DNA of 64,000 nucleotides from Octopus sinensis (Eukaryota), in assembly GCF_006345805.1 (NCBI RefSeq), contig NC_042997.1, positions 188,604,001-188,668,000 on the forward strand, given 5' to 3'. The stretch's first letter is position 1. Every line of letters starts with the position of its first letter. The notes below the pieces were generated by a model. That model was not told the DNA's origin. It did no database searches and worked only from the letters and a program-made list of their open reading frames with translations. The position numbers and the translations under genes are program-made. Below, in pieces: positions 1-64,000 of the stretch.

Positions 1-62
1 AACATGGAAAACGGATGATGATGATGATGATGATGATGATGACGACGACGATGTATAGAGTT

Positions 63-325
63 ATGATGACAAGCATTCTAGTTGATTTGATCAACCGAAT
101 AGCTTGCCTATGAAATTAATATGCAATTAGTGAAGTACTTAATATAGTTCTCAGGGAGATTCAGCATGACACAGAGTTTTGAATTACAGGTATCACTCAC
201 TTTTGCAAGAAGAGTGGACTGAAGCAACAAGAATAAAGTGTCTTGCTCAAGGACACAACATGCTGCCAGGCCTTATGAACTTTTAATCTTATGATCATGG
301 GCTGAATACCCCACCCACTAACCCA
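63..325 (-). mobile_element. Family D tRNA-headed, CORE-like SINE (old copy)
   Basis: Minus strand has a decayed tRNA-like head, then GTTGTGTCCTTGAGCAAGACACTTTATT; tail matches the copy at 6669-6905. Confidence 0.7.
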
Positions 326-740
326 TGCAACATGACATGCATGTACACACACACCACCACCACCAAATACATTATGGAAGGGTGGTTTTAGCTATTTAAA
401 AACACACAAAAAATGGTACATTGATTTTTTTTATTTATTGTAGTTGTTGTACAACTACAATCAAATCACTTGGAAGAGTTTCACTGCATCTCAGTAGAAT
501 GGTGTCAACAACCGAGCCACAGTTGCACGACTATAAGTTTGACACCTCAAAAAAATAAATGAAAAGTTAATTTAAACAGTTTTTGTGAGCTTCAGCGAAA
601 ATGATTCTTTCAAAATATAATTACTTCAGCTTTGAAAAGGATTCATATCAAGTATGGCTCCAAAACATGTATAATATCATTATCAAATTGTGTGTGCATG
701 TGTGTGTGTGAGGGAGAGAGTTTTGTTTGTTTACGTGTGT

Positions 741-1035
741 GTGAAGGCACACAGTCTAGTGGCTAGGCATGTTGCATTCACACTCTCATGATCATGGTTT
801 CAATTCAGAGACTAGCTGTGTGTTGTGTTCTTGAGCAAGACACTTCACTTCACATCGCTCCAGTTCACTCAACTGTACATGGGTAAACCTACGACAGACA
901 AGCATTCCATTCAGAGGGAATGTTGGCCTTCTCGCCTAACCAGTGGGGTGGCATCATTCGAAAGCTAAAACGATGAAAAGTGCATTGTGACCAGTGATGT
1001 ATAACAACATCTGATAGTCTGGTCAATCACATGAG
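741..1035 (+). mobile_element. Family D tRNA-headed, CORE-like SINE
   Basis: GTGAAGGCAC..CTAGTGGCTAGG A-box region, GTTTCAATTC B-box-like motif, then GTGTTGTGTTCTTGAGCAAGACACTT..GCTCCAGTTCACTCAACTG shared with 56400-56737. Confidence 0.8.
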
Positions 1036-2780
1036 AGATATATATATACATATTCAGACATAATCATACATATATGTATACATATTACATTGCACACATG
1101 AATATATATATACACATATATATATATGCACGCATGTGCACGCGCACACATACACACATACACACATACATACATACATACATACATACATACATACTAC
1201 ATACATACATACACACACACATGACAGAGCAATGCCATTACTTGTTTTTCTAATACGCGCAACACAAATGTGGCTATGATGGGCACCTCCGGCAGCAGAT
1301 GTTCAGAGAGCCTACCACTCATACATACAAACATCTTTAATCCATCAGTTTCTTTTGCCAAATGTTAATTGTGTGTGTGTGTGTGTGTGTGTGCGTGCGC
1401 GCGCGCGAGTGTAGACACACACACACTACAATACTAAAATAAAGATTGAGGGACCCACAATTCAGTAAAGGACTTGATACCTTCTATATATATAGAGCCT
1501 ATATTTAATTTCTTAAGCAATATATCAGTAGATAGTATACTCTGTGTGTTTGAGTACATATATAAATTTGCAACTCTCTTTATCTTTCTCTCTGTGTGTA
1601 CACACATACATATACATATACACATATGCCCGCATACACACACACACACACAAACATATAGACAGGCAGACATATACACGCATACATATATACATGTTCA
1701 CACATATGTGTATGAGTGAGAATATGCATATTTGTAGGTGCACAAATACAAATCTATTTTGAATTTTTCTAAATCACAGTTGCTTTTACCTTTTCATATT
1801 TTTAACTAATACAGAATACAATGCAAAAAAAAAAAAAAAAACTACTCATATAGTTTTAGCAGAAGGTAGATATGTGTATATGCAAATATGTGTGTGTGTG
1901 CACGTGTGCAAATGTAGATAACTGCTTGTTCTTTTCTTTTTGTTTTTAATTAAAAAAATATTTTAAAATCAGTGCAGGTAATATGAAAATCAAATATTTT
2001 CTAATGGTTACTCATAAACAAAACAACTACTAAATTGATAATATAATAACTATTTCAGATTGAAAATTAAAAGTAAAAATTAAATACTGTGATATTTTCT
2101 TTTTAATATATAGCATATTTATTGATATAAATATATCAGTTATACTCCCTAAAACATAATAACACAAATATATACAGGCTTGTATATGTCTCTACAATAA
2201 CATTTCTCGTAACAAATACAGATAATTATGCAATTGATCGGCTTTTGAAAAATCTATTGGAATAAGGGAAGTAACTCAAATATTTAATTCATTAAAAGCT
2301 CATTTATGAATTGACGATTTTTTTAAAGCATTTCTCTTGATTAACACACTTACTTAGATTGACACAAGACCTACGATTACGGGGAAAGTAAGGGAAGATA
2401 AATCTACCTGCAACATATAAGCCTCTTTTTTTTATAGATCACTAAGAGAAATCAAATGGCTATAAACGGTAAATCAAGATATAAATGTAAGGCTTGACAG
2501 CCTGGGGAATAAGTCTATTTTATCATTTGTTTCAGTCACTGGAGTGTGGCCATGCTGGGGCACCACCTTGAAGGGCTTAGATAAATGAACTGATCCCAGT
2601 ACTTTTTTTCTAATGCCTAGTACTTATTCTAACAGCTAGGTTGCAGGGTATTCATTAGATAATATTATTATTAACAATAGCAATAAAAAATATTTTCAAT
2701 GTCCCCAATTTTTCTTATTATTATTTAATTAAATTCAAACTGTGTAAAAAACGAAAAATAAATACATCACAACTTGGCAC

Positions 2781-2931
2781 AGTTCTATATTTAAGAGATG
2801 AGGAATTATGTACATTATTTACATTTGACAGATATTTTTCTTAATCTTTTTGTTGTTAACACGACGTTTCAGCTGATATACCCTCCAGCCTTCATCAGGT
2901 GTCTTGGGGAGATTTCAAACCTGGGTTCTCA
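2781..2931 (-). mobile_element. 3' half of the hammerhead-tailed Penelope-like non-autonomous element
   Basis: Homologous to both arms of the 32476-33161 palindrome (ATGTACATTATTT..CCAGCCTTCATCAGGTG). Confidence 0.8.
2858..2903 (-). ncRNA. Minimal type I hammerhead ribozyme motif
   Basis: Minus strand GACAC-CUGAUGA-A-GGCUGG-agggUAUA-UCAGCU-GAAA-CG-UC-GUGUU: intact core, stem I GACAC/GUGUU, stem II GGCUG/CAGCU, palindromic ACGU in place of stem III. Confidence 0.75.
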
Positions 2932-2994
2932 AAAATTTCAGGTTTTGTGCCTTTAGTAGAAATTATTATTATTATTATTATTATTATTAATAAT

Positions 2995-3178
2995 AAAGCA
3001 GTGAGTTGGTAGAAATAATAGTATATTTTATCTGTCTTTACGTTCTGGACTCAAATTCTGCCAGAGTCAACTTTGCCTTTCATCCTTTTGGTGTCAATAA
3101 AATAAGTCCTGGTCAAGTACCGAGGTTGATGCAATCAATTTGAATTCTTTCCAAAAATTTCAGGTCTTGTATCTATAG
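2995..3178 (+). mobile_element. Family B SINE (old copy; further decayed copies follow to about 3630)
   Basis: TCAAATTCTGCCAGAGTCAACTTTGCCTTTCATCCTTTTGGTGTCAATAAAATAAGT matches the family B central domain. Confidence 0.7.
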
Positions 3179-5635
3179 TGTCCTCTTCATCTTATGCCCC
3201 TGTGGCTAATAAAAGAAATGGTGGTGGTGGTGGTGGTGGTGGTGGTGGTGGTGATGGCAGCAGAAACCCAGCAAAGAGATTAGATCCTGCTAAAGCCAAT
3301 TTTGCCTTTTATTCTACCAGGGTTGCTAAAATAAAGTACCAACCAAGTGATGGGTTAATGGTTTCAACTAAACCCACCAACCCACTCAAAATTACTGGCC
3401 TAAATTAGAAAATGTTGGATTAACAAAATCATTAAAGTAGCATATAAAATACCTTGTGGTATTTAATTACAGCCCTTTGCATTCTAAGTTCAAATTCTCC
3501 AAGGCTGACTTTATCCTTTCGTTCTTCCAAGGTTGATAAAATATAACAGCAGTAAGTACTGTGGTCAATTTAATTGACTAACCACTACAACCCACAAAAA
3601 TTTCAGGCCCTTGTTCTTACCTAAGAGACTGCCACTGCTGCTGCTGTCATCAGCAACAACAAAGAATGTTCCTTTGTATCTGCTTGATTGCCACCCCCAC
3701 CCCACCCCTGTACAGAAATCCTGTTAATCCTCTCACATGTTTTTATACCTGAAAATATAGGGGATGGGGTAAAATGGATTCCTCACCCAGTATATGAAGA
3801 CACTGCGAGTGAGAGAGGTTCTCACTGCCTCAACCAATGGCAACGGTTACTTTGTCTAGACCAATATGCCTTTTACATCATAGTAAATGTGGTTTCAAAT
3901 TTATTCCAGTATTGAAACTGGCAGTAAGCCAATGGAGCTTCATTTGCCTTGATGTTAGTTTAATACACCGTCGCCTCATTTATATCAGCAATATTCTTGA
4001 GAAAATCATTAACATTACAATTTCTCATTTCACAAATCTTTATAAATTTGAGATGCCCTATTTTTGCAGTCTTTTATTTTAAAATCATGCCTACTTATTG
4101 ACAATATATACTCCATTTCACATTTTTAATATGAAAAGACGTTATTTTAGCTTTATTAATAATTTCCACTGGAGGGTCCCTTTCATATTGTTTTGTTTCA
4201 ATACAGAGCATGGTCTGATGGTTCTACGCTGCAGTTTTTATAGTATCAAAGGGGAAAATATCAGTGAAGTTATATGGAAGAAGCATCTGCATTTCTGAAC
4301 CCCTCCACCTACAACTTTTATCTTAGTATTGAAGGATGTTGATAATATTTAATTAATATGAAGCCATTGAATATGATACAGTGTAACCAGCCTATGCTAA
4401 GCTCTTGTTTGAAACTGGCTGTATCAACAATATTAGTAAGGTGATGGTAGTTACATATTTGGGTATCTTTCAACAAAATCATATTGGTCAATGTAATGTA
4501 TATTTTGACTGCTGTTGACTGTAGTCAACTATGCACAAATGATCATCTGACCTGCAGCTTAAATGTGTATCATGTAGGTAGATATAAGCAACCAGGATAA
4601 AATGTTTATTCAAATATGTTTGCTTGTCAGAGCCTGACTAACAGTACAAAGAAAATTATTTGTCATATTATTCAGTGAGCAATTTGCTGTTTTACAGAAG
4701 TTTTAAATTGAAACCTGTGCCTGATAATATCACTATACCTGAATGCTTTTACAGATAATGTACAAAACTCCCATTCATACACAAATGCAAACATGCATAT
4801 ATGCATACACATGCACACTAGGATATTCTCTTAGGAAACTGATGTAATAAGTGAATTGGTCTCTTAATTAAATATAATAGAAGAATGTTATGCATGGTTT
4901 ATTGCTGAGCAAATAGACAGCAGAGACACAGTGATAGAATGTTTTAATCATTTTAGATTCTTCAGATCGTTTTGAATGTGTTGTTAAGCTACTGGATAGG
5001 CAATGTTTTTATATTCTTTACTTATAAAGAGCATAATCAATATTTGAAATTATATTATTTTATAAAGGACGTCGTTGTTGCTAAATGATAATAAAAGATA
5101 AAATATTTGGATATTTTCAAATTTTATTGTAGCTAATTGAAATAACAACTAAAGGCGTAATCTAATTATAAAAACTACTTAAGTTTGCATGATGTTGGAG
5201 TAAGAGTTTTTCAGATTTAGTTTTTCCTTTCCTACAGTTAGCTATTTAACTGTAGAATGTATGAATGGCAGCTATTTAGTTAAGTGGACAAAGGCAGAAA
5301 CAACAATACAGGCTGCCTAGGACAATATATTAGCTGTACTCGTAGTAGCCAATAGGTGACAACAGTAACCTCATGATCACAGGTCCACTGATTTTGTTAT
5401 ATAAATAATAGCAGGAGACGCTTATCACAGACACAAGACTATTTCAACAGTCAACAGAATATTATAATTCATGGAGCTTCTCCGTATAACAGTCATATGG
5501 GATACTGGATAAGAAAACTGTAACAATGTAGTTATGATACAATACATAAAAAAAAGGGAATGAATAAAATAGATGATTGAATGGTAGTTGAAAAGGGGTG
5601 AGGTTGATGCTTTGCAAACATTTGGGTTGGCAGTG

Positions 5636-6120
5636 TCTTTCTTCTTTTATATGTTTCAGTCATTGAACTGCAGCCATGCTGGGGCACTGCCTTGAAGGGT
5701 TCCTTAGTCAAATAAATTGACCCCAGTACTTATTTACTTTTTTAAAGCCTCATACTTATTTTATTGGTTTCTTATATTCTTTTCTACACTAGGCACAAGG
5801 CCCGAAATTTTTGGGGAGGGGGGGGCAGTCAATTAGATCTACCCTAGTAAGCAACTGGTACTTAATTTATCAAGGATGAACAGCAAAGTCAACCTCGGCG
5901 GAATTTGAACTCAGAACGTAAAGCCAGGTGAAATACCGCTAAGCATTTCGCTTGGCATGCTAACGATTCTGCCAGCTTGTCGCCCTATTGGTTACTTATA
6001 TTGAACTGCTAAGTCATAGGGATGTAAACAAACCAACACTAGTTGTCAAGCGGTAGCAGAGAACAAATGCAAATACACGCGTGCACACACACACACATAT
6101 ATATGCACACGCGTGCACGT

Positions 6121-6160
<40 letters not shown>

Positions 6161-6303
6161 GGCATCTTTCAGTTTCCATATCTACCAAATCCATTCACTT
6201 TGGTTGACCTGGGGCTATAGTAGAAAACTTTGGCTCAAGGTTCTACACAGGAGAACAGAACCCAGAACCATGTGGTTGAGAAACAAAGACTTCTTACCAC
6301 ACG
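5636..6303 (-). mobile_element. Family A tRNA-headed SINE interrupted by a family B copy
   Basis: Colinear with the reverse complement of 54057-54502, including the internal (CA)n spacer; split at 5779-5985. Confidence 0.85.
5779..5985 (-). mobile_element. Family B SINE nested in family A
   Basis: Matches the 47434-47666 body; 17-bp TSD TATTGGTTWCTTATATT at 5762-5778 and 5986-6002. Confidence 0.9.
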
Positions 6304-6322
6304 ACAATCTTCAGTGTTCCTA

Positions 6323-6640
6323 GAGGAAGGTGGTTTGGCAAGTATAATTCTAAGTTAATGACATAGGATTTATGTCCAAAATACACCAGGTTAGATCAAG
6401 AAAATTCAGCTACTGGTACTATGTAACCCAGTACCACCTGTTTCATGGTTGGGTGATTGATGACTAAACCAGCTACCCCACCTAGCTTGTCAAGTGAGGA
6501 GGATGTTTTGGACACTCTACAGGACTAAAACCAAAACTTATCAAAGGGTGGATGAGTTCAATGTGAGCCAACAGCCATCCACATAAGTGGTGCCTCATAA
6601 AGATACCATGTACATGGGCTGGCAAGGTGTAGAGCAAAGA
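6323..6640 (+). mobile_element. Possible RTE-clade LINE 5' UTR fragment
   Basis: CCAAAACTTATCAAAGGGTGGATGAG..GAGCCAACAGCCATCC resembles RTE 5' UTRs as I recall them; unverified. Confidence 0.35.
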
Positions 6641-6668
6641 AAAGACCAGAATACAAGTTAGTTATATA

Positions 6669-6905
6669 TGTGCATGGCTTAGTGGTTAGGGTATTTGGCT
6701 CATGACCATAAGATCATTAGTTCAATTCCTGGTACCACATTGTGTCCTTGAGCAAGACACTTTATTTCATGTTGCTCCAGTCCACTCAACTGATAAAAAT
6801 GAGTAGTACCTGTATTTCAAAGGTACACGAGTCTGTGGAGTGCTTAGCCACTAGCACATTAATTTCACGAGCAAGCTGTTCTGTTGATTGAATCAATGGA
6901 GCACC
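6669..6905 (+). mobile_element. Family D SINE
   Basis: TGGCTTAGTGG A box, GTTCAATTCC B box, then GTGTCCTTGAGCAAGACACTTTATTTCATGTTGCTCCAGTCCACTCAACTG. Confidence 0.8.
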
Positions 6906-7009
6906 TTTTTTTTTTTCCTTTTTATAGTGCTTGTCAAAGCTTGCAACAGTGAATTATGCACAGTATCTATTTATGATTCAAGGAAGAGATCATTTATCAG
7001 TTACAAACA

Positions 7010-7470
7010 TAAGCACAGATGTGGCTGTATGGTACAAAGTTTGCTTCTCAAACACAAGGTTCCAGGTTCAGTCTCACTGGTCCTTGGACAGGTATTTTCT
7101 GCTATATCCCAACCAAAGCCTTATGAGTGGATTTGGTTGGCAGAAATTTAAAGAAAGCCTTGTGTGTGTGTATGTGTGTGTGTGTGTGCGCGTGCACATG
7201 CATGCGCATACATGTATCTGCATGTTACCTTGTCTGTTGTAAATGAGTGCCATTGTTGTACAAGCAGTGTCGTTCATTTCCCATATTCTAAGAAAACATG
7301 TCTGGCCATGGAGGAATATTACCTTATCCAGGAACAGTTAAAGGCTGATGACAGGAAGAGCATTCAGCTGTAGAAAAAAATCTGCCTTTATTTAATACAT
7401 TCCATCCAACCCATTCAAACAAAAGTGAACATTAAATGGTGGTGGGGATGATGATGATGATGATGATTAT
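7010..7470 (+). mobile_element. Hybrid SINE: family A head with family C-type (GAT)n tail
   Basis: Family A head up to the (GT)n spacer, then a different body ending GGAAGAGCATTCAGCTGTAGAAA..ACATTAAA(TGA)n. Confidence 0.7.
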
Positions 7471-8269
7471 AAAAATGACCTATTATGGTGGTGATGATGA
7501 TGATTGTTTTTACTGGTGATAATTCATAACTCCAGAGATGGGATATAAACCACTGACCCTTTTGGGCAGTAGGTTGCACATCCTATCAAATCAGCCAGCT
7601 GTAACACTTAAAACCATGAGACGGACAAGGAAATCTTGGGAACAAATGCATAAGGATGATCTCAGATAGCTAGAACTAAGAGAGTAACAGAAGAATTAAG
7701 AACAGAAAGATGGATATTAGAAAGAACAATGTTGGTGGTGTTTGCACTAAGTAAAATAATATCTTTGTTTTCTTTTATATCAAACAGTTCTTTTCATGTT
7801 AACTGAGACAGTGGAGAACTAGCATAGATGATTAAGATTATTTAATTCGGTGATTCATTTGTGAGCTCATATCTTGTTCAGACTGACTTTGTTTCCAGCT
7901 GAGAAAATAAATGAAAGATAATAGGTCATTTTTATAATCTAAACCATGCCCACAGAACTGGTCTTAAGGACTTAGTAACGATCACTACACAGACAAAAAG
8001 TGTTACACTATATAGAACACCATGTTATAATAATCACATTTTCATAACAGTATTATATTTTACAAAGTAAAAGAGTTAGAAACAATATCAGCAACAATAA
8101 GCCTTTTTTTTTTTCAGTTAATATTATTGCATTATTTTTCAGCAATATTGGGGAAGGTCCAATATTATTTTTTTTGTCTAAATTCATTTTTAATCACAAA
8201 ATAAATATTTATAAAAAAACCTAACACACAAACAATAGTTCACAGCCTTGCTTCCCAGTTTTATAGGAA

Positions 8270-8725
8270 GTATCAGAAAGTCACACAGCCTATCATCTTT
8301 TTTTCAAAATTCCAGTTACTTATGTACAAATCTGAAGCTTTATAACTTAGGAGAAATGTGGTGGTGGATTGGGGGTGGACTTTCATCAACACAAGTAGCA
8401 ACAGTGACAATTTCATAGGAAACCACAGACCCACAAGACAAGAAACAAATGGCAAGCAGTTTTCATTGGAGACTTACATGTTAGACAATTGAAAAAGTTT
8501 GTTAATGGTGAAGGTGGCAACAATGCTTTTACTAAATTTCTCCTTAGTTCACTGGCGGGTGACAGAGGAGGATATATCACCAGAGAATCTGATTTATGGA
8601 AACCATACTGGTGGTCATTTAGGAGAGAGATATTCAAGATGTTGGTATTGGTGGTTGTTAATGGCTGTCCTCATTACCTTAGAGATAACAGAAATGAGTA
8701 TAATAGAATAACAGTTGACAGGGTC
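8270..8725 (-). pseudogene. Decayed CR1/L2-type LINE reverse transcriptase fragment
   Basis: ORF 8413-8637 contains LLNDHQYGF (RT QxGF motif); pyrimidine-rich LINE-like sequence continues at about 9145-9600 and 9905-10260. Confidence 0.65.
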
Positions 8726-8731
8726 AGAGAG

Positions 8732-9075
8732 GTTTAACATCTACTTTCCATACTGGCACAAGTTGAATGGTTTGACAGGAGCTGGCAAGACCAGGAGCCA
8801 CACCAGGTTCCAATGCCTGTTTTGGCATGGTTTCTATGGCTGGATGCCCTCCCTGATGCCAACCATTTTACAGAGTGTACTGGGTGCTTTTTACATGGCA
8901 TTTGCACTGACGGGATCACCAAGTACTGTGCAAGATGAAAAAAAAACCCTCCGACTGAGAGTGGGCAGTAGTATTGAAGGGGATGTGGCTTTGTGGCAGT
9001 TGAGAGATTTCAGGTATAGAAGTAACAGATATAGGTGTCTTACTGTAGAGTAGATACATGGATAACCCAGTTGGA
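8732..9075 (-). mobile_element. Family C-related element, long variant
   Basis: TTTCCATACTGGCAC..GGCTGGATGCCCTCCCTGATGCCAACCA, plus an extension shared with 45443-45780. Confidence 0.7.
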
Positions 9076-9619
9076 AAACAAATGAGGGTGAGTCAGAGAG
9101 TAAGATAAAGAGAGAGAGATAGTGGCAAAGATGGCAAAGATGTATCAGAACATGCCCTCAAAGGACATTGGAGCTGGTGAGACATAGAGGCTTAGGTTGG
9201 GTGAGTAGACTGGATTGAGGTGACTGTAACAAATGATGGAGAGAAATATAGGAGAGCCTTGGGGGCAGGGTTTGCAGAAGATATGTGAGGGCATTGAGAG
9301 TGATAGCAGGTAAACGAGGAGTTGATGATGAAGAACAGTATGAGAAGGGAGAGAAGGGAGAGAAAGGTGATTAGTTGAAATTGTAGACAGGGAAGACAAT
9401 GGGAAACAGAAGTAGTTCAAGGTGGGGGGAAGAAAGGTAACAGAGAAAGCTGAGGTGGAAGGATGTAGTATGTGACTACTCAGCTCTCAGGTGATAGAGC
9501 AGTGATGGTCATTAGGGGATGAAATGTGGTGGGGGGGAAAGGTTGACAGAGCTGAGAGGATGGAGTGGTAGTAGGATAGAGCCCCTCACACACAAGCATT
9601 ACCAAGGTGGTTTTAGGAT

Positions 9620-9905
9620 ATCAATTCTGCTGTGGTGGACAGCAAGGTACCAGATATCTCATTCCTTTATAAGGCTCAGCATCTTGAGATTGGTCTTCAT
9701 CCCATGTCTTCATGGGTCTCCTTCTTCCACAACTTCCATCCACTTGAAGTGAATGGCATTTCGTTACACAACTGTCCTCACCCATATGCATCACATGCCC
9801 AAACCAGCACAGTCTTGTACGCTGCACCTAATTCCTCTTAAGCCTAACTTTTTCTCATAATACACTAGCACTCTATCACTCTTGTACACTGACACTGCAC
9901 ACCCA
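9620..9905 (-). pseudogene. RTE-clade LINE ORF C-terminal fragment
   Basis: RLCWFGHVMHM..GSCGRRRPMKTWDE matches the RTE C-terminal RLRWFGHVxRM..GRPxKTW signature. Confidence 0.85.
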
Positions 9906-10916
9906 GTTGGTTGCAAAACAGGCAGTGAAGGTAGAAGCTTTCTCTGTGGGAGTGCTGCAACTAGAACAATTATTAGTGAGATGTAGAGAGAGAAAGAGGA
10001 TTCTGCAAAGTTGGTGAAAAACTTTTTGACAGGAGACTTAAAAGGATCAACTGTAACCTGGAAGACAGGATTAACATGAGTGTTGTATGATACACAAAGT
10101 CATCTTTTGCAGTTAGAAGAGTGGTCTCATAGATGTTGCATTGCTGAGTAAATGCCATCAATACAAATATACACATTTTGGATGGTTGAAACCAGTATGA
10201 GCAACTACTGACAATTTCCTCAAGTAACAATAACATGCAATTCTTCAAGTCACCATTTGAGAAATTAATTCAGAAATTTCTTTACTAAAAAAACTTTATG
10301 TCAATAAAACAGTCTGAAAAACTGTGTGTGTGTGTGTGTGCATGCGTGCGCGCGCGAGTGCATGGCACACGCTGCATAAACACACACACAAGAAAATTAA
10401 ATTAGAACTCCAACATATTGATTACTTTTTCTTTTGTTTATTACTACCATTGTACACATACCTGCATGGATATATACATATAGTCAAAACTAAAGATGTC
10501 AAATAGTACCAACACCAACTTTGGGGGTTTAGTCAGATTTAAAGCAAAACCAAGTTTGAATAAACCACAGACCTGGTGAAACCTCAAAGTCATTCACTGT
10601 CAATGAAATTATACTACACACAAACATTTTACACACACAAGCATAAGCAGTTACATGAAGTAGTCTGGCTATTATAACAAACAACTCTGGTCTATGCATG
10701 TCACACTATCCTCTCATACATATATCTAAGCAACAACTTATTCTATCTCTCATATCTCCATGTGCCCTGAAGAAGGGGTTATAACCCCAACATATTGAAA
10801 TATAAGGTAAAACATCAACTGCTTGTTTTCACTCTTATATTTCACTTTGCATGTTTCAGCCTTATGAAAAAAGTTTTTATCTACTATGTGCACATGCACG
10901 CACACACACGCAACAT

Positions 10917-11237
10917 GTCGTCGTCATCATCATCATCATCATTGTTTAACGTCCGCTTTCCATGCTAGCATGGGTTGGACGATTGAGGGCTGATGAACCA
11001 GGTGGCTGCACCAGGCTTCTGGCAGTTTCTACAGCTGGATGCCCTTCCTAACGCCAATCACTCCAAGAGTGTAGTGGGTGCTTTTATATGCCACCAGCAT
11101 GGGGCCAGTCAGGTGGTACTGGCAACGACCTCGCTCGAATCTTTTACAAATGCCACCGGCACAGGTGCCAGTAAGGCGATGCTGGTAACGAACACGCTCT
11201 CGAGTGGTATCTTTTACGTGCCACCAGCACGGAGAGT
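10917..11237 (-). mobile_element. Family C (CAT)n-tailed element with internal tandem subunits
   Basis: (CAT)n-GTTTAACGTCCGCTTTCCATGCTAGCATGGGTTGGACG..GATGCCCTTCCTAACGCCAA, then three TGCCACCRGCAY-led units. Confidence 0.85.
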
Positions 11238-12460
11238 CATTAGGCTGTCAGAAAGAATGCCTCGCAGTATTTTTTCAGCTCTCTGCACTCAGGGTTCAAA
11301 TCCCACTGAGGTAGCTTTACCTTTCATTCTTCTAGGCTTTCAATAAATAAATTACCAGCCGAGAATAACGGAGTAGCTGAATTCTTAGCGCCATAGGACA
11401 GAATGCTTTGTGGTGTGTGTCTTCTAGTTTCATGCATTCTTGTGTTCAAATCTCTGTCACTGAAAAGAAGCTATCAGCTTCACTATCATTCCGTGTACCA
11501 GTACACCAGCTGGCAGAAGAGAGAATGCAAGGAGACTTTTAAGCCCCTCAGTAATATCTCCTTACATATATATATACACACATATGCATACCTTCACCCA
11601 CCCCACACTCACATAGGGAAAAATGCATGCGCGCGCACACACATATATACACAGAGAAATCCATTATAGAGTGATTAAATTATTCTACATTACCAATGTG
11701 ATTTAGTCTGATTCAAAAGCAAATAGAACAACTAAAATTAAACAAAGTAAATCAATACAAAATTCTGATTACATTTCAGTGACATATTCTCTTAGCACTC
11801 CATCATATCTGGGATATTGTTCTAATTTCAAAGCAACAATGGCAGAGGAGGAAGCAAAATCAAAATTGAAAGCATTCTGGTTCAATGAATGAATGAATAT
11901 GAAGAAGAAATTAATTGCTATGGCTGAAAAGAACTTGCAGAGCAGAAGTAACAAAGCAGTTATTAGCCAAGGTGTTTGAATATTTGCTCAGAGAGTATTA
12001 AATAAAAAAAAAAATGGTTTACAAGCAGCTGTGGTGGATAGCTGTTAGCCAACAGGCGGAGATAGGGAGGAAAATTGAAGAGAGTGAGAAAGATAAGAGA
12101 TATTGGAGAATGTGTATGCGAAAGAGAGGGGGGAGGAAGAAAGGGGAGGAGTTAGAACAGGGGGAGGAGTGAGAGAGTGTGACTAAAGAGGGAGTCTTGA
12201 GAGCTAAGAGGGTGAGCTATAGAGCTGAGTCAAAAATGTTTTATACAAACTCTCTACCCAAGATTCAGCGAGGACGACTGGGTGGGGGAAGTTCTATATA
12301 TCAAGATATACACTGGTGGTACAAGTTAAGAAACAAGGAGAGGGGTAAAAAAGAAAAACTTAAAAACAAAGAAAGGATCAATATGGGTGGTAACGAGAAA
12401 GAAAGAGAGAGAGAGAGAGAGGGGGGAGTCAAGAATATTAAAGATAAGACTGTAGCAGAT

Positions 12461-12543
12461 AAATAATAATAATAATAATAATATAATAATAATAATAATA
12501 ATAATAATATTAATAAAAATAATAATAATAATAATAATAAAAA

Positions 12544-12574
<31 letters not shown>

Positions 12575-12712
12575 TATTAATAAAAATAACAATAATAATA
12601 ATAAAAAATAATGATAATGATAATAATAACAATAATAATAATAATAATGATAATAATAATAATGATAATAATAATAATAATGATAATAATAATGATAATA
12701 ATAATAATAATA
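12461..12712. repeat. Long imperfect (AAT)n microsatellite within a purine-rich tract (about 12060-13200)
   Basis: Read directly; accounts for the poly-Ile/Leu/Asn ORFs. Confidence 0.95.
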
Positions 12713-13874
12713 AAAGAGTCAATGTATAAGGTTAGGTGGGCAAGGAGTGAGGGAAATGTCAGGAAAGGAAGTGAAGAGTGATGAGGAATAAGGAAGAGGC
12801 TACAGTGGAGATGAAAGAAGAGGGAGATGAATGCAAGGGTGGAAGAGAACCTGAAACAGAATAAAAAATGTGGGAGGAGGGGTGGTTGTCAGAGACTGAG
12901 AAAGAAAAGGATAGGGAAAAAGAGGAAAGAGAGTAAGAGGGAGTGTGTGATAGAGATGGGAGAGGGAGAGGGAATAGAGAGAGCCACGGCAGAAAGAATG
13001 AGGCCAAATGTATGTCAAGTTAAGACAGACTAGAAAGTAAATAAATACAAATAAGAAGAGAAAGAGTGGTCGGGTGAGAAGGGGGAAAACTGAGAAAAAC
13101 TAATACACAATAGAAGTAATTTTGTTGTCTGTCCCAGGGTAGGGAGTGAGAGACAGACAGACAGACAGAGAGAGAAGGAGGTGCAAAGAGGGGAAGGAAA
13201 AAAGCTGAGTTATTTACAGTTCTTATCTGTTTCCAGTTAAAAACAACAAAAAAATATTGAAAGAACAAATACAAATACAAAGTAAAACATGAATTAAATA
13301 GGAAATATTTTGTCTAATTGAACCCTTATCAAGAAGAGTAAATGAATGAGATGGGTTAATATGAAATTTTTTGCACAGAATTCTGAAAGAGGGGTGATAA
13401 TTAATAATTAGGAAAAAAAAAAGAAAAAAAAAGGACAAAAGAAACTATTTTATAAGAAAATAAGTACAGCTAAAGATATTCACATTGAAAAAAATAAGCT
13501 TTGTTTTGATATTTTTTATCATTTTTTAAAAATATATTTTACTTCAAAATAACAAAAACAAAAAAAAAAGTTTTTAATTTAAAAATAGAAATCACAGCAC
13601 ACATTTAACACCCTCCCTCCTTTTTTATGGGCAATTAATTGCATAGCTTTAAAACATCAATGAAGAATTTAAAGATGAAAATTAATATATTTAATTTATA
13701 TGCATATAGGGTTGTTTAATTTAACTGTGAAATTTGAGATGTCTTTCCTGCAGAAGCTTTTATCCACACAGAAATGATTAATGAGTTCAGCTAAAAGTAT
13801 TTCATGTTATCTCTGAAGATTAAAAGTTCATCTTTCCTTATTCAAGGTCCACAGAGATACAGAGTGGATTATAT

Positions 13875-14252
13875 ACGGGTGGTAAGACGTTTACTTCCCA
13901 AACACAGAGTTCCAGGTTCAGTCCTACTGCATGGTACTTTGGGCAGGTGTCTTCTACTATAGCCTCAGGCTAACCAAAGCCTTGTGAGTGGATATGATAG
14001 AGTGGATATGATGAGAAACTGAAAGAAGCCCATTGTGTGTGTGTTTTTGTGTCCCTCACCACCACTTGACAATCAGTGTTGATTTGGTTATATCCCTGTA
14101 ACTCAGCATTTCAGCAAAAGACACTGATAGAATAAGTATTAGACTTAAGAAAAAAAATAGTGGAGTTGATTCGTTCAACTAAAAATTCGTTAAGGTGGTG
14201 TTCCAGTATGGCCAGAGCCTAATGTCTGAAACAAATAATAGATAAAAGATAA
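13875..14252 (+). mobile_element. Family A SINE (diverged)
   Basis: Colinear with 54057-54502; tail (GATAAAA)n. Confidence 0.8.
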
Positions 14253-14289
14253 AGGGCGTGCGCACGCGTGCATGCATATATATATATCT

Positions 14290-14731
14290 TTTCTACTATA
14301 AGCACAAAGACTAGAATTTGGTGGGGAAGGATATAGCCAATTTCATGAGCTGCAATGCTCAACTAGTCCTTATTTCATCAACCCCAAAAGGACAAAACGC
14401 AAAGTCAACCTAAGCATAATTTGAACTCAGAATGCAAAGACAGATAAAATTATGCTAAGCATTTTGTCCAGTGGGTTAACAATTCCTTTCTACTCTAGGC
14501 ACAAAGCCTGAAATCTTGGGGGAGGGAGCCAATCAATTAGATCGACCCCAGTACACGACTGGTACTTAATTTATCAACCCTGAAAGGACAAACGGCAAAG
14601 ACGACCTCGGTAGAATTTGAACTCAGAATGAAAAGACAGATGAAATATCACTAAGCATATCACCTGGCATGCTAATGTTTCTGCCAGCTCACCACCTTAG
14701 TGGGTTAACAATCCTGTCAGCTTCATGCCTT
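14290..14731 (-). mobile_element. Older family B SINE interrupted by a younger family B copy
   Basis: B body at 14290-14483 resumes after 14712 (CCTGTCAGCTTCATGCCTT). Confidence 0.75.
14484..14698 (-). mobile_element. Family B SINE, nested
   Basis: 14-bp TSD AGTGGGTTAACAAT at 14470-14483 and 14699-14712. Confidence 0.9.
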
Positions 14732-14732
14732 A

Positions 14733-14769
<37 letters not shown>

Positions 14770-14779
14770 TGCCTCGCCT

Positions 14780-15300
14780 TGTCTTTTCCTATCCTAATTG
14801 CTGAGGGTCAAGGACCATGGCCGCAGGAACCATTTCTCCCCTATCTCTCCAGATTTCCTCTAGCTATGGTTGTGCATTCAGTCAGAAGTCTTCCAGTTCA
14901 TTCTTTGAAATCATCCAGCCAATATCTTCGTGGTCACCCCATTTTGCATTTCCCATTGGCTCTTCCCCCAAGGATGAGAGTGCTAACCTTCAAGGTCCTG
15001 TAAGCATTCCCAAAATACAGCAGCTTCCTGATAGTTGCTGAAAATTCTTTTTCTCTTCCCATTTCCTCAAGTACTGGCTCATTTGTTCGATGGTCAGTCC
15101 AATTGATCATCTTTGAGTTTGATAGTGTCATTTGCTCAGAGAGTTCAGCTTTCACATCCATACAGAGCAACAGGACAAACTATTTAATTCAATGTTCTTG
15201 TTAGGAGTTCTGTAGTTCCTGATTGTACTGAGTGACATTTATGGCTGATCTCGCTGCTCTGAGCTTTTAGTTCAAGGCCTCCATCTCCTCATTATTTGAT
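14780..15300 (-). pseudogene. RTE-clade LINE 3' fragment
   Basis: INWTDHRTNEPVLEEMG..IRKLLYFGN..LILGGRANGK fits the RTE IxWxxxxTNExVL..LxYFGH..LILxG C-terminus. Confidence 0.8.
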
Positions 15301-15379
15301 AGCATAGACAAATATAATATACATGTGCATGCATGTGTGCATGCTTTAGTCACAGGCATGGCTGTGTAGTTAAGATGCA

Positions 15380-15563
15380 TGCTTCCCAACTAAAAAATCT
15401 CTTCCTCAAACTTTTGAGTCAGGAGCCTACAATTTTACATACACCAATAGTTTGGCACTTAAAAGTTCACAATTATATAACTAACTCCCAAAACATGTCA
15501 GAAACAGCAAACTCCTCTGAGACATTTAAAATATACCTAGATACATTTCTCAAAAATAAATAG
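15380..15563 (+). pseudogene. CR1/L2-type LINE extreme 3' ORF fragment
   Basis: ..ANSSETFKIYLDTFL resembles the NxLP..AxSxxxFKxxLDxFL C-terminus. Confidence 0.55.
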
Positions 15564-15829
15564 AGGACTTTAATAAAAAGTGAAAAAAGATATACGTATT
15601 CAGTCCTCCAATTGGATCATAGTGTTACTTTAGTAATGTATATTATGTACTGATAATACGATACTCAGTGAAGTAGTGTAGTTATAAATTTTATGTATTG
15701 TGTGATCAAATATTAAAAAAAAAAAACTTCCCTATAGTTTCAAAATATAAATAGCTAATAGATAAAACTATGTCTTTACACAAAGATTTTTTTTTATAAT
15801 TAAAAAGCATCTTGAAAGACAAAAGAATG

Positions 15830-16261
15830 GGATCTTTTCGGTTTGAACAGCAGTTTTTTCTAGCAGTGTCATATGAAATTGTCACCCATAATTATGACCT
15901 TAGAATCGATCTATTGCATTTCAATCTCTTTTAGGGTTAGGGTTAGTTAGGGTTAGGTTTAGGGGTGGGGGAAGGGTATCTTTTTTTCTTCACAAATGTA
16001 AATAAACCCAATCTGTTTCTTAAACGAGGGACATATTCATAAGGCACAGAATGCTTTTTAACTCAATAGACGTCAGTGATTGGTTGAAATTGCAGAAATT
16101 GAAGAAGAAAAACAACAAATATCTTACAAACTATAGAATTTTCTCAATAAAGCCAAGAGAAAAAGATGTTTTATAAACACATTCTACCAGTATACGAAGT
16201 TTAAAATTTTTTAGTTACCTAGAAATTATGTTAAAAACTGCCGTTCAAACCGAAAAGATCC
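15830..16261. mobile_element. Non-autonomous DNA transposon (MITE), GG-terminal TIRs, 8-bp TSD, Merlin-like
   Basis: TIR GGATCTTTTCGGTTTGAACAGCAGTTTTT / AAAAACTGCCGTTCAAACCGAAAAGATCC (one mismatch); TSD AAAGAATG at 15822-15829 and 16262-16269. Confidence 0.9.
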
Positions 16262-17619
16262 AAAGAATGTACTAGAAAGTTTGAGGTAGGAAAAGCCAGC
16301 ATATCAAACTTAATTTTTTCCATTGACTATGACAGAAGTTATCTTACTGGTAAAGATTTAAGATATAATAAGTACAAACACCGTACTGAATGAAGACGTT
16401 CTGCCAATAAAATAATCCATATGTATTTATACCAAGGAATTACAGTTGATAAATCATTAACTACATGTGAGCTAAAACTGTAGATATCTGTCATTGTGAT
16501 AACATTAACAGAAAAAAATAGCTGTGCAGATTTTAGTGAATAAACTATCCAAGCTAATCCTAATGTGTTGACTGAATATTTTAAGCCAATAATGATAATC
16601 ATTATTGCAATGGCAATGATTGCTTTCACAGATATTTTTAGCCAATAAAATAAAACACAAATTAGTATTTTACAAACAATTTTACCACCACATTTCTTTA
16701 TTTCTTTTTTCTCCTTTCTCTCTTTCCTCTCTCTCTCTCTCTCACACACACACTTTTAGACAAGAATAATTAAAAGATAATCTTTTGGTATCCTCTTGCA
16801 GTAAATGTCCCTAAAGTGATTTCATTTGATTTTTGGGTAGTTTAAACTTGAGAATTAAAGCATTTAAGACAGTTAGTCACACAGCAAAACAAATACATTT
16901 GAGCTCAAAATTATTGTTAAATGGTAGTCTGAGTAGATGAAGATTGACCACAAGACTAATAGAGTGAAATGTAACATTAGAGAGCAGTGAGCAGTGCTAA
17001 AAAAAGAATGACCAAAGACACAACAAAAGGAAGTCATATTACAACCTATTCTACTACAAACAGTATTGAAATTGAATATAAAAGCTTAGATGACAACAAC
17101 AATGACAAAGATGATAGTGATAAAAAGAGATCACACAAGCCTGCTGCTTACAGCAGGTCTGAAGTGGGATCTATCTTTAGATTTGGACACTAGCAACTAT
17201 AGTAACGCATTAACACTTTGGAAAAAAAAAATGTTTAATGTTGTTTCCAAAGCCAAACAGAAAAATCTGTTCTGGATCAATTTACTTTCTATTTGCAGTT
17301 AAAAGTAAACATCTTCACACAACCACTATATGATAATTGATGGTGTCTGTGTGTACATATATTTACACAGCCACATGCATGCGTGCGTGCATACACACAC
17401 ACACACACACACAAATCTGACAGACTGCAGCACTACATAATTCGCATAATGAAAATATTGCATAAAGTGAAACTATATGCTGGGTGATATATGCAAATGA
17501 GTGGTACTGGGTGTGCTGTCAACAAAAGCCTTTCATTCTCTCAGATAAATTTTTCTGTTTTTCTTTCTCGTTTCACAATCAATAACATGAATTCTTGGAG
17601 TAAATATTTTTTATGGCTG

Positions 17620-17870
17620 ACTTATCCTAATGTGAAGAATTCAGTTTTGAAATAGGTGGGCTTATATATTTTCAGCAAGATCCAATAATATGCTTCGCCT
17701 GAGAGAAGAATGCAATATTTAAATTTTGACCTCACAACCTTCATGTCAAAGGCTAACCAACAATGTACTTTTATATATGAACAGAATAGTTCCAGGAGAT
17801 TTCATGTGAGAATAGAAACTTTTGATATAATCAAAATTGAGCCAGCATGTAAAGAAAACAACCATCCTGA
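17620..17870 (+). pseudogene. Possible Tc1/mariner transposase C-terminal relic
   Basis: ..FQQD.., FDLTT (SPDLNP-like) and SRRFHVRIET appear in transposase order; heavily decayed. Confidence 0.35.
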
Positions 17871-18042
17871 TTTTCAAGGAAATCATAGTTAGAAATTATG
17901 ATGTCCATAATTTTAACCAATTCTCACACTTTAGTGACAAAACTTCTACCTATCTGATACAGTGCACCAATCTCTGTCACTTTTAAACTTGCACAGCTAC
18001 CAATGATTTCAGTAACTCATATGACTATATAACTTTACCACT

Positions 18043-18268
18043 ATCATCATCATCATCATCGTTTAACGTCCGCTTTCCATGCTAGCATGGGTTGGACGAT
18101 TTGACTGAGGACTGGCAAACCAGATGGCTGCACCAGGCTCCAATCTTGATTTGGCAGAGTTTCTACAGCTTGATGCCCTTCCTAACGCCAACCACTCCGA
18201 GAGTGTAGTGGGTGCTTTTACGTGCCACCGGCACAAGGGCCAGTCAGGCAGTAGTGGCAGCGGTCACT
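18043..18268 (-). mobile_element. Family C element
   Basis: Closely matches 23309-23537; (CAT)n tail. Confidence 0.9.
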
Positions 18269-19957
18269 GAAAATTATTTTTTAATTTTTTTATCTATCAC
18301 ATTAAAAAAATATTCTGCCCCTTGAACACTGACTTTTCATACACACCAATATGAGAGAATATCTATGCAGTCAAATCTTCCTAAATTCACACCCTAACAT
18401 TTTTTTCTAATGAGGAAACACTGGATAATATAGACGTAGATACACTAGGGATGATAAAAAACATAAAGCAATGGTTTTTTTTTTATTATTATAGATCTGT
18501 TCAATCAGCCAAACAACAACCAATTGATCAGAGGTTTAGTAACTCTATACAGGTTATACCAGTCTACAAACTAGCTTCATGACTAAGTTTAATGAAACTC
18601 TCTCAGCACATACTACATACAATATTCATTAGGACATCTACTTCCAAATGTTCAACAGCCAAGAATCCATTATATCAAAATGGTCTATATAAAAAAATAT
18701 ATATAATAAATTGGAAATTTTGTCCACTAACATTAGCAACTAGCCCTTTATTTATATCCAAAATTGCTACAAAGAGGCCATGCAAGAATTAAAGGTCCAT
18801 TTATTCAGTGCATTATGGAAAACAAGACTTTCTTCTGTGACATCCAATAAAAATGAGGTTGTGATTAAAAATGTTAATTAAATGTTTCACTGAAATTGAT
18901 ATTTCTCTACCATAAATCTGCTGAAACAGTAGATATGGTCACTTTACAACTGCAATTACAACTTTAATTCTTTGCCTATTGTGATTTTAACAACTACTTT
19001 CTATTGTCCAGTCACACGTTTACTACTCCAAATTTACAATTTCAGCCATATCTTTGATCTGAGAGGGTATCATGTAATAACATGATATCCTTTTCACACA
19101 CAATGATCTTTAAAAAATTAATTAAAGATATTAATAAAGTAGCAAAAATATACATTTAAAGGGGAAAAATTATTTATTGAGACAATAGCTCAATGGTAAG
19201 AAAATGAAAAGGAACCATCAGAGTATGTACAAATCTAATGATAATCCTCAAATTTGTTTCTTGTTATAAAGTTAACAAAATAGTTAGAGCGTAGCTATCT
19301 ATTTGAAAATCAATATTTATATATTTATTATGCATCCATTCCTTTGTATTTATTTTTACAAGCACAAACATTGACAAAATACTTCGTTTTTCTGGATTGC
19401 ATTAAAATAATAAATTATTTAACTACAAAATCAAATGATATAACAAAGCTCTTTACTCTTAAGACCAGCTTGATAAGCATGCACTTCTATAACAGTTTTT
19501 TTTATATATACAAGTAGTTAATGCATTTGTCAAGACTCAAATCAGATGTTCAATTTGTAGATTTTCAATTATAATTACATAGGATTTATTCAAAAGGAGG
19601 CAGACACCACATGGAACAAAAGAAGACAAGGAAATAATTCATATCTAACTTGTGTCATAGTTTGGGATGTATAAATGTAACATTCAAAAATATGCGTACA
19701 ATTGTTTTCAATTGAAGCTGAAATATCAAATAGCTTCCCTCTCTTCTAAGTAACTAAAGGTTCTCAAAATTAAATTGCTTTTTTAAAAGTAGCTTTTGAA
19801 ATATTTAAAATATACTGACACTACAAAAGGTTACTAGGAAAGAAAAAGATTAAGAAAAATAGAATATATTGAGTAATTAAGATTTAAGGATACTATTTAG
19901 TGATATACATAGTATAAATGGGAAAAATTAACTCCGTATAAATTCTCTAAATGTGAT

Positions 19958-20345
19958 ATCATCATTGTTTTAGCATTCACTTTTCCATGCTGGCATGGAA
20001 GGGTTTTTTTTTTTAATAACTATTTTAACGGCTGAATGCTCTTCCTGTTGAGAAAACCTTGTTTCCAAGTGTTGTAATATAATATTTTCCTTAGTTTTTA
20101 AAACAATGAACAGTGTAATGGCCAGGCAAGCCTTCATGAAAGATTGTGAACAATGACACGATATGGACAATGACTCCATCTTTAAATTGTACCAACATCA
20201 TCATAAGAACACACACACGCCAAACCTCTTACAGCTTCTATCTACCAATTCTTCTCCAAGGCATTGGTTAACTCCAAGCCAAAATAGAAGACACCTGCCC
20301 ACAGTTACATGCAGTGAGAATGAACTCTAAACCATGCTTGCACCT
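19958..20345 (-). mobile_element. Hybrid A-head/C-tail SINE (old)
   Basis: C-type tail TTTTCCATGCTGGCATGG; A-type head GAAGACACCTGCCC..GCAGTGAGAATGAAC. Confidence 0.55.
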
Positions 20346-22691
20346 GATACAGCTATGCTTGCACACAGCCTTGCTTGCACCTGATATATTTGAAAGATAA
20401 TTAGGTTCACTCAGCCTCTTTCAACAAGAGAAAAGGTGAATTAAAAATTCAAGCAAATTTCTAATATGATACTAGTAGTAATAGTAGTTAGTTGTTGCTG
20501 TACTGATGACACAACAATGGATATATGAAACAGTTAATGAATTCACACAAAATAATCTGTATCTGAAGCTGGTGCTTGTTAAAAGCTTATCATGGAATGA
20601 TGAATGGAAAATGAATGACGTCCCTAAAAAGGTACGTGTGCAAGAAAGAGAGAGAGTAAGAGAAGTTTATAAAGATTTCTTTTGGGCAAGTACAGGGTCT
20701 TTTTTATTTTTATTTTCCTGAAAGGATATAGCAGATATAAATTAATTGTTATGTTACTGATAAAAGTTTGACATTAGAGCAGCAATTCTCAGGGATATAC
20801 CAGCACCACCATCCCCCAACCTATAACACACACACACTTACACACAAGAAATATGAATGAAAGTTTTTGGCACCTTTCGTCCCCTTTGTTAATAAAACAA
20901 CAAAATAGATTTTGCACCCTACATAATTCATCTTTCTCCACCAAAGTGTTTGATAAATTTAAAACCTTGGAACCCACCTTAATTTTATTAAGCCTGGCAA
21001 ATCATCTGCCCATTTTCCAACCCCTACAGCCCCCACTCATACCTATGAAACACACAGCATTAGAAGTACAAGCTATAAAGCCTCCTACCCACTGGAATCT
21101 TAGGCATGGAGCATTACATTTCTAAAAGGAAGTACATAGTTAACAGATTTGATTCTAGTCAAAATCAGAAGTACAGGAGAAGACAACACTTTTCATACTA
21201 ACTTACCTGAAACTACTTCTGACTCTATCCATGATACTAGAATTCAATGCTCATATCTAAATTGCAGTAGTTCCTTTATTATTTGATGTAAGAACCTTTT
21301 GATACGATATGTTCTAAAGACCAGCTTTATAATGACTAAGTTATTTTCCTAAATCCTCAATTATTCAAAAAAATTAATTGAGACACAGAGCCAATGTATT
21401 TCAATAGAAATATAGTCACAAAAGAATTAAGTATTTAGTGTGTTTAAATTCAGAAATGTGAGGTGAAAATTTGAAAGAATATAAATACTTTGTCGGCTCT
21501 CTTTGCTTTCTGCCAACTCTATTGACTTCAGTTTACATAAATATTAAATGAATTGGATTCTTCAGGGAAATCAGGGAAATATTAGATGAATGAGTAAAAC
21601 AGAGATGCTTTAAGTCTGTCAATGACCGAGATGTTGCAGAATTGTCAATTTTTCTTTTGGCCATTACAGGCTAAAGCAATTACAGGTTGAATTCATTTGA
21701 AAACATCTTGAAAATACTGACCATCAACAATGTTGAAGGATTTAACAGATCAATAGCATTTGAATGCTGCTCCTTAAAAGCAGGAATGGAATTTGAGTAG
21801 TTTAGAAGATGAAAAGATTTGAAGTAATATGAATTGCTTTAGATACTGGAAACCTAGTGGAAGGCATTCTTGTTAGCATTTAGAGTTCTAAGTAGTGTTT
21901 GGCAGCTAGCAATTAAGAAGATTCTATCTAGAAAGCAAAACTAAAGTAAACTGAAAGGTAATATGAGGTACAATAATTCTTTATCTTTATTTGTTTATTC
22001 AACGATTTCAAAAAATAGCAAAAATTATTTTTAAAAAAAAACAGAGAATGGTTGCCAATTATCAGGAAGTTGGGTTAACTAACATTAGGTTTAATATCAT
22101 GTAGAGTAATTGCCCAGCAAAAAAAGTATTCTATACTAAGAATTGCCTAAAACATTTCATTTCTATGAATTCTTTACAAGTTCAATTGTTTATATGCATT
22201 AAGTGCTTTTATCATGATATTAGCATGGATATGTAGATTGTTTTCTTGGGTTAGTGAATACTTTTAGTATTGCAGAAATATTATAGCTTTGATATGTATA
22301 TGAGGTAATAGAAGTATAGTAAATGGCATGTTATTAATCAGTGTCTCAGACCTGCAGTTTCAAACTAATCCTTAATGAAGATAATCTACAGATCATAGAT
22401 TATATCAATTAGACTATGCTAAAGGATAATATAATTAAACTCACAACTGAATTGGATTAGATAATAGATATCTTAAAATAATGAAACAGGATTTTGTAAA
22501 AGCAATTTACTTAAAAATTTTATAATTTCGGTAGTATGTATTTAGAGTAAATAGATTTATGCCAAAAAAACTTTCTATAAGATAGATTAAATTAGTTTGA
22601 AACTAAATCTTGTGCAGCTAAAACTTCTAAAATTAATTTGTTGGATCATAAAAGGAATTTTTTACTATTGAAATGATTATTTATACATACA

Positions 22692-22752
<61 letters not shown>

Positions 22753-23093
22753 GTCTGTATAAACACACACATATACATACATACACATATATATATTATA
22801 TACACACATATATATGCATACTCACATGCACATAGAAACTAAAATGTAAAGACAGGGATATATTATTCAGAATAATAATAATATAAATAATAATTTTTAA
22901 GACAGGAACAAAATTAGAAATCCGGGTGAAGAGGTTAATCAATAAAACTGACCCTGTACTTGACTGGTTCTTTATTTTATTAAACCCACATTTGAACCCA
23001 GAATACAAAAAGGCTAGAGTAAATTCTGGAAGATATTTTTTCTTATACTCAAACAATTTTGCCACCTTAACACCACAATAATTAATAATAACC

Positions 23094-23306
23094 CTTTCCT
23101 GCTAAAGGCACAAGGCCTGATATTTCGGAAGAGGGAACTAGTCGATTATGTTGACCCCAGTGTTTCACTGGTACTTAATTTATCGACCCTGAAAGGATGA
23201 AAGGCAAAGCCGACCATGGCAATACTTGAACTCAAAACATAAAGATGGATGGAATGCAGTTAAGTATTTTGCTCAGCATGCTGATGATCCAACCAGCTTG
23301 CAACCT
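23094..23306 (-). mobile_element. Family B SINE
   Basis: GACCCCAGT..CTGGTACTTAATTTATCGACCCTGAAAGGATGAAAGGCAAAG. Confidence 0.85.
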
Positions 23307-23308
23307 TA

Positions 23309-23536
23309 ATCATCATCATCATGGTTTAACGTCCACTTTCCATGCTAGCATGGGTTGGACGATTTGACTGAGGTCTGGCGAACCAGATGGCTGCACCAGA
23401 CTCCAGTCTGATCTGGCAGAGTTTCTACAGCTTGATGCCCTTCCTAACGCCAACCACTCTGAGAGTGTAGTGGGTGCTTTTACATGCCACCGGTACAAGG
23501 GCCAGTCAGGCGGTACTGGCAACGGGCACGCTCAGA

Positions 23537-23537
<1 letters not shown>
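23309..23537 (-). mobile_element. Family C element
   Basis: Closely matches 18043-18268. Confidence 0.9.
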
Positions 23538-23575
<38 letters not shown>

Positions 23576-23759
23576 TGCTTGTGTGTGTATTCCCAGTTAG
23601 TTTACTGTCAAGAGAATAAGTTGTTTTCACACCATCAGCAATCACACCAACAAAGACTCACAACTAAATAACTGTAGAATAGTATGTGTTGTACAGAAAT
23701 ATATAAAGAACAATATCAGGTAATGAGTGAGAAAAGCTGAAGAGGTCTGCCAATGTTCT

Positions 23760-24175
23760 GCAATGTCATAAGAAGGAAATTAAGCATGATAGCTTAGACT
23801 TTCTATCCTTGAGGCTAATAAGAAAGAGTCATAGAAATGATACTAGCAGAATGAAAATAGCTGTGAGAAAGTGGGGTTACCCATACTGAAACTGAAAGCT
23901 GTACAGTCAAAAGTAAGATGAAGGGTATGAAAGCAAAAAAAGCAGCTGGGCTATCAGAATAGTTGAAAATCTCAGCTAAGTAAAGCACAGATTATTCACT
24001 TACATAGTCATTAGTAGTATAGAAACATTCTATACCCAATGACTGGTATAACAGCCGCATCATCTACAAGGGTTAAGAAGATGCTCTAGAAAGAAACAGC
24101 TATAGGGGCATAAAACTGATGGACTAAATAATGAAAGTGATGAAATGCAGTTCAGCTTTGCACAAGGAGATGGTA
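23760..24175 (+). pseudogene. RTE-clade reverse transcriptase fragment
   Basis: MKAKKAAG, IPNDW, IYKG*EDALERNSYRGIKLM and DEMQFSF motifs in order, with stops and deletions. Confidence 0.8.
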
Positions 24176-25272
24176 TAAAAAACCCTCTTCCAAACATTGA
24201 GTTTTTAGAAAACAGTAAGTGGTTCCAAACAGGAACTGCTTTCTATAGTTTGGTGGTCACTAAGAACACTGATTCACATGAGTCATGCAGGCCATTAAAC
24301 GTGAGAAAAACATATATGCAATTGGAATATTATCATTACAACTATTATCATTGTTACTAAATAAACATAAAATAGACTAGATATGATAGAAACGAAAATA
24401 TAGATAAATGAATCATAACGGTGTTTGCAAAGGAGTTCAAACCATAATTAACGAAGTGGCTTTTTTGAAATATGTAACAATGGTCACAATATGGAAGACT
24501 TAGAAAGAGAACTCTTGAAGAAGAGTGTGAAAAATCGAGTATAGGTTTGCTCACCTCGTAGATAAACACACAAAAGTTTGGCTGCAAACAAAACTAAGAG
24601 AAGAAAAAAAAGCTTACAACAGAATTTTTTCTGTAAACATTTGAATTTTGAGTAAGAATTGAGTCACAGCCACTCTAAAGCTTAGTAAGAATAAACAAAC
24701 AGCTCTGAATACATAATTCACATTGTACCTATTTCCCTCCAAATATAATTTTTGGATTAGAAAAGCATACTGTGAATGCCTTTCTCTCTCTCTCTCTCTG
24801 ATTGGGGCAGGGAGGTGGGGGGGGGAGAAATTGAGGAAAATTTTCTGATTTGAAAACTTATCTGATTTCCATAAGGAAATAAAATTTAAATTAAAATTCA
24901 ATATTGTACTCTTGAGATCAATTTAGATCAAAATACACATATGCAACTGGACTGCTACTGCTACTACCACTACTAAATAAATAAATAAATAAATAACAAA
25001 AATTACAAAAATCAAGGCAAGACAGATGAATCGATTGCAATAATGTTCAGAAAGGAGTCCCAGCCATTATCAATGTGATACAGTGGATATAACATGGATA
25101 ACATAGAAGGTGATGGTTCAAATGAAAATTAAAAAAAAAAAATAATAAATGCCTCACTCACCCAGAAGATTTTGCACATACAATGTGGTTGTAATTAAAA
25201 CCAAAGAAAAAATGATTGGGTACATTTAATATTCTCTCTCTCTCTCTATATATATATATATACATATATATA

Positions 25273-25546
25273 TCATCATCATCATCGTTTAATGTCCGCT
25301 TTCCATGCTAGCATGGGTTGGACGGTTCAACTGGGGTCTGGGAAGCCAGAAGGCTGCACCAGGCCCAGTCTGATCTGGCAGTGTTTCTACAGCTGGATGC
25401 CCTTCCTAACGCCAACCACTCCGTGAGTGTAGTGGGTACTTTTTACATGCCAGACGAGGCTGGCAAACGGCCATGATCACAAGGCTGGCAAAAGGCCACG
25501 ATCACAAAGCTGGCAAACGGCCACGATCACAAGGCTGGCAAACGGC
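25273..25546 (-). mobile_element. Family C element ending in a 25-bp tandem array
   Basis: Standard C body, then AAGGCTGGCAAACGGCCACGATCAC about 3.6 times (25456-25546). Confidence 0.9.
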
Positions 25547-27134
25547 GTGTGTGTGTATAGACAGACAGATGGACAGCTATGTCTTTTCTGATTTGAAAAA
25601 ACCTAACTGATTCCCCTATGTAAATTAAATTAAAGCTCAACACTGCACTGGTGAAGTCGGCTAGGTCAAAATACATATTGTAATTGGAATGTTCATTTGT
25701 ATCATTACCTCCTAAATAAATATGTAAATACAGACTCAATTCTTTCCCTTACAAAAGACAATGGATGAACCAATGAAAGTGAAGAGTGTAAAGGAATCCC
25801 TGCCAGTTTTTGAAATATGTGACAGTGAACATAACAAGAACAACTTAGGTGATGGCCTAAAGAAGAATACAAAAAGAAATTTGCAAAAATATTATAAAAC
25901 AAATATGAAAAAATGATATCACACAATTCTCTCCCTTATAAAAGAAAAAAATGAAACAACCGGGATGATGCTAAGGAGCTTCAAGCATTCAAAATGTGTG
26001 ATGATGGTCACAATACAAAACACCTTAGAAGGGGATGATCTGAAGAAGAACACAGCAAAGTGTATATTTTGCTTGCAAAGTCAGTATATACACTCAAAGT
26101 ATGGCTGCAGCGAAAACCAAAAGAGAAAAGTTGTTTTTAAAAAAAGGAAAAATTTCCATAAACATTTGAATTTCAAATGTATGTTACACCCACACAGAGG
26201 CAATTAAACAGATACAAATGCTTGGGCATACATGCATGCATGTGTTTGTGCATGCATGCATGCATGCATGCATATACATATGTGCATGCACACAATTTAG
26301 CAAAGAAAATACAGACCATGATCAAGGTTGAATCAAATTCACACCTTTCAGGTTCTATCATTATACTCTATCATGAATTTTAATTTAACTGCAGGCAATT
26401 CAAGTTTCAAATGGAACTTTTACATGCTTCTAAATGTATCGCATGGAATTTTTTAAAAAAGAAAAAACTTTCTTTAACAAATCTCCTGTCTACTTCCTAA
26501 ACAAGCAAGGAACAGAAAAAAAAAAACTGGCTAGTTCATTTTCTTTTACTTTCTTCTACATTAAGACTTGAAGGCACTTTTAAAAATATATTTTAATTAA
26601 TCAATCATCTACAGGTAAAGATTAAATCAGACATAAATAGGAGTATATATATATATATTAAAGTTAGAGAAATATTTTAAAGGGAAAAATTTGACAAGTC
26701 AGTCAGTCACCAGCTGACACTCGCTGATGATACATCGGAAGAGGCCAGGGAACAGAAGAAAGAAGAAGAAAGAAGACATGCACCCAACACCAGAGCTGAA
26801 GACACCTCCAAAAGGGGGGCCCTGACATGTCAAAACGGTAGAGGAGTAGGGGCCGAAACCAGACATGGTTCCTCCTGATGATGTCTTGAGCTAACTGGAT
26901 CCTATAAAGGAGCTGTTGTGGTAGCAGACCACGAAACACGGTTGTAATTCCTCCTGGTTTTAGTTATAGGACCGAGGCCATACTGGAGCACTTTCAAGGT
27001 ATTTTAGTCAATCATACTGATCCACATACTTATTTCAATCAGGTATTTATTTTGTCATGCTCTATTTTTCAAACTGCTAAGTTACAAGATATTGGAAAAT
27101 ACAGGATAAACAGCAATATTTTCTAGACTTGCGT

Positions 27135-27202
<68 letters not shown>

Positions 27203-27653
27203 GCCATCTGTCCCTCACAATATTAAATAACTTGGTAGCCTGAATCATGCTTTCATTAATTGGTTTGATCACAAACAGGCACTAACACCCTCGCAGACCC
27301 CCTTCCACCCCTTGATCCAGCAAAACATCCCAGGATGTAACATATGGAAGATCAGACAGCTAGCTGATACAACCTTGAAAGAATAAAAAGCAAAATAAAG
27401 ACAGCCTTGGCAAGATTTGAACTCAGAGTGACAGCTGGAACAGATGTCACAATGCAGTCTATCTGACACTCTAACAACTATGCCAACTGACCACTGTACC
27501 ATGGGTTTCTGTACAGTTTCCATTAACTAAATTCTGCTCATAAGACATTGGTCAGGCCTAGCCTGTAGTAGTAGAAGTAGTAGGATCAGATCATGAGTAA
27601 ACTTTTTAACCAAATACTTATACTTCTCGATTCTGACTTCAATTCAGATTAAT

Positions 27654-27911
27654 CAACTGGTGACACGTAAAAGCACCAACCAACCGTGGCCATTTGCCAG
27701 CCTCCTCTGGCCCCTGTGCCGGTGGCACATAAAAAGCACCCACTACACTTATGGAGTGGTTGGCGTTAGGAAGGGCATCCAGCTGTAGAAACACTGCCAG
27801 ATCAGACTGGAGCCTGGTGCAGCCTCCTGGCTTCCTAGATCCCCAGTCAAACTGTCCAACCCATGCTAGCATGGAAAACGGACATTAAACGATGATGATG
27901 ATAATGATGAT
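27654..27911 (+). mobile_element. Family C element
   Basis: Reverse complement of the 25273-type copy; ends AAACGATGATGATG. Confidence 0.9.
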
Positions 27912-28105
27912 GTAATGCTTATTTATTCACATTGTTTTGAATTAATCATGCATTGTTTCACAGCTTCAAGATTTTGACAATAAGATTGCTAATTTTCAAA
28001 ATGTTATCATAGATTATGCATGAGAAGCCAAAATTGACCAGTTTGAACATAAAACAAGGTAGAATATTTGGGCTGGGTATGACTGGTCCAAACACTAAAG
28101 GGTTA
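27912..28105 (+). mobile_element. piggyBac-like MITE, left end missing
   Basis: Matches the 51321-51548 body; ends ACTAAAGGGTTAC. Confidence 0.75.
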
Positions 28106-28514
28106 CGTTAATCCTATTTCTCAAATATGACATTATAAACCCTGACTTGATCGAAGAGTTTATTAATTCAATTCCCTCTCAACTTGTATGATAACTTTTC
28201 ACTTTTTTGTCTTCAAATAAAATCCATAACCTAATCATAAATTATATCCCCATGCAACTATTTGCAATTTCCAATGGGATTAGGAGAGGGGCTTGAAAAA
28301 TAGAAAAAGAAAGACAGTAATGTTTATGAAATAGAAGAAAAGAGCTGACATTCTTGTGTGTTTAAGAAGCTCTTTCCACAACCAAGTGGTTCTGGGTTCA
28401 ATGCCACTGTGTGGTATCTTAGACAACTGTCATCTATTCTAGCCTCATGTTAACCAATGGTTTATGAGTTCAATGTGGTAAATGTGCATGCGTGCGTGCG
28501 TGTGTTTTATGCTT

Positions 28515-28697
28515 CATCGTCATCAAATGTCTATTTTTAATGCTCATATGGGTGGAGTTATTTCAGGCAGATTTTCTAAGACCAGATGCCCTGATTCCAA
28601 GTAAGGTAATATTTCCCCCATGATCAGATGAACTGAATAACACTGCTTGTATGACAGTGACATTCATTTACAATGATCACACATGAAGACAAGGGGA

Positions 28698-28752
<55 letters not shown>

Positions 28753-28916
28753 CAGGCTTCTTTCAGTTTCCATCCACCAAATCCATTCATATAAGGCTTT
28801 GGTTGGCCTAGGACAATAACAAAAGACCCTTGCCCAAGATGCCACACAGTGGAACTGAACCCAAAACCATGTGGTTGAGAAGCAAACTTCTTACCACACA
28901 GCTATGCCTGTGCCTA
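28515..28916 (-). mobile_element. Hybrid A-head/C-tail SINE
   Basis: A head at 28750-28916, (CA)n spacer, then a body matching 7230-7470. Confidence 0.75.
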
Positions 28917-29879
28917 TAATGTAAAATAGTACATAGAGTTGTGTACTTTTAGGTTAAAATGTAACTTAGTCATATGATAACTAGAAATCAATAAAATATG
29001 AGACTGAAATAAGTACTGTTGTTGGTACAATTGACTAAAATCCTTTGAAGGTGGTGTCCAAGCACTGACACGGTCTAATGACTAAAAAGAGTGAAATAGT
29101 ATCTATTACTTAAAAAAGTATAGTTGTAAAAATAACTATATTTTTCAAAACTGCAGTAACACATCTATCTACATGTAGTTAAGCATAGAAACGGTAATTT
29201 CAAAGTGCTTTTTACAAAGGAATATTAATATTCCAGTTGATGACAATAACAATGGTAATAGATACAATATCAATTTAAATGGACATGTTGTTGCTTTTAC
29301 TCCATCTACTACACAGAAAATTACTTTGCTTTTAATTTTTACATTGTTAAAATAAATCAATGAAGCTAATTTTGGTCTTATCACATTTATAAATTAGATT
29401 AACATTAAAAGCAATTAGTGAGTGTTAAATTGACAATTTTTCAGTAGAAATTTGTTTCATAGAAGAGTTATGTATGAATGATAAGTTGACAAATTAAAAA
29501 GACATTTCCTCAAAAACATAGCATATTTCCTTCATGTAATATTTTTGTAATTAACAATGATTAAAAATCATCCATAAATGTAACTTCCTTTTAAAAAATA
29601 AAATAAAATTTGCTTTGAATAGTAAGAATATATTTAAAATTAAAATATCAGAGAGAAATTACAAACATATGAAGAGAGTATAAACATTATTTTCAATCAA
29701 ATACTTTTTTTTTTACTATCTATAAAATGTTCTTTTTTTTACATATTTGTCAGGTTAAATAGCATATTTTTTTCTTTTTCTTATTTCTTAAAGTGATTTT
29801 ACATCCATTTTCCAAGCAAGCATGGGTAAACTGACATTTTTTAAAAGTTGGATATCAATCCACCTTCTTCACCTACTAT

Positions 29880-30560
29880 TTATTCTTGGGAGGGCTGTTG
29901 GAGTAGAGTCCTCAAGCACTTCTTCCATAGGATCCTATCAGAAGTAACTATCATGGCATTTTCCAGCTGGATTCTCAAGCATGAACAACTGAGACTATAG
30001 ATATTATCCAACCATCCCGTTCTTGATCTACCCTTAGATCTGCCAGTTCGCTTGGCTTGAAAATTCTGTCTTGCGCTTCTTTCTTATAACATTCTGATCA
30101 CATGTTTCCAGTACTAGTGCTGTAACCTCTCAATGCAGAGAAGTAGCAGCTCAATCTGGAGAGCCTTCCTAATTTCTGAGCTGTGCAGCCAGAGAAGCAA
30201 TGTTACTCCAAAGATTCTTTAGAGTAACAGAACCCAATTATGACTGCTTGTATACACAATACTACTCATTTTGTCATTACCCAACATTCATGACTATAGG
30301 GGAGGATAGACACACAAACTGAATTGAAGACAGCATGTTTGGCTTTTTTATCAACCTCTCCTCTGCTGAGGATCAAATGCTGGCACTGGTACATTACTCT
30401 GCCAGTGCCTGCAATTTCTGCATCCAATTCAGCCTCCTTGCTTCCTTTAGATATTGAAGTATAAATTATTGAAGTTAATTTTCACTGCTAAATGTCTTTT
30501 CATTAACTAATGATGCTTTTATAGAATGACAGTAACATCTACTTTCCATCCAAGCAAATG
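29880..30560 (-). pseudogene. RTE-clade LINE 3' fragment
   Basis: Minus strand RTGRSKGRSRTGWL (GRPRTRW-like) and DRILWKKCLRTLLQQPSQE* terminus. Confidence 0.65.
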
Positions 30561-30606
30561 ACTGCAAACCTCACAGATATTGTTTAAAAAAGCTGTATTT
30601 TATGCT

Positions 30607-31061
30607 TTAACTCTTTTAGCATTCACATTATTCTATCAAAAGTAATGCTTCTTTATCCACATTGTTTTGAATTAATCATGCATTATCTTGTAGCTTTGAG
30701 ATTTTGATGAGGCAACTGTTAATTTTTAGAATGACATTATAGGATTGGTGTGAGAGGCCAGATCGGGCCACTTTGTACATAAAACAGGTAGATTATTTTG
30801 GCTGGATATGGCCAGTTTAACCCTGTAGCATTCACATTATTTTTGTCAAAAGTAATGCTTACTTATTCACATTGTTTTAAATTAATCATACATTATCTTG
30901 TAGCTTTGAGATTTTGATGAGGCAATTGTTAATTTTTTAGAATGACATTGAAGGGCAGAATTGAGAAACCAAATCTGGCCAATTTGAATGTAAAACAAGC
31001 AGACTATTTTGGCCGGATATGACCAGTTTAACAACTAAAGGGTTAAATGCCAAAAGGTTAA
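30607..31061 (+). mobile_element. piggyBac-like MITE with a second copy nested at its internal TTAA
   Basis: Outer copy TTAA at 30607 and 31058-31061; inner copy 30821-31042 flanked by TTAA at 30817-30820 and 31043-31046. Confidence 0.9.
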
Positions 31062-31635
31062 AACAATATCTTCCTCTTTTTACTACAACCTTTTAATACA
31101 AAATTTGTAATACTTACAGTTAAACAACCCATCAGACCATTTTCAAATGGTCTCTGGAAAGCTCTGGTGTCAGAGCACCATTCTAGTAGTTCTCGAGCAG
31201 CACTTTGAAAACCTGATGTAGAGGCCAGTTGCTGAGAAAAGAAATAAAGAAATTTTAATTGAAACTCTAAAAACCAAAAGGAAAAAAAACGTTTACACAT
31301 TTAAAGCTGGAGATTAGCATATTAGTTTATCAATGACAGGACTCTTAATTACAACGTGTCAATGTGTCGTGAGCTTGTGTTTGTGTTATGTCTGACTAGC
31401 ATTGAACAACAGCTTGTGGATATGGCATATACATAGTAAGACAAAGTCTACATTAAGAGCAAAGAAAAGACTACCCTCAGAACCCTACACTGGCAAAACG
31501 TTTTCCAGGAATGGCAGGGAATAGAATAGTATCAAGTGTTTGTTCTAGGTCAAAAATACAGGGACATTCTTAGGTGGTATCCATGTTGATCTTCAAAACA
31601 GAAAGTGGACATATAACATGTATCCCTATTATATA

Positions 31636-31847
31636 CAGTAATCCTTCACCATATCACAGTTTATTATTTAAGCTTATGTCAAGTCCTCCCTCAGTAGTGT
31701 TGTTTTGCATTTATAATAAAATAAATATAAATAAATTAGAAAAATAATAATAAAAATATACAGTACAGTACTGTTTCTACTTTGCGGATTTTCCCCTATT
31801 GCAGAGGGCTTTGGAATGTAACACCCACGATAGTCGAGGGATTACTG
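31636..31847. mobile_element. Pogo/Tigger-like MITE
   Basis: TA-CAGTAATCCTTC .. GAGGGATTACTG-TA: CAGT-initiated TIRs with TA TSD. Confidence 0.85.
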
Positions 31848-32475
31848 TATGTAGATTATCACTGAATAGCCATGGAAGAGGCAATGAAGACATTTCAACA
31901 TAAAAATTTTTTTAAATATTATGCTAATAATTAGTATATATAAATTTCTTTCAAACATTTGAGAGGGAGAGGGAGGGAGGGAGGGAGACAGAGAGACAGA
32001 GACAGACAAGAATGGGAGAAATAAGAACATACTTCTGACCACAGAATATGGGCTGACAACAAAATATACTTTTTATATTATCCATGACGCTTTAAACAAC
32101 ATGGAAGAAAAGACAATGGCGTAATTCTGTTTCTAAACGACACCTTTAAAAATACTTTCATAATACTTAAAAAGGCCCAACTATCATCTTCCAGATTATT
32201 TCAACACTAGGAACTCAAAACAAAAGTTGGCATTTGTAAGTCTGCTGCTTATAATAGATATACTACACTAAAATGAAAAGTGATGCAAAAACTCTTCAAT
32301 TGTATTATTTCTTCATGGTGTTTATTATTTCTTCATGGTGTTATTGAAGATAATTCTGCAATGTAAATGTGCTAATCCTTCCTCCATTAAGAGAATGAAA
32401 TGGTAATATGTAAAATTACTAATTGTAAAATGACGTTTGTGAGTATTAAGCTACCCACAAACATTAACACAAAAC

Positions 32476-33161
32476 ATGAATTTTATGTACATTATTTGCA
32501 ATGGACAGATAAGTGTCCTCATCTTGTTTGTTGTTACCACAACATTTCAGTTGATATACTCTCCAGCCTTCATCAGGTGGAATTTTGAACCCAACCCTTT
32601 ATTTGACTAACGGGGTACTCTGTTCCCATTCCTAAAGTATTCCTTTTTTGCTGATGTTATTTTTTCTGTTGATATTATTTCCCAAGTCCCTGACTGGCAC
32701 TGAACTCAGAATCCAAGGGTTAGTAGCCTGTGCTCTTATCCACTATGCTATATGCCCATAGGCAATTATAGAGTGAATTATAGAATGTATTAAGAAAAGA
32801 TAAAATATTAGGTTTATAAGCCCAAAATTTCACTCTATAATTACAGGCATACAGCATAGTAGATAAGAGCACAGGCTACTAACCCTTGGATTCCAAGTTC
32901 AATCTCAGGCTTGAGAAATGATATCAACAGAAAAAATAACATCAGCAAAAAAAAAAAAACCCTTAGGAATGAGAACAGAGTACCCCATTAGTCAACTAAA
33001 GGGTTAGGTTTGAAATTCCACCAGTACACCTGATGAAGGCTGGAGAGTAAGTACTTCAGCTGAAATGTTGTAGTAACAACAGGGTGAGGACACCTATCTG
33101 TCCATTGTAAATAATGTACATAGTTCCTATCTCAAAAATATAGAGTAGTATGAATTTTATG
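32476..33161. mobile_element. Divergent inverted dimer of a tRNA-headed, hammerhead-tailed Penelope-like element
   Basis: Arms of about 290-320 bp around a spacer of about 50 bp; A box TAGCATAGTGG (32740-32750, minus); CUGAUGA..GAAA cores at 32545-32576 (-) and 33030-33065 (+); direct repeat ATGAATTTTATG at both ends. Confidence 0.85.
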
Positions 33162-33301
33162 GATTTCTAGATTAATAAAATAATTAATATAACAGTAAAT
33201 GAAAAGAGTTTATCTTAACTAATTATTATCATTACAAGGGGGTGGTAGACTGGCAGAATATAGGTAGAACCAGTAGAACAATGAGAGCAATATGCTTTGC
33301 A

Positions 33302-33345
<44 letters not shown>

Positions 33346-34725
33346 GTATGTGTTATTTTACTGGCATTATATAAATAAGTTTCATGAAACAAGCTCCACC
33401 CCATTTTTTTTTCTATAGACAGTTAGCCTTCTCATTGTAAGCAATTTTTCTTGAGAATGAGAGAAATAAAGATAGAGACAGACAGACAGACAGGCAGGCA
33501 GAGACAAAAATGGACAGACAGACAGGCAGGGACAAAAATGGACAGGCAGACAGGCAGACAAACAGAGACAGAGAGAGACAAAGAATAGCTTTAGAAAGAT
33601 TTATTTATTTGCCAAAAGACTTTGTAGGTGACCTTTTTTTTTTTTTTTTCACACTATGTACCCTACTTACCTTTAACAGTATTATGTTAAACCACCAGAT
33701 CTGATTTACTACTGTACTCCAGCCCACCTAACATGAGACTTTCTTCTTAAAGATCAGTGTGTGTATGCGTGTGCAGGCTTTGCTCATAGGAACTCCACTT
33801 TGAGGGAAAAAAGAAAGAAAATAAAAAACCTGCTCTAACTAGATAATCTGGAATAACAAGATATCTTCTACAAGACTAGGTTAGAACACAATTGAAATGA
33901 GTCCTTCCCCACCTCTTTTTTCTTTTTTATCACAACACTAAAGATACCAAGAAGTCTAGGTCAACCATTCCCAAAATGTGTACCTCCCACAACTTCCTAG
34001 ACACTAAGTTTGGTTCACAGTGTGTCCTACCCTTCCAGTTAAAAGCTTTATCCAGAATAACAGTTGGCAAGAATATGGACAACAAAATTCGAAAACATAA
34101 CAATTAAAATTGAACATTCATTTCACAATACATAATAATAATAATAATATAATTGCAAATATTTAGATTAATCAATTTAACAAAATCAACCAACTTATTA
34201 ATCCATACATGCTTTTTTAAATTTTTTTAGTGAGCAGGGTTGACCGTTATTTAATGCTATCAGTCTTACACATATCATTTAACATCTATTTTGCTGTTCA
34301 GTCAATCTACAATGTCATCATGGAGTAAAAAGAATGAAGATATTCAGTACCAAAGTTCATCAACTGAAAATCTTCAGTAACTTAGCACAGTAACTTAGTC
34401 TATTGCCTTTCCTAGGAAACAACTCTGGTTTCTTTTTCCTATACTGACTCTAATAATTCTTTCTAATATAAGCACAAAGCCTAAAATTTTAGCAGATGGA
34501 GATAGTCAATTTCATTGACCCCAGTGCCCAACTAATATTTATTTTATGGACTCCAAAAGGATAAAAGACAAAGTCAACCTCAGCAGAATTTGAGCTTTGA
34601 ATAGAATGTAAAGCTAGAAGAAATGCTAACAAATCTGCTAACTCACTGCTGGCTAACCCTAATAATAATAAAACCAATCATTTCTAACACTAGTACAAGA
34701 CCAAATATTAGACAGACTAACAGAC

Positions 34726-34777
<52 letters not shown>

Positions 34778-34929
34778 ATTGATTACATCAACCTTTTTGG
34801 CTTCAATGGTACATATTTTATAAACTCCAGCAAGAGTAAAGGCAAATATCAACCACAATATGAACTGAATTCATAAACTACTGGATTTAACTGAAGATAT
34901 TTTGCTCCACCATATCTGTTATCTACCAA

Positions 34930-35137
34930 TCTAGGTACTAGTTTTGGCCAAGACCAGCAATTCTGAGGGAAGGGGAAAGTTGATTACATCGGCCCCAGTA
35001 CTTGACTGGTACTTTTTATTAGACAGGATAAAAGGTAAAGTTGGCCATTGTAGAATAAGAACTCAGAATGCAAAAGCCAAAGCAAACGCAGCTAAGCATT
35101 TCGTCCAATCTGCTAATGATTCTGCCAGCTTGCCACA
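34930..35137 (-). mobile_element. Family B SINE (diverged; two more decayed copies at about 34456-34860)
   Basis: GATTACATCGGCCCCAGTACTTGACTGGTAC..GCTAAGCATTTCGTCC..TCTGCCAGCT. Confidence 0.7.
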
Positions 35138-35531
35138 TTCATAAAAAACTAGCAGATATGGTCTTAACACCATAGATCTAAAGCAAAGAAATGAAGGTAC
35201 TTATTTCAGGTTTATCAACTAACATTTTAATTGCTATTTACTTAGCATAGTATATTAAATCAATGGAAACACTAAATATTAATATTTCCAGAAAACTTTG
35301 TATAAAATTTTAAGCAATATGCAAAATGACTTTTCAAAACTACTTCAGATATTTGCAATAATTTTATTTAGAAGCTTTTCATCATTTAATTAGTGGCATA
35401 AATTTAAATGATTAATTAGATTTCCTTCCTGTTTTATTTATACATATATATATGTCTGTGTGTGTATGGGCGTGCACATTCATATATCTAAGCATGGAAA
35501 GCAAATGTAAACTGATGATAATGATGTGTAT

Positions 35532-35576
<45 letters not shown>

Positions 35577-35720
35577 CACACACACATATGTGTGTATACA
35601 TGCATGCATACACAAGTACTGAACAAAAAATTATTGAGTAGCTCTTCCTTCTAATGTTAAATTGTTTTTATTATAGTTGACATAAAAACAAATATTTAAT
35701 ATTGAAAAATATATAAGACA

Positions 35721-35932
35721 GTGAGATGGCAGAATTATTAGCACACCAGACAAAGTACTTAGTGGCATTTCGATTGTCTTTACATTCCAAGTTCAAATGC
35801 CACTGAAGTCAACTTTAACTTTCATCTTTACAGGGTTGATGGGGAAAAGTACCAGCTGAATACTGGGATCGACGTAATCAACTAATCCTCCCCTGTGAAA
35901 TTGCTGGTTTTGTGCCAGAATTTGAAATCAAT
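35721..35932 (+). mobile_element. Family B SINE, GGCCTTGTGCCAAAATTTGAAA-type tail
   Basis: GTGAGATGGCAGAA..GTTCAAATGCC B box; tail as in the 39690 and 40246 copies. Confidence 0.75.
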
Positions 35933-36343
35933 ACTGACATAGTGTGTGTGCACGTGTGTGCGTATGTTTGTGTGTGCATCTTGATATCTGTTAGAGATGA
36001 TTTGAATATCTGCGCACGGAAAGTTTCTCACTAAAGTGCAGGTTTGAGTAAGATTTTTCTATTGAAGGCCGGTAACCTACTTACTCATCCATGTAAGTCT
36101 CTCCTCTTTGCACCAAAGGAAAGGCAAGACTGATGCAGCTTGGTTCTAGTGTTGTCATAAAGCAAAGAACCAGCATACATAATTTGAAGTATCACATTCA
36201 ACACTCTAAAAGTTTTGCCAATCTGTCAGAACGAATACAAAGCATTATGTTCTAACAATTCCTCAACTTGTGTGTGTGTATAATACTAAATATGATGTAC
36301 TCTTTGTACTCTTTAGAGTACATGTCATATGTGTTTTATTACT

Positions 36344-36574
36344 TATTTCTTTATAGCCCACAAGGGGCTAAACATAGAGGGGACAAACAAGAACAGACAA
36401 AAGGATTAAGTTGATTACATTGACCCCAGTGCATAACTGGTACTTAATTTATTGACCCTGAAAGAATAAAAGGCAAAGTTGACCTCGATGGAATTTGAAC
36501 TCAGAATGTAACGGTAGACGACATACCACTAAGCATTTCGCCCGGTGTGCTAATGTTTCTGCCAGCTCGCCACC
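36344..36574 (-). mobile_element. Family B SINE
   Basis: 14-bp TSD TGTGTTTTATTACT (36330-36343, 36575-36588); colinear with 47434-47666. Confidence 0.9.
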
Positions 36575-36859
36575 TGTGTTTTATTACTGCATGTGTGCAT
36601 GTGCACATACTGCATATTACTGGTTAGCATGTTTGTAGAAGGCCAAATTTATTGCAGATGCACGGTTTCAAATTCCAGGGATATTTATATGTATTTTGAC
36701 TATGTTCTGAACTGTTTGATGGTCAATCAGATGCATGCATGTGTGTGTGTGTGTATTTTGTTATAATAAGTATATGTGTTGCTTAAATGCTAGACATGGA
36801 TCTATATGCATGTGTGGATGTGAGGTAATGATAGGTATTTCAAAGGAAGAGAGTTTAGA

Positions 36860-37440
36860 GGTCGAGTCCATGGGAGTAGGTTGAGCATTCAGAGGGAAAA
36901 GTTGGGTTTTTGTCAGTGTTAGAGCTGAAAGTCAAGGGAACTGCAGTGCAAGGCTAAGCCCAAACATGTAGAGATGCTGGGTGGAGTGATTCATGGAGCA
37001 AACGTGGCATGAAACAGAGGAGTTTTTGCTAAGATAGATGTTACCAAGGTGTTTAGTAAAGCAATGAGACAGGTATCATCCAATCTGCCTGATATACTTA
37101 GGGAGTTACAGGGGGAGCATTTTAAGTAGTAGATGATATTGGTAGAGATGCAGGGGAAAGGATCAGATGCATAGAAGGAATGATGGCTAAGGCTGGTGAG
37201 GATGGCAGTGTTAAAGTAGAATGGATAGGCATGGATAGACATGGCAGCAGCAAGAGTGAGGAAGGGATCCAGGTTAGGAATAGTGAAGTAGAGAAGGAAC
37301 TATGAACAAGTAGTAGGTCCACATAGGATAAGGGCATAGTTAAAGGAATGAAAAGATGAGAAGCATAAGATGTGGGAAATGGTGGAGTCAGATGGGAGGC
37401 TTTGGAATGCAGAGGGTATAAAGTATGAGAAGCGTCATTT
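36860..37440 (-). pseudogene. Penelope-like element GIY-YIG endonuclease relic
   Basis: FPCISTNIIYYLKCSPCNSLSI fits the PLE FxCxSxNVIYxIxCxxCxxLYIGET motif, followed by decayed RLxxRFxEH-like and PxGLN-like segments. Confidence 0.65.
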
Positions 37441-37656
37441 TTTCAGAAGTAGGAACTGAAGAACCCTACCCCTAACACACACACACACATATCTTTCAAG
37501 AGAAACACTGCATTACTGTGTCTCTTTACTTTAGACCCTTGGGAGGGTGTAAGCATGGCCTAGCTTAATGATGCATGTACTAATGCAAACAGGTATTTGC
37601 CCAATATGTTAGAGACACTAACTAATATGTTAGTGTTTGCTTATTGAATTTAATAT

Positions 37657-38066
37657 TCTTTTACTCTTTTACTTGTTTCAGTCATTTGACTGCAGCCATG
37701 CTGGAGCACTGCCTTTAATCGAGCAAGTCGACCCTGGTATTTATTCTTTTGTAAGCCCAGTACTTATTCTATCGGTCTCTTTTGCTGAACTGCTAAGTAA
37801 CGGGGACATAAACACACTAGCATCGGTTGTCAAGCAATGCTAGGGGGACAAACACAGACACACAAACACACACACATACATATATATATATACACATATA
37901 TACGACGGGCTTCTTTCAGTTTCCGTCTACCAAATCCACTCACAAGGCTATGGTCGGCCTGAGGCTATAGTAGAAGACACTTGCCCAAGGTGCCACGCAG
38001 TGGGACTGAACCCGGAACCATGTGGTTGGTAAACAAGCTACTTACCACACAGCCACTCCTGCGCCT
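37657..38066 (-). mobile_element. Family A SINE, full length, young
   Basis: Reverse complement of 54057-54502 with CpGs retained; (CTTTTACT)n tail. Confidence 0.92.
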
Positions 38067-38517
38067 AATATGTATAATGATTATTTTTCCATGTGTGTGT
38101 GTGTGTGTGTGTGCGTGCGTGCGTGTTATTTAGATCACTGCTGATGACTTTTATATTTCAAAACTCTGGATAAGGGCTGTATATTTCTACTCACTTTCGG
38201 CATTTTTAGAGTTATTAAAAAACACCACAAAATACTATCTGTTATCCAAAGTGATTTTATTTCAGTGTGTGCATGTGCGCGTGTGAGTGCATGCATGCGT
38301 GCACACGCAGACACACACATCAACCAAATGTATTGTTCATCCAATTACATGTTCTTCAGTATCATAAAAGCAATGATTATACCACAACAGTATGCTGTGA
38401 GAATGAAACGCACAAGGGAGATATAGTCTATTGAAAACTATCTTGGATTGCTGGAGGTTCTAATTTAGAGAGCACGTGCGCACACATATCTGTGTGTGCA
38501 TGCGCATGCACATGTGT

Positions 38518-38586
<69 letters not shown>

Positions 38587-39689
38587 GAGTCATTTATTTC
38601 TGATAATGGACATACAAAGTAAAATGTAGAAGCCTAGCAAAAATATAGCTTCTGTACATATGGATATAGTAGAGGTGACATTTTGCTTAGAGGACATTTA
38701 TAGTATACAGAGACAGTGAATGTGAGAGAATAATGGAGGTGCTAAGAACAATGAAATTCCACGAAACAGGAAGAACTTCCAGAAAAATCTGTAACTCAGT
38801 GATTAGCAATCCACCACCCACATCATTTTTATCAATACACTTCACTTGTAATGTATCAATATGAAATTATGAACAATTGTAGTATTTGTGGATGCTGCCA
38901 GATAGTAAGTAGGGCAATTTTACCAAAAGTAAAAAAGCAAAATAACTGACTGGTTAGTGTGAAAGGAGCAGGTAAATATTTTCTAAATGAATTTCCCGTT
39001 ACCAATATTATCATAACTATTATTATAAAATATTTAGCTATTTACCAGTGTTATGTGTACAAGATAATAAGCAGCTTATAATATACTGATTCCATATAGC
39101 AATGATAATCATATTTCTTTATAATAGTTTCTTACCCCAGAACCAATGATACGATAAATATGAACAGAAAGAGTTCCATGTGATAAAGTCTAATACATTA
39201 ATAAATTTATTTAGAATGCCATTTATAGAGCTTAATATAAATAGATTTAGTAATAGTTTTAAATATCAGAACAGTCAGTGAAAGAACTAAATTTATGCCT
39301 TAGAGTGACAAAATAAAAAAAAATTTTTAATTAAAATTTTTTTTTTTAATCGAAAACTTCTAACAAAGTTAGTTTTGAAAAACAGTAAAAAATAAACCTA
39401 TCAGGACAAGAGAGCAAGTCAAAAGAAAGAAAATCACTAGCAGCTACTAAATGAGTGAGGTAAACTTGGAAAGACAAAATTACAAAGTATATTAGAAATT
39501 TAAGAGAATAGATTTATGTAGTATAGGCCTGTCACAAAATTGGAAGGTAAAAGCTGAAAAAAAAATGGGTGCACTAACTTCATAGATTTTCAAACTAAAG
39601 AGTGTTAACTGTGAAAAAGATGAAATTAAAATTAGTACAAACTATAAAATACAATTTACAACTCCATGTTAAAATGTAACTAACTATTG

Positions 39690-39893
39690 GGGCAGTGAGC
39701 TGGCAGAATCACTAGCACACCAGACAAAATGGTGAGTGTCTTGACATAACTGAGTTCAAATTCCGCTGAGGTCGATTTTGCCTTTCATCCTTTCTGAGTT
39801 GATAAAATAAAGCACCAGTAGAGCACTGGGGTCGATGTAATCAAATAACACTCCCCTGAACTTGCTGGCCTTGTGCCAAAATTTGAAACCAAT
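39690..39893 (+). mobile_element. Family B SINE
   Basis: GGCAGTGAGCTGGCAGAATC..GAGTTCAAATTCCGCTGAGGTCGATTTTGCCTTTCATCC. Confidence 0.85.
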
Positions 39894-40245
39894 TTGTAAC
39901 ATCGTCACCAGGTGTCTTGCAAAATCTGTTTCAATCATCTAATTTAAGTTTTAGTATGCTTTCAAACACACGCACTCATGTGTGTGTGAGTGTAATTAAG
40001 TTGAATATGATTCACAAACCATTTAAATAGTTGAGTATTTTTGTATTTAAACTTTTTAATAGCACCCTGTATGCAATGTTTTTAGAGTGGCATAATAATG
40101 ATGATCATAATCCTTGTGATGCATCCATGACAACACATGTACAATGCACACGACTTGGATATAACTAGAGAACTACATGAAACCACTCCACGTAAAGTTC
40201 TCACAAACATTGTGGTATACCTCATGTTGCATTAATATATATCAG

Positions 40246-40456
40246 AGATGGCAGAATCATTACCACACTGGGCAAAATGCTTCGTAGCATTTTGTCTGTC
40301 TTTATGTTCTGAATTCAAGTTCTGCCAAGAATGACTTAACCTTTCACCCTTTGAAGGGTTGATAAGATAAGTAGCAGTTGAGTACTGGGGTTAATGTAAT
40401 CAACTTACCCGCTCCCTCGAAATTGCTGGCCTTGTGCCAAAATTTGAAATCAATAT
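40246..40456 (+). mobile_element. Family B SINE
   Basis: Colinear with 39690-39893. Confidence 0.8.
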
Positions 40457-42186
40457 TTAGATTCTTCTATTTTCAGATTCTTACTTAAGTGTAAGTTGAT
40501 TGTAGAACATATTCACATGTTCTTCTTTTTTTTTTTCTTTTTTCTTGTCTTTAAATTAAAATAGAGTATATAAGTCAAGTATGAAACATCATAGACAGTT
40601 TTCCCTTTCTTATCTAAGCAAAGTTCTTCCTAGTTCTCGTACCTTGTGACTTTCTTTTATGTGGATTTGGAATGCCTGTAGCTTACTGGGGATATCATTG
40701 CAGTTTCAGGAAAAAGAGTGAAATGACATTTAAAAACGAAACTTTGCTTATTAGGACCTACTATGTAATGGGGGAAATGCCAACCCCACTCCTAAAATAT
40801 GGGAAAACATAAACTGAAAGTATTTTAAGTCAGAAAGAAAACATTGCATTTGAGTATGTCTGAAAACAGAAAACACCCAGCAAAATGACTATTATGTGTT
40901 AATCTTAATATGCCCTAAGTTGATGAACTAGTTTGTCACTTTGTAATTAATCTCATTAGTGTCCATGTTAAGAAGAGACTGGCTAGTTTACTAATTTTAT
41001 ATTTCAAATAATTACAAATAATTTTGAGTAAATAAGTTCTTGCGTGGTTTGTTTATCTACAAGTCAACCTGAATTGAGTAAATCTTGGCCAATCCATCTT
41101 TTTTAGGGGTATCTAGCACTACATCATTCAATGTGTCTTTTTCTTGTTTAAAATGGCAAGGTACAATTTGAGGAAGATTTGGCAGCCAGGTTGAACTTCT
41201 TTGATGGCCAGTGTAATTTTGTGTATGGTATGTATGTGGTCAACATATTATCCTGAGAAAATGAACCAGTGGTCTAATATAGGTGTGTGTGTGTGCATGT
41301 GTGTGTGTGCATGCGCATGTACTTATAAATACATTAGAATGGTGAGTTCTGTATTCAAGACTTATAGGTAATTTGGGGCTAAAGAAGTAACTATGTCACC
41401 TTGATAGATTTGGTTATGTTGAATATCTCAAGTATTTACTTGTGTACCTATGTTGTATATCTCAGGTTTGAGATGATGCAAGTTATGTGCTGTTTATGAA
41501 TAAAGAATATTTAGATTTGTAAAGATTGATAGACCCAGCAATTGTGATGATTGATGATTATAGCTATATGGGATCTATGAATAAAGTGATAATGATGTCA
41601 TTTTGCTTTATTTAAATGTGTTAAGTTTTCTCTTTTTCTTCCTGTTCTTGTTGAGTTACAATTACATGTTGTTTTGAATATGTTACCATTGTAGGATATA
41701 TGGAAAATAAAAGAAGGGTCTAAATTGATGCCATCAATCTAAGAGAGCGTTTGGTTTGAAGTGTTAGGGGTGACAATCATTGATAGAGAAAGTCAAAGTA
41801 AAGACAGAACTCTAAATAATGTATTTTCGAGTTTATAAGATTATCGTTTCTATGTTCCTCTGACACACAAGGAAACTTTCAAAGTGACCAGAAACAGCAA
41901 GTTTTCTCAGAAGATTCCCAAGCTGATAGACAAACACGCACGCACATGCATGTGCGTTCATCCTTTGTTTACGCACGCGTCAGCAAAGTCTACCTTGATA
42001 AGTAAACACTAGATATAAACAGAATAAAAAAATAAACTATGGAAAACAGTAAATGTGTTTCATTTACAGTTTTCAGTAATATAGTTGCATATTACATGCC
42101 AAGAGGAGAAAAACAAAATAATTGCAGATAATTTGCTTGGATTATATGGCTTTTACTACAGTCGTCTATTATTTTTACTATCATCA

Positions 42187-42217
<31 letters not shown>

Positions 42218-42835
42218 CATTATTATTATTATTATTGCTATTATTATTAAATAGAAACAATCACTTTAATAGCATACAGAACAGTATTAAAGGAGAGAAA
42301 TTTCTATTTCTGTTTATTCCAATATCAATTTTCTTTATTGCACCATTTATTTAGTTGTTTGCTGATAGAAGAAAATGTCCAAAAACTAAAGGTAACGAAT
42401 TATTGGTATTGGCAATAATTTAATAGGAATCGTCTTTTTTTTTTTAAGGGTGCGTTTCTGGGACGAGAGGTGATGTTTTTTTTTTTTTTACTCTTTCTTT
42501 CATTTTCTCTGATTACCACCTATGTCAAGCGTTACATTTTCTGTGAGACATCTAAATGTAATTACTAGAATATTACTATTTACTCTATTCTAGACACAAT
42601 ATACAAGGTTATGCTAAATGAAATCACTAGCAAAAATCCAAGTAGCTAGTATATTCCAGTTTGGTATCAAGCTTAAGTTAGAGAAAGATATTTGCCCGCT
42701 TCAAACGGCATAGGAAACAGTCTTCAGATATTTCAACTGTAGCATGCGTTAGAAATCCTAAGGCAGTTTGAGAGATGTAGTTTGTACAAAATATCAACAA
42801 GCGGACACAAAATCCATAATCAAATTTAATCTCTT

Positions 42836-43070
42836 TCCCATCGTTGCCGTCATCATCTAATGTCTGTTTTCCATGCTGGCATGGATTGGACGGTTTGACA
42901 CGAGCTAGTATGGCTGAGAGCTGCACCAGGTTCCATTGTCTGTTTTGGCATGGTTTCTATGGCTGGATGCCCTTCCTGTTGCCAACCACTTTATAGCATG
43001 CTTTCTATGTGGTACCAGCACTGACAGGGCCACCAAGTAACTTGGAAGACAAAAAAAACCCCAGCTGGGA
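42836..43070 (-). mobile_element. Family C-related element
   Basis: TTTTCCATGCTGGCATGGATTGGACGGTTTGAC..GGCTGGATGCCCTTCC. Confidence 0.8.
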
Positions 43071-43399
43071 GTGGTGTGGCTTTTTGTGCCATGTGTGTGT
43101 GTATTGCTGGCATATATACACACACTGAAACACATACAGGTTATATTTTCTCATTTATCATACAAAAATATAACTGCCTTTTGTGGAAGGATTGTGCAAA
43201 GTTGCTCCATATGCTGGTTTGCATGTGCAAGTACACTGACATGCATACACACACATACAGGGTGCAGTAATAAAAGAAAAAAATAACCTTTCAAAATTTG
43301 ATGATAGTTTTCATTATCAAACCTTTTGAAGTTTCATGTCTTACTTTGTTTCATTTTGAATATTAAAATACAAAGAGGAAAAAATATTTTTACAAGTAA

Positions 43400-44700
43400 T
43401 ATATGTGGCTAATTGTAAGAACTGATGAAAGGAAAACTTGAAGAAATATGCAATAATAAGGTGAAAACATGTAGGTAATTTGATAAGCCATATCAATTTG
43501 CTTTTTTGGGTGAAGGTTAGTATAACTATGTCAAAGGATGAAGATAGTTTATCATAACCTTTTTGCATATGAGAAATGTAAAGAGTGCAAGTGAAACTGA
43601 TCCAGTAGTTACTAGATCAAAGGTATTGTTGAATTGTATTAAAGAAGGAGTTCCACAGAATAGTGGTCCTTAAAGATGAATAATGTTTGGTGTGTAGTGT
43701 GTAAAAACTAAAATGCATAGGTGAAATGAAGTGGAAAGATCAAAAAGAAATGGAATAGAGCTGGTAACTTTTGAATAAGATAGGAAGTTATATAATAAAG
43801 ATGGGAGAAGCAAGAGAACACAGCACATTAAAACATTTCATTCGGGGAAGAATTATCAATCAGGTGAATAGCTTTCAGAAGATGTATCATCTTAGCTGTG
43901 GAAAAAAGTATTTCCAAAGTGAAGCTATTGTAGAAATTCAAGAGCTATTCAAAGCTGAAATATATTTTGCTGCAAAAAAGAAACTGTTTCTTTGACTAAT
44001 AAGGCTTCTAGAAGAAATTGTTAGAGATAGTAATTCCTTATATGTGTAATTATAGGGATGTTTTTAAGTCAGAAATCGCTGAAGAGTGATGGTATTTTTA
44101 AAAAATAATGGTTCCTGATTAAAACACAAAACAAGAAATTCATAAGGGAAAAGTTAGTGATTCCACTAACACCAGTACTTGACTGGTATTTTATATCACT
44201 GACTCTAAAAGGATGAAAAGTAAAACCGACTTCAGCAAAATTTGAACTCAAGAAGGTAGAGATAGGGAAGAAATATCGACAGTATTTTTTACTAGGCTCT
44301 AATGATTCTATCGATTCAGCAACCTTATTTCTTGAAATAATAACATTATTATCTCATACATATTGGGGAGATAAAGTAAAATTATGGAAGAAGTGGATGT
44401 TTTGTGAGAGTTACTGTTGTTAGGGATATTAATGGACAATATATTGGATTTAAAGAAGAGGGAAAATAAAAGGCTGTCAAATTTCATAGGAATGCATGAG
44501 ATAGATAGATAGATGTGCCATGTATAAAGAGACTTGTCATGATGAAGGAGCTTTGGGAGACAGCAGAGTTGATGAGGGATTGTTGAAGGTGTTGTTGATA
44601 GAAATAAATATGGTATGAACAGTGAGAAAATTTTGGATAAAAGAAATTACATCCAAATGAAATCTATAATGGGGGAAAAATGATGTCAAAATATTTGCAC
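43400..44700 (-). pseudogene. Decayed CR1/L2-type LINE 3' region, interrupted by a family B SINE at about 44107-44324
   Basis: Minus strand KAIHLID and RTTILWNS (RTxxLWNSL-like) motifs. Confidence 0.5.
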
Positions 44701-45335
44701 ATCAAATTTTTCATTGGCTGCTAACATTGATGGCACAAGTTTTACTTTTATTAAAACTTTCTAAAGCTACCTTCTAAGTAGACTGCATTTTTAGAAACTA
44801 TATTGGTTGTAGTTAAGAGCTTATATGACTTACAATAAATCTTTGTGTAAAAAGAAGACACTGAATATTGTGCTTAAGATGAACTGATTCTGAACTGCAA
44901 TATTTGAAAGTAAGAGCTGAGATGTTATTTAGTGAGGGATCTAACAACTTTGTTTTGATTTATCCCTTAATTGATAAAATCCCACTGGAAAAAGTATCTT
45001 TTACCAATCAGGAAAAAAACAAAAAATCCAAGAGAATATTATTCAAAATCCTTGATAGATCAGCCTGTCCATTTTATAAGAGTTAATTTTGGAGCAATAA
45101 AACTCATTTCTCTTTTAGTTATAACCACTCTGAACCAATTTAATGCATGCTATATCAAATAAAATAGACCAAATATTTTGATGAGGTTGGTGGCGGGGGC
45201 TGTTGTGTGTGTGATTTACAACAAAAAATGGTTAATATATATTCGATACATATATCTATGATTTACTTCAAAAAAGAGTTTACACACACGATTCACCCCA
45301 ATAAATAAAAGTTGTATGTATGTATCTATGTGTGT

Positions 45336-45366
<31 letters not shown>

Positions 45367-45405
45367 CAACCCATGCCTGCATGGAAAATGGATGTTAAAC
45401 GATGA

Positions 45406-45442
<37 letters not shown>

Positions 45443-45444
<2 letters not shown>

Positions 45445-45780
45445 CATCCTCATCATCATTTAATGTCTATTTTCCATGCTGGCATGGGTTAGATAGTTTG
45501 ACAGGAGCTGGCAAGCTAGAGAGCTTTGCTCCATTGTCTGCTTTGGTATGGTTTCTGCAGCTAGATGCCCTTCACATAACAGAGTGTACTGGGTGCTTTT
45601 TACATGGCACCAACATCAGCAGGGTTACCAAGTAACTTGCAAGACAAAGACCCCTCAACTGAGAAAGAGAATGTTACTGAGAGAGGTGGCTTTCTGCCAG
45701 TTGAAAGATTAAGGTATAATAGAAGGATAGAGAGAGGTGTCTTACCATTGAGGAGATACTTAGCCATCCTAGTAGGAAAA
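45443..45780 (-). mobile_element. Family C-related element, long variant
   Basis: Shares its 5' extension with 8732-9075. Confidence 0.7.
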
Positions 45781-45854
45781 AAAGTAGAGGAAGGAGAGAT
45801 AGAGTTAGAAAGAAAGACAGACACAGAGTGAGAAGAGAGAGAGAGAAATATATT

Positions 45855-46369
45855 TTTATCTTTTTATTTGACTGCAGTCATGCTGGGGCACTACCTTGAG
45901 GGTTATTTGTCAAACAAATCAACCCAAGGACTTTTTCTTTTAAAACCTAGTACTTAGTCTATCAGTCTCTTTTGCTGAACCACTAAGTCACAGGAATGTA
46001 AACACACCAACACTAGTTGTCAAGCAGTGGTGGAGGACAAACACAGACAGATAGATATATGTGTATCTAAGTATACACATATATCTATGTATACTTAGAT
46101 ATATGTATACTTAGTTATATATCTAAGTATACACATATACCTATGCATATAGTTAGATATATATTTAAGTATACACATACATATATACTTATATATATAC
46201 ATATATATGACAGGCTTCTTTCAGTTCCTGTCTACTAAATCCTTTCACAAGGCTTCGGTCAGCCCAAGGCAATAGTAGAAGACACCTGGCCAAAGTGTCA
46301 TGCAGTGGGACTTGATCAGGAACTAGGTGGGTGGGAAGCAAACTTCTTACCACACAGCCATGCCTGCAC
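45855..46369 (-). mobile_element. Family A SINE with expanded AT-rich spacer
   Basis: Colinear with 37657-38066; spacer 46050-46208 is expanded. Confidence 0.85.
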
Positions 46370-47433
46370 CACATATATAATGATTAGAATTGTAACCTTT
46401 TGTATTTAGCAGTAATTTTTGTATTGTAGCTTGGTCACCATTGTAGGTAGGTCAGATTATATTCATTATTACTAGCCAAGTCACTCTGACGGAGTGAAAA
46501 TTGAGAACCTCATCATGTTATTGAGAACACCAAGAGTGACTTCATGCCAAGTTATTCAAAACCTCAATTGTAACTTAATTTTTTTTAAATACTTCTACTA
46601 ATTATTTATAACTAAATGTTCATTACTCACCATTTTTCAACATCTACCTTAGTCTAACAGATAACCAAAGATAAGTAATTTTCAACAAACTCAACAAAAT
46701 AGTTTTTATAATTTTTACTTTCGCCTTCCATTTGATCCAATCAACTATGCTGCTATAAAAGCAGCTTCTAAGGAATGCTTTTTTTTTTTCAACCCCTACT
46801 TCGTTCCTCCAAGAAATAATGCCTTCATTCTCAGTAAATCAATCTCGAGTGTGCATGTGTGAGTATGTGCAAGCACTCACATGTATGTTTAATGCAGTTT
46901 AGTTTTGTTTGAGGAAGTAAATTGATTATAAATAATTAACAAAAGTTACTTCAAAGTGTTCTTTTGTGTAAAGTGATAGTTTGTCCCCACTAAAGAATTC
47001 TTATGCTGATATTCATTTCTTTTATTTAGTACAAGGCTACAAATTTGTAGAGGAAGGGTATAATTATTTGAATTAACCACAGTACATGTCTATTGATTAC
47101 TTTATTGACCACACCCACCGTTAAAAGGATTAAAGGAAAAACAGGGTGAACTCAGAATTCAGGAGAATGAAATTAAATACTATTAAATGTTTAGTCAAGT
47201 CCTCTACTCGATTCTAATGCTCATATTAACTGTTTTATTCAGTTAACAAGTACTAATTCTTAAATACAGTTTTCCCCCCTCACACACACACACACCCTCA
47301 TGACAACAGGGAAGAGCAGAGTCTTCAGAATGGGAGTTGACAGATAATATTGAGGATCAAAGTTTTCAATAACCAAATCATTTAGAAATTTTAAAGGTAT
47401 ACCAGAGGGATCAAGAGCCTTGTGGTATATATA

Positions 47434-47666
47434 TATTTCTTTATTACCCACAAGGGGCTAAACACAGAGGGGACAAACAAGGACAGACAAACAGATTAAG
47501 TCGATTACATCGACCCCAGTGCGTAACTGGTACTTAATTTATCGACCCCAAAAGGATGAAAGGCAAAGTCAACCTCGGCGGAATTTGAACCCAGAACGTA
47601 ACGGCAGACAAAATACGGCTACGCATTTCGCCCGGCGTGCTAACGTTTCTGCCAGCTCACCACCTT
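47434..47666 (-). mobile_element. Family B SINE, full length, young
   Basis: Perfect 17-bp TSD GCCTTGTGGTATATATA (47417-47433, 47667-47683); B box GTTCAAATTCC; CpGs intact. Confidence 0.95.
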
Positions 47667-48327
47667 GCCTTGTGGTATATATAATTAACAGAAAGCAAAC
47701 AGTAATTGTACAGGAAATGAGATATGTAGATATTTGATGTTATAGTGGTGTCATACCCTTTATATTTTAAGGCTAACATTTTCAAAGAAAAATTATTATA
47801 AGAATTAATTTGGGTACCATCAAGTTTCAAACTTATCTGACTTGTAGATTGGTTATATGTATCTAAAAGATATCATCCACAGAAAATAGTATTTAAAATA
47901 TTGATTTATTTATTCAGTATTTCCAAAGGAATTTTGAAATATTTGAAATAAAAATCTATAAAGTAAAAGAACTGTTTTTAGAATATTCTTTCTAATAATT
48001 GAATAGATTTTCTGTTCAAATAAATATGAAATACATTTTTCTGAAAGTGTCTGAGATGATTTTCAATACCTTTTCTCTTATTTTTCTAAATAAAATATTC
48101 CAGTAAATACTCATTTAGCACAAAATTTTTCTCTTCACACTAATAAAACAAATTGACCTACAATTTTTAATTAATTTGTTTAAACTTATTAGCACTGATA
48201 TCTCAATGGTATCTAGTTTTTCATTATCTCTGACTTGAATCAGAATGTTACCAATCATACTAGTAGAAGCAAAGGAAATATTTTCCCTGTAAAACATACT
48301 ACTACTATTACTACGTACATACATACA

Positions 48328-48378
<51 letters not shown>

Positions 48379-48949
48379 CAGAGAGACAGACAGAGACGCA
48401 GAGAGAGGAGGAGTTTATTGAAACTCAAGTTGTGAGATAAACATCCAGTTTCAATAAACCATATTAACCTACATGTATTGAGTACTCCTTTCTCATTCGT
48501 TCAACACTTATTCATTTAATATATGTGTTCAACAAATATCAACCACTGAGTTTCCCTCAGTTTGTGTCATCTTACCTTTCTCAATGGTTCTAGACAGAAA
48601 TGAAAACTGGATCACCAACAACTAACCTACTGCATCCCAACATCTTACTATATTTTCAAGATCATTAATTAATGGGATTAGAATGATAATAATGTTATCA
48701 ATAATCGCCAACATCATTACTTCCATTTAATCTGCTGTCCAGACTCATCAATTCCATTACTGTAAGGATTGTCCTGTCTTGAGGAAGCAGTAACATTTTC
48801 ACACATTTCATGAACATACTTCAAAGAGAATCACCCTTTCACTACTTTAATAACATATTTGGAATCTCAAATGATACTGTATATTCCAAATTTGCTCTGC
48901 TACATACATAGAATCCACTCTCCTTTCTGGTTATCAGTAATGGCTTCCA

Positions 48950-49470
48950 GTCTTCATTATTTTCTATACCTGCTGTCAGTGTCTCTTGCAGTTCTCCAAA
49001 CACCCCTGATCACCATCAGCTATCTACTTCCTGAATGAAAATAGTTATCCCACCACATCTCTTGCACTTCATATTAGCAAATTCTTCAACCTATGTTTGG
49101 TATAAGAACCTATTAGATAAGTTGTATGCCTATGGTCTGTATCACCTTAGGATTAGAAGCTTCTTGTCAGATCACTTCATTGAAATGTACTGATAAGAAT
49201 TGTCTCCAATCAACACTACCTTAATTCAAGTGCACCCCAAGGTTCAGTAATATCTCCACATTCTTCTTGTACATTAATGACTCACTTCCTCAAACAACTG
49301 ACATGTCTATACAGATTACAGCAGCCTTCACTCCTCTTTAAACTTTTACACAGGTATCAATCATGCATGACTTAAACACCTCATTCTCCTACAAGGATAT
49401 AATAAGTCTTTTTTCAACAATACAAAGGTACAAATGCTACACATATCAAAGAAAAAGATTTCGCCTCACC
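48950..49470 (+). pseudogene. CR1/L2/Jockey-type LINE reverse transcriptase core relic
   Basis: LALHISKFFN (DISKAFD), LLDKLYAYG, IRSFLSDH, NSSAPQGSVISP (GVPQGSVLSP), FLYIND and YTDYS (YADD) in the correct order, with frameshifts. Confidence 0.85.
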
Positions 49471-49474
49471 CTAG

Positions 49475-49639
49475 TGTCATCTTGAGGCATGGGCACACTG
49501 CGCAATGGCCTGGGGTCTCACAGATCTAAGGGCCCAATTCTGAGCTATGTATGCTTTATCATGCTGTCAATAAATAAATACTATAGAGCCCAATGTACTG
49601 ATATGTTTGGGGGCCTATAATGCTGCTCATAGAGCCCTG
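49475..49639. mobile_element. Possible hAT-like MITE
   Basis: GC-rich island with GGGCCC motifs ending GAGCCCTG (CAGGG-type TIR); left end degraded. Confidence 0.4.
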
Positions 49640-49714
49640 CCCTAATCATGAAGAACACATAAAAATTCCAACATAAAAACAACTGCTACTTATCACACTT
49701 TCTCTATGACTTAT

Positions 49715-49964
49715 TCTGTTGTGTCTGGGGAGAGTCATTTTCTTTTTGTGCCTTATAATGTAACATACACACCGGTAAAATTTCCACTTTTTTCTTATTT
49801 TTATTTTCCTAAAATTTTCATTGCGTCTTGCAACCTTTTCAATAGTATTGAGTGTGTTACATTATAAGGCACAAAAAGAAAATGACTCTCCCCAAACACA
49901 ACAGAATATGCTTCAACACACAAACTCACATAAAGAATCTTGCAAACCAAATCCAAAAATGAAA
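49715..49964. mobile_element. Inverted-structure Penelope-like non-autonomous insertion
   Basis: 12-bp TSD TCTATGACTTAT (49703-49714, 49965-49976); inverted repeat of about 55 bp at 49712-49768 / 49851-49908; asymmetric arms; diverged relative at about 50488-50610. Confidence 0.8.
49808..49846 (-). ncRNA. Putative minimal hammerhead ribozyme, U3-A8 core variant
   Basis: Minus strand CUA-UUGAAAA-G-GUUGC-aagac-GCAAU-GAAA-AU-UU-UAG. Confidence 0.55.
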
Positions 49965-50620
49965 TCTATGACTTATGTTATATAACTTTACAAATTTGCA
50001 TCAGGAAAGACTAGAATCTTCTTTAGGGTGAAGAAATGCTCTTATCCCGGTTAATTGTTGTCCCTTTACAATGCTTAAGTAAAAACATTGTTAGCACTGG
50101 AACAATGTTTTTGTTGCTCACACAGATGCCCTACATCACATCCAAAAAGAAAACTGTTTGAATGATTTACTTGATACAAGCCTTTCTATTGGGGTATTCC
50201 ATTAGACCTATTTTTGTATTGAGTCAAAGATATTTTTATCAAGAGTTTAGCCTTTAGTCTACAGTCCAGTGAGATACAATTACAATAGCTTTTTAGGTTT
50301 TCACCTCCTTTCAGAATGACATGTTAGATTACTAAGTACTAAAGTATGACATTAGGAGAAAATGATGGATAAATCTCTATATATTTAAGCTCAATGAACT
50401 ACAAACAGAAATCAATACTCTCTACATCTTCCTTAGACTGCTTCCATATCTGTACTATTTTTAGTAAACTGATGAAATTCTGCATTTGACATTTTATATT
50501 TGGTTTGCAACATTCTTGATGTTAACTTGTGAGTTGAAACAGATTTTGTTGTATCTTGGAAGGGTCATTATGCCAGGAATAAACACACACATAGTTTTAT
50601 TTCACTTCTTTTGTTATTAT

Positions 50621-50790
50621 CATGTGACTTAATGGTTAGGGTGTTGGGAGTCCTGATCATAGGACTGCAGTTTTAATTCCTGGATTGAGTAACATTTTGT
50701 GTTCTTAAGCAAAGCATTTAATTTTACTTCATGTTGCTCCTGTCCACTCAGCTGACAAAAACGGGTAGTCTTGGGACAGAATTAACACGC
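50621..50790 (+). mobile_element. Family D SINE (decayed)
   Basis: GTGACTTAATGGTTAGGG..GTGTTCTTAAGCAAAGCATTT..GTTGCTCCTGTCCACTCAGCTG. Confidence 0.65.
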
Positions 50791-50934
50791 ACCATTGTAT
50801 CAGAACTGTAAATTTGCTAATGATAATGTTTAATAGTTAAATGCACTATTGGTATAAGGCTATCATGCAAGAATTCTATATGTGCTATCCTGAACACAAA
50901 CCTGGGTTGAGTTCCAGATGCTGCATATTCATTA

Positions 50935-51312
50935 GGCATAGGTATAGCTGTATGGTTTAAAAGTGTGCATCACAATTTCGTGGTTTAGGGTTCAATCCCA
51001 CTGCTTTCCACCTTAGGCAAGTTTCTTCTACTATAGCCTCAAGCTAATGCTTTGTGGGTCGTTTTGATAGATTAAAACTGTATGGAAGATTATCAAATGC
51101 ATGCATGTGCACACACACACATGCACTTTGTTTATACCCCCATCACTACTTGACAAAAGAAATAGGTTTGTCTACATCCCTACAATTTAGAAATTTGGCA
51201 ACAAGAGACTGATAGAATAAATCCTAGATTTTAAAAAAGTACTGAGCTAAAATATTAGGAGAGTAGATAATAAAATAATAATTCCAGTGGCCTTCAAATT
51301 AAACAGAATAAA
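50935..51312 (+). mobile_element. Family A SINE (decayed)
   Basis: GGGTTCAATCCCACTGC..GGCAAGTTTCTTCTACTATAGCCTC..GATAGAATAA. Confidence 0.7.
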
Positions 51313-51320
51313 AAATATGT

Positions 51321-51548
51321 TTAACCTTTTATCATTCAGATTCTTTTGTCAAATATAATGCTTATTTATTTATATTGTTTTGAATTAATCATGCATTATC
51401 TCACAGCTTTCAGAGTTCAATGATGTAGATGTTTATATTTAGAATAACATTGTAGGGCAGGTGTGAGAGGTTGGATCTGACCAATTTGAACACAAAACAG
51501 ATAAAATATCTAGGTTGGATATGGCTAGTTTAAATGCTAAAAGGTTAA
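51321..51548 (+). mobile_element. piggyBac-like MITE
   Basis: TTAA-CCTTTTATCATT .. AATGCTAAAAGG-TTAA. Confidence 0.88.
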
Positions 51549-52018
51549 GTCTGCTCAAAATGATGATCTGACCTTTAGCAATGATAGCAAAAAGAAAACC
51601 AAGGAATGAATTCATACACTGCTATCAAGAATAATGAAAAGGATTGCACAGTAAAAACTAAACTATTTTAATACTGAATATGTTTTAAACACATCGATGT
51701 ATTTTTGAATATTGATATATATCTAATTAACTAGAAGCTAAGACATTAAAAATTCCAAAGGGGAGAATCTCTAACGGGTGTAGGCATAACTGCGTGACAT
51801 GGAAATTTGCTTTGTACCATATGGTTCTGGGCTCAATCCCATTGTTTACTCTGACTACTTAGAGAATGTTTTCTATCATAGCTTTGGTTCAGCTGACATA
51901 TTGTGAATGGAATTTAGGATTTTGGTTAATGGAAACCATGCAACAAGCTCGTTGTGTGTGGGGGGATGTTTCTTCCAGTGAACTAAATACTTTAGGTATT
52001 TAGTTTGGTACTCATTCT

Positions 52019-52251
52019 TATTTCTTTACTGCCCACAAGGGGCTACACACAGAGGGGACAAACAAGGACAGACAAATGGATTAAGTCGATTATATTGACC
52101 CCAGTGCGTAACTGGTACTTATTTAATCGACCCTGAAAGGATGAAAGGCAAAGTCGACCTTGGTGGAATTTGAACTCGGAACATAGCGACAGATGAAAAA
52201 CTGCTAAGCATTTCGCCCAGTGTGCTAACGTTTATGCCAGCTTTTCTGCCT
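52019..52251 (-). mobile_element. Family B SINE
   Basis: Colinear with 47434-47666; TSD AGTTTGGTACTCATTCT (52002-52018, 52266-52282). Confidence 0.9.
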
Positions 52252-54056
52252 CATTTGATAGAATGAGTTTGGTACTCATTCTATCAAACCCTATTGAATG
52301 GTAATGTGTTGAGCTATGTCCCTTTTAAAGAATAATCTTCCCTAGTGAACAAAATACCACAATGCATTTAAAGATATTGACAAAATGAGTATCGGAATAA
52401 TGTGTAGGGTCACTAATCTAAACCTTTGAAGCAGGAAGGAGCCCTAGACTGAAACCAGTAATGGAAAAAGTAAAACTATTTTGCCTTAGAAATGATACTG
52501 GATGAAACAATGAAGGAACTGTCACTTCACAAACACACACACACACATCTATACATACATGTGTGTTTGAAAGAGGAGGGGAAGAGAGGAGAAAAGAAAT
52601 CTAACTTGTCTCATATAAGTATAATATACAAAAATCAGAGTTTCTCATCTATCTGCTGTGTACATAATATTGGATTCATAAGTTTAAAAACAAAATATAC
52701 CCTGCTATGACAGATATGTTATTGTATCCGTGAGTAAAGGCAAATGTTTTTTCATCAGCTATCTCTACACCACAGATCTGCTTGACCAAAGTTGATTGTG
52801 TCCTCACAACACCAATAGCCATACAGTTGACAATTACTACTGTATGTAGATAGGGATGAGGGGTGAAACAAATACAGTTAATCAGATGTATAAACTTCTG
52901 TTAGTACACTCAAAGTCAACATAAAAATAATAATAAACTAAGAAATATGAAAAAAAATTTATTAGAAGTATAAATCTGTAAACAACAGATAAACTAACTT
53001 TGATACTACTTATAAAAAGTACAGAGAACTTACTGTAGTATGTAGGTTAGCTATAAAGAATATTTGTGTTATCTAAGAGCCATGTATAAGCAAAAGTTTA
53101 GGTATAAATAAACAAATATTCATTAAATGACATAGTAATAGTTTGTGGTAGTTGTTTAAAGAGAAACTAGCCTGTGTTCGTATTCAGCCAGAATAGAAAT
53201 CAAATTCCTCTCTCTCTCACTCTCTTTCTCTCTCTCTCTCTCACTCACTCACTCACTCACTCACTCACTCACTGAGGCATTTATGTGTACAAAGTCGGCA
53301 AACTGGCAAAGTTGTTAAGATAGAATAGCTTGTGGTAATTCGTTCCAGAGCTTTCTGCATTTCAAATCCTGCAGAAGTCAACTCCTGCTTTTCATCCTTT
53401 CAAAGACAAGACAGGACCAGTATGGAGTGGTGGTCGGCAGAATCATTTGAGCATTACCTCATGGCTGAATTGCTAGAAATATGCCCTGTGCTCCTTATTT
53501 TTGTTCTGAGTTCAAATTCCACTGTTACCACAAGCCCCCTCCTTACAGGAATGGAACCTTCAGGACCTGGCTAATGGTTATAGGCCTCCTGTGTCAGATA
53601 TATGTGTACAAACAAGAAAACTGAAAAAAGGAAGCACTCAATACACTCTGTAGAGTTTATAAGTGTACTTAAACATAATGATTTGCTATTGCGTTACTAT
53701 ACTTGTCTATACTGCAGTGCCCTTTATTTGTCGAGACAATATCACTTCCATCATCAAACAGCTACACAGCCCTCACCACGACAGCCACCTTGTTGAAATT
53801 AATCCACTTGTTTACGCAAGAGAACTTGCCTTTCCACAGAGTTGATGTACTGGGCATCAATTATACCATCTGGCTCTATCCAGAGGAACAAGGACAAGGG
53901 AGTTCCTACTAAGAACTTCAAGGGTCATTACAATCAAGGACTACATTCTTTTAGATCTAGAGTCAGAGAAAAATCCAACTTTCCTATCCTGATTCATATG
54001 GAAACTCAAAGACCAAAGATACTATTACTCTACTATAACTTGGAATATTGTTGATG

Positions 54057-54502
54057 TAGGCATAGGAGTGGCTGTGTGGTAAGTAGCTTGCTTATGAACC
54101 ACATGGTTTTGGGTTCAGTCCCACTGCATGGCACCTCGGGCAAGTGTCTTCTACTATAGCCTCGGGCCGACCAAAGTCTTGTGAGTGGATTTGGTAGACA
54201 GAAACTGAAAGAAGCCTGTCATATATATGTGTATATATGTGTGTATATATATATGTGTGTGTGTGTATGTATGTATATGTTTGTGTGTCTGTGTTTGCCC
54301 CACCCCCCTCAACATCGCTTGACAACCGATTCTGGTGTGTTTACGTCCCTGTAACTTAGCGGTTTGGCAAAGAGACCGATAGAATAAGTACTAGGCTTAC
54401 AAAGAATAAGTCCTGGGGTCGATTTGCTCGACTAAAGGCAGTGTTCTTGCATAGCCACAGTCAAATGACTGAAACAAGTAAAAGAGTAAAGAGTAAAAGA
54501 GT
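54057..54502 (+). mobile_element. Family A tRNA-headed SINE, full length
   Basis: TGGCTGTGTGG A box, GGTTCAGTCCC B box, CORE-like GGCACCTCGGGCAAGTGTCTT, (TA/TG)n spacer, (GAGTAAAA)n tail. Confidence 0.92.
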
Positions 54503-56399
54503 AGAGCCACCCAATATTTCAAAGGATCACTTAAACTATAAATTTTGCCAATCTGAAAAGTTTCAGGTACTCAAACATCCCACAATATCTCTCAAAGAAA
54601 ATCTGAGGTTGTTATTTCCAGATGAAGCCAAGTGACACAAATTCAAAAAATTCTAATTACAAGCTACATGGAACAGCCCCACTTGTTAATGAATATACAT
54701 TTTGGTCTGAAAGCCTCCTTTTAACAATTTAGTAGTCTGCATTGAAGATCTGCAACATTTTTCTTAAGATCTGCATTAACGAATAGGAACCAATCTCATT
54801 AACAACTGTGACTGGTGGCTACATCTGCCTTCATGAAACACATCTGAATGATCAGACATATTTTACATGTGAAACCTTAAGTAATGCTGTAATGAATTAC
54901 TGATTCTCTCTCTCTCTCTTTATATACATGCATAGGGTTAGGCAGACTTAAGATGAAAAAGTCTGATAAAGAAACAATTTTGTTATTCAAGAGAAATATA
55001 TGTAAATGTCTTCTTTTCTATACCAAGCTTCTTTCTAGTACAGCAGAAGTTAGAGAGATATCTCTTGTATTCATAACCAAACAACCAACCTTTAGGCCTT
55101 TTCATCCTGTTATTACTAAGAACAAGATATGATATCATACATATGGGAAAAAAAAAGTTGTCAGGCAGCATTTTCATTCTAACTAGGTTTCTTTTTTCTT
55201 TTCTTTTTCAAAAATTTGTAATGTTTTATAACAAGATAATGCCACAGTTTACGTACATGTTTCTTTAAACCAATTGGGTCACTAGTGCAATTTTTGTAGG
55301 TGTATATTGTAACATACAGTAATTTAGCATATTTCGTGATGGGTGTAAAGGAAAACAGAATATTAACTCCACATGCCAAATAATATTGAGGAAAAGAAAC
55401 TCTAAAATTCTTATGAGACTTATAGAAATTGTCATAAGAAAATATAGATTCTTAAGTCTTTATCTTTCAACTAAGAGTAATCACAAGAAATAATTATAGC
55501 TAACTTGATAATTTGAAAAAAGATTTTCAAAGTAACTTTGTTCCAGTGTTCAGTAATTTATTTTCTTTTTCTTAGAAACATTTTGACTACCTATACATAA
55601 ATGCAAGTGGAGTACATTTAAGAAGAAAATGATGATTTTTGCACCTTATGTACATACATATCTCAGGTTTCCTTTCTCACACACACACACACAAGAAAGC
55701 CAGGTGTTATTTTCAGTTAGCTGCACAACCTACAGTTGAGAGACACAAACGGAAGAAAATTCTGATTGTGAGCTGCATAGACAAGCCTCACTTATTAATG
55801 AAATTACATTTTAGCTGGGTAGAATCTCTTATAACGTAGTAGTTGGGACTTAGAATCAAATAAATGAAGGAAATGTGGATTCCATAAAGTATAGAACAAG
55901 AAACCTTCCCATGAGAACAGTAACTCTAAATAAAACCTGATACATGATAGAAGGTAATCTTTAGTCCTGAAATCAATAAATTATCTAATGCCAATAGCAA
56001 AATAAAATGTGCCCAAACCTTACTGCAAAATGCATAGCGATAGGAATGGGATCACAATAGGTAAGATACCGTAAGACCTGTCCAGCTCAGGCTTGCATTG
56101 AAAAATAGACATAAAATGATAATGGCAATGATGATATCAATTGGAGGTGGTGGTGGGAGGGGATGTTTCTCAATACTGAGTTTACACTTGGGAAGTTCCA
56201 GTTGCTTGCCCTTGCATGCAAATCTCCCTTCACACCACTAATGTTGTTCAAGGGAAACGCAAGAGCCCTGTACAGCTTGGTACAAGTTCTGTTGTAGGTA
56301 GTGACATCAGAATAGAAAGATCTGGAACAGAAACTGCAAGGCAGCCCATGCAACAGTCTAATGATTCTGTCAATTCACTGCCCTGGACTAACATGTGTG

Positions 56400-56737
56400 T
56401 TGAGACCCCTTTCGGTCATGACTGATCATGGGATTGTACCTAGAAATTTACCCTCTCAGGCACAAGTCTGGGCAAGGTTGTTTATGGAAGACCAGCAGTC
56501 GCCCATGCATACCGGCCTCCCCTCTCCACATCACCAGTTTTATCCAAAGGAAAGGCAAAGGCCAATGCAGCTTGGCACCTGTGATGCCGCAACTCATTTC
56601 TACAGCTGAGTGAACTGGAGCAACGTGAAATAAAGAGTCTTGCTCAAGAACACAACACGCAGCCTGGTCTGGGATTCGAACTCACAACCTCACGACCATA
56701 AGCTCGATGCTCTAACCACTGAGCCATGCGCCTTCAC
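56400..56737 (-). mobile_element. Family D SINE, full length
   Basis: TGGCTCAGTGG A box, GTTCGAATCC B box; TSD AACATGTGTG (56390-56399, 56738-56747); an older copy of the same tail lies at about 56160-56390. Confidence 0.92.
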
Positions 56738-56749
56738 AACATGTGTGCA

Positions 56750-56791
<42 letters not shown>

Positions 56792-56879
56792 ATATACCAA
56801 CATATAAGCATATATACAACATGTGTGTATGCATATGGCATATATACCAACATATAAGCATATATTCAACATGTGTGTA

Positions 56880-56929
<50 letters not shown>

Positions 56930-56948
56930 ATATACCAACATATAAGCC
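56738..56948. repeat. Tandem repeat, about 3 units with variable (AT)n
   Basis: AACATGTGTGTATGC(AT)nGGCATATATACCAACATATAAGC repeated. Confidence 0.85.
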
Positions 56949-57241
56949 AATTCCCAAATTTTCCTAGATTACGTTTTGGGTCATAGTCAACATACAAGAC
57001 CCTTCTTCTCTACAAAATAAATAAATAAGTTTACAGTTGTGTTTTCATTGAATGTCACCAAAAAATGGTTAGGAGATATAGTGAATTAATTACTGCAATA
57101 TACAATACATTGTCTGTCACTATCATCATCATTTAATGTCTGTCTTCCATGCTGGCAAGACAGAGGACTGTGCCAAGCTCTAATGTCAGCTTTAGCTTGG
57201 TTTCTATGGCTGAATGCTCTTGTTTGTTTGTTTGTGCGTGC

Positions 57242-57642
57242 GTAGGAGTGGCTGTGTGGTAAGTAGCTTGCTTATGAACCACATGGTTCCGGGTTCAGTC
57301 CCAATGCGTGGCACCTTGGGCAAGTGTCATCTACAATAGCCTCGGGCCGACCAAAGCCTTGTGAGTGGATTTGGTAGATGGAAACTGAAAGAAGCCCGTC
57401 ATATATATGTATATATGTGTGTGTATTTGTTTATGTGTCTGTGTTTGTCTCCCCAACATCGCTTGACAACCGATGCTGGTGTGTTTATGTCCCTGTAACT
57501 TAGTGGTTTGGCAAAAGACACCGATAGAATAATTACTAGGCTTACAAAGAATAAGTCCTGGGGTCGATTTGCTCGACTAAGGGCGGTGCTCCAGCATGGT
57601 CACAGTCAAATGACTGACACAAGTAAAAGAGTAAAAGAGTAA
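57242..57642 (+). mobile_element. Family A SINE, full length
   Basis: Closely matches 54057-54502. Confidence 0.92.
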
Positions 57643-58024
57643 GTGTGTGTTGTGTGCACGGGCGTGCGCATGCATGCATAAGCACATATGTGTAAATATG
57701 TATTCGTTCTTTAAAATAAAGTTGGATATATTTTTAATAGGGGAGGATTTGAAGAAAACTTGAACAATAACACAGTAGAATAATTTAGAAACATTTGTAC
57801 TTTCCATGAATCTTTATCTTAAGTGTTTATATTGAAAAGACAAGCCGTAACACGTTGCAATTAAAGTCAAATTAAATAAATCATCAAATGACAACTTTTA
57901 ATGCCATTCAGACATGAAGCATTAGAAAGTTTGAATAGGAACACAATCATAATGACTTGATTCAGTGCTACTGAAGATAGAAGCCTTGTTTTGGAAAATT
58001 TTATCAACCTGGAGTTCAAAATAT

Positions 58025-58154
58025 ACTGCTGCTGCTACGACTACTATGACTACTACTACTACTACTGCTACTGCTACTGCTGCTATTACTATTACTACTG
58101 CTGCTGCAGCTACTAATACCACCACCACTACTACTAATAATAATAATAATAATG

Positions 58155-58187
<33 letters not shown>

Positions 58188-58203
58188 TAATAATATACTA
58201 CTA
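58025..58203. repeat. Compound trinucleotide microsatellite (GCT/ACT/AAT)
   Basis: Read directly. Confidence 0.9.
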
Positions 58204-59233
58204 CTTGTCATTGGTTACTATTTATTTATTTATTTTATTTATTTCTATTCAGAAATAAATATGCCAACTGAGTACTAATCGCTTAACAGTTTAAAACTAC
58301 TATTTTTACTGAATGAATAACCCCACCAACACTTCCAAGAGGATTTATGATAATGACAGACTGAATATCTTGATCTGTCAAGGAAGAAAAAAAATGAGGG
58401 AAGAAACAAAACTACAGCTTATAAGAAAAGTACAAGGAACACAATGAGAACAATGTAGCCACAAAATAGGCTACAAAATAAAATGAAAAGATGAAAGGAC
58501 AAAATGAAAACTTTGGGGCTTAATTGAGGAAAAAACGAAAATAAAATTTAGTAAATATTAAACAATAAACTACATACAGACAGACATGGATGAATGAATA
58601 GACACACAGGATAGGCAAATGAGAGATTTTGAATCAATTTTGCTGGCTTTAGTGAAGGTATTAAATAAATATGAGTGAGGAAGAAGCAAATTAGTGTAAA
58701 GAGGTGAGAAAAATATAAGTTATTTTCCTTCATTGAAGATGTTATGACAACCCTTGCACACAGAAATAAATTTTTACTATTTCAGCTGTAGATTAAATGT
58801 AAAAGTGTAAAAACAATGAAAAAGAAGATGACAAAGAAATATGAAAATTATTTATCAACATTTATGATATGTAAGTCTCACTGGCCATTAATCCTATTTC
58901 TCCTCTAAAAATATAGCTGGAGTTGGTAGAAATAGACTAATTGCCTTACATCATTGAATGTCATTGCACTACATTCTGAGTTCAAATCTTGCTGAGAGTG
59001 ACAACTTTCATTCCTATGGAGAAAGGACCGATAAAATAAGTAGCAGTCATACACTTAAGATTGATTTTAAAAATTTGCTTTGCAAACTACACATGGTTTG
59101 AGTGTTTGGACCACTGTGCAACACTCTGGACAGCTGTATTCTTCCACAGCTGCAAGTGGACAAAGGCTTGTTAATGAACTCTGAAACTGCATAGCAGCCT
59201 ATCAGAGAGATCATTCTTGTTTTGGATATAGAC

Positions 59234-59458
59234 TTAACTCTTTAATATTCAGATTACCCAGCCAACTGTAATGCTTATTTATTTATATTATTTTGAATTT
59301 ATAATGCTTGTCTCATAGCTTTGAAATTTTGGTGATATCTCTATTTATTTTTAGAATGATAGTGTAGGGTCAGTGTGAGAAACCAGATCTGGTCAGTTTG
59401 ATACAAACAGGTACAATATTTGGACTAGATATGCTCAGTTTAAATGCTAATGGGTTAA
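59234..59458 (+). mobile_element. piggyBac-like MITE
   Basis: TTAA-CTCTTTAATATT .. AATGCTAATGGG-TTAA; body matches 51321-51548. Confidence 0.85.
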
Positions 59459-60752
59459 GCGATTGCCTAGTTTAACATCACCACCAGGCCTTTGGGTGTC
59501 TATTACAAAGTCTACTTGCAAACAGCTGAGCTTTATTCCAGTCTAAGGATAATTTGCTTCAACCAGTCTCAGAGGTCTTGTAAAGAGTCATGGGCAATGC
59601 TCTTTCTTCCTCTGACTAAACCATGACAAAAAAGAAAACCTGTTTGAAATTAAACAAGGTAAGATTGTAGAAGGAAAAAACTTTGAAAATTCTTATTTAC
59701 ATCTATTCAAGCATTTTAATATTTGACAAAGAATGCGACTAAAATATTTTTTTATATATGATGTTCTCATAAACATCACAGAAAATAAGCTTTCAATAAA
59801 ATGCAAGCAAAGATTTCAAAAATATATATTTAAAAAGCAACCACAAAAATACAAATATAAATGAATCTGTATTTAAAAAAACAAGTTTGATGAAGTTATT
59901 CTAGCAAATGTAATTTTACTATGATATACAATATATGGGTAAAGAAATTCTTTTTTATTTTTATTTTATTTTATTTTTTTTCAAATCTATTCAGTGCAAA
60001 AAAATCAAGTAGGTAGATTGCAAAATTAGACTAATGTCTGAAAACCAGTGGTCAAATATTAAACCAGTTAACTTAGTTTGTTGACTGCATCTAACAAGCC
60101 AGATATCAAATTATTAATAATCTGAACACTTTCTGAGTTATCTACAAAATCCGCAATAACTAGTTTCCATACTTCTTTCTTTCTTTCTTTCATTCCTTGA
60201 GTGGCTCTGCTTTCAATGATTACCATAATATTGCAGCCTACTAAAATATATGCATATACAAAATATATGCTTCAATCATGAATTTTCATAACTTTTTTCT
60301 ATTTGTAAAAACCTCTGCCAACTGATCAAAGCAGGTTTAAGAAAACTATGCTTTGTAGATGAGGACAACAAAACAAAAACACACACACAAAAAAATATGA
60401 AATATGTTCATAGCTGTTAACTTGCTTGCTAACAAAGAACATATTCTCCCCTAAGCATGAAAATTCAATTTCGTGTTAAATTAATTGTTAGTTTCTTCAA
60501 ATTATCTCCCCTTTTCTTTGTGCCCATCATTCAGTACGTCACCATCTGTCTGAATTAATTTAATAGCAGCTGAATTTGAAGAAAACATAATCCCAGAGCT
60601 GCATTAACAAATAAATGCAAACAACAGCATAAGCAGATAACTGTCTTTGAAAGAGCAAGCTAATCTGCAAAATCTATTTATTCACTCAAGAACCATATTG
60701 GGTGCAAGGATGAAAAACACTTTCTTCACTTAAAAGGAAAGAGGATAGACAG

Positions 60753-60813
<61 letters not shown>

Positions 60814-61595
60814 GCCCACAAAATTCCTGCTTTTCTCACCCTTAAAAAGTAAATATTCCACACCACTCTAAATCCATTCATGATGTGTCCATAGATTTTT
60901 GCTCTCCTAATGTTGGTGCTATTATCAATATTTCAGCTGAAATTGCCATACAGCATTTATCCATTAGCATTTTATCATTCTTTTATTTTGTCTTACATCT
61001 TTTACAATACTTGGTACAACTTCCCTAGGACTTCAGTAGACTGAAAGTTTATGCCAGCTTTGTTTTCAATATCAAACAAGTATCAATCGCTTTTAATAAC
61101 TCTGGCTAGGGTTTTTTTTATGTCCATTGGCTTCTCTTAGTCTTCTTTACAGGTGATAATCTTGGCAAAATAATCTTGTTATCAAAAATATAACAATTTT
61201 ATACAAACACTAGATGGAAAGGCTGAAGGGCTGAAGTTGAAAGTTACATGTTAAGTTAATGTGGATTCTTTGTCATGAAAACAAGTTTGAGCTAGACAAC
61301 AACAGCACCACCGCTAACACCTCAATTCTGCATGTTTCGCACACTGGCATGACTTAAAGGGTTTGCCATGCTCCATCCCATCTTACATGTAACGTGTGCA
61401 CACACGCATACACACACACACACAAAGCAACAGAGAAAATAAATCAGCTTTGGTGTTATGGGACTTGGTGTATTTTGTTGTGCTCCTGAGACACAAGAGA
61501 GATTGTCCAAGAGAGGAGGATTACAGACTCCTCTTTATCCTGTATCAATACTAATGCAAAATTAGTGCCCTCTTAAGCTGGTTCTTACTTGGAGT

Positions 61596-61669
61596 GGCTG
61601 CTCTCCGAGACAGGCTACTCTCTGAGACAGGCTGCTCTCCGAGACAGGCTACGTTCTGAGACAGGCTGC
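61596..61669. repeat. 17-bp minisatellite, about 4.3 copies
   Basis: GGCTGCTCTCCGAGACA alternating with GGCTACTCTCTGAGACA-type units. Confidence 0.9.
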
Positions 61670-62101
61670 CTGCACTGCAATATACAATGTCTGTCTCCAC
61701 CACTTTTTGGCATAATTTTTCAGTCAGTTGCCCTTATTTGGAATCTCTACTACTCTAGGTGGACTATGGTCTGTTCAAGAGTTCTCAAAAGCAGAGCATA
61801 AGGTTGTTAAACTATGTAAGTAGACGGAGAGATAGTACAGTGGTACTTTTTGAGTTAAGCATGAAGCTATCTCCATGATATATGTTGGGATGGGTAGTTA
61901 ACAGGACAATTTACTGCTCTAGAAAAAAAGAAGAGTGTCATACAAAGGAAACTTACTGTCCCAAACAGTGGCTAGGTGGGTATTATATAGCTGTCAGGCT
62001 ATAGAAGTAAAATTAGTTCTTCATTTTTACCCAAGGATACGAAGATCACTAGCAGCAGCTAGACAAAGTGTTAAATACAGCTAAGTATATACAGGGAGGG
62101 T

Positions 62102-62409
62102 TTGTTTGTTTGTTCCTTCTCGAGCCATGCCTGGCTCATAAGGGCCGGTTTTCCGGTTTCTTGGCGTATAGGTTCCCCACCTGGACGGGACGCCGGTCCA
62201 TCACAGGTGAGCTGCAAGATGCAGAAGGAAAGAGTGAGAGAAAGTTGTGGTGAAAGAGTCAGCAGAAGTTCGCCATTACCTTCTGCCGGAGCAGCATGGG
62301 GCTTAGGTGTTTTCGCTCATAAACACACACATCACCCGGTCTGAGATTCGAACCCGCGATCCCTCGACCGCGAGTCCGCTGCTCTAACCACTAGGCCATG
62401 TGCATCCAC
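62102..62409 (-). mobile_element. Family D-related tRNA-headed SINE, young, distinct tail
   Basis: TGGCCTAGTGG A box, GGTTCGAATCT B box, (CAAA)n tail; TSD ACAGGGAGGGT (62091-62101, 62410-62420). Confidence 0.92.
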
Positions 62410-64000
62410 ACAGGGAGGGTGCTAGGCAGCAGTGGTCTGAAGTTGACTTCATGATTTGGTGAGCTTTCTTACCATGGTCATCCAACTTCATAAGGGCATC
62501 TTTACAATGGCTGGAAGGTCATATACAATGACACAGTTAGGTGTTTGTCTACTGAGGAACTAAAAGTAGAAGTCTATGACCACTGGGTTCAAAAGTTCTA
62601 TTATAGAGGCAGTTAGGAGTGATGTTATAGAGATAGACTAAAAATGAGACTGTCTCAATGGTGCTATATAGTTTAGCTACCAAGGAAGTATATGCTGATA
62701 AGCATTATAGAAATTGGTGGTGAGAATAAGTATACTGCCAAGGAAAGAAAGAAAGCCTTGGGTCCTGTAACATATGAACTAAAAATATTTGTCAATGCCA
62801 TGGACATGGATAAACTTTCTACAAATATTTGAATTGTTAAAAAAGAAAGCACATGTTCATCAGTCTTGTAACAGATGAATTAAAATTATTTGCTGATGTC
62901 ACTGAACTTAATTTTTTTGTTTCCTTATTTTATACTTTGTCACTATCTTTAATCCTAATATTCTAACACACTTTGGGGGGTTCATAGTAGAATTAAGCAC
63001 TTTTACCACCTTACTAAGCCAGAGAGGGACATACTCTTTATAATCAACTTCTGCCTGACTAGAAAGTATATTGTACATTTTGCTATGCAGAATACAACTG
63101 TGATACACACACACACACACACACACACAATCAAACACCAGTTGTTAAAATGTGGCAAAAAAAAATCATGAACTGATATGAAATTTGATGATAGTAGTTT
63201 TAACCAGTTTCTTAAAGAAATAGAACTTAAAAAATCAACTGATTCATTTCATGTCTTATTTCAACTTAAAAACTGCTAATTTCATCAGGATCTCTAAGAA
63301 AATTCCCTGCCATTTTGCAAAAGGAGTGCATAAATGGATAATTATCTTGCCACCTTATCTTTTTCCAGTTGTCACTTCCCTATTAATTTCATCGAATTCA
63401 TTATGTTTATTTTTTTCGATTTCAACATTTTCCATCGTATTATATAACTCAACTGAGACTTTATTGTCACTAGATTTAATAGCAGATAACAGGTTTTGTT
63501 CAGATGCAGTGATGATACAAGTTAATTGATTATTGTAAACATCCAGAATCACTTTAGTTTTGTGGAAGAAAGGATGAGAAGAGATATAAACAATTGGCAT
63601 GGCAAACATTGATTAGCTAGATACTAAAATTAAGCAGCATGAAATAGTTAGAAAAATTCATTTTAAGTGTCATGTTGTCAGTGTCAGCTGAACTACAAAC
63701 CAGAGCGTGTTTATCAGGTTAGAGCAGTATTACACAATAAGAAAAATGTTAGCTAATGAAGGCAGCCTATAATAATAAAAAAAAACGGATTGTGAATGTG
63801 AGACAAGTGAGTTGTGGGGAGGAGACAGTTAGTTATGCATGAACAAGGATGTTTGTGAAGTGGGGGAGGGGTCAATAAATAATAAAAGAATTATGACATG
63901 TTATGATGTAAATCATTTGAATATCAACAAAGAAATGTGAGGTTCAGTATACTACAGAATGAATCAAAATCTAGCAAGCTAAAAAAACAAAGAAGAATGA

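What the first reader, a model, noticed from the sequence alone, without database searches (positions are those of the whole stretch)
49703..49976. Second, unrelated inverted insertion carrying a U3-A8 covariant hammerhead
Seen: a 250-bp insertion into a LINE-relic region, with a 12-bp TSD and asymmetric inverted arms, so not a TIR MITE. Next to the inversion junction the minus strand reads CUA UUGAAAA G GUUGC aagac GCAAU GAAA AU UU|UAG. This is the same architecture as the 2858 ribozyme (extra nucleotide after A9, 5-bp stem II, palindromic stem III, here AAUU), but with C3->U and G8->A. Established: positions 3 and 8 form a Watson-Crick pair in the active hammerhead, so U3-A8 is the compensatory variant, and CUGANGA searches would miss it. 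Inference: a cryptic PLE-derived ribozyme family. Stem I is only 3 bp, possibly cut short by the inversion. A diverged relative lies at about 50488-50610.
Basis: partly seen in the sequence, partly recalled or inferred. Interest (0 to 1): 0.75.

Follow-up and report, generated by a model that had tools for sequence, protein, structure and literature searches.

The report
Penelope retrotransposon end with variant hammerhead
This 250-base insert is a short two-armed copy of the end of a common Penelope-type jumping gene, carrying a hammerhead-shaped RNA motif whose U3-A8 core swap is already known from flatworm elements; it likely cuts RNA only slowly and in pairs, and cutting is untested.

Summary
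The insert (49715-49964, 12-bp TSD) is a head-to-head, 5'-truncated pair of pseudo-LTR arms of an abundant Penelope-like element. Longer copies carry a reverse transcriptase, a Cys linker and a GIY-YIG endonuclease. The U3-A8 core is the family norm (40 of 41 copies). Stem I is 3 bp in ORF-linked copies too, so the inversion did not shorten it. This copy also has a decayed G10.1-U11.1 pair. The best support for a real fold is covariation across four sister families, where pair 3:8 reads U-A, C-G, U-G and G-C. I did not find natural G3-C8 in print. Short copies mostly begin about 13 nt upstream of the ribozyme, not at its cut site, and RNA reads show no pile-up there, so cleavage is unproven. 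The scan has noted this covariation before, in this genome and in others.

The parts
49703..49714 (.). Left target-site duplication (12 bp)
   Evidence: 12 bp is the commonest TSD length in the family (15 of the 40 copies with a detected TSD, of 95 examined)
49712..49851 (-). Ribozyme-bearing arm: starts 9 nt upstream of U3 and ends at the short family end point about 26 nt after the ATG; no tail
   Evidence: row L031 (family positions 38-177)
49809..49845 (-). Minimal type I hammerhead motif: U3 49842, A8 49837, extra G 49835, 5-bp stem II, 4-nt palindromic stem III strand, 3-bp stem I, predicted cut 49812|49811; position 11.1 (49820) is U instead of the family's C
49849..49851 (.). Head-to-head junction with a 3-nt overlap between the arms
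   Evidence: overlap -3
49849..49964 (+). Tail-bearing arm: 5' UTR, ORF start and tail, ending at the long family end point about 84 nt after the ATG
   Evidence: family positions 118-234
49882..49964 (+). First codons of the element's ORF (stop at codon 27 in this copy); start inferred from a homologous full-length sister element
   Evidence: (L223 ORF begins with the homologous peptide)
49909..49964 (+). 'Tail' of about 57 nt, present on one arm only
49965..49976 (.). Right target-site duplication
50488..50615 (-). Fragment of an older sister family (family C): 5' UTR and ORF start only; its ribozyme part is absent here

Best explanation
The insert is a 5'-truncated, head-to-head copy of the pseudo-LTR of an abundant Penelope-like retrotransposon, and it carries that element's minimal hammerhead motif with a U3-A8 core pair, which likely self-cleaves slowly as a dimer or with protein help in the parent RNA and is likely inactive in this lone, decayed copy. 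Shown: family membership, linkage to an RT plus GIY-YIG ORF, two fixed 3' end points, 12-bp TSDs, a preferred 5' boundary about 13 nt upstream of U3, and base-pair covariation across sister families. Inferred: a short RNA starting just upstream of the ribozyme is copied uncut. The endonuclease nicks both target strands 12 nt apart, reverse transcription starts at two internal sites (ATG+26 and ATG+84), and the two cDNAs join head to head through short overlaps. Inferred from published biochemistry: U3-A8 keeps the pair that positions the 2'-OH of residue 8, so the swap is tolerated.
For: Family size: 2,041 first-look candidates, 40 scored. ORF link: 23 of 30 loci found with the element's protein carry the motif within 1.5 kb, 17 downstream on the ORF strand and 6 only as an inverted upstream arm. 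GIY-YIG passes the Pfam cut-off. L111 has the window's layout with the ORF in between. Among 95 unique insertions chosen by the ORF start alone, 69 have an inverted arm, 59 of those 69 end at positions 167-179, and the tail arms end at 227-235 (tail ends were selected for). 3:8 pair: U-A in 40 of 41 copies. One copy from each of four families: 3:8 = U-A, C-G, U-G, G-C, with double changes also at stem II pairs 3 and 4, stem I pairs 2 and 3, and 15.2:16.2; none of the 10 pairs scored is broken. ORFs of families B and A are each 54% identical to that of D. Literature: PMC4209133 (same core, 3-bp helix I, dimer model), PMC3088659, PMC11167929 (two internal RT starts, uncut RNA used, protein-assisted cleavage), PMC8557442 and PMC3846280 (inverted pLTR, tail, TSD).
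Against: No cleavage was shown. RNA reads from three runs of a related organism give no pile-up of ends at the cut site and even depth across it (weak, since reads lie about equally on both strands, about 6% of each run was read, and most probably come from read-through). Only 1 of 95 tail arms starts exactly at the cut site, and 8 within positions 73-85. Stems I (3 bp) and III (4 A-U pairs) are weak: a dimer with one formed junction scores -9.9 against -14.6 kcal/mol for two free monomers (no tertiary terms). G12 has decayed to A in 14 of 54 copies. Sister family B has C at position 9, and family C mostly has a U3-G8 wobble, so the core is less constrained than in fast ribozymes. No intact family-A ORF was found: the longest open frame among 150 ORF-start hits was 147 aa. 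Pfam RT matches are below cut-off. The four representatives were picked because they parse, which favours intact pairs.
Confidence: 0.8

Rival explanations
1. The motif is a hammerhead-derived fold kept for a non-catalytic job (protein binding, promoter or template folding), and family A no longer cleaves.
For: Copies were made from uncut RNA and no cut ends are seen. Stems I and III are very weak. Sister families tolerate C9 and U3-G8. Cervera and De la Pena report low activity and do not exclude other functions. Ribozyme mutants do not block insertion in vitro.
Against: U4, G5, A6, G12-A15.1, U16.1 and a non-G at 17 are the same in all four families, and the 3:8 pair, which matters for the active conformation, stays paired through four states. 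In a related organism the family D loop II is almost wholly substituted while no change of 10% or more is listed in its core (4 rows not shown).
Confidence: 0.15
2. The 250-bp unit is a non-autonomous element (MITE, SINE or retrozyme) that spreads as this palindromic unit.
For: Most copies are short and two-armed (69 of 95), and their 5' ends cluster.
Against: The junction differs from copy to copy while the two outer ends are fixed. The same sequence is the terminal repeat of ORF-bearing elements. There are no terminal inverted repeats, and no head-to-tail arrays appeared in the alignments inspected.
Confidence: 0.04
3. The hammerhead resemblance is chance in A-rich sequence.
For: Folding z-score is only -1.09, there is no Rfam hit, and a looser scan gave several stray core-like hits in the window.
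Against: 0.014 hits expected per window, and complete motifs sit at the homologous place in four families with compensatory changes.
Confidence: 0.01

Closest known systems
U3-A8 minimal hammerhead of Schistosoma mansoni Cercyon Penelope-like elements (Cervera and De la Pena 2014, PMC4209133; parts 1-2 of 4 of the main text and parts 1-2 of 3 of the supplementary PDF read)
   Same: Same seven-letter core as their S. mansoni (4) row, 3-bp helix I, extra nucleotide after A9, G10.1-C11.1, palindromic helix III, U at 17, location in the pseudo-LTR.
   Different: Different host and sequence; stem II is 5 bp rather than 6; the extra nucleotide is G (their consensus is H, though one row has G); the parent has a Neptune/Nematis-type linker.
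EN+ Penelope-like elements of the Neptune/Nematis type (PMC8557442 and PMC3846280, passages read)
   Same: [quoted passage not shown]
   Different: The tail is about 57-59 nt rather than the 30-40 bp described. The clade was not fixed by a tree.
Poseidon element PAc of the green anole (Frangieh et al. 2024, PMC11167929; parts 1-2 of 4 read)
   Same: Two fixed end points inside the ORF start, AT-rich targets, uncut RNA as template, no RNA-seq ends at the cut site.
   Different: There the ORF starts inside the ribozyme and the core is C3-G8; here the ATG lies about 74 nt after the cut site.
Natural U3-A8 hammerheads in Perreault et al. 2011 (PMC3088659, section 8 read)
   Same: Same compensatory swap, described there as active in vitro in earlier work.
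   Different: The section read gives no Penelope-like context or minimal architecture for them.

Membership tests
Minimal type I hammerhead of metazoan PLEs | Core boxes with a paired 3:8, GAAA and UH | tested here: met
   U-A in 40 of 41 copies; the variant is published
Minimal type I hammerhead of metazoan PLEs | Extra nucleotide between 9 and 10.1 | tested here: met
   G in 44 of 46 copies; the published consensus is H, with one G row
Minimal type I hammerhead of metazoan PLEs | G10.1-C11.1 pair | tested here: met
   Family: C in 47 of 52 copies; the window copy has U, giving a wobble
Minimal type I hammerhead of metazoan PLEs | Palindromic 15.2-16.2 and short helix I | tested here: met
   Four-base palindrome and a 3-bp stem I, also in ORF-linked copies
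Minimal type I hammerhead of metazoan PLEs | Located in the pseudo-LTR of a PLE | tested here: met
   17 of 30 ORF loci carry it downstream on the ORF strand
Minimal type I hammerhead of metazoan PLEs | Self-cleavage (as a dimer or with protein) | not testable with these tools
   No bench assay; RNA reads show no end pile-up, a weak test
EN+ Penelope-like element, Neptune/Nematis type | C-terminal GIY-YIG endonuclease | tested here: met
   PF01541 at 25.9 and 28.8 bits against a cut-off of 22.6
EN+ Penelope-like element, Neptune/Nematis type | Reverse transcriptase in the same ORF | tested here: met
   RT motif with the catalytic DD visible in frame with the endonuclease in L111; Pfam RVT_1 only E=0.021 in L110, below cut-off
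EN+ Penelope-like element, Neptune/Nematis type | CX2-5CxxC linker before the GIY-YIG motif | tested here: met
   C-X4-C-X2-C in family A; definition
EN+ Penelope-like element, Neptune/Nematis type | Inverted 5'-truncated pseudo-LTR, one-sided tail, TSD | tested here: met
   69 of 95 inverted; two end points about 57 nt apart; TSD mode 12 bp, none detected in 55 of 95
EN+ Penelope-like element, Neptune/Nematis type | Placement in a named clade by RT phylogeny | not tested
TIR MITE | Terminal inverted repeats at both ends and a fixed interior | tested here: not met
   One arm extends 57 nt further and junctions vary between copies
Non-LTR retrozyme | Non-coding head-to-tail repeats each with a hammerhead | tested here: not met
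   Copies are head-to-head and belong to an ORF-bearing element; definition

The most novel reading that the evidence does not exclude
One clade of Penelope-like elements in this genome has moved the hammerhead's catalytic 3:8 pair through C-G, U-G, U-A and G-C while staying mobile. That includes an active natural G3-C8 ribozyme in a young family with a near-complete element (L223), a state I found in print only as a laboratory double mutant. These families would form a natural series for asking how much cleavage a Penelope element needs, and standard CUGANGA searches would miss thousands of such motifs.
Probability: 0.4. Interest if true: 0.5.

Novelty: new member of a known kind. Interest (0 to 1): 0.27.

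Why it matters
The motif as flagged adds one more host and family to a published variant, so it matters little alone. Its use is as part of a set. Four sister families with different 3:8 pairs give natural covariation evidence that Penelope hammerheads are selected for the active-site geometry, although the inserted copies come from uncut RNA. What these ribozymes do in the Penelope cycle is still open, and this set offers ready constructs to test it.

Tried and rejected
Rfam scans found no hammerhead; this is expected for a minimal variant and was not used against the motif. The idea that the ORF of the 50488 relative continues into the flank was rejected: the frame stops after 24 codons, and a sister-family PLE protein finds nothing in the window. 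The idea that short copies start at the ribozyme cut was rejected. tallies were not de-duplicated and were biased by the first query, so counts come. No RNA holder was listed on record in the run search; this is no evidence either way. A DNA search with the family D tail returned nothing (common words are skipped), and a protein search then found the element. No ORF was found beside family C in loci L118-L182, so its link rests on the shared N-terminal peptide and position. Family C's U3 share (20 of 25) is inflated because the query had U3. Papers not held: Lunse et al. 2017, Przybilski and Hammann 2007, Nelson and Uhlenbeck 2008, Arkhipova et al. 2017. Any of them, file 1 of the Cervera supplement (not searched) or its unread third part could already list G3-C8 or cephalopod motifs. 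Searches for natural G3-C8 or an octopus Penelope hammerhead; none found.

Full report
Observation. A 12-bp direct repeat lies at 49703-49714 and 49965-49976, and 60-nt inverted arms at 49712-49771 and 49849-49908. On the minus strand the motif parses as a 3-bp stem I, a U3...A8 core (49842-49836), an extra G, a 5-bp stem II, GAAA, a four-base palindrome and U17, with the predicted cut at 49812|49811. The predicted fold is stem I plus stem II, of ordinary stability. A descriptor that accepts any Watson-Crick 3:8 pair finds two motifs in the window against 0.014 per shuffle. Rfam does not detect it. The 'LINE relic' is only weakly supported.

What the insert is. It belongs to a large family (2,041 first-look candidates, 40 scored). 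In 30 aligned copies the two outer ends are fixed and the inner junction varies. Copies that run further upstream lead through a CA-rich UTR into a GIY-YIG endonuclease and a reverse transcriptase. Of 30 loci found with the element's protein, 23 carry the motif within 1.5 kb: 17 downstream on the coding strand, and 6 only as an inverted arm upstream. The protein has a C-X4-C-X2-C linker before the endonuclease, the mark of Neptune/Nematis-type elements in PMC8557442 (passages). I built no tree and found no intact family-A ORF. Earlier scan notes call the host an octopus; I did not test that.

Anatomy. To avoid selecting for the ribozyme I took 98 loci found by the ORF start alone, 95 unique after removing duplicates. 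Sixty-nine have an inverted arm; 59 of these end 17-29 nt after the ATG, while the other arm ends about 84 nt after it, which leaves a one-sided tail of about 57 nt. A TSD was detected in 40 of 95, most often 12 bp (15 of 40). This is the layout described for Penelope-like elements (PMC8557442, PMC3846280; passages), with a longer tail than the 30-40 bp given there. The window copy is one such product: a ribozyme arm on the minus strand and a tail arm on the plus strand, joined over 3 shared bases. It holds one ribozyme only.

The ribozyme within the family. The pair is U-A in 40 of 41 copies that cover it. ORF-linked copies have the same 3-bp stem I, so the inversion did not shorten it. The family has C at 11.1 (47 of 52); the window's U is CpG decay, and the same CpG has turned G12 into A in 14 of 54 copies. 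Inserted copies are therefore decaying. In 31 copies with the whole motif, non-CpG core sites differ at 1.8% against 4.5% in the UTR (p=0.02), but loop II differs at only 0.8%, so this test does not single out the core.

Sister families. Three other families share the N-terminal peptide and carry a complete motif upstream of it. Family B is young, has long open ORFs, and reads C3-G8 with C at 9. Family C, to which the 50488 relative belongs, is older and reads U3-G8 in 20 of 25 copies (query-biased) and C3 in 5. Family D reads G3-C8, with copies 95-98% alike, a 5-7 bp stem I, and a near-complete element with a ribozyme at each end and one frameshift (L223). With one representative each, none of 10 scored pairs is broken, and six show double changes: 3:8, two in stem II, two in stem I, and 15.2:16.2. 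The representatives were chosen because they parse; one family C copy that did not was swapped out. In RNA reads of a related organism, family D loop II is almost wholly substituted while no core change of 10% or more is listed (4 rows not shown). This is the best evidence that the fold and the 3:8 pair are under selection.

Does it cut? Not shown. Of 95 tail arms, 40 start at family positions 26-50 (10 exactly 13 nt upstream of U3), 6 run further upstream, and 1 starts exactly at the cut site; inverted arms behave alike (34 of 69). The templates were therefore mostly uncut and began just upstream of the ribozyme, which I read as a transcription start (inference). Three RNA runs of a related organism gave 1,051, 1,027 and 780 reads with no pile-up of ends, and the same holds for family D. 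These tests are weak. Both results match the anole element, where uncut RNA is the main template, cleavage needs the protein, and RNA-seq shows no cut ends (PMC11167929). Minimal PLE hammerheads were inactive as monomers and slow as dimers (PMC4209133). Stems I and III of family A are weaker than those of family D.

Comparison with what is known. Cervera and De la Pena found U3-A8 minimal hammerheads through a Cercyon element, about 1,300 hits in S. mansoni. Their alignment has a PLE-linked row with the same core and a 3-bp helix I, a U3-G8 row from Saccoglossus, and no G3-C8 row among those I could read. Perreault et al. reported natural U3-A8 in 2011. G3-C8 appeared in my searches only as a laboratory variant, and I found no paper on octopus Penelope hammerheads. 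Four relevant papers were not held, so absence from print is not established. The scan has already noted the same covariation in this genome and in others. I reached it before reading those notes, and they are not independent support.

Verdict. It is a new member of a known kind, interest 0.27. The G3-C8 sister family and the four-state series are the part worth a bench test.

Noticed in passing
L094:3378(+), L147, L223 (G000:C2:32069500-32078500): Family D: a young, abundant sister element with a G3-C8 hammerhead, 5-7 bp stem I and six-base palindromic stem III; L223 holds a ribozyme at each end of an ORF with one frameshift. Variants with other loops occur at L033 and L131.
   Followed up: yes
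L103-L108, L115: Family B: long open ORFs (up to 1,044 aa) with an asparagine-rich stretch, and a C3-G8 hammerhead with C instead of A at position 9.
   Followed up: partly
L158-L182; window 50488-50615: Family C: mostly U3-G8 wobble at the core with the same stem II as family A; a possible step between C-G and U-A, or a dead lineage.
   Followed up: partly
L092:427(-) and 515(+): A second, unrelated U3-A8 hammerhead-like motif in head-to-head arrangement, without the extra nucleotide and with A at 17.
   Followed up: no
window 2860-2898(-), 33030(+), 32483-32579: Canonical C3-G8 hammerhead family with at least three copies in the window, unrelated in sequence to the insert.
   Followed up: partly
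L063-L066 (G000:C1, about 205.5-205.8 Mb): One family A copy has been multiplied by local segmental duplication, and several duplicates neighbour a LINE with an open 949-aa endonuclease-RT frame (L065).
   Followed up: no
L061:4579-9001: Long tandem array with a period of about 88 bp just upstream of a truncated family A copy.
   Followed up: no
L106:660-1940(-): Endonuclease end of a different GIY-YIG element next to a family B copy.
   Followed up: no
window 50625-50700: A tRNA-like, SINE-type sequence (similar to window 6675-6732) begins where the family C fragment stops.
   Followed up: no
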